64,000 bases of DNA from an uncultured bacterium (GTDB lineage: Bacteria; Bacillota; Clostridia; Lachnospirales; Lachnospiraceae), in NCBI GenBank assembly GCA_963519465.1, contig CAUQMY010000003.1, positions 69,313 to 133,312 on the forward strand, given 5' to 3'. Shown one piece after another: positions 1 through 64,000 of the stretch; the stretch's first letter is position 1, and each line of letters opens with the position of its first letter. Under the pieces are notes generated by a model. It did not search any database, had not been told where the DNA came from, and saw nothing but the letters and a program-made list of their open reading frames with translations. The translations under genes were made by a program, and so were the position numbers.

Positions 1-7524: not shown

Positions 7525-9579
7525 CTACAGCCCAATGATTGCCAGTAGAGGTGAAATGACCATGTCAATGGCCTTGATTCCGATAAAGGGAGCTGCAATG
7601 CCGCCCAGGCCAAAGACCAGCATGTTATGGGAAAGCATTTTTTCTGAGCTCTGGAGTTTGTATTTTACCCCTTTCATCGCCAGGGGGATCAGGCAGGGAA
7701 TGATGATTGCATTGAAAATCAGAGCCGAAAGAATGGCACTGTATGAGGTGGATAACCCCATAATATTTAACATTCCCATCTGAGGGATCACTCCCATAAA
7801 CATTGCCGGAAAGATAGCGAAATACTTTGCTACGTCATTGGAAATGCTGAAGGTGGTAAGGGATCCTCTGGTAATGAGTAACTGCTTTCCGATTTCTACC
7901 ACATCAAGGATTTTCGTGGGATCAGAATCCAAATCGATCATATTGGCTGCTTCTTTTGCCGATGAGGTGCCGCTGTTCATGGCGATCCCCACATCCGCCT
8001 GAGCCAGTGCCGGAGCATCGTTGGTCCCGTCTCCGGTCATTGCTACTACTTTTCCTTTTGCCTGCTCTTCCTGAATGGCCTTTATCTTATCTTCCGGTTT
8101 GCATTCGGCAATAAAACTGTCTACCCCGGCTTCCTGGGCAATGGTAGCTGCAGTCAGCGGATTATCCCCGGTACACATGACGGTTTTGATGCCGATGGAG
8201 CGAAGCCGCTCAAACCGCTCTACAAGCCCCGGTTTTATAGTATCCTTTAAATAGATGACTCCATAAATTATGTTTCCTGCACAGACCACCAATGGAGTTC
8301 CGCCTAGCTTTGAGATCTGGCTGACCTTTGTTTCTAAATCTGCCGGTACAGTTCCGGATAAATCTAACGCATACTTTCGTATAGAATCATAAGCACCCTT
8401 ACGGATCCTCATTCCATCCGGCAGGTTTATCCCGCTCATTCGCGTCATTGCGGAAAAGGGTTCCGACTCCATTCCCGGCACCGGTTCCTCACGCTTTCCA
8501 CTTAATCGCCCTCCCAGTTCTATGATGGATTTTCCTTCGGGAGTGTCATCCCCTAAAGAACTCATGACCGCATAATGAATCAGTTCTGATTCGGTGATTC
8601 CTTCCACCGGAATAAATTTGGCAGCCATACGGTTTCCATAGGTAATGGTTCCGGTCTTATCAAGGATCATGGTATCCACATCTCCGCAGGCTTCCACTGC
8701 CTTGCCTGACATGGCTATGACATTAAACCGTGTCACACGGTCCATTCCTGCAATTCCAATGGCAGAAAGCAGACCGCCTATGGTGGTTGGGATCAGGCAG
8801 ACAGTCAATGCCACCAAAGCGGCAATGGGGAGGCGCACCCCGCTGTATATTGCAATGGGATAAAGAGTGACGATAACAATTAAAAAGATGATGGTCAGGC
8901 TTACAAGCAGCGTATTCAGTGCGATTTCATTGGGAGTTTTTTTACGGGAAGCACCTTCTACCAGAGAGATCATTTTATCCAGAAAAGATTCTCCGGGACT
9001 CGATGTGATCTCAATTTTCAGCCAGTCGCTTATGACTGTGGTCCCGCCGGTCACTGACGCAAAATCGCCGCCGCTTTCCTTTACCACCGGAGCAGATTCT
9101 CCGGTAATTGCCGATTCATCGACGGAAGCAATGCCTTCCATAACCTCTCCGTCATTTGGAATGATCTCACCAGACCGGACGATTACAACATCTCCTTTCT
9201 TCAAAAGCCCTGCGCTTATTACATTTTCCGTGTTATCCGGCCCCAACAGATGTGCCTGCATATCTTTTTGAGTCTTTCGCAGTGTCTGGGCCTGTGCTTT
9301 CCCCCTCCCCTCTGCCACTGCTTCCGCAAAGTTAGCAAATAGCAGCGTCATAAAGAGAATCACAGTAACCAGAATGTTGAAAAAACGAAGACTGTTGTCC
9401 TGATCTCCGAAAAGTCCCGGGATAAAGCAAAGCAGAAGTGTTAAAAAACATCCAGCCTCCACCACAAACATCACCGGATTTTTTATCATATACCGCGGAT
9501 TCAGTTTTAAAAATGACCCTTTGACCGCGGACTGTAATATATCCCTTGTTATAAATTTGGTTTTTGATTGTTTGCTCAT
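7525..9579 (-). CDS. kdpB: Potassium-transporting P-type ATPase subunit KdpB
   Basis: 684 aa. DKTGTIT phosphorylation motif, TGDNPLTA and [12 protein letters not shown] motifs. Confidence 0.97.
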
Positions 9580-9592
9580 AAAAAGTTCCTCC

Positions 9593-11287
9593 TCAGCTCC
9601 ACAGAATTAAATGCTCTGCAACAGGTCCCAGCACCATGACAGGAAAAAAAGTAAGTGCTGCAATGATTAAAACTACCATAAGGAGCGATACCGTAAATGT
9701 TCCTGTATCTGTTTTCAGTGTTCCTGTCGACTGGTTTACCGGATGCTTTATAAGAAGAGAACCTGATATTGCCAGAGAAATAAGGATCCCTAAATAGCGG
9801 CCGAAAAACATCACCAGTCCGGTGGTTACGTTATAAAACAGGGTATTGTCTGATAGACCTTCAAAGCCGGAACCATTATTGGCAGCAGAGGACGAAAACT
9901 CATATAGTATCTGAGTCAGTCCATGGTACCCGGGATTGGTGATGCCGGCAAGCCCGGAAGGCACAGATACTGCCAATGCAGTGAAGAGAAGTATGAGCAT
10001 GGGGTGAATGATGATCCCCAGTGCAGCAAGCTTCATTTCTTTTCCTTCAATCTTCTTTCCAAGGTATTCCGGCGTCCGTCCGATCATCAGGCCACAGATA
10101 AATACAGCAAGAATGGCATAAAGGATCATATTCATAAGCCCCACTCCCTTGCCCCCAAATACCACATTCAACATCATATTCATAAGGGCAGAGGCACCTC
10201 CCAATGGAGTTAGAGAGTCATGCATGTTGTTGACGGAACCAGTGGTAAAGGCAGTTGTAACGGTTGTAAACAGGGCAGACTGGGCGATTCCAAACCGGAC
10301 CTCTTTCCCTTCCATATTCCCCATACTCTGGTCCAGACCTGCATTTAAAAGGATTGGATTTCCATTTGATTCGGAAAGAAAGCAGATCATGAGGCCAGCC
10401 AGAAGGATAATACACATAACAGCTAATAGAGGCCTTGCCTCCCTGCCTAGCAGTCCTTCTTTTTTCCTGCTGCCTGCCATATGCCCAAAAGCAACGACAA
10501 ATGAACCTGGCATCACCATCATGGCAAGCATTTCTGCTATATTGGTAAGTACATTGGGATTTTCAAAGGGTGCCGCTGAATTTGCACCTAAAAAACCTCC
10601 TCCATTTGTACCAAGGTGTTTTATGGATTCCAGCGCGGCTATGGGACCCATAGCAAGATCCTGGAATTTTCCTTCTACTGTCTGTACTGTCACATTGGCC
10701 GACAGGTTCTGGGGAACTCCCTGAGATACCAGAAACAGTGCAAGAACCAGGGATAACGGGATCAACACCCGAGTGATGATACGAACCATATCCCGGTAAT
10801 AATTGCCTACTGTTTTGCATTTTCCGGTAATTCCTCTTAAAAATGCCATACATACTGAAAAGCCGGTAGCAGATGACGTAAACATGAGAAATATGATTAC
10901 CATCATCTGGCTGAAATAAGATAAGCCGGACTCCCCGGAGTAGTGCTGTAAATCCGTATTTGTTATAAAACTGATCACCGTGTTAAACGCCAGGGAAGGT
11001 TCCATAGCTCCGATCCTGTTGGGATTTAAAAAGGGGAAAGACGGAAGCCTTAATATAAGGTAACCGGCAATTGCCATCAGCCCATTGGTGGATAACATGG
11101 CAATGGCATACTGTTTCCAGTTCATCTCATCTTTTCCGATTCCGCAAATGCGGTAAATAACGTGATCAATGGGATTAAATACAGGATCTGCAAAGGTTTT
11201 TTTATCCAACGCGATTTGGTATAGATACTTTCCGGTCGGAAGGATAATGATAAAAAATACGATTAAAACAAGAATTATCTGTAACAT
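9593..11287 (-). CDS. kdpA: Potassium-transporting ATPase subunit KdpA
   Basis: 564-aa polytopic membrane protein. Full-length KdpA-like sequence (NGGGF, GTNGGG-type selectivity loops). Gene order is kdpF-A-B-C. Confidence 0.95.
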
Positions 11288-11308
11288 AGATTCATCACTG
11301 CCTTTCTG

Positions 11309-11386
11309 TTAAAATTTATCAGCATTCATCAGGGCATACAGCAGATACGCTGCCAATGCAAATACTACAAAACCCAAAATCATCAT
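11309..11386 (-). CDS. kdpF: KdpF small subunit (25 aa)
   Basis: MMILGFVVFALAAYLLYALMNADKF. GGAGG RBS upstream. Sits 21 nt upstream of kdpA. Too short for the ORF track. Confidence 0.75.
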   Translation of the reverse strand: MMILGFVVFALAAYLLYALMNADKF

Positions 11387-11493
11387 GATTGCACCGCCTC
11401 CCCTCCTGTTTCTTTCGTTCTCTCACAGTGTAGCACGTTCCTCATTAGGGTGGTGTAAGGGTTTCCCGGTATGAATTAACACGGCATTAAGAC

Positions 11494-11539
11494 AAAAAAA
11501 CACCACCTCACTCTCTTATAGAAGAAAGCGAAGATGGTG
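11494..11539 (-). terminator. Intrinsic terminator after kdpE
   Basis: CACCATCTTCGC...GAGTGAGGTGGTG stem followed by TTTTTTT on the minus strand. It separates kdpDE from kdpFABC. Confidence 0.7.
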
Positions 11540-11543
11540 TCAG

Positions 11544-12260
11544 TTACATGGATTTTCCGTCCTCCGAAACCCGGAGCATACGGTACCCAATGCCAATATG
11601 GGTTTGAATATATTTTAAATCGGAATCCGATTTTTCTATCTTTTTCCGAAGAGTCGCCATGAATACTCGCAATGCCGGTATATCGCTGGAGTAATTTCCC
11701 CAGATTTCATGGAGAATAAAATTGTGAGTAAGTACCTTTCCCACATGTTTTGCCAAAAGACAAAGAAGCTTGTATTCAATAGGGGTTAAGTGAATTTCTT
11801 CCCCATTCAGCCATGCACATCCGGCGGAATAATCAATTTTTAAGTTTCCATTTATAAAGACCGTGGAATCCTTTATAGGCTTATCCTGGTCATACCGAAT
11901 CCGGCGGAGACTTACCCGGAGCCGCGCCAGCAATTCGTCTACATAGAACGGCTTGGTCAAATAATCATCTGCACCTGCATCAAGAGCATCTACTTTATCC
12001 TGATTCTCGCTGCGGGCACTGACTACAATAATGGGAACATTGGACCATTCCCTGATCTTTTTAATGATATCAACGCCTTCCATATCCGGCAGACCCAGAT
12101 CCAGAATTATGATATCCGGCTGGCTGGTGGCTGCTTCCAAAAGAGAAGCGGCTCCTGTTTCTGCTGTATGATAAAGATATCCCTGTGTTTCAAGAGTCGT
12201 GGTGATGAGCTTGCGGATGGCTTTGTCATCTTCCACAACCAGAATGAGCGGTTTATTCAT
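11544..12260 (-). CDS. kdpE: OmpR-family response regulator KdpE
   Basis: 238 aa. Receiver plus winged-helix domains. Overlaps the kdpD stop. Lies immediately upstream of kdpFABC. Confidence 0.9.
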   Translation of the reverse strand: MNKPLILVVEDDKAIRKLITTTLETQGYLYHTAETGAASLLEAATSQPDIIILDLGLPDMEGVDIIKKIREWSNVPIIVVSARSENQDKVDALDAGADDYLTKPFYVDELLARLRVSLRRIRYDQDKPIKDSTVFINGNLKIDYSAGCAWLNGEEIHLTPIEYKLLCLLAKHVGKVLTHNFILHEIWGNYSSDIPALRVFMATLRKKIEKSDSDLKYIQTHIGIGYRMLRVSEDGKSM

Positions 12261-14946
12261 GCAGATTCACCTCCTCTGCCTGCAAAGTAAAACCAAGTAT
12301 GGTTCCCGTGGGAACGTTGTTTTTTACATAGATTCTTCCACCGTGGGCGTGGATAATGGATTTGCAAAGGGATAGCCCCAGACCGATTCCTCGCCGTCCA
12401 TCTCCCCGTATATTATCAGCCGTATAAAACATATCAAACAGCTTTTCTTTTGCTTCATCGGATATACCGGGACCATTGTCCGCAATCTCTACACAGGCTG
12501 ATTCCCCTTCCTGTTTTGCTGTAATGACAATGGTAGAACCTTTTGGTGTGTATTTAATGGCATTGTCAATGATATTTACTATTACCTGCATGATCAGCTG
12601 GGAATCCATCTTTGCCATCAGAAGTTCGTCACTTACTGCTGTCTGGATTACATGATCCACATGGTTCCGGTTGATATGGAGCAGTGCTTCTGAAATCACT
12701 TCTGAGATCAAATCTGGCTGCATGGTCAGGTTTAGAGCCCCATTGTCGATCTTTGTTATGGAAAGTAAATTTTCCACCAGATTAATCAGCCACATGGAAT
12801 CATCGTAAATATCCGTATAGAGACCTCTTTTTTGCTCCTCGCTTATAACGGCACCATTGGACATCAGTATTCCCGCATTGCCGGATATGCTGGTAAGAGG
12901 TGTTCGCAGATCATGGGAAATTCCACGCAGCAGATTTGCACGGAGTTTTTCCTGCTGCATCTGCATGGAGATCTCTTTCTGGGTTCTATTGAGTTCTTCT
13001 TTTTCCAAAGCCAGGGAACATTCTCCTAAAATGGCGATGACAATGCTTTTTTCAAAGGCCTCTAAGGGACTTTCTCCTTCCATGGAAACCCCTACTACGG
13101 AAAGAACTTCTCCTCCGCTGCGGACTGCTAGATATAAGCATTTTGCTCCGGAGAGCGTACTTGTGGTTGCTCCTGCACGTTTGTTATTTTTAAAGACCCA
13201 TTCCGCTACCGCCCGCTCTTCGATTCCAAGATACTGCTCTCCTCGTTCTCCTTCTTCTTTCCTATAAAATACCTCTGGCTTTTCTAAGCCATTCTGATCC
13301 GAGGGATAGATGATGATCGTCCGGTCCAATAACTTGATCATCTGATAAGCAGTCTCCTTTAATATATCCTCCCGGTCCTTTGCCTGCTGCAATTTCTGAC
13401 TGGTTTCCAAAAGCACTTCTGTCCGGTAGGCTTTTTCTGATGACTGTCTTGCCTGCTCCTTGATCTGCCTGGTTAAAGTACTGGTAATCAGGGCAGCCGT
13501 CAGCATGATTAAAAACGTAACCGGATAGCTTGGAAAAAACGCCTGAAAGGAGAAGCGGGGTTCTGTAAAGAAATAATTAAAGATCAGTACACTCAGTATG
13601 GAGGAAACCACACTGTATAATCTTCCTTTTGTAAATACTGCATTGACCTGGACGCCTAAGATATAGACGGTCATGATATTGGCAACACTAAAATCCAGGA
13701 TATCAAATAAAAATCCGATCGCCGTGCAGATTACCAGCAACGCTAAGGATTTAAACGTATCAGCAAGTGAAAGATCCTCAGGCTTTCCAAGTTTCAAAGC
13801 ATAGCTGGAAAAAGCAGACTGCGTATCCGGGATGATATAAATATCCGTGGCCGGAGCCAATTCAGTCAGGGTGTCCATGTAGTTCCTTTTAAACCAGCGT
13901 TTCGTCCGCAGAGAACGTCCCATAACGATTTTGGATACCCGGCTCACTTTCGCATATTCTGCGATCTGCACCGGAACATCTTCCCCGTATACGGTGGAAA
14001 TCTGCGCACCTAACTGCTCTGCGAGTCTTAAGTTCTCCATAAGAGCTTCCTTATTCTTTTCACTCAGCTCTCTTGCTGCCGGAGTTTCCACAAACAAGGC
14101 GGTAAATGTCCCTTTAAAGGCCTCTGCCATCCGTGCGGCTGTCCGTATTACTTTGGCATTGGATGGGGCGGAGGACAAACATACCAGAATATGTTCATTG
14201 GAATACCCGGTGTTGTTATTTTCTGGCTCATTTCGTGCAGCGATCCGGTTAACCTTGTCTGCCGTACGGCGCAGAGCAATTTCACGGAGAGAAACCAGAT
14301 TTTCCTTGGTAAAGAAGTTTGTTAATGCTTTCTGTGCCTGGCTTTCCTTATATATTTTCCCTTTATTTAAACGGTCGATCAAATCATCCGGTTCAATATC
14401 CACCAGTTCAATCTGGTCCGCCTCGTCAAATACACTGTCTGGTATCCTCTCACGCACATAAATACCGGTAAAGGATTCCACAATGTCATTCAGGCTTTCT
14501 ATGTGCTGGACATTAACCGTGGTATAGACATCGATTCCTGCTATAAGCAGCTCCTCCACATCCTGATACCTTTTCTTATGCCGGCAGCCGGCGGCATTGG
14601 AATGGGCAAATTCATCCACAAGGATCAGATCCGGGTGTCTCTGAAGCGCAGAATCCAAATCAAATTCACTTAGCTGAATGCCTTTATAGGAAAGCACCAA
14701 TGGAGAAAGTATTTCCAGTCCTTCCATAAGTGCCATGGTTTCTGGTCGGACGTGGGGCTCTATGTATCCGGCAACCACGTCAATGCCGCTAACTTTCGCT
14801 TCATGAGCGTCCTGCAGCATGGCACATGTCTTGCCGACACCTGCTGCATATCCAAAATAGATCCTGAGCGTTCCCCGTTTCTGCCCGGACGGCAAAGTTT
14901 TTAGCTGTTCTAACAGACATAAAGAATCCGTCTGATGGATTGCCAC
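12253..14946 (-). CDS. kdpD: Sensor histidine kinase KdpD
   Basis: 897 aa. N-terminal KdpD domain with P-loop (GYAAGVGKT), Usp-like region, TM block, GAF-like region, H-box (ISHDLRTPLT) and HATPase. Confidence 0.95.
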   Translation of the reverse strand: MAIHQTDSLCLLEQLKTLPSGQKRGTLRIYFGYAAGVGKTCAMLQDAHEAKVSGIDVVAGYIEPHVRPETMALMEGLEILSPLVLSYKGIQLSEFDLDSALQRHPDLILVDEFAHSNAAGCRHKKRYQDVEELLIAGIDVYTTVNVQHIESLNDIVESFTGIYVRERIPDSVFDEADQIELVDIEPDDLIDRLNKGKIYKESQAQKALTNFFTKENLVSLREIALRRTADKVNRIAARNEPENNNTGYSNEHILVCLSSAPSNAKVIRTAARMAEAFKGTFTALFVETPAARELSEKNKEALMENLRLAEQLGAQISTVYGEDVPVQIAEYAKVSRVSKIVMGRSLRTKRWFKRNYMDTLTELAPATDIYIIPDTQSAFSSYALKLGKPEDLSLADTFKSLALLVICTAIGFLFDILDFSVANIMTVYILGVQVNAVFTKGRLYSVVSSILSVLIFNYFFTEPRFSFQAFFPSYPVTFLIMLTAALITSTLTRQIKEQARQSSEKAYRTEVLLETSQKLQQAKDREDILKETAYQMIKLLDRTIIIYPSDQNGLEKPEVFYRKEEGERGEQYLGIEERAVAEWVFKNNKRAGATTSTLSGAKCLYLAVRSGGEVLSVVGVSMEGESPLEAFEKSIVIAILGECSLALEKEELNRTQKEISMQMQQEKLRANLLRGISHDLRTPLTSISGNAGILMSNGAVISEEQKRGLYTDIYDDSMWLINLVENLLSITKIDNGALNLTMQPDLISEVISEALLHINRNHVDHVIQTAVSDELLMAKMDSQLIMQVIVNIIDNAIKYTPKGSTIVITAKQEGESACVEIADNGPGISDEAKEKLFDMFYTADNIRGDGRRGIGLGLSLCKSIIHAHGGRIYVKNNVPTGTILGFTLQAEEVNLHE

Positions 14947-15143
14947 GATGACCCACCTCCTTTTTTAGCTTCTATTATAGCATTTAAAAAATCAGGATAG
15001 TATTATTATTTTCATATCAACATTAAGATTGCATTAAGATGACAAAATATACGGCATCAATAGAAATCACTTCAGTTCCGGCATATACATGCCTTGTTTC
15101 TATGATATAATGTAAGATATTTAAGAATTGGAGACCAGAACTT

Positions 15144-16046
15144 ATGAAACTTGACCGCTTACTGGGAATACTCACTACCCTGCTTCAGAATGAGCGGGTG
15201 ACCGCCCCCTATCTTGCAGAGAAATTCGAAGTTACCAGACGTACCATCAGCAGAGATATCGACGCATTATGCCAGGCAGGTATTCCGGTAATTACCCATC
15301 AGGGAAGCGGAGGCGGTATCTCTATTGCTGATGGATTCAAGCTTGATAAAAGCGTTCTGACCGCTGATGAACTTTCCGGGATCATTGCAGCGCTTAAAGG
15401 AATCGGAAGTGTCATGGACAAGTCTCATATTGAGAATACCCTGGATAAATTATCTGCCAATAAAGAAATGGTCCTGTCCCTGCGTGAACCGGTTGTCATT
15501 GATCTCGCTTCCCATTACAAAGGGAGCCTCACAGAAAAAATCAAGCAGCTTAAGACTGCCATCCAGGAGACCCGGTTGGTGGAATTCGACTATTATTATG
15601 AAAAAGGAATGACGCGCCGACGCATGGAACCTTATTTCATCATCTTCCAGTGGACTTCGTGGTATTTATTTGGTTACTGCCAGGACCGGGAGGACTGGCG
15701 GCTGTTTAAGCTCATGCGTTTATGGGATCTTCATCTTTGCACGGAAACCTTTATTCCACGGGAAATTCCCCCAGAAAAGAGAAACTTTAATGACAATCTG
15801 CCCGATGACAAAAAACTGGTGGCACTGTTTGACCCTACAGTCCGTTATCAGCTCATAGAAAACTACGGTCCCAAATGCTATACGGAAACAAACGATGGAC
15901 TTCTCCGCCTGGAGATCGGTTATACAAACAGGGAGTATACCATCTCATGGATTCTAAGCTTCGGAGATAAGGTCAAGGTAGTGGAACCATCTGACATGGC
16001 TGCACAAATCAGGCACATCGCGGAAAATCTTTTGAAACATTATTAG
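15144..16046 (+). CDS. YafY-family HTH/WYL-domain transcriptional regulator
   Basis: 300 aa. N-terminal HTH (RVTAPYLAEKFEVTRRTISRDIDAL), central WYL region and C-terminal WCX-like part (GDKVKVVEP). Confidence 0.85.
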   Translation: MKLDRLLGILTTLLQNERVTAPYLAEKFEVTRRTISRDIDALCQAGIPVITHQGSGGGISIADGFKLDKSVLTADELSGIIAALKGIGSVMDKSHIENTLDKLSANKEMVLSLREPVVIDLASHYKGSLTEKIKQLKTAIQETRLVEFDYYYEKGMTRRRMEPYFIIFQWTSWYLFGYCQDREDWRLFKLMRLWDLHLCTETFIPREIPPEKRNFNDNLPDDKKLVALFDPTVRYQLIENYGPKCYTETNDGLLRLEIGYTNREYTISWILSFGDKVKVVEPSDMAAQIRHIAENLLKHY

Positions 16047-16072
16047 GAACAGGACATGCTATTGTCCTGTTT
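16047..16072 (+). terminator. Hairpin (GAACAGGACA / TGTCCTGTT) plus TTTTCT between the WYL regulator and the next gene; possible partial terminator
   Basis: Read directly. Followed by a near-duplicate of the -10 region seen upstream of the regulator gene. Confidence 0.4.
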
Positions 16073-16107
16073 TCTATGATATTATTTTATAAAAGGAGGA
16101 CATTTCA

Positions 16108-16815
16108 TTGATTCAGGAACAGATAAAAAGCTATGATGATTTTGTGGAAACTCTGCTTGATGCCGGTTTCTCTATGGGCGGGGGGAACAGTGAGGGAATA
16201 TATTCTGTCATCTCATGGAACTGGGACCAACAGCCTCCATATGAAACACCGGTACGCTGGCATACCGGCAACCCTGATACCGACCCATGGGAATGGCGTA
16301 TCCGGGTTTTAGAGGAACGCGATGACATTGCTTATGCCAAACTGTTTTTCAAAAAAAGCGGTTATATTGCAAAAGAATGGATTCCATATTTTCTTGCTGT
16401 CCGAAGAGGAAACCGGACACTGGAAGAGGAATACGAAAACGGTGTCATCAGCACACCGGCAAAACGGATCTATAAAACCGTTTCAGAAAACGGAGTTTTG
16501 CCGCTCCATTCCATCAAGGAGCTTGCAGGTTTCGGTAAAGAAGACAAATCTCAATTTGATCGGGGATTAGTGGAATTGCAGACAAAAATGTTTTTAACCA
16601 TGTGCGGAAGGCAGCAGAAAAGATCCCAAAAAGGCGAGGAATATGGCTGGTCATCCACCGTCTTTTGCACCCCCGAGAGTTTTTGGGGAGAAGATGTGTT
16701 AGAAAGAGCCGCTCAAATCAGAACCGAGGAAGCGATTCAAAAAATAACAGAGCGCATCCTTACGCTGAATCCCAATGCAGAACCAAAAAAGATATTAAAG
16801 TTCATAAAAGGTTAA
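16108..16815 (+). CDS. Hypothetical protein, possibly an AlkZ/YcaQ-related winged-helix protein
   Basis: 235 aa. TTG start 8 nt after AAAGGAGGA. The NPDTDPWEWRIRVLEE..AYAKLFFKKSGYI region recalls short AlkZ-related proteins often paired with YafY-type regulators. Family assignment is from memory only. Confidence 0.4.
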   Translation: MIQEQIKSYDDFVETLLDAGFSMGGGNSEGIYSVISWNWDQQPPYETPVRWHTGNPDTDPWEWRIRVLEERDDIAYAKLFFKKSGYIAKEWIPYFLAVRRGNRTLEEEYENGVISTPAKRIYKTVSENGVLPLHSIKELAGFGKEDKSQFDRGLVELQTKMFLTMCGRQQKRSQKGEEYGWSSTVFCTPESFWGEDVLERAAQIRTEEAIQKITERILTLNPNAEPKKILKFIKG

Positions 16816-16824
16816 ACATCTTAA

Positions 16825-17118
16825 TCCGGAGGGCTTAACTGGATCACCTTTTGTACCGGACTTGGCAGCGACAAAGCAAAACGCATCGAAAACTGCACCC
16901 GCGCCAGTGTGTGCTTCAACACAGATGGAGCCTATAACATCACTCTAGTTGGAAGAATTGAGATTGTAACAGATCCTTATGTAAAACAGGAAATGTGGTA
17001 TTCCGGTTTGGAGCATCATTTCAGCGGTCCTGATGCTCCGGGATACTGTGTTCTGCGTTTTCACACAGAACGGTACAATCTTTGGATCGATTATAAAGAA
17101 ACCCAGGGTATCTTATAA
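16825..17118 (+). pseudogene. 5'-truncated pyridoxamine 5'-phosphate oxidase (PNPOx/general stress protein 26)-family gene remnant
   Basis: The frame is open from 16825, right after the preceding gene. It reads ..WITFCTGLGSDKAKRIENCTRASVCFNTDGAYNITLVGRIEIVTDPYVKQEMW.., which corresponds to only the C-terminal two-thirds of such proteins. There is no start codon or RBS at the 5' end. Confidence 0.6.
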
Positions 17119-17439
17119 GGGATCAATACGGATCACCCCTCCGCATAAGCAGGATAAGACGCTGGTACTATAAAGAGCCGGTTCCCCATTAATTTTATGG
17201 TCCTTATTCTCTATCAGCCATGGTATTAAAACCACTGGAACACACGGCTGAGGAGGGGTCATCCGCTGGCATGTACCAAAACAGGTATAATTGACCCCCG
17301 GCTTGTAATCCATGACAGATGCCTGTTTTCTGTCCCCAACGACCGCACCATGACTGGTGGGAACCTTTAAACAGCACCCACAGCTGCCCATGGAACATTT
17401 TAATGTAACCCCTTCAACCACCTCAAACTTCTCACTCAT
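17113..17439 (-). CDS. DUF4280 (PAAR-like) domain protein, orphan
   Basis: 108 aa. GVTLKCSMGSC...LKVPTSHGAVVGDRKQASVMDY.PGVNYTCFGTCQ....PPQPCVPV....W......KINGEPAL...SVLSCLCGGVIRI matches the DUF4280 Cys/Gly pattern. RBS GAGAGAGG. Confidence 0.75.
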   Translation of the reverse strand: MSEKFEVVEGVTLKCSMGSCGCCLKVPTSHGAVVGDRKQASVMDYKPGVNYTCFGTCQRMTPPQPCVPVVLIPWLIENKDHKINGEPALYSTSVLSCLCGGVIRIDPL

Positions 17440-17612
17440 TTGTAATACCTCTCTCTGAATAAATTATATCATTGAAAATCCAAAAAATGCCGCAGGCACC
17501 AATTAAGCCTGCCTTTTCCTTTCATATTCCTTCACATTTTTGTAAAAGGCATGATTGAAAAAAGCAGACTTTTAGGGAGCATTGGTTTTCCGTAAGGAGC
17601 CCGCATTGGATT

Positions 17613-17680
17613 TTGATTACAATATATACGAATTTTTCAAAAAAAGGAGCATCTTGTAAGAATTAACGGTTTGTATGTAA
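17613..17680 (-). promoter_or_regulatory. Conserved 68-bp upstream element, copy B (box1 TTACATACAAACCG, 34-nt spacer, box2 TTCGTATATATTGTAATCAA)
   Basis: Box1 matches copy A (4154..4221) at 13/14 and box2 at 19/20, with identical 34-nt spacing, by my count. Lies 173 nt upstream of the DUF4280 ATG. Confidence 0.6.
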
Positions 17681-17714
17681 TAATAAGTACAAATTTTTCT
17701 AATAGCAGTTGATC

Positions 17715-18218
17715 TTAATCCGCTTTTAATACCTTTACGATCTCTCCCACATAGCATTGGTGGTAGTCTTTTTCCGGATAATTCTTACCATCCAGGGATT
17801 CATCTGTAAATCCGGCAGGGTCAATACTCTGCTTATAGAGTTTCCGGCAGATGAGCACAAGCTTTGCCTCTGAAAAATAGGGAGCATCTCCATCAAAGAA
17901 GGGGATAAGCCCGGTTTCTTCTTCCTTATTCACATCACGGCCGGAATGAGAACCACAGTAGGAAAGTGCTGCCCGGTACTTCTCATCAAAAAAATTAAGC
18001 GCATAGTACTCTTCCCTGTCTGCAAATTCCAGTGTATACCTTTGAGGCCGTAATACGATCGTGGATACGTTCTTCCCCCACATCACTCCGATTCCTCCCC
18101 AGCTGGCGGTCATCATATTATAACTGTTTTCATTTCCGGCAGAAATGAGCATCCATTCCTTTCCTATTAATGTAACAGGATTTACCGGCACCTCTAAAAG
18201 ATCTACTTCTCTTAACAT
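17715..18218 (-). CDS. Flavin reductase-like FMN-binding domain protein
   Basis: MLREVDLLEVPVNPVTLIGKEWMLISAG..YNMMTASWGGIGVMW is typical of this family. GGAGG RBS precedes this internal ATG (track ORF extends to 18287). Confidence 0.75.
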   Translation of the reverse strand: MLREVDLLEVPVNPVTLIGKEWMLISAGNENSYNMMTASWGGIGVMWGKNVSTIVLRPQRYTLEFADREEYYALNFFDEKYRAALSYCGSHSGRDVNKEEETGLIPFFDGDAPYFSEAKLVLICRKLYKQSIDPAGFTDESLDGKNYPEKDYHQCYVGEIVKVLKAD

Positions 18219-18410
18219 TTCACTACCTCCATATTCATGATAAGTCATATACATCTCTATCCTATTATAGGATGGGGACAGATACAAAATTCCTCACTAC
18301 AATATCAAAACAATTCTTGGGGCCAGCTTACCGGATTTGGCCGCATACAAGGGATAATTCATTTATTTGATGAATACTATAGTATCAATTAATGATACAG
18401 GAGACTACCT

Positions 18411-18875
18411 ATGTCTGCAAACAGAAGAAAGCTATTGGCCTTTATCATACTTCCTCTGGCTGTTGGGGCGATCGCCGGATTTCTTACAAGAGACAGCATG
18501 ACCATGTACAATTCCTTGAACCGGCCGTCCATATCACCTCCTGGCTGGGTATTTCCATTAGTCTGGACCATTTTATACATACTTATGGGAATAAGTTCCT
18601 ATCTGATTGCCTCCTCTCCATCTCCCAAGAAACAGGAAGCCCTGATGCTATATGCAGTCCAGCTGTTCCTTAATTTTATCTGGAGTCTGGTATTCTTTGG
18701 ACTGAATAATTATTTACTGGCATTCCTTGTTCTCCTGCTTTTGTGGTATGTTATCCTCAAAATGATCCGGTCTTTCTTCCAGATCGATCCTGCTGCTGCA
18801 CTACTCCAAATCCCCTATCTCTTATGGGTCACCTTTGCCGGATTCTTAAACCTGGCCATTGCATTCTTGAATTAA
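18411..18875 (+). CDS. tspO: TspO/MBR tryptophan-rich sensory protein
   Basis: 154 aa, five TM helices. LNRPSISPPGWVFPLVWTILYILMG and the LLQIPYLLWVTFAGFLN signature. Confidence 0.85.
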   Translation: MSANRRKLLAFIILPLAVGAIAGFLTRDSMTMYNSLNRPSISPPGWVFPLVWTILYILMGISSYLIASSPSPKKQEALMLYAVQLFLNFIWSLVFFGLNNYLLAFLVLLLLWYVILKMIRSFFQIDPAAALLQIPYLLWVTFAGFLNLAIAFLN

Positions 18876-18950
18876 GGTTTTAAACTGCGCAACATTCTTT
18901 ATCAGTTCCCAATCCATAAAGCATACATCTTCTTTCATAAAACAGGAAAA

Positions 18951-19014
18951 GGGACCGGCGGAGACAACACTTTTAAAGGATAACTCCATTTAAAGTGATG
19001 TCACCGCCAGTCCC
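18951..19014. other. Long imperfect hairpin between convergent tspO and the purine permease gene (possible bidirectional terminator)
   Basis: GGGACCGGCGGAGACAACACTTTTAAA...TTTAAAGTGATGTCACCGCCAGTCCC. Arms are complementary except for a few mismatches. No clear U-run. Confidence 0.4.
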
Positions 19015-19071
19015 TTATGTTAACCTGAACTGGTTGTCCTGATAATCATCAGGCTGCCTTGATGAAATCTG

Positions 19072-20466
19072 TTAAATCAATATATATTTAAGAACAAATA
19101 AGAAAGCCATAACATACATAAGAATACTGATTTTCTTATCTTTTCTCTTTCCTGTAACAACATTGATGATTACATAGGAAATTACACCCATGGAAATACC
19201 TTCAGAAATGCTGTACATAAACGGCATAGCTATGATGGTGATGTAAGCTGGTATTGCCTCTGTAAAATCATTAAAATTGATCTTAACAATGGAGGTCAGC
19301 ATTAAGAAACCTACCACTACCAGGGCTGGTGCCGTCGCAAAGGACGGAATTGCCAAAAAGATCGGAGATAAAAACAGGGACAGACCAAACAAAATAGCTG
19401 CAACTACTGCTGTAAGACCTGTTCTTCCGCCTTCTGCCACGCCTGCTGCACTTTCAACAAAAGCAACAACTGTGGAAGTTCCAAATACTGCACCTGCGGT
19501 TGTTGCAATGGCATCTGATAACAGAGAACCTTTGACATTAGGAAGTTTTCCGTCTTTATCAAGCATGTCTGCCTTTGATGCAACTCCAATGAGTGTTCCA
19601 AGGGTATCAAATAAATCTACGAACAGGAATGCAAACATGACCACCAAAAAGTCCAGGGAAAATGCTCTGGAAAAATCCATTTTCATAAAAGTAGGTGCCA
19701 TGCTTTTAATTCCGAATCCGGAACTTAAATCTGGGAATACGCTGTACATGCCCATCTCCGGATTTGGCTGATACAAACCAGTCGCCTGGCAGATCATTCC
19801 AAGAATCCAGGTGATTAAGATTCCCCATAACATATTGCCTTTTACATTCTTAACTACAAGTACGGCTGTAACGAGAATGCCGATAATTGCCAGTAAAACA
19901 GTGATTCCAACCGTATGGAATGTTCCATCTGTCACTGAACCTTTAAAAGAATAAAAGGAAACAAGAGTGGAGCTATCCACAACGATTTTTGCATTCTGCA
20001 TTCCGATAAATGCAATAAACAGACCGATTCCTACAGAAACAGCATGCTTTAAGTTAATCGGAATGGCATTAAAGATTCCTTCTCTGACACTTGTAAGGGA
20101 AAGAACGATAAAGATGATACCTTCTAAAAATACAGCCGCCAAAGCCATCTGCCAGGTATAACCCATTTTTAATACTACCGTGTATGCAAAAAATGCATTC
20201 AGTCCCATACCTGGAGCCAGTACAAACGGATAGTTTGCAAACCACGCGATCAATAGGGTTCCAAGTAAAGATGCCAGCGCTGTGGCTGTAAATACAGCCC
20301 CGGTGTCCATGCCTGTTGCGCCTAAAATGCTGGGGTTTACCGCCAGAATATAAGCAGTTGTCATGAACGTTGTTATACCGGCTACCACCTCAGTCTTTAC
20401 ATCTGTTCGATTCTGTGATAAGTGGAATGTTTTATCTAGAAAACTTCCCCTCTCTTTTGTTGCCAT
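19072..20466 (-). CDS. NCS2-family purine permease (adenine/guanine/hypoxanthine, PbuG/PbuO-like)
   Basis: 464-aa polytopic membrane protein. AzgA-type N-terminus (FHLSQNRTDVKTEVVAGITTFMTTAYILAVNP). Co-oriented downstream of guanine deaminase. Confidence 0.85.
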   Translation of the reverse strand: MATKERGSFLDKTFHLSQNRTDVKTEVVAGITTFMTTAYILAVNPSILGATGMDTGAVFTATALASLLGTLLIAWFANYPFVLAPGMGLNAFFAYTVVLKMGYTWQMALAAVFLEGIIFIVLSLTSVREGIFNAIPINLKHAVSVGIGLFIAFIGMQNAKIVVDSSTLVSFYSFKGSVTDGTFHTVGITVLLAIIGILVTAVLVVKNVKGNMLWGILITWILGMICQATGLYQPNPEMGMYSVFPDLSSGFGIKSMAPTFMKMDFSRAFSLDFLVVMFAFLFVDLFDTLGTLIGVASKADMLDKDGKLPNVKGSLLSDAIATTAGAVFGTSTVVAFVESAAGVAEGGRTGLTAVVAAILFGLSLFLSPIFLAIPSFATAPALVVVGFLMLTSIVKINFNDFTEAIPAYITIIAMPFMYSISEGISMGVISYVIINVVTGKRKDKKISILMYVMAFLFVLKYILI

Positions 20467-20498
20467 ACTTCGTACCTCCTGACAGCCGGAACCTATCT

Positions 20499-21779
20499 CT
20501 AAAATATCCGGCTTCCTTCTGTAAATTTTCCTTTGATATGCCTGTCATCTGACAGGTAAATAAAACGCTCCAGCCTTTCTTTTAAGGTAAGGGGCTGGGG
20601 ATGAGGCAGACTGCTGTCATCCAGAATCAGAGCATCAAATTCGTAGCCTTTTAAAAAGCTTCCAACCTTTCCAAAGAACGATCCGCCGCCTAACGTACCC
20701 ATATAGAATGCCTCTTCTATCGTAACCGGCTTTAAGCTTTCATCCAAAAGGCGCCATCTTAATTTCGATACAGAAATGGCATCCGCCATGGCACGGAAGA
20801 TGGATTCCCCGCTGCCTCCTGCCACATCGGTTCCAAGTCCGATATTCATCTTCTGCTCCAGATATGTCCTTACCGGAGCGATCCCGGAAGATAAATTCGT
20901 ATTGGACTGAGGGCAATGGGCGATAAAGACTCCACGTTCCTTCATCAGTGCAATCTCCTCTTTCGGTGAATAAACACAGTGAGCCATTACCGTTTTCGCA
21001 TTTCCGCCAAACAATCCGAACTGGTCGTATGCATCTCCATAGAATTTGGACGCAGGACATAACCCTTTGACCCACTCAATCTCACTCTGGTTTTCCGATA
21101 AGTGGGACTGCACAGGAATCCGGTATTTTTTCTGCATCCTTGAAAGCCGATCCATCAGTTCATCCGTACAGGATGGAATAAATCTAGGAGTCAGAATGGG
21201 ACTGACATTTTCATATTTAGACTTCACATGATCTAACCATGCGGCCGTGTCCCGTTCAGACTCTGCTGCTCCATGTTCACAGTAATATTCCGGAGAGTTC
21301 CGGTCCATATTCACCTTTCCCACCATGGTCTTTAAGCCGGTTTCCTCCATCAGATCCATTAAAACTTCTGTGGCCGGCCTGTGTATGGTGGCAAAAATGC
21401 AGGCTCTCGTAGTAGCGCTCTTTCTCATTGTATCAGCAAAAATCTGATAGGCTTTATTTGCATATTCTAGATCTTTGTACTTGGCTTCCTCTGGAAATGT
21501 ATTGGTATTCAGCCAGTCCAAAAGCTCCAAATCCATATTAAGCCCCCGGAACGAAAACTGAGGCGCATGGATATGAAGGTCAATAAGACCGGGAATGATC
21601 ATTCTATCTCCCCAATCTGTAAGAGGAAGATCCAAAAACTGCTCTGGCAGTTCTTTAAATACCCCTTCCGACTTTCCTTCCAAACAAACCAGATACCCCT
21701 GTTCCACGGTCCGTAACAGATTCATATCCTCACTGTAGCAGATGTTTCCCTTTAAGACAAAATTTTTATCACCAGTCAT
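20499..21779 (-). CDS. guaD: Guanine deaminase (amidohydrolase superfamily)
   Basis: PGLIDLHIHAPQ metal-binding motif and HLSEN motif. Length and overall pattern fit guanine deaminase. GGAGG RBS precedes the ATG at 21779. Confidence 0.8.
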   Translation of the reverse strand: MTGDKNFVLKGNICYSEDMNLLRTVEQGYLVCLEGKSEGVFKELPEQFLDLPLTDWGDRMIIPGLIDLHIHAPQFSFRGLNMDLELLDWLNTNTFPEEAKYKDLEYANKAYQIFADTMRKSATTRACIFATIHRPATEVLMDLMEETGLKTMVGKVNMDRNSPEYYCEHGAAESERDTAAWLDHVKSKYENVSPILTPRFIPSCTDELMDRLSRMQKKYRIPVQSHLSENQSEIEWVKGLCPASKFYGDAYDQFGLFGGNAKTVMAHCVYSPKEEIALMKERGVFIAHCPQSNTNLSSGIAPVRTYLEQKMNIGLGTDVAGGSGESIFRAMADAISVSKLRWRLLDESLKPVTIEEAFYMGTLGGGSFFGKVGSFLKGYEFDALILDDSSLPHPQPLTLKERLERFIYLSDDRHIKGKFTEGSRIF

Positions 21780-21889
21780 AGAACCTCCTGTCCCGCATAC
21801 CATAAAATAAAACACGGCAGTTCACATTGCAGCGTTCCTTAAGTCCTACGCAACAAAAAACCACCGTTCTCTCTATCTCCTCTGCGCAC

Positions 21890-21920
21890 GCACCACAAAA
21901 CACAGCCCATAGGGCTGCGT
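21890..21920 (-). terminator. Terminator-like expression platform of the purine riboswitch
   Basis: CGCAGCCC-UAU-GGGCUGUG followed by UUUUG on the minus strand, about 15 nt after the aptamer. Confidence 0.6.
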
Positions 21921-21935
21921 CATAATCCATGCGAA

Positions 21936-22000
21936 AACTTATAGACAACTATTCCGGTAGCTGGTAGAAACACTCAACCAATTATGAGCATATATAAGTT
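21936..22000 (-). promoter_or_regulatory. Purine riboswitch aptamer, guanine-type (C at the specificity position)
   Basis: Minus strand AACUUAUAUAUGCUCAUAAUUGGUUGAGUGUUUCUACCAGCUACCGGAAUAGUUGUCUAUAAGUU. P1 is ACUUAUA/UAUAAGU. The J2/3 UUUCUACC is conserved and the L2/L3 loops resemble the xpt aptamer. Confidence 0.85.
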
Positions 22001-22350
22001 TCTTTGATCCTGATACTATACAAATTTTGTGACCTCTGACAGGTCGACTATAACATATTGTACAACTATTTGTCAATGCCAATTTTATTCTTGTGCACTT
22101 CACACATTTTTATAGACTTTTCAATTATATACTCATAATTATCTGTCAATAATATCAGGGAAATTTCTTTAAATAATAATAATTCATTGATTCAATCTCT
22201 GCCAGATTTTATAACCAGAAAAAGGTTTTGCTGGAATGCTCTCCTATTATTATGCTGTTTTTTTCCTCTTTTATGCCTCATACATTTCCAACAGACAGAT
22301 ATGGAAATCATCCAGCAAAATCATTTTCTTTCCTCACTTCATGAGTTTTA

Positions 22351-25300
22351 CTATCCCTTAATCATCACTTCTTTTTGAAGGGCCAGAGAATAAATGACCG
22401 CCTCTTTTACCTTTTTACCGGTCATCTGCTCCAGGGCACGGGTATAGTAATCCATCTGCACCCGGTAACGGTCCATTAGCACCTGTTCTTCTCCCTTTTT
22501 GATATGGTCAGTCTTATAATCCACCAGAACAAGACCATCCTCTTCTTCCATATAAGCATCAATGATACCCTGGATAAGAATCAGTTCATCGGAATCTCCC
22601 ACATCCATCTCTCTTGCAGGTATTCCCATGACAAACTGCTGCTCTTTTTTTAACCGTCCCTCGCGCTGAGCCTCAGAAAGGCGTTTTCCCAGCGCTGAGT
22701 TTATGAAGTTTAACAGAAGTTTCTGTGAGATTAAGGAAATACTTTCTTCATCCATTCGTTTTTCATTTCGGAATCCTTCTATGGCTTCCTCAAGGTCTTT
22801 TTCCGTTCGGACGATACCAAAATCTAAAAGTTCCAGGACACGGTGATAAGCAGTTCCCCGAAAAGCCCCTCTGGCTTTTTCTTCTGCTCCCTCCTCTTTT
22901 AAGAACAAAGGAATGGTAGGCAGAAACTCACTTTCCTCTTCATCAAGAAACTGCCCCTGTTTTTTTAACTCCGATACGGAAAGCTTGGTATGAAGTCCGA
23001 TGTCAGCCTGATGGGGATACCGGTATTCAAAAGCCGCCTTAAGTTCCCGTTCAAATACCTCATCATAAACCAGTTCCGTATCAAGAGATAAAAGACGCTC
23101 TTTTGTAAGTTTTTTCCCAGCCTGGCGTTCCACCTCCCGTCCCACAAGCTCAGAAACGGAAAGTTCCCGGACCACCACATTACCGGTATCCTGGCCCTCG
23201 TCAGACCGGATGGCTGTTTCTGAGTATTTTCCGGAAAGACTCATGAGCATCCAGTCTAAATAAGAATCTGCCGTGGATAGAATGGTAAACGGAATCTCTC
23301 CTTTTGCCCGGAACACCTCTGCGAAACGCTCCATTTTCTTTTCCAGATACCGGTCAAGTCCTGTCATCACCAGCTTTTCCTTAGCTCTGGTCATTGCTAC
23401 ATAAAGCACACGCAATTCTTCTCCCATGGCTCCCAGTTCCATTTTCCGTTTCAGGACATGCTTTTTTAAAGTAGGAGCCTTTATGCGCCGTTCCAGATCA
23501 AGATGATCGGTTCCGATTCCCAGATCCGGGTCGATCAATATTTTCCCGTAGGCATCCTGCTTATTAAATTTCTTTCCCATTCCTGCCAAAAATACGACAG
23601 GAAATTCCAGACCCTTACTCTTATGGATGCTCATAACTCGAACCGTATTCTCTTCTCCTGACAGGGAAGCCTCTCCAAAATCCGTATCATACTTTTTAAG
23701 ATTTTCGATATAACGGATAAAATGAAACAGCCCGGTATAGCTGGTTTTTTCATAAGCCGAAGCCTTTTCTACCAGCATGGCAAGATTGGCTCTGCGTACT
23801 TCTCCCGCCGGCATGGCAGAGATATAATCATAATACCCAGTCCCCTCATACAGATCATAAAGCAGTTCGTGTATGGATAGATAGGCCGCTTTCGCCCTGT
23901 AAGAAGAGATCATGTCAGCAAAATATTCAAGCTTTCCATAAAGTCCCGGATAATCAGGATCTTGTTCACTCTCGTATTCTATTAAATACTGCTGCCAGGC
24001 CCCATATAAGCCACGGTCCTGCCCTTTTTTCGATGTCTTTTTAAAAAGTGCCGTCATATGAGCCATTTCCTCATCCGTCACACCGCCGATGGGAGATCTT
24101 AACACAGCCGCCAGAGGAATATCCTGCATGGGATTATCGATGATATTCAACAGAGAAAGTATTACTTCCACCTCAATGGCAGTAAAATACCCGGTTTTTC
24201 TTTCCGCATAAGCAGGAATTCCTTCATTCATCAGCACGTTCACAAAATCCTCTGCCCAGCCGCTTAAGCTTCTTAAGAGAATCACCATATCCCCATATTC
24301 AGCAATGCGGTAGCCCCCCCTGCCATCCAGGTTCTTATCCCAGACGTAGAGCCCGGTTTCCGGATGAATCAATTCCCGGATTCTGGCTGCTATGGCTTTT
24401 GCCTCCAACTCTCTGCTGGTAAAGTCCCCGCCATCATCATCCAGCTGCTTTAATAAGTTTCCCTCTGCATGGATCATTAAAAGCTCAGACTTTTCTCCCG
24501 CACGTCCTTCAAACGGGGCATACTGGGCACCAGGATGAAGGGCCGTATCCTTAGTATATCGGATGTTACCCAGATTCTTCGTCATAATCTGATAGAACAC
24601 TTCATTGATGCTTTTAAGGACTTCCTCTCTGCTTCGGAAATTCTGATGGAGTTCGATCTTCTGGTAATTTCCTTCTTCTTTCTGATAGGATTCATATTTA
24701 TCCAGGAACAGCTGTGGTCTTGCCAGACGGAACTGATAGATGCTCTGCTTCACATCTCCTACCATAAAAACATTGGGGGTGCCAAATCTCTCCCTGGAAA
24801 CACTGTTGATCAAGGCTTCCTGTACATCATTGCTATCCTGGTATTCATCCACAAGGATTTCGATAAACTGTGCACTCAGCTCATCGGCGGCATCGGAAGG
24901 AATCCACTGATCCTCTTCCTTTTTTAAAAGAATCTCCAGAGCATAATGCTCTAAATCATTAAAATCTACTAAGTTCTTGTCCCGTTTTTTCTCCTGGTAC
25001 CTCTTTGCGTATTCTCCCGCCAGATCTAAGAGCATGGTGACTGCTTCTTTGGTCCCCTGAATATCAGAAAACACCTCGTCCGGAGATTCAAAACAGTACA
25101 GCTCTGTTAACTTTCCTATTGCTTTTTTTACCCGGTCTCTGATTCCCGTTACATAAGCTTTTTTCTCCGGGTCGATCTCTTTGCTGCGTATGGAAGCAAG
25201 GCGGTCAAAGGATACGGCTTTTAGCTGCTCATTCAGACTTTCATAATTTTCAGAGGTAAGAAGGCGGTTAAGAAGACGCAGATCGCTTGTCAGCATGGGA

Positions 25301-26043
25301 AGATATGCCTCCGGTCCGTTTTCCTCTTCACAAACCTCTGCCGCCGCCTCTACCTGACTGATAAATTCTGAAATCTGCAGGGCGGCATCGTGCATGAGGA
25401 ACTTCATCCATTCCGTCTCCATCATCTGTCCCATATCACCTGCTAAAAGCTCGTCCCTGCACCGGTTGAGCCATTCCTCCGGCCACGGATTGCTTTGAGA
25501 GAAGGTATATACCTGCATAATATAGTCTTCAATTCCGTGATCCGTCTTTCCGGTAGCATAGGTTTCCACAAACTGCTCAAAAAGAGGATCTCCTGACTCA
25601 TAGCATGCTTCTAACATCTCCTTCATCACATCTGCCCTTAAAAGGATAAGCTCTCCTTCATCACCCACACGGAAGGCAGGATCAATGTCCAGCTTGTTGT
25701 AATGTTCTCTGATAAGCCCCAGACAAAAGCTGTCAATGGTGGTGATCTGCGCATAAGGAATCATAGCCGCCTGCATCTGTAAATGGGAATTTTCCGGATT
25801 CTCAAGCAGTTTTTCATCCACGGCTTTTAACACACGTTCCCGCATCTCATCTGCCGCAGCCTTTGTGAAAGTCATGACAAGGAGCTGGTCGATCCTTACA
25901 GGGTCTTCTCCTTCCGTGATCATGCGGATAATACGCTCTACTAAAACTGCAGTTTTACCGCTTCCTGCTGCCGCCGAGACAAGCAGATTCCGGTTCCTGC
26001 TTTCAATGACTGCCTTTTGTTCATCCGTCCAGCTTATCGCCAT
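22351..26043 (-). CDS. addA: ATP-dependent helicase/nuclease subunit AddA
   Basis: 1230 aa. UvrD-type helicase motifs (AAAGSGKT, DEYQD) and C-terminal RecB-type nuclease (GIIDAY..DYKTD). Confidence 0.95.
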   Translation of the reverse strand: MAISWTDEQKAVIESRNRNLLVSAAAGSGKTAVLVERIIRMITEGEDPVRIDQLLVMTFTKAAADEMRERVLKAVDEKLLENPENSHLQMQAAMIPYAQITTIDSFCLGLIREHYNKLDIDPAFRVGDEGELILLRADVMKEMLEACYESGDPLFEQFVETYATGKTDHGIEDYIMQVYTFSQSNPWPEEWLNRCRDELLAGDMGQMMETEWMKFLMHDAALQISEFISQVEAAAEVCEEENGPEAYLPMLTSDLRLLNRLLTSENYESLNEQLKAVSFDRLASIRSKEIDPEKKAYVTGIRDRVKKAIGKLTELYCFESPDEVFSDIQGTKEAVTMLLDLAGEYAKRYQEKKRDKNLVDFNDLEHYALEILLKKEEDQWIPSDAADELSAQFIEILVDEYQDSNDVQEALINSVSRERFGTPNVFMVGDVKQSIYQFRLARPQLFLDKYESYQKEEGNYQKIELHQNFRSREEVLKSINEVFYQIMTKNLGNIRYTKDTALHPGAQYAPFEGRAGEKSELLMIHAEGNLLKQLDDDGGDFTSRELEAKAIAARIRELIHPETGLYVWDKNLDGRGGYRIAEYGDMVILLRSLSGWAEDFVNVLMNEGIPAYAERKTGYFTAIEVEVILSLLNIIDNPMQDIPLAAVLRSPIGGVTDEEMAHMTALFKKTSKKGQDRGLYGAWQQYLIEYESEQDPDYPGLYGKLEYFADMISSYRAKAAYLSIHELLYDLYEGTGYYDYISAMPAGEVRRANLAMLVEKASAYEKTSYTGLFHFIRYIENLKKYDTDFGEASLSGEENTVRVMSIHKSKGLEFPVVFLAGMGKKFNKQDAYGKILIDPDLGIGTDHLDLERRIKAPTLKKHVLKRKMELGAMGEELRVLYVAMTRAKEKLVMTGLDRYLEKKMERFAEVFRAKGEIPFTILSTADSYLDWMLMSLSGKYSETAIRSDEGQDTGNVVVRELSVSELVGREVERQAGKKLTKERLLSLDTELVYDEVFERELKAAFEYRYPHQADIGLHTKLSVSELKKQGQFLDEEESEFLPTIPLFLKEEGAEEKARGAFRGTAYHRVLELLDFGIVRTEKDLEEAIEGFRNEKRMDEESISLISQKLLLNFINSALGKRLSEAQREGRLKKEQQFVMGIPAREMDVGDSDELILIQGIIDAYMEEEDGLVLVDYKTDHIKKGEEQVLMDRYRVQMDYYTRALEQMTGKKVKEAVIYSLALQKEVMIKG

Positions 26044-29000
26044 CGTCTTCTGCCTCCTCTTCTCCTTCTATCACCGGCCAGATGTCATCGGATTTTAACG
26101 CCTTGAATTTGCGGTAGCCATACCCTTCCGTCTTTAGGTCGAACCCACAGACCGCGTGGTAGGGACAATAATCACAGGCACTCCGGTTGCCCTGTTTATA
26201 GGGACTTACATCGATCACACCGTCTAAAATCTCTCTTCCCTCTGTCTTTAATTTTTCCTGTACAAACTCCCGCAGGGCAGCAAACCGCTTTCCTCCGGCC
26301 ACAGAAGATCTGTTCTCCTGAATGATGCCATTTTTCATGGCCACCGGAATTACATCAGACTCCGTCTCGATCTCATGATCCAGATGGGATATGGCATTTA
26401 AGTCCGTATTGACCAACCCGTTCATGCGAAGCTGTTTTAACATCCTGCGGTTTATTTCCTCGTCAGTCATGTCCCCTTCTTTGTCCACAATGGGATCTCC
26501 TATGTTATAATAGAAGATTCCCGCCGGCACCACCGGTTTCTCTGGCTTTTTCCGTTCCTCCATCTCAAGGGCCGCATCCATGTAAACAACCAGCTGCAAC
26601 TGGAGTCCGTAGTACAAAGCCGTCAAGTCAAACGCAGTTCCTCCTGACTTATAATCAATGATCTTTACATAAACTGCGTCTTCATCCTCGCACAAATCCA
26701 TACGGTCGATTCTTCCTCTTAAGTGAATTGCCTCTTCTTTAGAAAGAGGAATCCGCATCGCCTTTAAATGATCCGACGCTGAGAAGGATACTTCAAATCC
26801 AACCGGAGTAAAATCTCCCTTTTTTAGCTGTTCTGTTAACGCCCACATGGTCCGGTCCGTGATGCGTTCCACCTTTCCGGCCAGATACGCATTTCTGGCA
26901 GAGCTTTTTAATATGGTGTTGCCGTAATCTTCGGTCACACAAACTACACAGTCATGAACCAGAACCTTACGTTCTTCTTCTGTCAGCTCCTTAAAGTCTT
27001 TCCCTTCCTCTTTCATTCGCTGAAAACATAAATCAATGGAATCATGGAACAGATTTCCGATATCCATGGCTGCAAGTTCATATTCCTGCCGTTCCATCAG
27101 TTCCAGACCATAATTCAAGAAATGGGCATAGGCACAGGAGGCATATTGCTCCATCCGGGTAACACTGCCGCTTATGACAGAGCCGTACAAAGCCCTTGCC
27201 GCAATTTTTCCGATGCCCTTCTGCTCATAGGTGTAAAAAGCTGCGTCTAAAAGCTTTCTTCCCTCTTCTCTGTGATGATCGGACAGAAGAAAAGCTTTAA
27301 AAAGCTCTAAAAACTTTCCATCTCCTCCGGTCAGCTTATAATCCCGCAGACCGTCAGAAAGAAAATCTCTGGCTTCTCTCATGGAAAGAGGCACCCGGTC
27401 CCTGGAAGGAATGATCTCCTGAAGCCCTGGAAACAGCTTTTTTAGTTCGCCGATCAAAGTGGAAGGACGCATGCTTTTGCCTGCGCCATCCATTGCTGAA
27501 TAAGAAAGAATAAGCTCCTGCTCCGGTTTTGTTAAAGCGAGGTAAAGATAAAATCTCTGCCGGAATCCCTCTTCCCTTGCCGTAGGAGCAAGTTCAATGG
27601 CCTGGGTTCCTAAAAACTCCCTTTCCCTGTCCGTAAATAAGCTGCTCTTTTCCTTTTTCACGGGCACGATCCCGTCATTGACTCCAACGAAAAATAAAAC
27701 TTTTACATGATCGAGCCTGGTTCTGGTAATATCTCCCACCACCACTCGGTCCACGGAAGCCGGAATAAGACCTACCTTTATCTCAGAAAAACCGGCATCT
27801 AATATCTCCGCATACTCTTTTCTGCTTACATGCTCTTCCCCTAAAAGTCCGGCCAGACGGTCAAATAAATCCATAACCAGCCCATATACCTGGCTGTATT
27901 CCTTTGCCAGGATCATCTCTCCCATTTTCTTAAATTGTTCTTCAAATGCAAGCAGCTTTTCTTCAATGCCAGTCTCCATAAGCAGGACTGTCACTGCTGC
28001 TGTCATGGATTTTACCGTAGACTCTTCTTCCCGAAACGCTTCCCGAAGACGCCTTAAGGGGGCAATGATCTGCTCCTTAAATTCATTTAATTCTTCCAGA
28101 TTAAGTTCTTTGGCTCCCCGGTACCAGCCTTCCCATGTAGAATCCCATTTTTTAAATCCCCGGATTCCCATGGCAATGACATAGTTTTCCAACCGGTCCG
28201 TCTTTTCTTTTTCCTCTTTCTTTGTGACCAACGCTGTTCTCAAATACCGGAATACGGATTCATAGGAAAAATCCTTCTGTATAATCTCAATAGCCGCCCG
28301 GATCAGCTCCACCATGGGATTCTTTAGAATGCTCTTTTTATCATCGAGGAAATAGGGAATGCCGTTTAACTGGAACTGATGGGCGATTTCATTGGCATAA
28401 CTGCCTAAGTCCCCGGTAACTACAGCCATATCCCGGTACCGAAGCCCTTGCATTCGTATGGCTTCTTCCATGGAATGGATCAGACAGGTGATTTCCTCTG
28501 TTGGATTTAAAGCTTTCACCAGACGGATCGATTCGGGCTTTTTGTGAGTCTTTCCTTTATAGCGGTATAAATTCTGTTCCAGAAAATCAAGGGAGTTGTC
28601 CTTTTCCGGCTCTGCCCTCTGAAATCGGACAGCCGGATGTTCCATAAGCAGAACGTCCTTTTCCCTGGAGGTATGCGCCTCTTCTGCCAGATCATTTAAC
28701 TTCCATATCATCTGACGGCTCATATAAAACAGCTCCTGCACTCCCATTTTACGGCTCATGTTCTCAGAAGGATCTATAGTCACGGTCACAATCACCCGTT
28801 TGCAGAAACGGAGAAACAGACTTAGAATCCGGTACTGGACAGGGGTAAATCCGGTGTAACCGTCAAGGGTGATCACACTGTTCTTTATTAGCTCTGACTG
28901 TGGCAGGACACGGCAAAATACGTCAAGAATCTCCTCTGTGGTGATGTACTTGTCCTTTATATAATCCTTAAATCCCTGATACATCACGGAAATATCCAAA

Positions 29001-29464
29001 AGCTTCTGTTTTAGCATTGGGCTCATGGTATCCGGCAAATCTTCACTGAGCATATCCGGAGTCACCCCGTACTGGTAAAGCTCCGACAGCATGGACTTTA
29101 ACTGTGAGATAAAGCCGGTCTTTCCTAAATGCTCCTTATAAAGTACCAGCTCCTTTTTCTTACCGGATGCCACTTTTCGCAGCACCATGGATTTCCCCAT
29201 ATCATCAAGGACCTGGGGATTTTCTATGGCAAGCTCCTCAAAAATCCGGTAGGCCAGACGGTTGAAGCTGACAATATCTATGTTCATGACCCCGTGATTG
29301 GGATGCAGCGAAACAATCTCTTTCTGGGTCTGCATGGTAAACTGTTCGGGCACAACGGCTATATACTTGGTATCCGGCTCTTCCATCGACAGCCGGATAA
29401 GCTCTGTATAAAGGCGGTAAGTCTTTCCAGACCCGGAACCGCCTAATATAAACTGAAGGGACAT
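26021..29464 (-). CDS. addB: ATP-dependent helicase/nuclease subunit AddB
   Basis: 1147 aa. N-terminal GGSGSGKT. C-terminal nuclease with Fe-S cysteines (IDYKSG..., CDYCPYHAVCGF). Overlaps the addA start. Confidence 0.95.
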   Translation of the reverse strand: MSLQFILGGSGSGKTYRLYTELIRLSMEEPDTKYIAVVPEQFTMQTQKEIVSLHPNHGVMNIDIVSFNRLAYRIFEELAIENPQVLDDMGKSMVLRKVASGKKKELVLYKEHLGKTGFISQLKSMLSELYQYGVTPDMLSEDLPDTMSPMLKQKLLDISVMYQGFKDYIKDKYITTEEILDVFCRVLPQSELIKNSVITLDGYTGFTPVQYRILSLFLRFCKRVIVTVTIDPSENMSRKMGVQELFYMSRQMIWKLNDLAEEAHTSREKDVLLMEHPAVRFQRAEPEKDNSLDFLEQNLYRYKGKTHKKPESIRLVKALNPTEEITCLIHSMEEAIRMQGLRYRDMAVVTGDLGSYANEIAHQFQLNGIPYFLDDKKSILKNPMVELIRAAIEIIQKDFSYESVFRYLRTALVTKKEEKEKTDRLENYVIAMGIRGFKKWDSTWEGWYRGAKELNLEELNEFKEQIIAPLRRLREAFREEESTVKSMTAAVTVLLMETGIEEKLLAFEEQFKKMGEMILAKEYSQVYGLVMDLFDRLAGLLGEEHVSRKEYAEILDAGFSEIKVGLIPASVDRVVVGDITRTRLDHVKVLFFVGVNDGIVPVKKEKSSLFTDREREFLGTQAIELAPTAREEGFRQRFYLYLALTKPEQELILSYSAMDGAGKSMRPSTLIGELKKLFPGLQEIIPSRDRVPLSMREARDFLSDGLRDYKLTGGDGKFLELFKAFLLSDHHREEGRKLLDAAFYTYEQKGIGKIAARALYGSVISGSVTRMEQYASCAYAHFLNYGLELMERQEYELAAMDIGNLFHDSIDLCFQRMKEEGKDFKELTEEERKVLVHDCVVCVTEDYGNTILKSSARNAYLAGKVERITDRTMWALTEQLKKGDFTPVGFEVSFSASDHLKAMRIPLSKEEAIHLRGRIDRMDLCEDEDAVYVKIIDYKSGGTAFDLTALYYGLQLQLVVYMDAALEMEERKKPEKPVVPAGIFYYNIGDPIVDKEGDMTDEEINRRMLKQLRMNGLVNTDLNAISHLDHEIETESDVIPVAMKNGIIQENRSSVAGGKRFAALREFVQEKLKTEGREILDGVIDVSPYKQGNRSACDYCPYHAVCGFDLKTEGYGYRKFKALKSDDIWPVIEGEEEAEDDGDKLDG

Positions 29465-29506
29465 AGTCTCTTTGTCTCCTTTTTATAATCCTTTTTATGT
29501 AAAACA

Positions 29507-29518
29507 AAACACATGTTT
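29507..29518. promoter_or_regulatory. Possible LexA-type (SOS) box AAACACATGTTT over the predicted addBA transcription start
   Basis: Palindrome resembling GAAC-N4-GTTY. Sits just downstream of a TTGTCA-17 nt-AATAAT promoter-like pair (29523..29551, minus strand). Confidence 0.25.
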
Positions 29519-29623
29519 GCTCATTATTTTAACATAGTTTTCCCCTGACAACAATGAAATCTTAGGCATGAAACCCAAATCCCAATAATAAACTATAACA
29601 AAACTGTACGGAGGGCTTTTTAT

Positions 29624-30064
29624 ATGAGCTCAAAAACAAAAATCGTCGTATTACGAATGAAAGAAATCATCTACACTGCAATCTTCGTCGGCCTTGGTAT
29701 TCTTCTTATTACTTTGTTTTTAGTCATGTTCCGCCCGAAAAAGGATTCGGTTCCCACGTCAGGTGACGCCGTGCACTATGTTCCGGGGGTCTATACCTCT
29801 GCGATAACGCTGAATAACCAGGATATCAATGTTTCAGTCACCGTAGATTCCGGCAAGATCACTTCCGTGAACCTGGTATCTTTAAGCGAAGCCGTCACCA
29901 CCATGTATCCGCTCATGCAGCCTGCAATGGATAACTTATCTGAGCAGATCGTGAAAAACCAATCCACCAAAAACATTTCCTATTCATCGGAAGCCCGCTA
30001 TACCTCAGGTGTCCTTTTAAAGGCTGTGGATCAGGCTCTGTCAAAAGCAGAGAAAGCCAATTAG
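29624..30064 (+). CDS. Membrane-anchored FMN-binding-domain-like protein
   Basis: 146 aa. N-terminal TM helix, then YVPGVYTSAITLNNQDINVSVTVDSGKITSVNLV...ARYTSGVLLKAVDQAL, which follows the FMN_bind pattern. Confidence 0.5.
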   Translation: MSSKTKIVVLRMKEIIYTAIFVGLGILLITLFLVMFRPKKDSVPTSGDAVHYVPGVYTSAITLNNQDINVSVTVDSGKITSVNLVSLSEAVTTMYPLMQPAMDNLSEQIVKNQSTKNISYSSEARYTSGVLLKAVDQALSKAEKAN

Positions 30065-30126
30065 CAGGGATTGTGTTTTTTCATTTAAGATTGTATAATG
30101 AGGAAACGAGATACATAATTACATGA

Positions 30127-31530
30127 ATGAGGAAAACAACCATGAATCAAACTACAAAAGCACAGGATGCATCGGGGCATAACGGGATTACAGAGGGAGT
30201 GATTTGGAAACAGCTTCTTCTGTTTTTCTTTCCCATTTTATTCGGCACCTTTTTCCAACAGCTCTACAACACCATAGACGCCGTTATTGTCGGAAGGTTT
30301 GTGGGAAAAGAAGCACTTGCAGCAGTAGGAGGCCCTACGGGAACCCTGATCAATTTACTGATCGGTTTCTTCATAGGGCTTTCTTCTGGTGCAACGGTTA
30401 TCATCTCACAGTTCTACGGTGCCAAACAGGAAGATAAGGTAAGTGAGGCTGTTCACACAGCAATCACTTTTTCCATTGTCACCGGTATCTTATTTACCTT
30501 TATCGGTATCATAGGTGCTCCTTTTGCTTTAAAAGCCATGGGAACGCCGGAAGACATCCTTCACCACGCGGTGGCATTTATGCGGGTCTACTTTATCGGG
30601 GTTACTGCCAACTTAATTTATAATATGGGAGCCGGAATCCTACGAGCCATTGGAGACTCCAAACGGCCCCTTTATTTTCTTATCGCCAGTTGTTTTACCA
30701 ATATCATTTTGGACATCCTGTTTGTCGTATATCTTCCCATGGGTGTTCGCGGAGCTGCCCTGGCTACGATCCTCTCCCAGCTTCTCAGTGCTGTACTGGT
30801 CGTCCGTTTGCTGATTCGTACCAAGGAATCCTACCGCCTGATACCAAAAGCCTTAAGAATCGATCCGCACATGCTTAAACGGATCATCCGCATCGGTTTT
30901 CCTGCCGGACTCCAGTCCGTCATGTACTCCTCATCAAATATCATCATCCAGTCAAGCATCAACACCCTCGGTACCGATACCATTGCTGCCTGGACTGCAT
31001 ATGGAAAAATCGACAGCGTATTCTTTACCATCATCAGTGCGTTCGGAATTGCCATCACCACCTTTGTGGGGCAGAACTACGGAGCTGGAAAGAAGGATAG
31101 GGTCTACAAAGGGATCCGCGTCTGTATGGTCATGTGCTTTACCGCTTCCATTGCATTAAGCCTTTTACTCTATGCCTTTGGAAACCATATTTATCTTCTC
31201 TTTACCACTGATGCATCGGTAATCGCCATCGGAACCGAGATTCTCCGCTATCTGGCACCGGTCTATGTTACCTATATCTGCATCGAGATTTGTTCCGGTT
31301 CTCTTAGAGGAACCGGGGACTGCTGGATTCCAATGCTGCTCACCTGCTTAGGCGTATGCGTGCTCAGGGTCGTATGGATCTGGGTGGTCGTTCCTATGCA
31401 TCCTACCATTGAAACCGTGATTTTCAGCTATCCAATGACCTGGCTCACTACCTCGGTCTTATTCGTTATATACTTCAGCTTTTTCAGCAGGCTCAAATGG
31501 CATCGGTTTCCGATCCGCCTGCGAAGATAG
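30127..31530 (+). CDS. MATE-family efflux transporter
   Basis: 467 aa, 12 TM. FFPILFGTFFQQLYNTIDAVIVGRFVGKEALAAVG signature. The start may be the second ATG at 30142. Confidence 0.9.
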   Translation: MRKTTMNQTTKAQDASGHNGITEGVIWKQLLLFFFPILFGTFFQQLYNTIDAVIVGRFVGKEALAAVGGPTGTLINLLIGFFIGLSSGATVIISQFYGAKQEDKVSEAVHTAITFSIVTGILFTFIGIIGAPFALKAMGTPEDILHHAVAFMRVYFIGVTANLIYNMGAGILRAIGDSKRPLYFLIASCFTNIILDILFVVYLPMGVRGAALATILSQLLSAVLVVRLLIRTKESYRLIPKALRIDPHMLKRIIRIGFPAGLQSVMYSSSNIIIQSSINTLGTDTIAAWTAYGKIDSVFFTIISAFGIAITTFVGQNYGAGKKDRVYKGIRVCMVMCFTASIALSLLLYAFGNHIYLLFTTDASVIAIGTEILRYLAPVYVTYICIEICSGSLRGTGDCWIPMLLTCLGVCVLRVVWIWVVVPMHPTIETVIFSYPMTWLTTSVLFVIYFSFFSRLKWHRFPIRLRR

Positions 31531-31547
31531 TTTCTCTGACAGAGTAT

Positions 31548-32420
31548 TTACTCCATCGGGGCCCGGTAAAAGGTACCATAAAACTGCTCCGTCCGAAACA
31601 TATTGACAATCACATGCCCATCTACCTCATGAAACAGGGATACAATGTCGGCTACTTCATAGGAAGACACTACCGTATGCAAAAGGTACATTTTCTTCTT
31701 GCTGTAGCCGCCTACCGCATCCACACAGGAAATGCCGTGATGAAAGGCCTTCACATATGCTTCGGCAAGCTGGGGCCCTTTGGACGAGGTAATCTGAAGG
31801 GTCACCCGCTCATACCTGTGGTGGAAGGTGGAAATGACCTTTGTACCTACAAACTGGAAAAGAATAGAGTATCCCGCATATTTCCAGCCAAATATTGCAC
31901 CAAACGTACAGAGAAGAACCACATTCCCCATAAACACATAGGTCCAGATGGAATTGCCCGTCTTATTGGAAACATAAAGGGCGATAAAGTCCGTTCCTCC
32001 GGTGGACGCATTTCCCCGAAGGGCAAGTACGATTGCAAATCCGTAAAGAACACCGCCATATATCACATTCAATATCTCATCATCAAAAATCGGAGTAAAA
32101 TGAAACACCTTTAAAAAGGCACTGGCTAAGAAAACCTGCAGCAGGGAAAACAAAGTAAACCGCTTGCTAATGCTCTTACTGCATGCCCAGGCCACAGGAA
32201 GATTCAGTATGATCATGCCAAGGGAAGTGGATATATTAATTCCAAAAAGGGAAGTCACCCGGTCAATCAAAATGGCAATTCCTGTAAACCCTCCGGATAA
32301 AAGCCCTGCCGGCTGAATAAATGCCTGTATCACATAAGTCTGTAAAAGTGCTGATATGACAACTGCCAGGGTTGTCATTACATTTCTCACCCGCTTATCT
32401 CTCCTCAATTTTTTCCACAT
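31548..32420 (-). CDS. YitT-family membrane protein (DUF161/DUF2179)
   Basis: TM-rich N-terminal part plus a C-terminal DUF2179-like domain. AAGGAGG RBS precedes the ATG at 32420 (track ORF extends to 32438). Confidence 0.8.
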   Translation of the reverse strand: MWKKLRRDKRVRNVMTTLAVVISALLQTYVIQAFIQPAGLLSGGFTGIAILIDRVTSLFGINISTSLGMIILNLPVAWACSKSISKRFTLFSLLQVFLASAFLKVFHFTPIFDDEILNVIYGGVLYGFAIVLALRGNASTGGTDFIALYVSNKTGNSIWTYVFMGNVVLLCTFGAIFGWKYAGYSILFQFVGTKVISTFHHRYERVTLQITSSKGPQLAEAYVKAFHHGISCVDAVGGYSKKKMYLLHTVVSSYEVADIVSLFHEVDGHVIVNMFRTEQFYGTFYRAPME

Positions 32421-32484
32421 AAAATTCCTCCTTATCATTAAATGATATTATATGTAAGTTCCTCTTCTGTATCAATCTTTTTAT

Positions 32485-32526
32485 AAAAAAAAGAGGATTG
32501 CCTTTCCCCCACAGAAGGCAATCCTC
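32485..32526 (-). terminator. Intrinsic terminator inside the 5' leader of the yitT-family gene (attenuator or riboswitch expression platform)
   Basis: GAGGAUUGCCUU-loop-AAGGCAAUCCUC followed by U8 on the minus strand, about 65 nt upstream of the start codon. Confidence 0.75.
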
Positions 32527-32627
32527 CGTCACGGTCCAAACCGTCACGTTATATCGTTTTTGCTACCCGGCATCCCCATGCCTAAATCAAGCACATAAGA
32601 CACCCCTTTGTGCTTCTCACATGGACG

Positions 32628-32656
32628 ATAATACCATAGAATGCCAAAAAAGTCAA
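32628..32656 (-). promoter_or_regulatory. Sigma-A-type promoter of the yitT leader (TTGACT-17 nt-TATTAT)
   Basis: Hexamers and spacing read directly from the minus strand. Confidence 0.55.
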
Positions 32657-32843
32657 TGTTTTTAGTCTATTTTACCAAAAAATTACCTATGTTTTAAAAA
32701 TCATTGCCACATTTTTTCATATAAATCCGGTTAAAGCGTCTTTGTCTTACGTACAAATTAGATAAAACATATTTTCAGAAAAATTGCACATACTTTCCTT
32801 ATTGCCAAAATGCTGCTATTTTATTTGCAAGGAGATAAACGTC

Positions 32844-34253
32844 ATGGAATTTTCTACAAGTCTTACTGATAATATGAATTATTTGAATAACAAACTGGAT
32901 GTGGATGCGAATTTTGATCTGGTTTACCGCACCTTTTATATCGGTGAACGGGAAGCCTGCTTATATTGTATCGAAGGTTTTACAAAGGGAGATGTATGGC
33001 AAAAGATCATGGAAGACTTTTCTTCCTTAAAAAAAGAGGACATGCCCTTTGACGCCCATGAATTTTCCAAAAAACACTTTCCCTACAGTCAGGTAAATCT
33101 GGTCAAAGATGAGGATACCATGATAAAAGCATTGCTTACTGGTATCTCCTGTCTATTTATTGATGGTTATGACAAATGTCTGGTAGTCGATAGCCGAAAT
33201 TATCCCGCAAGAGGCGTATCCGAACCTGAAAAAGACAAGGTCCTTCGAGGTTCCAGAGACGGCTTTGTCGAAACACTGACCTTTAATACGGCTCTGATCC
33301 GCCGAAGAATTCGCGATCCGAGGCTGACCATGGAGATCATGAATACCGGAGAAAGTTCTCATACTGATATTGCTGTCTGCTATTTTAAAGGGCGTGTGGA
33401 TGAAAAACTTCTTGCCATGATCAAGGAACGAATCAACAAGCTGAAGGTGGATGCCCTGACCATGAACCAGGAAAGTCTGGCTGAATGTATCTATCCTCAC
33501 AAATGGTTCAATCCTTTTCCCAAATTCAAATATTCAGAAAGACCGGACACCGCTGCTGCCTCTTTACTGGAAGGCAACATCATCATCCTGGTAGACAACT
33601 CCCCCTCTGCCATGATCTTGCCGTCCTCGGTATTTGACATTATCGAAGAAGCCGATGACTATTACTTCCCCCCGGTAACAGGAACCTATTTAAGGCTCTC
33701 CCGGCTTATCATTTCTATTTTGACTTTGTATTTAACCCCGACGTGGCTGTTTCTCATGCAGAATACAGAAGTGATCCCACCCTGGCTCCAATTCATACAG
33801 ATCTCAGAACCTCCGCAGGTTCCACTCTTATTCCAGCTTTTAATCCTGGAATTTGCCATTGACGGATTAAGGCTTGCAGCAGTCAATACCCCAAGCATGC
33901 TGACCACTCCCCTCAGTGTGATCGCCGGTATCGTACTTGGAGAATACTCCGTAAAATCCGGCTGGTTTAACAGTGAAACAATGCTTTACATGTCCTTTGT
34001 CACCATAGCAAACTATTCCCAGTCAAGCTTTGAACTGGGCTATGCCTTTAAATTCATGCGTATGATCATTCTTATCACTACGGCTATCTTTAACTTCTGG
34101 GGCTTTGTGGGCGGTATCCTGCTTTCCATCTGCGCCGTTGTCTTTAATAAGACCATAGCCGGAAAAAGCTACATCTATCCGCTGATTCCATTCCATGTAT
34201 CAGAACTGAAGAAACGGTTTTTCCGCGGACGCCTTCCTCACAGAGTAAAATAA
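32844..34253 (+). CDS. GerA-family spore germination protein (orphan A-type subunit / SpoVAF-like)
   Basis: The track ORF from 32784 is 489 aa. The likely product from the ATG at 32844 (AGGAG RBS) is 469 aa. Typical GerAA features (GFVETLTFNTALIRRRIRDP, C-terminal TM block). Confidence 0.8.
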   Translation: MEFSTSLTDNMNYLNNKLDVDANFDLVYRTFYIGEREACLYCIEGFTKGDVWQKIMEDFSSLKKEDMPFDAHEFSKKHFPYSQVNLVKDEDTMIKALLTGISCLFIDGYDKCLVVDSRNYPARGVSEPEKDKVLRGSRDGFVETLTFNTALIRRRIRDPRLTMEIMNTGESSHTDIAVCYFKGRVDEKLLAMIKERINKLKVDALTMNQESLAECIYPHKWFNPFPKFKYSERPDTAAASLLEGNIIILVDNSPSAMILPSSVFDIIEEADDYYFPPVTGTYLRLSRLIISILTLYLTPTWLFLMQNTEVIPPWLQFIQISEPPQVPLLFQLLILEFAIDGLRLAAVNTPSMLTTPLSVIAGIVLGEYSVKSGWFNSETMLYMSFVTIANYSQSSFELGYAFKFMRMIILITTAIFNFWGFVGGILLSICAVVFNKTIAGKSYIYPLIPFHVSELKKRFFRGRLPHRVK

Positions 34254-34269
34254 TAAATTTCATTTTGCT

Positions 34270-34313
34270 TTTTTAAAAAAACAGGCGGAGATCCTAATAA
34301 AATCTCCGCCTGT
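34270..34313 (-). terminator. Terminator after guaB (hairpin shared with the convergent gerA-family gene)
   Basis: ACAGGCGGAGAT / ATCTCCGCCTGT stem followed by TTTTTTT on the minus strand. Confidence 0.8.
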
Positions 34314-34320
34314 CATTCAT

Positions 34321-35802
<1,482 letters not shown>

Positions 35803-35842
35803 TTATTAACATCGCTAATATGCGATTTGCTTGTTAGTTACA

Positions 35843-35871
35843 TAGTTTAACAAATTTTACAGAGGTTGTCA
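35843..35871 (-). promoter_or_regulatory. Likely guaB promoter (TTGACA-17 nt-TAAACT)
   Basis: Read directly from the minus strand, about 70-95 nt upstream of the guaB ATG. Confidence 0.5.
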
Positions 35872-35978
35872 ACGGACATTTTATTGTATTTTTCCGCCAC
35901 GGGTGGACAGTAATTTGAACCATTTTTATAAAGAAAAAGGGCAGGAACAGTTCTTCACCATTCTTACCCTCTTTTCTA

Positions 35979-36488
35979 TTATATCTGTGAAATCACCTTA
36001 CGGGGTGCAGTCATCTTCATACAACGGAGCAGTTTATCATTTGGTTCGAAAATAACTTTTGTTCTTTCGGAACCGGACTGGCTGATCATCGTATAAGTCT
36101 TTGTCCCCGGTAACTGAGAAGAAAAATCCAGTACCTTCATATCTTTTGTCTCATGATCCCGGGCTTCTGTAGAGCCTGTAGGAGCTACGATCTGTATCTC
36201 TTCCATGGAAGCCTCCCAGGCTTTCTTTCTTTTGCTTTTGCCGTAAATACGGTCAATGGACAGAGAACTGGTCACATAGAGATATTCAAATTCCACTTCA
36301 CTGTTTCTGAATACCAGATAAGTGCCACCTCCGGCAGCAAAAAGTATGATTACTCCGAAAATCCCGAAAACCGGAGAGATGGAAAGGAAAAATGCGATCA
36401 CGCACAAGATTCCCATCACAATTTTTAACACCATGGTATAGGCCGGTGCTTTACGCTTCACTAGCCATTCTGCATACATTTCATTCAT
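35979..36488 (-). CDS. Hypothetical membrane protein
   Basis: 169 aa with two N-terminal TM helices. No recognisable family. Confidence 0.5.
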   Translation of the reverse strand: MNEMYAEWLVKRKAPAYTMVLKIVMGILCVIAFFLSISPVFGIFGVIILFAAGGGTYLVFRNSEVEFEYLYVTSSLSIDRIYGKSKRKKAWEASMEEIQIVAPTGSTEARDHETKDMKVLDFSSQLPGTKTYTMISQSGSERTKVIFEPNDKLLRCMKMTAPRKVISQI

Positions 36489-36622
36489 AATGATACTGGA
36501 TCCTTTCTTCCCTGCCGTCTTTCCAGGGTATGAAGGTATACCTTTTGGCTGTTACTTTTTCTTCCCGTCTTTTAAGGGCATAAAAGGTTACCTCTTAGGT
36601 GTTTCTTCTGTACAGATATGTC

Positions 36623-38245
<1,623 letters not shown>

Positions 38246-38326
38246 TCATTCCTCCAGTTTTCTTCAAAAATTATAGAAAGTCCCGCGGGGCTTTCGGTTC
38301 TTTGTGACAGCCAATTGCCATCTTAT

Positions 38327-38617
38327 TTATTCGATCACTGCTAAAATATCATTCTGCTTTACGATTACAAATTTCTCATCGTCTTTTCCGGTCTCAATTT
38401 CTGTTCCTGAATATTTGGAGAAGATTACCTTATCGCCAACTTTGACCTGCATGGTAACTTCTTTACCTTCTACCAAACCGCCAGGTCCTACTGCGATGAC
38501 TTCCGCCTGCTGTGGCTTTTCTTTTGCCTGCCCCGGCAGAACAATACCGGACTTTGTTGTCTCCTCTGCAACCAATGGTTTTAACACAACTTTGTCAAAT
38601 AATGGTACTAATTTCAT
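38327..38617 (-). CDS. groS: Co-chaperonin GroES
   Basis: 96 aa. MKLVPLFDKVVLK...KSGIVLP. Confidence 0.98.
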   Translation of the reverse strand: MKLVPLFDKVVLKPLVAEETTKSGIVLPGQAKEKPQQAEVIAVGPGGLVEGKEVTMQVKVGDKVIFSKYSGTEIETGKDDEKFVIVKQNDILAVIE

Positions 38618-38712
38618 TGCAATTCCTCCTCATAGCTTTCTGCTTAGTTCTTTCTATTGACCTCTCGAAAGAAGTATTATTTTATTCACATACTAAGTTA
38701 TATCACTCATTA

Positions 38713-38739
38713 TTAGCACTGTCAATAGTTGAGTGCTAA
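38713..38739. promoter_or_regulatory. CIRCE operator (HrcA binding site) upstream of groES
   Basis: TTAGCACTG-N9-GAGTGCTAA matches the CIRCE consensus TTAGCACTC-N9-GAGTGCTAA. Confidence 0.9.
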
Positions 38740-38883
38740 CTTTATATTTTTTTTACAATTTTTCCATATTTAAACGTTTTTTTGCCTTACTTACTTAGTT
38801 TATAGAAATTTTCTTATTATATACCTTTCTTTTTTTGAATAGAAGTATTACAATAACAAAGAGAATGAAAGGAGTGTTTTTTT

Positions 38884-39444
38884 ATGGCAAAAAAGGGTAA
38901 TGGTTTTGGGAAATTCGTGGCACTTGCCACAATAGCCGGCGCTGTTGCTGCAGGCATCTCTTATTTTACGAAATACAGATCTTTCCACAAAGAACTGGAA
39001 GAGAACTTCCATGACTTTGAAGATGACGGCAATGACGATATTTCCAAAATTGACAGCACGATGAACCGCAACTATGTTTCCTTACATGCCAATAAGGACG
39101 AGTTTAAGATTGCGGCTTCCGATATGGCAGACGCTGCCAAAGATGCAGCTGTTGCCGCTAAGAACCTGGTAAAAGACGCAGCCAATATCGTAAGCGATAC
39201 AGCAAAGGAAGCGGCTTCTGCCGTGGCATTTACTGCAAAGGACATGTTTGACTCCACGTTAGAAAAAGAAGATACGGAAGAAGAAACAGAGGATATCACA
39301 GAAGACGGCGGTCTTGATTACACCGCTTCCGAAGACGGCCAGCTGGCTGAGAACTCTTTTGAAGAACCGGAAGATGTGACAGACTCTATAAATGAAGCAT
39401 CTGACGATGATACTACTACCATCGAGGAAGATGAAATTCAATAA
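38884..39444 (+). CDS. Hypothetical protein with N-terminal TM helix and a very acidic C-terminus
   Basis: 186 aa. AGGAG RBS. No family recognised. Confidence 0.5.
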   Translation: MAKKGNGFGKFVALATIAGAVAAGISYFTKYRSFHKELEENFHDFEDDGNDDISKIDSTMNRNYVSLHANKDEFKIAASDMADAAKDAAVAAKNLVKDAANIVSDTAKEAASAVAFTAKDMFDSTLEKEDTEEETEDITEDGGLDYTASEDGQLAENSFEEPEDVTDSINEASDDDTTTIEEDEIQ

Positions 39445-39466
39445 CTGTCCTGTGACATACAGGACG

Positions 39467-39516
39467 AAGAGCTGTTTCCCCTGATTATTGATCAGTGGGA
39501 AACAGCTCTTTTTTAT
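39467..39516. terminator. Bidirectional intrinsic terminator
   Basis: AAGAGCTGTTTCCC...GGGAAACAGCTCTT stem followed by TTTTTATT. Lies between convergent genes. Confidence 0.85.
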
Positions 39517-39532
39517 TCTGAAAATTTTCTTA

Positions 39533-40489
39533 TCAGGTTTCTACATAGTACTGAAATCCTGCGTCAGTGATCATTTTAATAGTTTCATCAATTCCTTCTC
39601 CATCCGCTGTCAGATAGCCTGAGGCGAAAATAGAATCAACTGCATAGAACATCAATTTTTCTTTTCCTTTTAAATATACCTCTCTGCCGGCTGCACATCT
39701 TATATCTGACTTTGGATTTAACAAACGGGCAAGACATAATACTTTTAAACAATATTCGGCAGATAAATAAGAGGTATCCATGTTCTCCAAATCCGTTCCT
39801 TCTATAGGAATTAAAAAATTGATTGGAACTGCTTTAGGACCGATTGCCTGGATCTCAAAGAGCATATCAACAATATCACGTTTTTCTTCCCCAAGTCCTG
39901 CAATGCCTCCGCAACATATTTCAAAACCCATATTTTGCAGCATCTTTATATTGGATATGCGCTCATCGTATGTATGGGAGGTACAGATATTTGGATAATA
40001 ATCTCTGCTTGTATTTAGGTTATGATTGATTCTGTCCACTCCTGCTTCCTTAAGGATCTGTGCCTGTTTTTGAGTCAGAAATCCGATAGAACAGCATATG
40101 GGAGATTGGGTTTCCTGCTTAAGTTTTCTTATCTCATCTGCAAATTCATTTATTTCAAATTCACTAAAACGTATACCGCTTAAACCGATACAATGGCGTG
40201 CAAGGTTCTTGTCTTTTACCGTATAACCATCTTTTAACAGCCTATCATACGTTACGAGCCTGTATTTATCAATCTGGGCTTTGGATTCATGGGACTGGGC
40301 ACAATAGGCGCAGTTTTGGGAACAATTGCCGCTGCGGGCATTTGTGAGAAGCTGGATTGACACGGTATTTCCTTTATATTTTTTCCTTATGGAATAAACA
40401 ACTTCTAAAAGCCCGGGAAGTTCTTCGTCGGGCAAATTAAGAATTGATAAGGCTTCTTCTCTGGAAAGGTTCTTAAAATTATACGTCAT
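39533..40489 (-). CDS. bioB: Biotin synthase-type radical SAM protein
   Basis: 318 aa. CSQNCAYC (CxxxCxxC) radical-SAM motif. BioB-like length. Co-transcribed downstream of bioY. Confidence 0.75.
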   Translation of the reverse strand: MTYNFKNLSREEALSILNLPDEELPGLLEVVYSIRKKYKGNTVSIQLLTNARSGNCSQNCAYCAQSHESKAQIDKYRLVTYDRLLKDGYTVKDKNLARHCIGLSGIRFSEFEINEFADEIRKLKQETQSPICCSIGFLTQKQAQILKEAGVDRINHNLNTSRDYYPNICTSHTYDERISNIKMLQNMGFEICCGGIAGLGEEKRDIVDMLFEIQAIGPKAVPINFLIPIEGTDLENMDTSYLSAEYCLKVLCLARLLNPKSDIRCAAGREVYLKGKEKLMFYAVDSIFASGYLTADGEGIDETIKMITDAGFQYYVET

Positions 40490-40528
40490 CTTTTATATCT
40501 CCCTGTATATATTTTTTCTTAGCAATTG

Positions 40529-41065
40529 TCAGCGAGCGCTTAAGGATAGGACCGGGCTCAACTTTTTAATAAGGAAAATGCTTAAACACGTTTTAAGAGA
40601 ATCCCCTGGTAAAAAGGGAACCACACAAACCATGAACGCTGCGGCAACATTTGTATGGGTGACATAGGAATACCATAACGTGCCGAATAAGTAGGTAACG
40701 ATCCAGCCGGAATATATGGCTGTTACCAGAACTTTCATCGTCCTTTTGCCAGACCGCTCAATGATGAATCCGGTTATAAAGGCGGATCCCATATAAGCAA
40801 TGATGTATCCTCCCGTCGGACCTATAACCCTTAAAAGTCCTCCGGTGAATCCGGAAAAGACCGGCAGCCCTACAGCGCCCAAAAGGACGAAAACAAACTG
40901 GCTTAAAGTCCCATACCTGGCTCCCAGTAAACCGGCTGCAACAAATGTGGATATGTGAGCCAGGTTAATCGGAACAGGACCTATTGGAATGGATATTTGC
41001 GATAGAATGGCATTTAAAGCGGCGAATAGTGCACATAACGTAAGTTCTTTTGCTGTTATTTTCAT
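40529..41065 (-). CDS. bioY: Biotin transporter BioY (ECF S component)
   Basis: 178 aa, six TM helices. Typical BioY sequence (PVPITLQ-like PVPINLAHISTFVAAGLLG). Confidence 0.9.
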   Translation of the reverse strand: MKITAKELTLCALFAALNAILSQISIPIGPVPINLAHISTFVAAGLLGARYGTLSQFVFVLLGAVGLPVFSGFTGGLLRVIGPTGGYIIAYMGSAFITGFIIERSGKRTMKVLVTAIYSGWIVTYLFGTLWYSYVTHTNVAAAFMVCVVPFLPGDSLKTCLSIFLIKKLSPVLSLSAR

Positions 41066-41122
41066 ATAGAATCCTCCTGGAAATAATTTGATTCTACACG
41101 ATTATACAAGGATATGATTTAA

Positions 41123-41154
41123 TTGTCAACCAATATGCAAAACAAGGTTAACAA
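41123..41154. promoter_or_regulatory. BirA operator (bioO) upstream of bioY-bioB
   Basis: TTGTCAACC-N14-GGTTAACAA inverted repeat, as in Firmicutes BirA sites (TGTTAACC-N-GGTTAACA). Confidence 0.75.
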
Positions 41155-41498
41155 TTCGTTTTGAACTTCACCTGACTTCTTTACGATAGTAGAATACACC
41201 TGCAACAAACGGCCTTTTGGGCGCTTACTTATACTCTTCCAACAGGTAAACACACCTTATATAATAAATGATTCAGGGATCGATGATGAAGCCCAGGGAA
41301 CTCACATTGAAGTATCTGAAGTTTAAGAAGCCTTATGCAGAGAAGTCCATAGCCTCTGCTTCAGTCAATGACTCCTTAAACTTTCTGACTTTATTTCAGC
41401 CCATAAATAAAATCAGCCGGACAACTCTCTATGGAGATTCGCTAACTCTGATAATTAGTCGCTATGGGCAGACCCGCAAAAAGGAAATTCCTGAACGT

Positions 41499-41556
41499 AA
41501 AAAAGAACGTAAAGCAGCCAGGCGCTTATCGCCCGGCTGCTTTACGTTCTTTTTGT
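41499..41556. terminator. Strong bidirectional terminator downstream of rhaD
   Basis: 17-bp arms AAGAACGTAAAGCAGCC / GGCTGCTTTACGTTCTT with T-runs on both strands. Confidence 0.85.
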
Positions 41557-41581
41557 TTCTATCTAATGAATGGAAAAACTA

Positions 41582-42409
41582 TTATTTTTCATAAAGAAAC
41601 TCTTCTGGCAAAGTCACTTTGAAATCATGAGCGAGATCACGGAAGTTTCCTGGGGTAATGGTCTGAAGCTTATCAGGTCTGATGGAAAGAACCTTTACCA
41701 GAATTTCAGCAGACTTTTCAATGGTATGCATCAGGCCAAAGGTTATATCAAAATCTTCTCCTGAGGCAAACAGACCGTGATGAGCCCAGATCGCTGCATC
41801 GTATTTCTTCATAAGCTCGCTGGTAGCAACTGCGATCTCACGTCCGCCTGGAACCATCCAGCCAACGACGCCGATTCCGCTTGGGAATACAACCGGGCAC
41901 TCTGTAGCCATTTCCCATAATTCTCTGGTAAATACCTTATCTTCCAAAGGAAGAACAAAAGTAAGGGCAATGGTATTCGCCGGATGACTATGATAGATCA
42001 CTCTGTACTTTCCATCGGTAGCTGCCTTCTTGACCTCATGGTTCATTAAATGGGAAGGAAGTTCACTGGTAGGACGTCCTCCATTACAAAGTCCCCATAA
42101 GATTCTGTAATTTTCACCGCTTTCATCCACTTCTATGATGCAGGCGTTGGCTGCCGGATCAAGGATCACATTACGGAAATACTTTCCGCTACCTGTGACC
42201 ATGAAAAACTCTCCGGAAAGACCCTTTACAGTCGTACCAATGGGCTGCCAGGAATTTTCAAACTTCAGCTCCTCTCTTACGGATTCCACTTCTTCCGGTT
42301 TGATGCGGTAGCTTAAATTGCCACCGTTCCTTTCATGCCAGTTCTGTTTGAAACCATCATCACATAAACGGATAAAGCCTTTTACAAATTCTGCATCTAA
42401 AATTTTCAT
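41582..42409 (-). CDS. rhaD: Rhamnulose-1-phosphate aldolase
   Basis: 275 aa, class II aldolase. Last gene of the rha cluster. Confidence 0.85.
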   Translation of the reverse strand: MKILDAEFVKGFIRLCDDGFKQNWHERNGGNLSYRIKPEEVESVREELKFENSWQPIGTTVKGLSGEFFMVTGSGKYFRNVILDPAANACIIEVDESGENYRILWGLCNGGRPTSELPSHLMNHEVKKAATDGKYRVIYHSHPANTIALTFVLPLEDKVFTRELWEMATECPVVFPSGIGVVGWMVPGGREIAVATSELMKKYDAAIWAHHGLFASGEDFDITFGLMHTIEKSAEILVKVLSIRPDKLQTITPGNFRDLAHDFKVTLPEEFLYEK

Positions 42410-42422
42410 GTCTATTTTCTCC

Positions 42423-43673
42423 TTATTTCCGGTTTAACAGTACTTCTTTTTCATAGCTACGGATTTCTTCGAACCAGTCTTCTTTTGCAGGTACTCCATT
42501 TAACTCACAGAAGTAATTCCATACATCACCGATTGGATAAAGCTTTAATTCTTCCTGAAGCATCATCTGCTCTGTGAAGCTGCGGGTATTCTGTAACTGT
42601 GCCAACTTTTCATTTGGAAGAAGCAGGGCATTTAACAGAGCCTTCTGCATATTGCGCATTCCTACCACCCATGCACTTAAACGGTTGATGCTTGCATCGA
42701 AAAAGTCAAGGGCTAAAAGAACACGGTCAGAGCCGCCGCGTACGATTTCTTTTGCGATTTCTTTTGTTTCATCGTCAAACAATACCACATGATCACTATC
42801 CCAGCGAACTGGTCTTGTTACGTGAAGAGCTACTTTATCAAAGAATAAAAGCATGGAAGAGATCTTATCAGATACCACTTCCGTCGGATGGTAATGACCG
42901 TTGTCAAGAAGACAGAGAATATCGTTCTTAGATGCATAGTTCATATAGAACTCATGAGAACCAACGGTGCAGCTTTCCATTCCGATACCGAATACTTTTG
43001 ACTCTACTGCAACCAGTACTTTTGCTTTATCATAATCGATGGAAAGGATCTGATCAAGAGAATCTTTTAAACGTGCTCTTGGAGAAGTACGGTCTGCCGG
43101 AATATCCTTAAAGCCATCTGGAATCCAGATATTCATGGTACATGGAGTTCCCTGCTCCTTTGCAAAGTATTCAGAAATGCGGATGCATGCTTTTACATGG
43201 TCAATCCAGAAGCTGCGGATCTCTGGATTTTCACTTGACAAGGTAGCATTCTCTGCTTTTTCATGAGCGAATAAGGTTGGATTGAAATCAATACCGATCC
43301 CTCTCTCTTTGGCAAATTCCACCCATTTTGCAAAATGCTTTGGTTCCAGCTTATCTCTGTCAGCCCACTCGCCTTCTTCAAAGATGGCATAGCTTGCATG
43401 AAGGTTGATTCGGTGTTTTCCAGGGATGAGACTTAATGTCTTATCCATATCAGCCATCAGTTCCTTTGGATTTCTTGCGCGTCCCGGATAATTGCCGGTA
43501 GCCTGGATTCCTCCTGATAAAGCGCCTACTCCGTCGAATCCGATTACATCGTCTCCCTGCCAGCAATGCATGGAAATGGGGATCTGCTTCAATGCTTCAA
43601 GAGCTGCATCAGTGTCAACGCCAATGGCCTTATATACTTCTTTTGATGATTCATATCTTTCTTTTAATGTCAT
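42423..43673 (-). CDS. rhaA: L-rhamnose isomerase
   Basis: 416 aa. Full-length RhaA-like sequence ([11 protein letters not shown]). Confidence 0.92.
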
Positions 43674-43698
43674 GGTTTCCTCTTCTCCTTTTATTTGA

Positions 43699-44013
43699 TT
43701 AATCTAAATGAAATACCGGTTTGAGCCCATCAGAAACAGGGCTGTTATCCGGGTTGGTTCTCATAATATCCGCCATGAAATCCCACCATTTGCGGTTGAT
43801 CGGGGTATCAGCTGACTTTGCCCATCTTTCTTCATCTTCGATCTCAATGTATCCGTAAAGAACATTGGTCTCTTCGTCTAAAAATATGGAATAATTATGA
43901 CCGCCGCACTGAAGGATCATCTCCTTCATCTCCGGCCAGAGCATATTGTGTCTCTTTTCATATTCTTCCGCCATTCCTTCATTTAAGTACATTTTAAATG
44001 ATTTTCTTATCAT
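43699..44013 (-). CDS. rhaM: L-rhamnose mutarotase
   Basis: 104 aa. YxxRHNxxWPE motif ([12 protein letters not shown]). Confidence 0.9.
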
Positions 44014-44030
44014 AGGATTCCCTCCGCTTT

Positions 44031-45470
44031 TTAAAAGTTTTCCCCTGGCTTATATTCTTTTACGGCAAAAGACTGGTAAACTGCTTCTCTTGCCTGTTTT
44101 AAACCGTCAAATTCATGAAATGCCAGCATCTGGCCCAGTAAATTTCCGATGGCAGTGGCCTCTCCTGGTCCTGCATATACGGTCCTGCCGGTGCAGTCCG
44201 CGGTCAGCTGGTTTAGATATTCGGCATTGGAACCGCCACCGACCACGTGAATGGCTGGATAGGTCTTTCCGGTAATGGATTCCAGTTCCTTTATGGTGTC
44301 GCCATAGCAGGCAGCCAGACTGTTATAAATAACAGCAGCAATCTCTCCTGGTGTTTGCGGTACCTGAATGCCGCCGTCTTTGCAGAAGTCCTTTACGGCC
44401 TGTATCATGCTGTCCGGTGCTAAAAATACGCTGTCATTGCAATCTACAAGGGATTTGATGGTTTCTTTGGAAGCCATCTCGCAAAGCTCTGCAAAAGAAT
44501 ACTTCTCTCCCTTTTCAGTAAGTTCTTTTTTTACTGACTGGATCATCCACAATCCCATGATGTTCTTTAAATAACGGTAGCGATATTCGTATCCGCCTTC
44601 GTTGGTAAAATTTGCTTCCATGCTCTTTAATGAACAGTCTGCTTTTAATAGTTCTGTTCCCATTAAAGACCAGGTTCCTGAACTGATGTATAAGATATCT
44701 TTCATGGAATCCGGATCATTGGGAACCACGGGAACTGCCATAACCGCAGAGCCGGTATCATGGGTGGCTGGAAGAATCACCTGACAGGAAAAGCCCACTT
44801 CTTCAATGATCTGATCTGTCAGCTCTCCTACCAGAGTACCTGGCATGGAAAGCGGGCCAAACAGCTTCTCAGGAAATCCAAGCTTTTCAATAAGCTCATA
44901 ATCCCAGTTCCCGGTTGCAGGACTTACTAACTGTGTGGTGGTCGCGTTGGTATATTCCTGTTTTTTCACTCCAGTCAGCAGATAATGGAAATAGTCCGGA
45001 ATCATCAAAAAGGATTCTGCATTCAGAAGTTCGTCCGGATTTTTTTCTTTTACCGCCTTAAGCTGATAGATGGTGTTAAAGATCTGCTTCTGGATACCGG
45101 TTCTTTCATATAGATTTGGCAAAGAGATGGTATTATATACAAGCTCATCCATTCCCTTTGTTCTGTCGTCCCGGTAACCCACTGAATTTCCTAAAATCTG
45201 GTCTTCCTTGTCCAAAAGCACGTAATCCACTGCCCAGGTATCAATGCCCATGCTGGCCGGTATCTTTCCAATCTTTTTACAGACCTTCATGCCTTCTTTA
45301 ATCTCTGCAAATAAGGACTCCACATCCCAGCATAACTGATCATCAATCCGTTTCATCCCATTCTCGAAACGGTAGATCTCTTCCAAATGGATCTTTCCGT
45401 CCTTTACCGTACCAAGAATATGACGTCCGCTGGATGCACCGATGTCAACGGCAAGATAGTATTTCTCCAT
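44031..45470 (-). CDS. rhaB: Rhamnulokinase
   Basis: FGGY-family kinase. MEKYYLAVDIGASSGRHILG. GGGAGGGG RBS precedes the ATG at 45470. Confidence 0.9.
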   Translation of the reverse strand: MEKYYLAVDIGASSGRHILGTVKDGKIHLEEIYRFENGMKRIDDQLCWDVESLFAEIKEGMKVCKKIGKIPASMGIDTWAVDYVLLDKEDQILGNSVGYRDDRTKGMDELVYNTISLPNLYERTGIQKQIFNTIYQLKAVKEKNPDELLNAESFLMIPDYFHYLLTGVKKQEYTNATTTQLVSPATGNWDYELIEKLGFPEKLFGPLSMPGTLVGELTDQIIEEVGFSCQVILPATHDTGSAVMAVPVVPNDPDSMKDILYISSGTWSLMGTELLKADCSLKSMEANFTNEGGYEYRYRYLKNIMGLWMIQSVKKELTEKGEKYSFAELCEMASKETIKSLVDCNDSVFLAPDSMIQAVKDFCKDGGIQVPQTPGEIAAVIYNSLAACYGDTIKELESITGKTYPAIHVVGGGSNAEYLNQLTADCTGRTVYAGPGEATAIGNLLGQMLAFHEFDGLKQAREAVYQSFAVKEYKPGENF

Positions 45471-45516
45471 GCGTTCCCCTCCCATGTTTTTCTGGTTCTA
45501 TCATAATAGATTCTCA

Positions 45517-45560
45517 AATAAAAAATAAGGACGCTGTTTGTTAAAAACTGCGTCCTTATT
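45517..45560 (-). terminator. Intrinsic terminator after the 81-aa gene, upstream of rhaB
   Basis: ATAAGGACGC / GCGTCCTTAT stem followed by TTTTTTATTT on the minus strand. Confidence 0.75.
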
Positions 45561-45583
45561 TGCACTTTCATTACTTCTTTGAG

Positions 45584-45829
45584 TTATTCCTCTGCTGATT
45601 CTGGCTTTGAAGAAATAAGCAGTTCTTTTAAATCCATGATCGACATCTCATGCTCGTCCAAAATTGTTGATACCTCTTTAAATTGTTCCAGCTTTATTTT
45701 ATCCTGAATGGCTTTTTCTTTTTCATCTAATGTAATGAGGCTATCCTTGTATTGTTTGATGGATTCCCGCACCTCTTTTAATTCTTCTTCCAGTTTTTCA
45801 AGTGGTGTTTTTCTTACTCCTCTTGGCAT
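45584..45829 (-). CDS. Small coiled-coil protein with basic N-terminal MPRGVRK motif (function unknown)
   Basis: 81 aa. AGGAGAG RBS. It has its own terminator. Confidence 0.55.
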   Translation of the reverse strand: MPRGVRKTPLEKLEEELKEVRESIKQYKDSLITLDEKEKAIQDKIKLEQFKEVSTILDEHEMSIMDLKELLISSKPESAEE

Positions 45830-46051
45830 ATCGGTTCTCTCCTTTACAGAAATATTTTATATCAACCATATATTACCAAGTATATGCACATTAATTTTCT
45901 TTTATTACATCCTGACTTCGTTTTAATCAAATTTTTTTTCAAACTTATGCTCCATTTGGAGTTATTATAACAGAATTAAAATCCATTTCCCCATAGGTTT
46001 TGATTGCTGCTTAAATTTATTTCATTTCTTGCGCCAACTTTGGGAAAACAC

Positions 46052-47041
46052 TTATTTTCTGTGTTCCGCTAAACTGGCAGTTTTATTTTTTTCCCTGTAT
46101 TCTTTTGGGGACATGCTGTAATAGCTTCGGAAGATCCGGTGAAAATAACTGGTATTGTCATACCCCACCGCAATCGATATATCCGTTACGGAAAGTCTGG
46201 TATTTAAAAGAAGAAAGGAAGCCTGGTTTAATCGTTTGATCTGCAGAAGTTCCTTATAGGTTCTTCCGGTCAGCCTCTTAATCGCCCTGCTAAGCCAGTA
46301 AATATTATAGCTTAACTGCTCCGCCAGTTCTGTCAATTCTCCCTCTTTATAATTCTCGTCAATAAACTTTAAGACCTGGAAAATAAGCTTCTGCTCAAAA
46401 CCTTCTCTGGTATGGCTGATCTTATCGGTATAATGCATGAGCTGAAGGAATAAGAGCCCCATGGTGACCTGATTGATGCTTCTTTTATTGGGCTGGTCAT
46501 AAAGCAGCGTCCAGACCATATTTTCCACCAGATTCTGTACCGGAAGCACGTCAGCCACTTCAAAATGCAGATAACTGGCGTAACGGGGATCAAAACAAAG
46601 GCAGCCCACAAGAAACTCCCGCAAAAGGTTTTCTTCCTCCCCCATCATTTCAAAAGCAGTGTCGAAAAATTCCGGTAGAATGATGAAATTAACCGCAATG
46701 TCTCCTTCTCCTGCCGGAAATATTTCCTGAGTGGCATGCTGATTCAAAAACAGCAGTTCCCCAGTTTTTAAAACCACCGTTTCCCCATCAATAATATGCG
46801 TGGTTTCCCCTTTGCACATATAGATGACTTCTATATAATTATGTTTATGTCTTGGGAAATGAACAAATCTGGTATGAGGTCTGATGCGGATCATCTTTCC
46901 GTGTTCCAGCATCTTTTTGCTGTCGATTACCAGCTCCCGCCCCTCTGTATAACGCTTTCGGTCTATCTCTGTCCGTCCGTTTATGATTTCCCGTTCTTCA
47001 TCCGTAACGACTCCCAGACGGTCTATGATTTCCTGATTCAC
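46052..47041 (-). CDS. AraC-family transcriptional regulator with N-terminal cupin domain (likely rhamnose regulator)
   Basis: 329 aa. Cupin (FPRHKHNYIEVIYM) plus C-terminal AraC HTH (GYDNTSYFHRIFRSYYSMSPKEYR). Lies upstream of the rha genes. Confidence 0.8.
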   Translation of the reverse strand: MNQEIIDRLGVVTDEEREIINGRTEIDRKRYTEGRELVIDSKKMLEHGKMIRIRPHTRFVHFPRHKHNYIEVIYMCKGETTHIIDGETVVLKTGELLFLNQHATQEIFPAGEGDIAVNFIILPEFFDTAFEMMGEEENLLREFLVGCLCFDPRYASYLHFEVADVLPVQNLVENMVWTLLYDQPNKRSINQVTMGLLFLQLMHYTDKISHTREGFEQKLIFQVLKFIDENYKEGELTELAEQLSYNIYWLSRAIKRLTGRTYKELLQIKRLNQASFLLLNTRLSVTDISIAVGYDNTSYFHRIFRSYYSMSPKEYREKNKTASLAEHRK

Positions 47042-47057
47042 CCGTCAAAGCCTCCTT

Positions 47058-47930
47058 TTAATATATATCAAATTCAATAAAATTCTTCCACCGGTCTTCT
47101 TGTAAATCTGCTTCGGTTAAGGTATAGGCATGGTTTTTTTCATCGTTTGCCATCAGCTTATAAGTTGTTGCTCCCGAACCATCCACCGCTTTGATCCAGC
47201 GGTCATCCAAAACGATCCTACCATCCGCTACCGTAAACTTCCATGCCGCATTTTCTCCCGCAGCATTGGTGCTGGAATATGTGACCTCTCCCTCCATACG
47301 GTTATCTTTAAAAACCCCTTCTTTTGCGCTGAGTTTATTAATATCATCTGTAACTCCGTCATAGTAATTATAACCGCTGGCTCCATTGCCGTTCATCATG
47401 CCATTGGCCCAGGTTCCGTAGGAATAATCATACCTTTTTCCTTCTTCTAAGGAAATCACCTGTAATGCCGTACAGGTTCCATTTGGTACTCCGTCTTTAA
47501 ATTCGCCGTAAAAGACGGTAGAGGTTTTTGAAAACACCAGACCCTTAGCTGAAGAAAGTTCCTTTCTCATAACGGTTCCGTCATACATACAGGGAAATTC
47601 CTTCCACGGGATCTCATAACCACTTAAAAGTCTGGCTGCTCCCTCCAAATCTCCGCTGTCAAACCGCTCTGTTAAGCTGTTTAAAAATTCCTTATCCTCT
47701 AAGGTAAGAGATATTTCTGTATCCGGCTCTTCGGCAGCAACTTTAGCCACGAAAGCTTCCTGAGACGGTGTTTTTGCTTCTTTTACCATCTTCACATTCC
47801 GGATTGTACCTGCATAGCCAAGCAAAAACAAAAGAACCGTTGTCAGTCCGATGGCCATCAGTATTCGAAGATTATTCTGATTTTTGATGTCTGTCCAGTC
47901 CTTATTCACAACATCCCTCCTTATGCTCAT
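47058..47930 (-). CDS. Single-pass membrane protein with MORN-like repeats (hypothetical)
   Basis: 290 aa. One TM helix. Repeats of the YxGxxxxGxxxG type (YGEFKDGVPNG, YGTWANGMMNGNG, EGVFKDNRMEG). Confidence 0.5.
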   Translation of the reverse strand: MSIRRDVVNKDWTDIKNQNNLRILMAIGLTTVLLFLLGYAGTIRNVKMVKEAKTPSQEAFVAKVAAEEPDTEISLTLEDKEFLNSLTERFDSGDLEGAARLLSGYEIPWKEFPCMYDGTVMRKELSSAKGLVFSKTSTVFYGEFKDGVPNGTCTALQVISLEEGKRYDYSYGTWANGMMNGNGASGYNYYDGVTDDINKLSAKEGVFKDNRMEGEVTYSSTNAAGENAAWKFTVADGRIVLDDRWIKAVDGSGATTYKLMANDEKNHAYTLTEADLQEDRWKNFIEFDIY

Positions 47931-49350
47931 GCACCTCCCAGGCTTTTGCCAAAAGAGTAAGCCCTCTGGTAATCTCTTCTTCTGTCAGGCTGGCATATCC
48001 CAGAACAATGGTAGGCGGATAAGTATTATGCTCCTCATGGATAAAGTATCCTGACATGCCGTAAACTTTTACTCCTGCTTCTGCTGCTCTTTTTATTAAG
48101 TCACTCTCGGATCTCCCCTTTTTGTCTGTAAGAAGCAGGTGAAGACCTGCATATTCTCCCCGGATAAGAAACTGGGATTCAAAAGGTTTAAGTCCTGTTA
48201 TCAGCACATCATGTTTTGCCTTATACACGGCCCTCATCCGGTTCAAATGCCGCTCGTAGTGCCCTTCTGCCATGAACTGATAGAGAATATTCTGGTCAAT
48301 GCGGGAAACGGTGGAAGCATAAAAATTCACCCGTTCCCGGTAAACGGAAAGAAGGGATTTTGGCAGTACCATATAACTGACACGGATGGCTGGCGCTATG
48401 GATTTTGAAAAGGTACCGATATAGATGACCCGGTCTTTCTGATCCATGCCCTGAAGAGCGGGTATTGGTTGTCCCTTATAGCGGAATTCACTGTCGTAAT
48501 CATCTTCTATTAAATACCTTCCTTCTTTTCTACTGGCCCAGCCAAGAAGCTCCTGTCTGCGTTTGACAGGCATAACGATTCCTGTTGGATACTGATGGGA
48601 TGGCATAACATAAGCAGTATCCGCTCCGCTTTGCTCTAAGAGTTCTGCATTCAGTCCCTGCTGATCCATGAAAACAGGAACCACCTTGTATTGCAAGCTG
48701 TGAAAGACACGGTATGCCTGCTTATACGTTGGATTTTCCATGGCAATCACCCGGTCTTTTGACAAAATCTGTGACAATAGCATGAGCAGATATTCGCTTC
48801 CTGCTCCGACGATGATCTGTTCGGCAAAACAGTTTACTCCACGGGCAGAATGAAGATATGCACGGATGGCTTCCCGAAAAACAGCTTCTCCCTGAGGATC
48901 TCCTGCTACAAACATCTCCCGGTTATCATCCACCAGTGTGCTTTTGGATATTTTTCTCCAGGTATTAAAAGGAAATGCACAAAGATCGATTCCTCGTGGG
49001 GAAAAATCCACACTCCAGTCCGTCGCCCCTTCCGTGTCCGAGGAACTGTTACGGAAAAAAGAAGTACCTTTCTCACTTTTTTCCTGCCCGGTATGAACCA
49101 GACCATCAATTTTCAATACAAAATATCCCTTACAGGGAACGGCTTCAATATATCCTTCCGAAAGCAGCTGTTCATAAGCCATCTGTGTGGTGCTGCGGCT
49201 GATCTTTAAATGCTCCGCCAAAAGTCTGGTAGAGGGAAGCCGGGTGGCAGGCTTTAAATTCCCTTTCTTTATCTCCTCTTTGATGTAGCTGTATATCTGA
49301 CTGTAATAAGGCAGTCCTGCCTGATTTTTTAAAGGAATCATCAGTTCCAC
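47902..49350 (-). CDS. MocR/GabR-type regulator (GntR HTH fused to an aminotransferase-fold domain)
   Basis: 482 aa. N-terminal GntR HTH (LPSTRLLAEHLKISRSTTQMAYEQL) and a PLP-aminotransferase-like C-terminal domain (TFSKSIAPAIRVSY). Confidence 0.85.
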   Translation of the reverse strand: MELMIPLKNQAGLPYYSQIYSYIKEEIKKGNLKPATRLPSTRLLAEHLKISRSTTQMAYEQLLSEGYIEAVPCKGYFVLKIDGLVHTGQEKSEKGTSFFRNSSSDTEGATDWSVDFSPRGIDLCAFPFNTWRKISKSTLVDDNREMFVAGDPQGEAVFREAIRAYLHSARGVNCFAEQIIVGAGSEYLLMLLSQILSKDRVIAMENPTYKQAYRVFHSLQYKVVPVFMDQQGLNAELLEQSGADTAYVMPSHQYPTGIVMPVKRRQELLGWASRKEGRYLIEDDYDSEFRYKGQPIPALQGMDQKDRVIYIGTFSKSIAPAIRVSYMVLPKSLLSVYRERVNFYASTVSRIDQNILYQFMAEGHYERHLNRMRAVYKAKHDVLITGLKPFESQFLIRGEYAGLHLLLTDKKGRSESDLIKRAAEAGVKVYGMSGYFIHEEHNTYPPTIVLGYASLTEEEITRGLTLLAKAWEVHEHKEGCCE

Positions 49351-49458
49351 AGGAAGAAACGCCTCCTTTCTTCTCGGAATAGGAAAAATGCCGCACGTCC
49401 TCTATTCTCTCGGTCATGCAGCATTTCTTCATTTGACCGGCATCCCAGCCTGTCACCA

Positions 49459-51132
49459 TTATTTTGTAATTTTAAATGAACTCTTTAACGATACGATCCG
49501 GTTGAATACCAGATGTTCTGGAGTACTGTCTTTGCAGTCAATACAGAAAAATCCGTTTCTGACAAACTGGAAGCTGTCATAAGCTTTAGAACCTTCAAAG
49601 CTTGGTTCCACATAACAGTTCTTTATGATAGTTAAGGAATTTGGATTTAAGTTTAAGCTTCCGTCTTCGTTTAACTTGCCTTTTTCTTCATCTACAATAT
49701 TTTCATAGAGGCGGCATTCAGCCTGTACTGCAGTAGCTGCTGCCACCCAGTGAATGGTGCCCTTTACCTTTCTTCCCTCAAAACCGGAACCGCTTCTGGT
49801 CTCCGGATCGTAGGTACAGTGAACTACGGTCACATTGCCATCTGCATCTTTCTCGCAGTCGGTACAGGTTACAAAATAGGCATTCATTAAGCGGACTTCA
49901 TTGCCTGGGAACAGACGGAAATACTTTTTAATGGGTTCTTCCATAAAATCTTCCCGTTCAATGTAAAGCTCTTTGCCAAATGGTAATTTTCGTTCTCCCA
50001 GTTCCGGGTTTTCCAGATTATTGGCAGCATCTAAATATTCGATGGTATCTTCCGGATAGTTGTCGATTACCAGTTTGACCGGATCTAAAATCGCCATCAT
50101 TCTCGGTCTCTTTAACTTTAAATCTTCACGGATACAGTATTCAAGCATGGCATAATCTACGGAACTGTTAGCCTTGGAAACACCTACCAGATCCACGAAC
50201 ATCCGAAGCGCTTCCGGAGTATAACCTCTTCTTCTTAATGCTGCGATGGAAACCATACGGGGATCGTCCCAGCCGTCTACAACGTTGTCCTCTACCAGCT
50301 TCTTGATATACCGTTTTCCTGTTATAACATTGGTTAAATACAGCTTTGCAAATTCAATCTGACGGGGAGGATTGGCAAATTCGCACTCCTTTACTACCCA
50401 GTCATACAGCGGTCTGTGATCTTCAAATTCCAGGGTACAGATGGAATGAGTGATCTCTTCAATGGCATCTTCAATGGGGTGGGCAAAGTCATACATCGGA
50501 TAGATGCACCATGCATCTCCGGTGTTATGATGGGTCATACGTGCGACACGGTAGATGACCGGATCACGCATATTGATGTTTGGTGATGCCATATCAATCT
50601 TCGCACGAAGAACCTTTTCTCCATCCTTAAATTCGCCATCCTTCATATTTTCGAAAAGCGTTAAGTTTTCCTCCACGCTGCGGTTACGGTAAGGACTTTC
50701 TTTTCCCGGAGTCTTAAAATCACCGCGGTATTCCCGGATCTCTTCTGCGGTCAAATCACAGACAAATGCCTTTCCCTTCTTTATTAAAAGAACGGCACAG
50801 TCGTACATTTCCTGAAAATAATTGGAAGCAAAGAACAGGCGGTCTTCAAATTCAGCGCCCAGCCACTTTACATCTTCCATAATGGATTCTACGAATTCAG
50901 TCTTCTCTTTTGTCGGGTTTGTATCGTCAAAACGGAGGTTGAACTTTCCACCATACTTTTGAGCCAGGCCATAGTTGAGTAATATGGACTTTGCATGTCC
51001 AATGTGCAGGTAGCCGTTTGGCTCTGGTGGAAATCTGGTCTGTACATGATTATAAACACCTTCTGCAAGATCTTTGTCTATCTCCTGTTCAATAAAGTTT
51101 TTAGAAACCACTTCTTCTTTGTTCTCTTCCAT
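49459..51132 (-). CDS. glnS: Glutamine--tRNA ligase
   Basis: 557 aa. HIGH motif ([14 protein letters not shown]) and full-length GlnRS-like sequence. Confidence 0.93.
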
Positions 51133-51276
51133 TTCTCTTCCTCCATGTCAGTAATTCCAATAATACATTATCATATCATACTTCATCCATTTAGAAAAGG
51201 GGGAAATTAACTGTCAACGGCCTGTATCTTTGAGATTTGATCACTGAAATAAAAGGGTATCCCTTCAAACATAGCA

Positions 51277-51552
51277 TTAATTTCTTCCAGATGATTTCCA
51301 CAGGTCTATTTTTTCTTCATATTGCTGATTGATCCAATTCACAATCTGTTCCAAACCTTCGTCGGAGAAAGCAAACACCGTCTTTGTCTTTTGTTCATCA
51401 GGTGTTGCTTCATAGCAGTATGGCTCTGGATATACCACTGCCTCTAATCCCTCTTCTATTTTGTTCACACGGTAACGCATTCCCTTCATGCTTCCTGTAT
51501 AAGCTTCTTTTTTAAAGAATTGAATGGGCACAAATGTTTCTTTTTTCAGCAT
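51277..51552 (-). CDS. Hypothetical protein
   Basis: 91 aa. Follows the PadR gene by 12 nt. No family recognised. Confidence 0.45.
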   Translation of the reverse strand: MLKKETFVPIQFFKKEAYTGSMKGMRYRVNKIEEGLEAVVYPEPYCYEATPDEQKTKTVFAFSDEGLEQIVNWINQQYEEKIDLWKSSGRN

Positions 51553-51564
51553 ATTTGCATCTCC

Positions 51565-52113
51565 TTATTCCATCATATTAATTCGTTCCAGCATTTCATC
51601 ACACCATGATATGACAGATTCCGCAGAATGAATTCCATATCTTAAAGGTGCGGTGACAAAAAATTCCTGAGAAGAATCCAGTACTTTTCCTCCATTTTTC
51701 ATATACTGTTCCATTTTATCATAATCCTGCAGCCGCTTTACATGGTCTTCTTTATATTGACCAATGACATTTTTGAGTTCTTCCTTCCCCAAACGTTTTG
51801 AAAATGAGAGTTTTAATAAAAATTCCGATCTTGCAGGCTGGTATATGACAGGCTCTTTCAGCCAGTTTAAGAAATCCTCTCTTCCTTTTTCCGTAATGGC
51901 ATACATCTTTTTTCTGTCCTTTGTCTCTTCCTCCACCCGCTCAATGAGTCCATCTTCCAGCAGTGTCTTAAGTACCGGATAAATATGTCCATAATTTTCA
52001 TTCCAGAAATGTGCAATAATATTGTCACAGTATTTTTTTATATCGTATCCTGTGCATGGAGATATGTTCAGCACTCCAAGAATCGCATAACGTGTTTTAT
52101 TTTTCAGGGACAA
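51565..52113 (-). CDS. PadR-family transcriptional regulator
   Basis: 182 aa. YAILGVLNISPCTGYDIKK..HIYPVLKTLLEDGLI winged helix. Confidence 0.85.
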   Translation of the reverse strand: MSLKNKTRYAILGVLNISPCTGYDIKKYCDNIIAHFWNENYGHIYPVLKTLLEDGLIERVEEETKDRKKMYAITEKGREDFLNWLKEPVIYQPARSEFLLKLSFSKRLGKEELKNVIGQYKEDHVKRLQDYDKMEQYMKNGGKVLDSSQEFFVTAPLRYGIHSAESVISWCDEMLERINMME

Positions 52114-53305
52114 TTTCTTTTGCCTCCTTTTGAGCAGATATAAACTCCTCGATATAATCTGCCGCCTTTTTTATGCCTCCCGTCTCCAGAAAGCTCTGTC
52201 GAAGCACCTTGCAGCTTTTCCTGTAATCGGGATCGTCCAATACCTCATTCGCTTTTTCCCTTACTATACTGGCAGTCATTTTTTTCATGTCAAGGACTAT
52301 GCCGCAGCCTTTTCCTGCTGCCTGCTTTGCTGTTAAAAACTGATCGTTCATCAATGGAAAAAGGAGCATAGGTACTCCGTAGTTTATGGCTTCACCGACG
52401 CTGTTTAACCCTCCGTGGGTGAGAAAAAGACTGGCATGTTTCAGTATTTCCAACTGGGGGACATATTGTCTTACCATAAAATTATCCGGTACATGAGGAA
52501 AATCAGAAACCTGACACTTTTTCCCTATGGAGAGAACAACAATTCCGTCAAAGGCTTCAAAAGCTTCCATACACATGTTATAAAAGTCTAATAACTGGTT
52601 GTTTATGGTACCCATTGAGATATAAATCACTTTTTTCCCTTTTAGTGCCTCTACCGGAAAATCTTCTGCTGCCTCATCCCTGATCAATGGACTTATGAAC
52701 TTATAGGAGTCATCTAACAGTTCACTGCCAGGATTAAACTCCTTTGAGGTATATACAATGTTTAAATCTCCCTGGTTTTTAAAAAATGTAAGAGAGTCCG
52801 GCAATACTAAGCCATAAGTGAAACACAGTGCCTCCAGTCTGGCATAGAACTCATCCAGCTGTGGATGAAACCCTTTTTGCAACATCTCGTCAGGAAGTGG
52901 AAGACGACTTAAAGCAAAGGAAGAAAAGGATCCAACCACTGGTATGGATAGAATCTGGCCGAGAAACTGGCCCGCTCCCAGAACACTGTCGTAAATGATA
53001 AAGTCAAAAGTTTTTTCTTTCCATAGACGTAGTATTACAGGAATCAATATCTCATCCAACCGGATCATATATTCCAGTATAGTGAAAAACGGGTGACTGC
53101 CTGCTGGCCGGTATGTGCTGTAAAACTCTTTCAGTTCTTCCCCTTCTTTTAAAGGCACTGCTCCTGCTGCTTCCAGCTCATGAAAAAAAGAATCCGCACC
53201 AAAATACCATATGTTTTCCCCTCTGGCTGCAAGCTCCCTAACCAGGGGGAGCGTTGGATGTACATGACCATGCAGATTCCCATTGATAAATAAAATATTA
53301 GACAT
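52097..53305 (-). CDS. MGT-family (macrolide-type) UDP-glycosyltransferase
   Basis: 402 aa. GT1/MGT signature (THGGLNSVGEAINYGVPMLLFPLMNDQ). Confidence 0.8.
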   Translation of the reverse strand: MSNILFINGNLHGHVHPTLPLVRELAARGENIWYFGADSFFHELEAAGAVPLKEGEELKEFYSTYRPAGSHPFFTILEYMIRLDEILIPVILRLWKEKTFDFIIYDSVLGAGQFLGQILSIPVVGSFSSFALSRLPLPDEMLQKGFHPQLDEFYARLEALCFTYGLVLPDSLTFFKNQGDLNIVYTSKEFNPGSELLDDSYKFISPLIRDEAAEDFPVEALKGKKVIYISMGTINNQLLDFYNMCMEAFEAFDGIVVLSIGKKCQVSDFPHVPDNFMVRQYVPQLEILKHASLFLTHGGLNSVGEAINYGVPMLLFPLMNDQFLTAKQAAGKGCGIVLDMKKMTASIVREKANEVLDDPDYRKSCKVLRQSFLETGGIKKAADYIEEFISAQKEAKEIVPEK

Positions 53306-53319
53306 ATGACCCCTCCCTA

Positions 53320-53369
53320 TATATCAGATTGATACAGTTTATACTATATCACTCTGATATAATTGTCAA
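53320..53369 (-). promoter_or_regulatory. Promoter-like TTGACA-17 nt-TAGTAT bracketed by a 9-bp inverted repeat (TATATCAGA...TCTGATATA); candidate PadR operator
   Basis: Read directly, immediately upstream of the MGT-PadR operon. Confidence 0.4.
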
Positions 53370-53397
53370 GATCATCTTTGCCTGTTATAAATACAAA

Positions 53398-53436
53398 GCT
53401 GCTGCATCAGTTTTTAAAATCCTCTGATGCAGCAGC
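53398..53436 (-). terminator. Terminator after the L,D-transpeptidase gene
   Basis: 13-bp perfect stem GCTGCTGCATCAG / CTGATGCAGCAGC followed by TTTGTATTT on the minus strand. Confidence 0.7.
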
Positions 53437-53477
53437 CCCTATGGCCTTACTTATTTCTATTAATAACCAAAACCGCT

Positions 53478-55202
53478 TTACATGCCAGGCCCGATTTTAT
53501 TCTTTCCGGTACTTTTGCCAGCACCAGGACCGTCTATTTGTTCCTCAGAAGCAGCGGTTGTGGAAGGTTCCTTCACGGTCTCCCTGGTGGGAGCTGCTGT
53601 GGTCTGGGCAGGTGCTGTGGTTGGTGCGGCGGTCGTTGTCGGAGCGGCGGTCGTTGTCGGAGCGGCGGTTGTTGGTGCCGCTGTGGTCGGCGCGGTAGTT
53701 GGAGCCGTTGTGGGAGCTGTTGTCTCCTCTGGCTTTCCTGTAGCTCCTGAAGCTGTCTTTGATTCTGTTCCCGGCAGATGGTAGCAGAGAACGGGAATTC
53801 CCCCGCTTATATTTTCAAAAATAGTTTTAGCCACTGCGGGAGGTAAGTTGATACAGCCATGAGATCCGCCGTTCTTGAAGATAGACCCTCCAAAGCTGCT
53901 TCGCCATTTGGCATCGTGAAGTCCAATATTGCCGTTAAACGGCATCCAGTAGGAGACCGGAGTTCTGTAGTTCTCTCCTTTTAAGGTCGCATCTCTTTCT
54001 TTATAGGTAAGGGCGAAAACTCCTGCTGGTGTTGACCAGCCTTTGGATTCATTGCCGGATACAAAATCCGATTCCACTACAAGCTTTCCGTCTTTATAAT
54101 AATACAGATGCTGAGCGGTCAGATTAATCTCCACATAAGTGTTTCCATAATCTGTAATGCCATGACTGGCTGCCTTCGTCTTATAAACTGGTTCTCTTGA
54201 CTGACTGTTCCCGGTGCGAATTAACTCTGCCAGCTCATCGGCCTCCGCACTCTGGTTTATTTTCCAGCCATAACTTCCGCCTGTAATCTTTACATTCTGC
54301 CCTGTGGAGGTCTTTAAGTTCTTGGCTTTATACGCAGTGTCGTACTGGTCTGCCAGTTCTTTCACAAAGGAGCTGACGGACTTGCTGTCCAGATAGACCT
54401 TACCGCTTTCATCGGTTTTGATCCATTTGGATATGGTGTCTCCGCTTAGAACCTTTTTTCCATCTCCAAATTTATATGTAATGGTTGTATTGACATATTT
54501 GTTCATGGTCTGAACTTTGCTTACAAGTTCAGGATCGTCCGTCGAAACATTCGGGGATATGTAAGCACCTGCTTCATCCAGAGAAAGTTCCGGTTTTAAA
54601 TTCATGACGGCATCAGAAATCTCTGTCTTCACCTTTTCCGGATTTACTTCTTTTCCTTCCTTTGCCGGTATAATATGATATCCCTGCCCGGAAGCATAAT
54701 CAGATATGGACGCATCCTCAGCTTTTTCTTCCGGATCTTCCGTCAGAAAGGATAAGGCAGAAACGGCTGTATTAAATTTATCCTCATTGTACTTGATCAT
54801 GGTACCAATCTCATAAGTCTCAGGCGTCTTAATGTGCTTTCCCCAGGAAAGGGGCTTTTGCTCCGCCAGTAACTCCTCAAGCTTTCCGTCAAACACCGAT
54901 TCCAGTCCGATATCACTGCCCTTTAACTCTTCGGTGTCTCCTCCTCGTTCCTGGATGGTAAGCTTATAATCGCCAATGCTTGAAGCGATCATTTCCTTCA
55001 CATCCTCAACAGATTTTTTGGATACATTCATTCCATTGATCGTGGTATTGGGGAAAAACACCTTTTCATATGCTCTGCCCATCTGGATATATGCCAAAGT
55101 AGCTATCAACGCCGCTGCTGCCACAGTTCCGCCTCCGACTACTGCCCAGCCCTTTAATCCAAAGGGTCTTTTTTTCCTGCTGCGCTGTTTTTGTTTTTCC
55201 AT
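53478..55202 (-). CDS. L,D-transpeptidase (YkuD domain) with N-terminal membrane anchor and C-terminal Pro/Thr/Ala-rich tail
   Basis: 574 aa. YkuD catalytic region (GLHDAKWRSSFGG..GGSHGCINL). Paralogue of 61992..63401. Confidence 0.88.
   Translation of the reverse strand: MEKQKQRSRKKRPFGLKGWAVVGGGTVAAAALIATLAYIQMGRAYEKVFFPNTTINGMNVSKKSVEDVKEMIASSIGDYKLTIQERGGDTEELKGSDIGLESVFDGKLEELLAEQKPLSWGKHIKTPETYEIGTMIKYNEDKFNTAVSALSFLTEDPEEKAEDASISDYASGQGYHIIPAKEGKEVNPEKVKTEISDAVMNLKPELSLDEAGAYISPNVSTDDPELVSKVQTMNKYVNTTITYKFGDGKKVLSGDTISKWIKTDESGKVYLDSKSVSSFVKELADQYDTAYKAKNLKTSTGQNVKITGGSYGWKINQSAEADELAELIRTGNSQSREPVYKTKAASHGITDYGNTYVEINLTAQHLYYYKDGKLVVESDFVSGNESKGWSTPAGVFALTYKERDATLKGENYRTPVSYWMPFNGNIGLHDAKWRSSFGGSIFKNGGSHGCINLPPAVAKTIFENISGGIPVLCYHLPGTESKTASGATGKPEETTAPTTAPTTAPTTAAPTTAAPTTTAAPTTTAAPTTAPAQTTAAPTRETVKEPSTTAASEEQIDGPGAGKSTGKNKIGPGM
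53626..53679. repeat. 18-bp tandem repeat x3 (GCGGCGGTCGTTGTCGGA, third copy diverged) inside a wider repetitive tract (about 53591..53725)
   Basis: Two perfect adjacent copies read directly. Encodes the TTAAPT-type repeats of the transpeptidase tail. Confidence 0.85.
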
Positions 55203-55395
55203 TTATTTCCTACCTCTTTACTAGCCTTTTCTTTCAGGATTAATTATAACTGAAAACCGCAAAATATGTCTAAATTTTTCCGGTATATTTTTTGACTTTT
55301 TTATTACGATTTCTCTTTAAGATATTTTAAGACATTTCACAACAGACCAGTGTCTTTCATAAAATGAAAATAAGAATATTCCAAAGGACACCTTC

Positions 55396-55899
55396 ATGAC
55401 ACGTTTTACTGCTGTTTACGGAACGGTTACCTCCGTTAATCCGTTAGAGACTTCTGCCCTTTCCCACAGCTGTTCCCTGCTTATTTCTGTTATAAGCCAA
55501 AGCCTTGGTCAGGTCAATTTTGTCGTCAATCCCGATACCTATGTTTTAGAACAGCATACCTTTTCAAAAGGCGATCCCATTATTGCCATTTATGATGCAG
55601 ATGCACCCGTCCCTCTCATCTATCCGCCTCAGTTCACTGCCATCATACTTGCGAAAAATGACGATGGATACTTAGCCATGTTCGATTATTTTGACCAGAA
55701 TCTCGTAAATACAGATGAAACCTTAAAGCTTAATATTCCGGAATCAGCTTCTTCAGAGATCCTGCTTCCCAACGGTCAGACGTTCTTTTATATGCCGGGA
55801 GGTCATTACTTATTCGTTTTATACATGTTTACTACCCGCAGTGTCCCTGCAATTACCACACCGGATAAAGTTATTGTATTTTGTTCGTCGGAAAAATAA
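55396..55899 (+). CDS. Hypothetical protein
   Basis: 167 aa. No family recognised. Confidence 0.45.
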   Translation: MTRFTAVYGTVTSVNPLETSALSHSCSLLISVISQSLGQVNFVVNPDTYVLEQHTFSKGDPIIAIYDADAPVPLIYPPQFTAIILAKNDDGYLAMFDYFDQNLVNTDETLKLNIPESASSEILLPNGQTFFYMPGGHYLFVLYMFTTRSVPAITTPDKVIVFCSSEK

Positions 55900-55965
55900 T
55901 CAAAGCAGCGGGCAAAAAACACTCCTATAAAAGCTTTCTTAGTAAAACAGTGTTTGCCGAAGTGT

Positions 55966-55996
55966 GGCGTAGCGTAAAAGCTACGCCATTTCTTTT
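55966..55996 (+). terminator. Intrinsic terminator
   Basis: GGCGTAGC-GTAAAA-GCTACGCC followed by ATTTCTTTT. Confidence 0.7.
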
Positions 55997-56200
55997 AAAA
56001 TAACCGCACGAATATTTAGCGGCACTGCTTGTTTTTGATAATTAAAGGGCGCAACTGACAAAGCCCTCTAAATATAGAGAACAGCGGCTTTGATTTTCTC
56101 AAAACCGCCGTTCAGTTAAGCATTAGTTTTTGAGCATGAAATAGCAACCACTAAATGACGTTTTTTTATTATCATTTGGCAGAGGATTTAAAAACGAAAC

Positions 56201-56689
56201 TTATAACAAGTCATTTAAAGCAATGATCTTACTGCCTTTACTTTCATAATAGCGCAGCATTTCGTCAATTTTCCTCTTATCATAACATGTAATGCAATCT
56301 GATAATACATGAACACTATAATTTGCTTTGCGTAAATTGTAACAGGTTGATTTAACACAAGCAACCGCATCTGCTCCTGTTATGTAGAAATCACATATTT
56401 CGTTTTTACTAATAAAGTCTGTAAATTCTTCACTGCTCAATGCGTTTCCTTTGTATTTTGTAAACACATTTTTTGATACTATATTTAAGTCTGAAGCTAA
56501 TTCAGACCCATATGTATTGGGTTTAAAAGTCCTCGTGCCGTCTGATAAATTTTCATGCCTTATATAAACAACAGGAATATTATGATTGACTGCCCAATGA
56601 ATCGCTTTATTGATATTGTCAATGATATCCTTGTAATTCTTTGTTATGTCATTTTGAATATCTATTATTACTAAGGCTTTTTTCTGCAT
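56201..56689 (-). CDS. Isochorismatase-family cysteine hydrolase
   Basis: MQKKALVIIDIQND... with a GADAVACV catalytic Cys region. GAGGAG RBS precedes the ATG at 56689. The gene is visibly more AT-rich than its surroundings. Confidence 0.8.
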   Translation of the reverse strand: MQKKALVIIDIQNDITKNYKDIIDNINKAIHWAVNHNIPVVYIRHENLSDGTRTFKPNTYGSELASDLNIVSKNVFTKYKGNALSSEEFTDFISKNEICDFYITGADAVACVKSTCYNLRKANYSVHVLSDCITCYDKRKIDEMLRYYESKGSKIIALNDLL

Positions 56690-56818
56690 TGTATCTCCTC
56701 CTGATAGGTATATTAATTGATTTGCTTTTTTATAGTACCATGCAATTGTTGACAACATTATGGCAATAATCTATAATGACAAAAAGAAATTTTTGAAAAA
56801 TTGAAAGGCGGCTGTCAG

Positions 56819-57359
56819 ATGAAAATTGACAGGCTTGTTAGCATTATTTTAATACTCCTTGAAAAAGAGCGGATAGGCGCACAGGAGTTAGCAGATATGT
56901 TTGAAGTTTCCCCCCGCACAATCTACCGTGACATAGACACGATAAACATGGCGGGAATTCCTGTTTGTTCTGTACCGGGAGTTGGCGGTGGCTTTGAAAT
57001 CATGCAGAAATACAAGATTGATAAAAAAGTTTTTTCGACTGCAGACCTTTCTGCTATCCTGATGGGGCTTTCCAATCTCTCTTCTATGATACGAGGGGAT
57101 GAACTGGTAAATGCTCTTGCCAATCAAAATCCGTATTCATAAATCTGTCATGGATCGGGTACTTGATTTTTGCGCTTATGAACACTTTTTGGCTGACGGC
57201 AATGAGCATTATATTGTTCGTTTTCCTTTCATAGAGAACGAATACTACTACAATATTCTTTTCAGTTTTGGGGATAAATGCGAGTGTTTAGAGCCGTTAC
57301 ATATCCGCACAGAAATGAAGCGTAGAATACATGATATCGCTGCCTTATACGAAAACTAG
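56819..57359 (+). pseudogene. Decayed YafY/WYL-type regulator: HTH N-terminus and C-terminal WCX-like part in different frames, WYL domain missing
   Basis: Frame 1 gives MKIDRLVSIILILLEKERIGAQELADMFEVSPRTIYRDIDTINMAGIPV... and stops at 57142. An overlapping frame (57111..57359) encodes ..FGDKCECLEPLHIRTEMKRRIHDIAALYEN. Compare the intact 300-aa paralogue at 15144..16046. Confidence 0.65.
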
Positions 57360-57385
57360 AACAAGGAGTCTATTTCCGCTAACCC

Positions 57386-57429
57386 CCAAAAAACAAGCGT
57401 ATCGTTTCTTATGAACGATACGCTTGTTT
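57386..57429 (-). terminator. Terminator of the ECF/NiaR operon (also closes the convergent pseudogene)
   Basis: 16-bp perfect stem AAACAAGCGTATCGTT / AACGATACGCTTGTTT followed by TTTTTGGGGG on the minus strand. Confidence 0.8.
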
Positions 57430-57518
57430 CAGACATTTTATTTAGCAGCCGCCTATTAACAATATAGTTCCCTGCATCAATTGCCATCATAGATTATATT
57501 TGCGGCAGCCTGTGTATT

Positions 57519-58043
57519 TTATGATTCTGCAAGATAACCCTTCTTTTTTAATTCCATTTCAATTCTGTCTAAATTTTTTTTGGAATCTGCCGCAACCGTA
57601 TGATAGTGGCAGCCATTGGTCAGAATTTTAAGCGGCTGATCCCCGGAATGTTTCAGGGACTCCACGAATTCTTCTGCATCCAGCCGGTTGTTGATGATCA
57701 AATCCACATGGATCTGCCCATAAACTTCGTGCTCAATGAACACGTCCAAAAGTCTGCCGCCATAATCCACAATGGTCTGTAGCTCACTTAACGTATCTTC
57801 CGTCGTATGCTGCGCGCAAAAAACCCTGACACAGTCTGTTCCCTCCTGGGCTGTCTGACGGCGAAGGACATACCCTTTGTTGGTTGAAAGGATTTCTTCC
57901 TGCTCCGCCCTCATAAGTGCCACGTCCTGAACCACAACCTGTCTGCTCACCCCGACTCTTTTCGCCAGTTCTGTCCCTGAAACGGGTCCTTTCTCCTGAT
58001 TTAAGATTTCTATAATTTTTTTTCTGCGTTCGATTCCATCCAA
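57519..58043 (-). CDS. niaR: NiaR (YrxA)-type niacin-responsive transcription repressor (HTH plus 3H domain)
   Basis: 174 aa. RRKKIIEILNQEKGPVSGTELAKRVGVSRQVVVQDVALMRA HTH. The C-terminal 3H-domain histidines are present. Confidence 0.8.
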   Translation of the reverse strand: MDGIERRKKIIEILNQEKGPVSGTELAKRVGVSRQVVVQDVALMRAEQEEILSTNKGYVLRRQTAQEGTDCVRVFCAQHTTEDTLSELQTIVDYGGRLLDVFIEHEVYGQIHVDLIINNRLDAEEFVESLKHSGDQPLKILTNGCHYHTVAADSKKNLDRIEMELKKKGYLAES

Positions 58044-58049
58044 TTTCTG

Positions 58050-59744
58050 TTATTCCCTGCCTTTTTCTTTGATGTCTTCTGCTGTTAAAAATGCACCCTC
58101 ATATCCCAGAAATTCGCACAATCTGGTGGTATGAGGCTGTTCCAGCCTTGCTTTTTTTAAGTTTTCCTTTTCATAGAAAACAGTTTCCCCCGGCCCGTCA
58201 GCCAGTACATTCCCATGTGCCATCACAATGACCCGGTCAAAATATTCCGCAACAAAATCCATATCGTGAAGAATCGCCAGTACGAAAACCCCCTTTTGGC
58301 TCAAAGTACGGATAATGGTTCCCAGTGTCTCCCGCCCTTTGGCATCCTGGGCAATGGTTGGCTCATCAAGTATGAGTACGCCTGGCTCCATGGCGATCAC
58401 AGAAGCAATGGCAACCATCTTTCGCTCTGATAAGTCCAGATCATAAGGGTTTTCCTCTTCTGCCTGGGAAAGTCCTACCATGTTAAGTGCTTTCCGGGCT
58501 TTCTCCTTTGCTTCTTCCCGGCTGGCTCCTAAATTAAGGGGTCCTACCATGACTTCTTCCAGAACCCGGTTTTTAAAAATCTGGTCATCAGGATTTTGAA
58601 ACACATAGCCTACGGTTCCCGCCAGCTTTGCCACTGTTTTTAAAGAAATGTCTTCTCCATGTAAGAGAATTTTTCCTGCTTCTGGTTTTAAAAGTCCTTT
58701 TAAAAGCTTAACTAACGTGGTTTTTCCTGCTCCGTTCTGTCCGATGATGGCAGTGGGCTTTGCGTCAAGGCTTAAGTTCAGGGATTTGATGATTGGAGCC
58801 CCCGGACGGTAGCCAAAGCTTAGATTTTCTATTTCAAAGAGCTTTTCTCCATTGGTTCTATCCCGCTCTTTTTTACTGCTTCTGCCTGAGAGCTGCCCTG
58901 GAAACTGAGCCTTTAAATGCTCTGTCTGGGCAAGAGTGGCCGGATACAGCTTCACTCCTTCTTCCTCTTTGCATACGCCAAGACGTTTGCATACCTGGGT
59001 ATAAACGGGCGGCTTGATTCCCAGTTCCTCTAAGTCGGCTCTGGAAAAGATTCGTTCCGGTGTGTCATAGGCCACCTGCTTTCCCTCATGCATAAGAAGA
59101 ATTTTGTCACAGTATTCCGCCAGTTTCTCCATCTTATGTTCTACCATCAAAACGGTTATTCCCGTCTTTTTCAGCATCTCCACCACCCGGAATACCTCTT
59201 CACTTCCCTGTGGGTCCAACTGGGAGGTTGGTTCATCAAGGACAATGACTTCCGGTTCCATGGCAAGTATGCTGGCAAGGGCCACTCTCTGGGTCTGCCC
59301 GCCGGATAAATCAAAGGGATTTCGGTCTCTGTATTCTTCAATCTCCAGACGTTTTAAATTTTCATTTACCCGTCTAAAGATCTCTTCTCTTGGAATCCCC
59401 AGATTCTGAAGGCCAAAGGCAATTTCTTCAAACACCGTCTCCTTAGCTCCGGAAAGCTGATTAAATGGATTTTGAAAGACCAGTCCTACATGGCGGCACA
59501 GTTCTGCAATGGGAACTTTTCCAGCTTCCATTCCATCAATCAACAGCTTTCCTCCATAAGCTCCCCGGAACATGGTGGGTACCAGTCCTGCGAAGGCCTG
59601 GCACAAGGTACTTTTTCCAGCCTTGTTTTCACCGATGATCCCGATAAACTGCCCTTTTTCCACGGAAAAATCGATTCCGTCAAGAGCCAGGCGTTTCGTA
59701 TGGGGATAGCGGTATTTTAATTGTTTTACTTCGATCAAAGCCAT
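58050..59744 (-). CDS. ECF transporter fused double ATPase (EcfA-EcfA')
   Basis: Two ABC cassettes (GENKAGKST.. LSGGQTQR.. and GQNGAGKTT.. LSERKM). GGAGG RBS precedes the ATG at 59744, which overlaps the ecfT stop. Confidence 0.9.
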   Translation of the reverse strand: MALIEVKQLKYRYPHTKRLALDGIDFSVEKGQFIGIIGENKAGKSTLCQAFAGLVPTMFRGAYGGKLLIDGMEAGKVPIAELCRHVGLVFQNPFNQLSGAKETVFEEIAFGLQNLGIPREEIFRRVNENLKRLEIEEYRDRNPFDLSGGQTQRVALASILAMEPEVIVLDEPTSQLDPQGSEEVFRVVEMLKKTGITVLMVEHKMEKLAEYCDKILLMHEGKQVAYDTPERIFSRADLEELGIKPPVYTQVCKRLGVCKEEEGVKLYPATLAQTEHLKAQFPGQLSGRSSKKERDRTNGEKLFEIENLSFGYRPGAPIIKSLNLSLDAKPTAIIGQNGAGKTTLVKLLKGLLKPEAGKILLHGEDISLKTVAKLAGTVGYVFQNPDDQIFKNRVLEEVMVGPLNLGASREEAKEKARKALNMVGLSQAEEENPYDLDLSERKMVAIASVIAMEPGVLILDEPTIAQDAKGRETLGTIIRTLSQKGVFVLAILHDMDFVAEYFDRVIVMAHGNVLADGPGETVFYEKENLKKARLEQPHTTRLCEFLGYEGAFLTAEDIKEKGRE

Positions 59745-60508
59745 TGCAAGATCCTCCATAAAACGGAAGCGATAAGCAATAGTACCATGAAGGCTATAAA
59801 GCTCTTATCTTCTCCCCTTAATTTGTGTTCCTGTAAAAAGGTTTTCTTCTGCCTGGAATCAAATCCCCGGACTTCCAGCGCAATGGCCCTTTCCCTGGTA
59901 TTGATCAGTGAACTGTTTACCACTGGAGAAATTAAGGGGATGAAGGCTTTGGCTCTTACAAAAAGATTCCCTTCGGTCTCCATACCCCGGCTTCTCTGGG
60001 CATCCATAATGGTATTCATGGTCCCCATCATCTGTGGGATGATTTGGAACACGGAGCAGATCATATATCCGAATCTGGGTGAAAAACCTACCTGCTCTAA
60101 ATCATCCACCAGAGCCGCAGGTCTTGTGGTCAGGACAAACACAGCAAATGCCAGAAGCATATTTAAGATATTCAACCCGATCTTTGATGCATATAAAAGC
60201 CCTTCTTTATAAAAAATAAGGGGTCCAAGAGTAAAAAGCACCTGAACATTTTCCTGGTTAAAAAGTCCGTGGATCAAAAATACCGTAAGAATAATGGTAA
60301 AAGAAAAAGCGATCAGGGGAAAAGCCTTTTTGATGATTTTCCCTCCGATCAGCAGGCAGAAACTGATCACCAGGCAAGGGCCATACAGCACCATCCCTCC
60401 CCCAATGAGAGGAATTGTCACAGCAGCCAGTATATAAAACAGCTTTGCAAACGGATGGAGCCTGGTTAAATAAGTATCCTGGTCCACGTAAAGACTGATG
60501 CTTTTCAT
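59735..60508 (-). CDS. ecfT: ECF transporter transmembrane (T) component
   Basis: 257 aa. CbiQ/EcfT family, with the ARG-type motif region (AQRSRG...). Confidence 0.85.
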   Translation of the reverse strand: MKSISLYVDQDTYLTRLHPFAKLFYILAAVTIPLIGGGMVLYGPCLVISFCLLIGGKIIKKAFPLIAFSFTIILTVFLIHGLFNQENVQVLFTLGPLIFYKEGLLYASKIGLNILNMLLAFAVFVLTTRPAALVDDLEQVGFSPRFGYMICSVFQIIPQMMGTMNTIMDAQRSRGMETEGNLFVRAKAFIPLISPVVNSSLINTRERAIALEVRGFDSRQKKTFLQEHKLRGEDKSFIAFMVLLLIASVLWRILQWL

Positions 60509-60526
60509 GTGAATCCGCCTTTCTGT

Positions 60527-61129
60527 TTAATCCAGGCTTACCACTTCATCGTCAAGTTCATAAAGAGAGGTAAGTTTCCTTGGAAGTCCTTTTACAATGG
60601 CAAAAACGATTAAAAGAGTAATAAACTTGTCCGGAACATCAACCACCACTTCATCAAGAAATGAACCAAGGAAAACAGGCAGGCCTGAAGCCTGAGACCA
60701 TGCAAAAACAGCATCTCCCCAGATATTTCCAGTGGTTCCTCCCCAGAAAATAAGATTTAATGGGGTGGAGATTATAACTGCAGTAAGTCCGGTGACACAA
60801 GCTGTTAAAAGCGCTCCCGGCAATGTTTTCATATGGCCAAGCCTCGCCATGATTCCAGCAGAAGCACCGATTCCAAGGCTTGTCAGGGCATAGACAAGGG
60901 TGATGGAATCACCGGTTGTAAAACCGAAAATCAAATTGTTGGCAGCTCCGCAGATTCCTCCGATCACAGGTCCTCCGAGGATTCCTCCGATGCAGGTGCC
61001 AATGGAATCCAGCCATAAAGGCAGTTTTAAAACAGATGCAAAAAGTTTACCAAGATAATTGATGCCGATACATGCTGGAATCAGTACAAAACACGCTGCA
61101 TTCCATTTTGTTTTAAATAGCTGTTTCAT
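60527..61129 (-). CDS. ECF transporter substrate-specific (S) component, specificity unknown
   Basis: About 200 aa, six TM helices, Gly-rich helices resembling YkoE-like S components. The alternative TTG start at 61135 overlaps the upstream stop. Confidence 0.7.
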   Translation of the reverse strand: MKQLFKTKWNAACFVLIPACIGINYLGKLFASVLKLPLWLDSIGTCIGGILGGPVIGGICGAANNLIFGFTTGDSITLVYALTSLGIGASAGIMARLGHMKTLPGALLTACVTGLTAVIISTPLNLIFWGGTTGNIWGDAVFAWSQASGLPVFLGSFLDEVVVDVPDKFITLLIVFAIVKGLPRKLTSLYELDDEVVSLD

Positions 61130-61131
61130 TC

Positions 61132-64000: not shown

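What the first reader, a model, noticed from the sequence alone, without database searches (positions are those of the whole stretch)
17113..17612. Orphan PAAR-like DUF4280 gene with a long structured leader; the shared element may instead drive a short RNA
The 108-aa product has the DUF4280 Cys/Gly pattern. That family is described as PAAR-like spike-tip or toxin-adaptor domains in polymorphic toxin systems.

Here the gene stands alone. It has no fused toxin domain, no LXG/WXG100/EssC neighbours and no immunity-like gene.

Its stop overlaps the stop of a decayed PNPOx gene on the other strand by 6 nt.

Between the shared upstream element and the ATG lie about 170 nt containing:
- a hairpin (GCAGGC/GCCUGC) followed by a U-run at 17512..17482
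- a TATAAT hexamer closer to the gene (17468..17463)

Two readings are possible. The gene may be attenuated. Alternatively, the shared element may produce a short terminated transcript of roughly 120 nt while DUF4280 uses its own promoter.
Basis: partly seen in the sequence, partly recalled or inferred. Interest (0 to 1): 0.65.

Follow-up and report, generated by a model that had tools for sequence, protein, structure and literature searches.

The report
Co-regulated PAAR-like spike-tip gene
The small gene is a genuine PAAR-like "spike tip" protein that only looks orphaned: it carries the same regulator-dependent promoter as a nearby, widely conserved but uncharacterised Hcp/VgrG-type gene cluster of Gram-positive gut and soil Clostridia. 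Whether its long folded leader attenuates transcription or makes a short RNA cannot be settled from sequence.

Summary
Window 17113..17439(-) encodes a 108-aa DUF4280 protein (Pfam 75.7 bits, cut-off 26.3) under purifying selection (dN/dS about 0.1). The hairpin with its U-run, the TATAAT and the 6-nt overlap with a 5'-truncated PNPOx remnant are where stated.

"Orphan" is misleading. The shared element occurs exactly twice in the window (17621-17680 and 4162-4221; 0.01 expected). It is two TTACAT-type direct repeats 21 bp apart, then 27 nt, then TATATT, with no good -35. That is the layout of LytTR-activated promoters.

The second copy drives an operon beginning with VWA and a 722-aa protein, next to a LytTR regulator and its kinase. 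In about 80 genomes the operon continues with two Hcp-like proteins, DnaJ, two FHA proteins and PP2C. In some it ends with a VgrG-like gene.

In relatives DUF4280 lies 1.3-2.6 kb from this cluster. In the window, kdp and other genes separate them. In one relative it sits 20 nt upstream of a VgrG gene behind the same element.

The leader is not conserved (about 76-221 nt). Five of 11 lineages have a terminator-like hairpin. Rfam finds nothing, and no RNA data exist. Attenuator versus short RNA stays open.

The parts
17113..17439 (-). DUF4280 (PAAR-like) gene, 108 aa, stand-alone domain. Invariant cysteines C15, C57, C66, C97 and C99.
   Evidence: ORF. PF14107 at 75.7 bits. Alignment with 6 homologues. 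dN/dS 0.06-0.24.
17448..17455 (-). Shine-Dalgarno sequence GAGAGAGG, 8 nt before the ATG.
   Evidence: Read from the sequence. GAGG is invariant in the alignment of 7 upstream regions.
17463..17471 (-). Proximal extended -10 promoter candidate (P2), TGATATAAT, 23 nt before the ATG.
   Evidence: Sequence. A TGnTAnAAT-type box (TGATAGAAA in L014) sits at the same position in 8 of 11 lineages. The motif alone is not rare: 6 in the window against 2.7 expected.
17482..17512 (-). Terminator-like region: GCAGGC/GCCUGC hairpin (-11.7 kcal/mol), the overlapping small hairpin GGUGCC/GGCAUU, and a U6 run.
17468..17617 (-). Structured leader. An outer long-range stem (17617-17596 with 17503-17468) encloses a long hairpin (17571-17505). 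That hairpin sequesters the 5' arm of the GCAGGC/GCCUGC hairpin.
   Evidence: Minimum-free-energy fold, z=-3.71. A similar nested fold appears in the L005 lineage, z=-4.12.
17621..17680 (-). Shared element, copy 1 (promoter P1). Direct repeats TTACAT (17680-17675) and TTACAA (17659-17654) lie 21 bp apart. The -10 box TATATT is at 17626-17621, with no good -35. The inferred transcription start is near 17614.
4162..4221 (-). Shared element, copy 2: the promoter of the VWA operon. Repeats at 4221-4216 and 4200-4195; -10 box at 4167-4162.
   Evidence: It is conserved upstream of the VWA gene in 19 of 22 loci that have the LytTR orthologue.
2101..4122 (-). First gene of the co-regulated operon: a 673-aa protein with a signal peptide, a VWA domain, a transmembrane helix and a cytoplasmic tail.
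1..1991 (-). Second operon gene, 722 aa when complete (663 aa lie in the window). It is very highly conserved and has no known domain. In relatives it is followed by two Hcp-like proteins, DnaJ, two FHA proteins, PP2C and others, and in some a VgrG-like gene.
4338..6364 (-). Two-component system: a LytTR response regulator (5642-6364) and a HATPase_c_5 multi-pass sensor kinase (4338-5657). The regulator is the candidate activator of both copies of the shared element.
   Evidence: Pfam. Association of the element with the LytTR orthologue.
16825..17118 (+). 5'-truncated PNPOx-like pseudogene, convergent with DUF4280 and overlapping it by 6 nt.
   Evidence: Intact in L010 and L017.

Best explanation
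**What the gene is.** It encodes a stand-alone PAAR-like (DUF4280) cone protein. Its job is to cap a VgrG-type spike.

**Which apparatus it serves.** The apparatus is encoded by the conserved cluster whose promoter-proximal genes lie at the window's left edge. These are the VWA membrane protein and the 722-aa protein. In relatives they are followed by two Hcp-like tube proteins, DnaJ, two FHA proteins, PP2C and, in some, a VgrG-like gene.

**What the shared element is.** It is not an RNA gene. It is a regulon promoter with two TTACAT-type direct repeats 21 bp apart, abutting a -35-less TATATT -10 box. It is probably bound and activated by the LytTR response regulator encoded beside the cluster, so the tip protein and the machine are switched on together.

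**Why the gene looks orphaned.** In this genome the kdp operon, a WYL regulator gene, an AlkZ-related gene and a decayed PNPOx gene lie between the two promoters (13.5 kb apart). The VgrG gene that follows DUF4280 in some relatives is absent here.

**The leader.** The 181-nt stretch between the -10 box and the ATG is a lineage-specific structured spacer with a terminator-like hairpin and U6 run. It probably lowers or insulates read-through from the activated promoter. A conserved extended -10 box (TGATATAAT) next to the ribosome-binding site can supply regulator-independent basal expression.

**Shown versus inferred.** Shown:
- family membership
- purifying selection
- conservation and specificity of the promoter motif
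- synteny
- VgrG adjacency in a relative
- sub-threshold Hcp-like matches

Inferred:
- binding by the LytTR regulator
- the transcription start sites
- termination efficiency
- physical DUF4280-VgrG pairing
- the nature of the apparatus
For: **Family and selection**
- DUF4280 membership, with at least four invariant cysteines. These are the family's defining features according to PMC5014421.
- dN/dS of about 0.1 across lineages.

**The motif**
- WTACDT-N15-WTACRW-N27-TATAWT occurs exactly twice in the window, against 0.01 expected.
- In 1.79 Mb of related loci, all 61 exact hits lie in intergenic DNA. Most are upstream of DUF4280 or the VWA gene. In one clade a second hit precedes a lipoprotein gene beside the LytTR gene. 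A few lie 0.4-0.9 kb upstream of the VWA gene, where the gene they serve was not identified.
- The spacing is invariant (21 and 33 nt) while the intervening bases vary.
- The VWA-proximal copy is present in 19 of 22 loci with a LytTR orthologue of at least 49% identity. It is present in 6 of 41 loci without one.
- AgrA-type LytTR regulators bind two direct repeats just upstream of weak promoters (PMC4227749).

**Synteny**
- DUF4280 lies 1.3-2.6 kb from the LytTR-kinase-VWA-722-aa genes in L003-6, L010-14 and L017-19, and at a comparable distance in L023-26 and L088.
- In Clostridium sp. Marseille-P2415 the 72%-identical DUF4280 sits behind the same element. It lies 20 nt upstream of a VgrG gene (Phage_GPD 47.4 bits, Phage_base_V, DUF2345), on the same contig as the main cluster and upstream of it.

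**The cluster**
- The core operon is conserved in about 80 genomes.
- 12 of 13 of the 141/142-aa proteins match Pfam TssD/Hcp, best E=1.6e-5. Their only PDB hit is an Hcp1.
- A VgrG-like gene ends the operon in L020, the closest relative.
- DUF4280 domains fused to larger proteins occur near VgrG-like genes or at the distal end of the cluster in L040, L060 and L065.
- PMC8651086 independently noted DUF4280 (its PAAR_H2 type) next to Phage_GPD in Firmicutes without known T6SS or eCIS genes.
Against: **Missing parts**
- No VgrG-like or Hcp-like gene lies in the window itself. The window ends inside the 722-aa gene, and its own contig could not be retrieved.
- The VgrG-like gene at the end of the operon was seen only in L020, L021, L040, L046 and L074. 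Most loci end before that region.
- No sheath, baseplate or membrane-complex homologue was identified. The 722-aa protein has no Pfam, NCBIfam, PHROG or PDB match. hhalign against E. coli TssB and TssC gives 0.3% probability.

**Weak matches**
- The TssD matches are below Pfam's gathering score for the one member whose score was reported (14.9 against 25.8 bits).
- The AlphaFold model of DUF4280 was too poor (pLDDT 50) to confirm the fold.

**Regulator link**
- The repeats do not match the classical LytTR 9-mer consensus. That consensus is from my own knowledge and was not retrieved here.
- Six loci carry the element without an adjacent LytTR gene.
- The association between element and LytTR orthologue is confounded by phylogeny.

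**Expression**
- No transcript data exist, so promoter use and termination are untested.
Confidence: 0.6

Rival explanations
1. Regulated attenuator. Transcripts from the shared promoter mostly stop at the hairpin and U6 run (near 17482). An unknown signal favours the competing long hairpin (17571-17505) and lets RNA polymerase read into DUF4280.

This refines the best explanation rather than excluding it.
For: - The segments GCGGGC, GUCUGC, GCAGGC and GCCUGC can pair as 1:4 with 2:3, or as 3:4.
- The fold is better than shuffled sequence in three lineages.
- A terminator-like hairpin is present in 5 of 11 lineages, against 6.9% of random 150-nt windows.
- In the lineages where DUF4280 heads a VgrG operon (L007, L100), there is a leader terminator and no proximal -10 box. 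Expression there must rely on read-through.
Against: - No Rfam family matches.
- No sequence is conserved in the sensor-sized part of the leader. Leader length ranges from 76 to 221 nt.
- The JR3 lineage, the closest one with a different sequence, has only U4 and fails the terminator criteria.
- In the predicted minimum-free-energy fold the GCAGGC/GCCUGC hairpin does not form. Its U-run is also 4 nt from the stem.
- The 24-codon ORF in the leader has no Shine-Dalgarno sequence and is not conserved.
Confidence: 0.25
2. Independent short RNA. The shared promoter makes a terminated RNA of about 130 nt (roughly 17614 to 17482), acting like RNAIII downstream of AgrA. DUF4280 is transcribed only from its own TGATATAAT promoter.
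For: - The order is promoter, structured RNA, U-run, then a second promoter.
- The proximal TGnTAnAAT box is conserved in 8 of 11 lineages.
- There is precedent for a LytTR regulator driving a regulatory RNA: AgrA P3 and RNAIII. The P3 promoter is covered in PMC4227749. RNAIII as its product is from my own knowledge.
Against: - Neither the sequence nor the length of the putative RNA is conserved, even between 86%-identical lineages.
- In the short-leader lineages only about 45 nt separate the two -10 boxes.
- L007, L015 and L100 lack the second promoter, yet keep the element directly in front of DUF4280.
- The element's position relative to the ORF is kept in every lineage. This points to the protein gene as the regulated target.
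Confidence: 0.12
3. A true orphan. The gene is a leftover adaptor or toxin-module fragment of a polymorphic-toxin or T7SS-type system, with no functional partner, and is on its way to decay like its PNPOx neighbour.
For: - There is no fused toxin domain, immunity gene or VgrG gene next to it in the window.
- The neighbouring PNPOx gene is decayed.
- In strain 54-53 the downstream VgrG-like gene is shortened.
Against: - There is strong purifying selection.
- The cysteines are invariant.
- The promoter and Shine-Dalgarno sequence are conserved in all lineages.
- Synteny with the cluster is kept across lineages that differ by up to 36% in this protein.
Confidence: 0.05
4. The shared element is a remnant of a mobile or repetitive element rather than a regulatory site.
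For: It is a 68-nt repeat at 74% identity, present at two distant places.
Against: - There are only two copies in the window, both about 40-180 nt upstream of start codons on the coding strand.
- The conserved positions are the two hexamer repeats and the -10 box at fixed spacing, while the rest drifts.
- The leader is not repeated anywhere in 1.8 Mb of related loci.
- There are no terminal inverted repeats and no transposase.
Confidence: 0.03

Closest known systems
IglG / DUF4280 PAAR-like proteins of non-canonical T6SSs (Francisella T6SSii, Bacteroidota T6SSiii; PMC5014421, PMC5349215)
   Same: - It has the PF14107 domain with conserved cysteines.
- It is small and essentially domain-only.
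- In relatives it is genetically paired with a VgrG-like gene.
- The associated tube proteins match the TssD type of Hcp.
   Different: - The host is a Gram-positive member of the Lachnospiraceae.
- It lacks the N-terminal helical extension of IglG.
- No recognisable sheath, baseplate or membrane complex was found.
- The gene is detached from its cluster and has its own copy of the cluster promoter.
PAAR_H2 (DUF4280) plus Phage_GPD pairs in Firmicutes, noted in PMC8651086 as a possible 'unknown phage-like translocation system'
   Same: It shows the same pairing (L007, L015) in the same phylum, and known T6SS and eCIS core genes are likewise absent.
   Different: - Here the pair is tied to a specific conserved operon: VWA, the 722-aa protein, two Hcp-like proteins, DnaJ, two FHA proteins, PP2C and, in some genomes, VgrG.
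- It is also tied to a shared promoter. As far as I could read, that paper does not describe either.
- In the window the VgrG partner is not adjacent.
AgrA-type LytTR regulons (agr P2/P3; also ComE and PlnC/D promoters)
   Same: - Two direct repeats about two helical turns apart lie immediately upstream of a promoter with a poor -35.
- The same operator sits in front of several transcription units.
- The regulator and kinase are encoded next to one target.
- One target starts with a long structured RNA.
   Different: - The repeat sequence (TTACAT) differs from the classical consensus.
- The proximal repeat is closer to the -10 box, centred near -42. In agr it is centred near -60.
- No autoinducer-peptide genes were identified.
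- Binding has not been tested.
Auxiliary vgrG-PAAR modules of proteobacterial T6SSs
   Same: A spike or tip gene lies outside the main cluster but is co-regulated with it.
   Different: There is no effector, immunity or adaptor gene alongside. The module is reduced to the tip gene alone.

Membership tests
DUF4280 / PAAR-like (PF14107) | Significant match to the PF14107 profile over most of its length | tested here: met
   E=5.1e-21 and 75.7 bits against a cut-off of 26.3, covering profile positions 1-104 of 109.
DUF4280 / PAAR-like (PF14107) | Four highly conserved cysteines, the putative metal site (PMC5014421) | tested here: met
   C15, C57, C66, C97 and C99 are invariant in 7 homologues.

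The spacing is 42/9/31, against 41/17/30 in IglG. I did not check a residue-by-residue alignment to IglG.
DUF4280 / PAAR-like (PF14107) | Conical beta-structure fold like PAAR (4JIV/4JIW) | tested here: inconclusive
   The AlphaFold2 model built on a 7-sequence alignment has pLDDT 50.2 and was not searched. There are no sequence hits in the PDB.
DUF4280 / PAAR-like (PF14107) | Genetic association with a VgrG-type spike gene | tested here: met
   - Not met in the window itself.
- Met in relatives. In L007 the gene is 20 nt upstream of a VgrG gene.
- A VgrG-like gene ends the co-regulated operon in L020.
DUF4280 / PAAR-like (PF14107) | Binds the VgrG tip and is needed for Hcp export | not testable with these tools
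   This needs biochemistry and genetics.
Type VI secretion system (canonical or the ii/iii/iv variants) | Contractile sheath TssB/TssC | tested here: not met
   - No Pfam or NCBIfam sheath family matches any cluster protein tested.
- hhalign of the 722-aa family against E. coli TssB and TssC gives 0.3% probability.
- The structure model is unusable, with pLDDT 35.
Type VI secretion system (canonical or the ii/iii/iv variants) | Hcp tube protein | tested here: inconclusive
   - 12 of 13 of the 141/142-aa proteins hit PF17642 (TssD), best E=1.6e-5. The first member scores 14.9 bits against a cut-off of 25.8.
- The only PDB hit is Hcp1 (6bdc), E=0.67.
- hhalign against an E. coli Hcp is negative.
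Type VI secretion system (canonical or the ii/iii/iv variants) | VgrG spike | tested here: met
   - The L020 492-aa protein: Phage_base_V 28.7 bits (cut-off 23.8), with weaker Phage_GPD and DUF2345 matches.
- The L007 466-aa protein: Phage_GPD 47.4 bits.
- Both lie outside the window.
Type VI secretion system (canonical or the ii/iii/iv variants) | Baseplate (TssE/F/G/K) and membrane complex (TssJ/L/M) | tested here: not met
   None was detected among the cluster proteins scanned. Genes more than 10 kb downstream of the 722-aa gene were not examined.
LytTR-activated promoter | Two direct repeats about 21 bp apart immediately upstream of a promoter with a weak -35 | tested here: met
   The pattern is TTACAT-N15-TTACAA-N27-TATATT. 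The spacing is invariant in 61 instances. For the architecture, see PMC4227749.
LytTR-activated promoter | A cognate LytTR response regulator is present and co-varies with the site | tested here: met
   A regulator and kinase are encoded at 4338-6364. The element is present in 19 of 22 loci with the orthologue and 6 of 41 without. This comparison is not corrected for phylogeny.
LytTR-activated promoter | Match to the classical 9-bp LytTR consensus, and demonstrated binding | not tested
   By eye, the TTACAT repeats differ from the AgrA and ComE boxes, which I know only from memory. Binding requires an EMSA or footprint.
Intrinsic terminator / transcription attenuator | GC-rich stem-loop directly followed by a U-run, conserved among relatives | tested here: inconclusive
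   It is present in the window and in 5 of 11 lineages, against a 6.9% background. It is absent in the JR3, L010 and L014 lineages. No sensor was identified.
Known riboswitch or sRNA family (Rfam 15) | Covariance-model match | tested here: not met
   Nothing reaches the gathering score in the leader. The best permissive hits have E>2 and are to unrelated eukaryotic families.

The most novel reading that the evidence does not exclude
The DUF4280 protein is the spike tip of a previously uncharacterised Hcp/VgrG-based injection or secretion apparatus of single-membrane Clostridia. This would be the 'unknown phage-like translocation system' speculated about in 2021.

Its core would be the VWA membrane protein, the extremely conserved 722-aa protein (possibly a new kind of sheath or scaffold), two Hcp-like proteins, a J-domain protein, and FHA/PP2C phospho-signalling. 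In Lacrimispora the whole would be fired under control of a LytTR two-component, possibly quorum-sensing, switch.
Probability: 0.35. Interest if true: 0.85.

Novelty: new variant of a known kind. Interest (0 to 1): 0.6.

Why it matters
PAAR-like tip proteins are markers of contractile or phage-like injection machines, which are regarded as a Gram-negative speciality. Here a tip gene in a Gram-positive Lacrimispora is tied to a large operon by a shared promoter and by synteny. Hcp-like and VgrG-like genes occur in that operon.

The operon is conserved at 50-97% identity across about 80 species of Lachnospiraceae and relatives, and in one Streptobacillus. Its key 722-aa protein has thousands of homologues and no annotated domain.

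If the link is real, it gives a concrete and testable gene set for a translocation system in abundant gut and soil anaerobes. It also gives a simple handle for switching that system on: the LytTR regulator and its operator.

The leader question (attenuator or short RNA) is of narrower interest. It would show how a detached component is kept in step with its machine.

Tried and rejected
- **Rfam.** A gathering-threshold scan of the whole window and a permissive scan of 17000-18000 found nothing in the leader.
- **Similar DNA in plasmids.** No match to the leader.
- **Leader as a repeat or MITE.** blastn against 1.8 Mb of related loci gave only orthologous hits.
- **Leader peptide.** A 24-codon ORF (MRAPYGKPML...) overlaps stem segment 1. 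It has no Shine-Dalgarno sequence and is not conserved in L003, so I rejected it (read).
- **RNA evidence.** Three run searches and two read-laying runs were made. They found only DNA metagenomes, or 30-nt chance matches in insect-gut RNA-seq contigs.
- **Structure prediction.** DUF4280 gave pLDDT 50 and the 722-aa protein pLDDT 35. Both models are unusable, so no fold search was run.
- **TssB lead.** From memory, the N-terminus of the 722-aa protein resembled TssB. This is not supported: hhalign against E. coli Sakai TssB and TssC gives 0.3% probability.
  - There is no Pfam match in distant family members either.
  - There is no tblastn hit in plasmids.
- **The window's own contig beyond the left edge.** Exact-protein look-ups for the VWA protein and the 722-aa protein found nothing on record.
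- **Metagenome scan for more DUF4280 leaders.** Only one extra locus was found, L100. This is too few for a covariance test of the long leader. One compensatory A-U to G-C change between the window and L003 was seen by eye only.
- **Literature.** Four searches found no description of an Hcp/VgrG cluster in Firmicutes, apart from the remark in PMC8651086. The library lacks most subscription journals, so this does not show that none exists.
Full report
**1. The observation**

Window 17113..17439(-) is a 108-aa ORF with an ATG start and a GAGAGAGG Shine-Dalgarno sequence 8 nt upstream. It matches Pfam PF14107 (DUF4280) with E=5.1e-21 and 75.7 bits, against a gathering cut-off of 26.3, over almost the whole profile.

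Its stop overlaps by 6 nt the end of a (+)-strand ORF with weak PNPOx-like matches. Comparison with an intact 159-aa orthologue shows that only residues 50-146 remain, at 16825-17118. The remnant is 5'-truncated.

- the GCAGGC/GCCUGC hairpin (17512-17492)
- the U6 run (17487-17482)
- the TATAAT (17468-17463), which is in fact TGATATAAT, an extended -10

The leader folds better than shuffled sequence (z=-3.71).

The shared element is a 68-nt direct repeat, 17613-17680 against 4154-4221, at 74% identity.

**2. What the shared element is**

The second copy lies about 40 nt upstream of the start codon of a 673-aa VWA-domain membrane protein (2101-4122, minus strand). That gene is followed by a gene that runs off the left edge, with 663 aa in the window. 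It is preceded by a LytTR response regulator (5642-6364) and a HATPase_c_5 sensor kinase (4338-5657).

I aligned the DUF4280 and VWA upstream regions from seven DUF4280 lineages. Only three blocks are conserved, at fixed spacing:
- [T/A]TACAT
- 15 nt later, [T/A]TAC(A/G)(T/A)
- 27 nt later, TATATT(G)

There is no recognisable -35.

Written as WTACDT-N15-WTACRW-N27-TATAWT, the motif occurs exactly twice in the window, even with one mismatch allowed. Shuffles give 0.01.

In 1.79 Mb of related loci it occurs 61 times. Most hits are in front of DUF4280 or the VWA gene. In the L. xylanisolvens/amygdalina clade a second hit precedes a 417-aa lipoprotein gene next to the LytTR gene. A few lie 0.4-0.9 kb upstream of the VWA gene, and I did not identify the gene they serve.

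Two direct repeats two helical turns apart, abutting a -35-less promoter, is the layout described for AgrA-type LytTR regulators (PMC4227749).

The VWA-proximal copy is found in 19 of 22 loci that carry an orthologue of this regulator (at least 49% identity), and in 6 of 41 that do not. This association is confounded by phylogeny. Binding is an inference.

I conclude that the element is a regulon promoter/operator, not an RNA gene or a mobile-element scar.

**3. The gene is not functionally orphan**

The close homologues (64-86% identity) are all from Lacrimispora and related Lachnospiraceae.
- In the JR3-like, L010-like, L014 and L017-like lineages, DUF4280 lies 1.3-2.6 kb from the LytTR-kinase-VWA-722-aa genes. 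L023-26 and L088 show a comparable arrangement.
- In the window, the kdp operon with kdpDE, a WYL regulator gene, an AlkZ-related gene and the PNPOx remnant lie between. The two promoters are 13.5 kb apart.
- In Clostridium sp. Marseille-P2415 the 72%-identical gene sits behind the same element. It is 20 nt upstream of a VgrG gene (Phage_GPD 47.4 bits, Phage_base_V, DUF2345). It is on the same contig as the main cluster and upstream of it.
- In strain 54-53 it is followed by a shortened Phage_GPD gene.

The stand-alone gene is under purifying selection, with dN/dS of 0.06-0.24. It keeps five invariant cysteines. Four conserved cysteines are the family hallmark (PMC5014421).

**4. The co-regulated cluster**

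The left-edge protein, 722 aa when complete, is 72-97% identical across Lachnospiraceae and 49% identical in a Streptobacillus. It has 2,522 scored homologues and 574 clusters at 50% identity. It has no Pfam, NCBIfam, PHROG or PDB sequence match. GenBank calls it "transcriptional regulator" or hypothetical.

In about 80 genomes the operon order is conserved:
- VWA protein
- 722-aa protein
- 142-aa and 141-aa proteins
- DnaJ-domain protein
- two FHA proteins
- PP2C phosphatase
- PP2C-like/TPR protein
- 826-aa protein

In L020, the closest relative (97%), a 200-aa protein and a 492-aa VgrG-like protein follow (Phage_base_V above cut-off, with weaker Phage_GPD and DUF2345 matches).

Twelve of 13 of the 141/142-aa proteins match Pfam TssD (Hcp), best E=1.6e-5. 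The one member whose score was reported is below the gathering score. Their only PDB hit is an Hcp1.

DUF4280 domains fused to larger proteins occur in L040, L060 and L065. In L040 the gene lies directly upstream of a VgrG-like gene. In L060 and L065 it lies at the distal end of the cluster.

No sheath, baseplate or membrane-complex homologue was recognised. My recollection that the N-terminus of the 722-aa protein resembles TssB failed a direct hhalign test. The AlphaFold models were unusable.

PMC8651086 had already noted that DUF4280-type PAAR genes in Firmicutes sit next to Phage_GPD genes without T6SS or eCIS genes. [quoted passage not shown] The present locus attaches a specific conserved operon and a regulator to that remark.

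**5. The leader**

From the -10 box to the ATG, the leader is 181 nt in the window. It is 149 nt in JR3 and in P2415, 215-221 nt in L100 and L015, and only 76-79 nt in L010, L014, L017, L023, L025 and L026. Almost no sequence is conserved apart from the first few bases and the Shine-Dalgarno sequence.

Fold stability against shuffled sequence:

| Lineage | z-score |
|---|---|
| window | -3.7 |
| JR3 | -4.1 |
| L017 | -3.4 |
| L007 | -0.2 |
| L010 | -1.7 |
| L014 | -1.6 |

In the window's minimum-free-energy fold, GCAGGC pairs upstream within a long hairpin (17571-17505). GCCUGC pairs with the 5' end. Its U-run also starts 4 nt after the stem.

Under uniform criteria, a terminator-like hairpin with a U-run occurs in 5 of 11 leaders: the window, L007, L100, L017 and L023. 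Only 6.9% of random 150-nt windows have one. The JR3 leader does not.

A TGnTAnAAT-type box 23-24 nt before the ATG is present in 8 of 11 lineages. It is missing in L007, L015 and L100, where L007 and L015 have a VgrG-like gene directly downstream of DUF4280.

Rfam finds nothing. The leader is not a repeated element.

I could find no RNA-seq for this organism or its relatives.

**6. Reading**

The most economical model has three parts:
- an activator-dependent promoter shared with the machine
- a labile structured spacer that often terminates or dampens read-through
- in the lineages where the gene stands alone, a basal promoter next to the ribosome-binding site

A regulated attenuator is possible, at about 0.25. 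An independent RNA of about 130 nt is less likely, at about 0.12. Neither its sequence nor its length is conserved, and the element keeps its position relative to the ORF even where there is no second promoter.

**7. Verdict**

The PAAR-like assignment is supported. "Orphan" is not supported in the functional sense. The choice between the two leader readings remains open.

The finding is a new variant of a known kind: a detached PAAR-like tip gene wired by a shared LytTR-type promoter to an uncharacterised Hcp/VgrG-containing cluster in a Gram-positive bacterium. Its main interest lies in that cluster.

Noticed in passing
window 21922-22017 (-): A purine riboswitch aptamer (RF00167, 49.7 bits against a gathering score of 37). 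It lies upstream of an amidohydrolase gene (20499-21815) and a xanthine/uracil permease gene (19072-20466).
   Followed up: no
window 6489-6719 (-), upstream of the LytTR regulator gene: A block conserved across lineages (GTGCAAATTTTGGCACTCAAAGTGTATAATTTTAGCACTTGGGTTGAAAAATGTCG...). It contains two GCAC-type direct repeats about 21 bp apart and a TTGAAA-N17-TATGCT promoter-like site.

It is also readable as a 42-aa ORF (MQILALKVYNFSTWVEKCRISLYAEK...). In L017 a 35-aa gene is called at this position, and in L020 the block is in frame with the regulator ORF.

It could be the regulator's own operator or a small, possibly signalling, peptide gene.
   Followed up: partly
window 6742-14946 (-): The complete kdpABC and kdpDE potassium-transport locus lies between the DUF4280 gene and the LytTR cluster. 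In L003-6, L010-14 and L017-19 the two are only 1.3-2.6 kb apart, with no kdp genes between them. L020 has only kdpDE there.
   Followed up: partly
L020 17469-19949 (outside the window): The consensus of the conserved 826-aa operon protein shows DFGSSNT and DCGGGTTD motifs. By eye these resemble the phosphate-binding loops of actin/Hsp70-type (ASKHA) ATPases. A DnaJ-domain protein is encoded in the same operon.

Pfam gives only a weak Actin hit in 1 of 7 members, and the PDB gives none.
   Followed up: partly
window 1-1991 (-) and homologues P0030-P0125: The 722-aa protein is named "transcriptional regulator" in many GenBank records. It has no DNA-binding domain, or any other domain, detectable here. 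The name is probably an annotation artefact that has been propagated.
   Followed up: partly
L028-L035 and L041, about 6100-7500: In the L. xylanisolvens/amygdalina clade, the LytTR regulator is followed by a 417-aa lipoprotein gene where other lineages have the kinase. That gene is preceded by a further copy of the operator. The regulon therefore differs between clades.

In L041 the VWA gene appears split (213 + 479 aa), and the 722-aa gene has an altered C-terminus (701 aa).
   Followed up: no
window 17715-18218 (-) and 18411-18875 (+): A flavin-reductase-like gene and a TspO/MBR gene flank the DUF4280 promoter. The flavin-reductase gene is missing in the L010 lineage, where the operator follows the TspO gene directly.
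   Followed up: no
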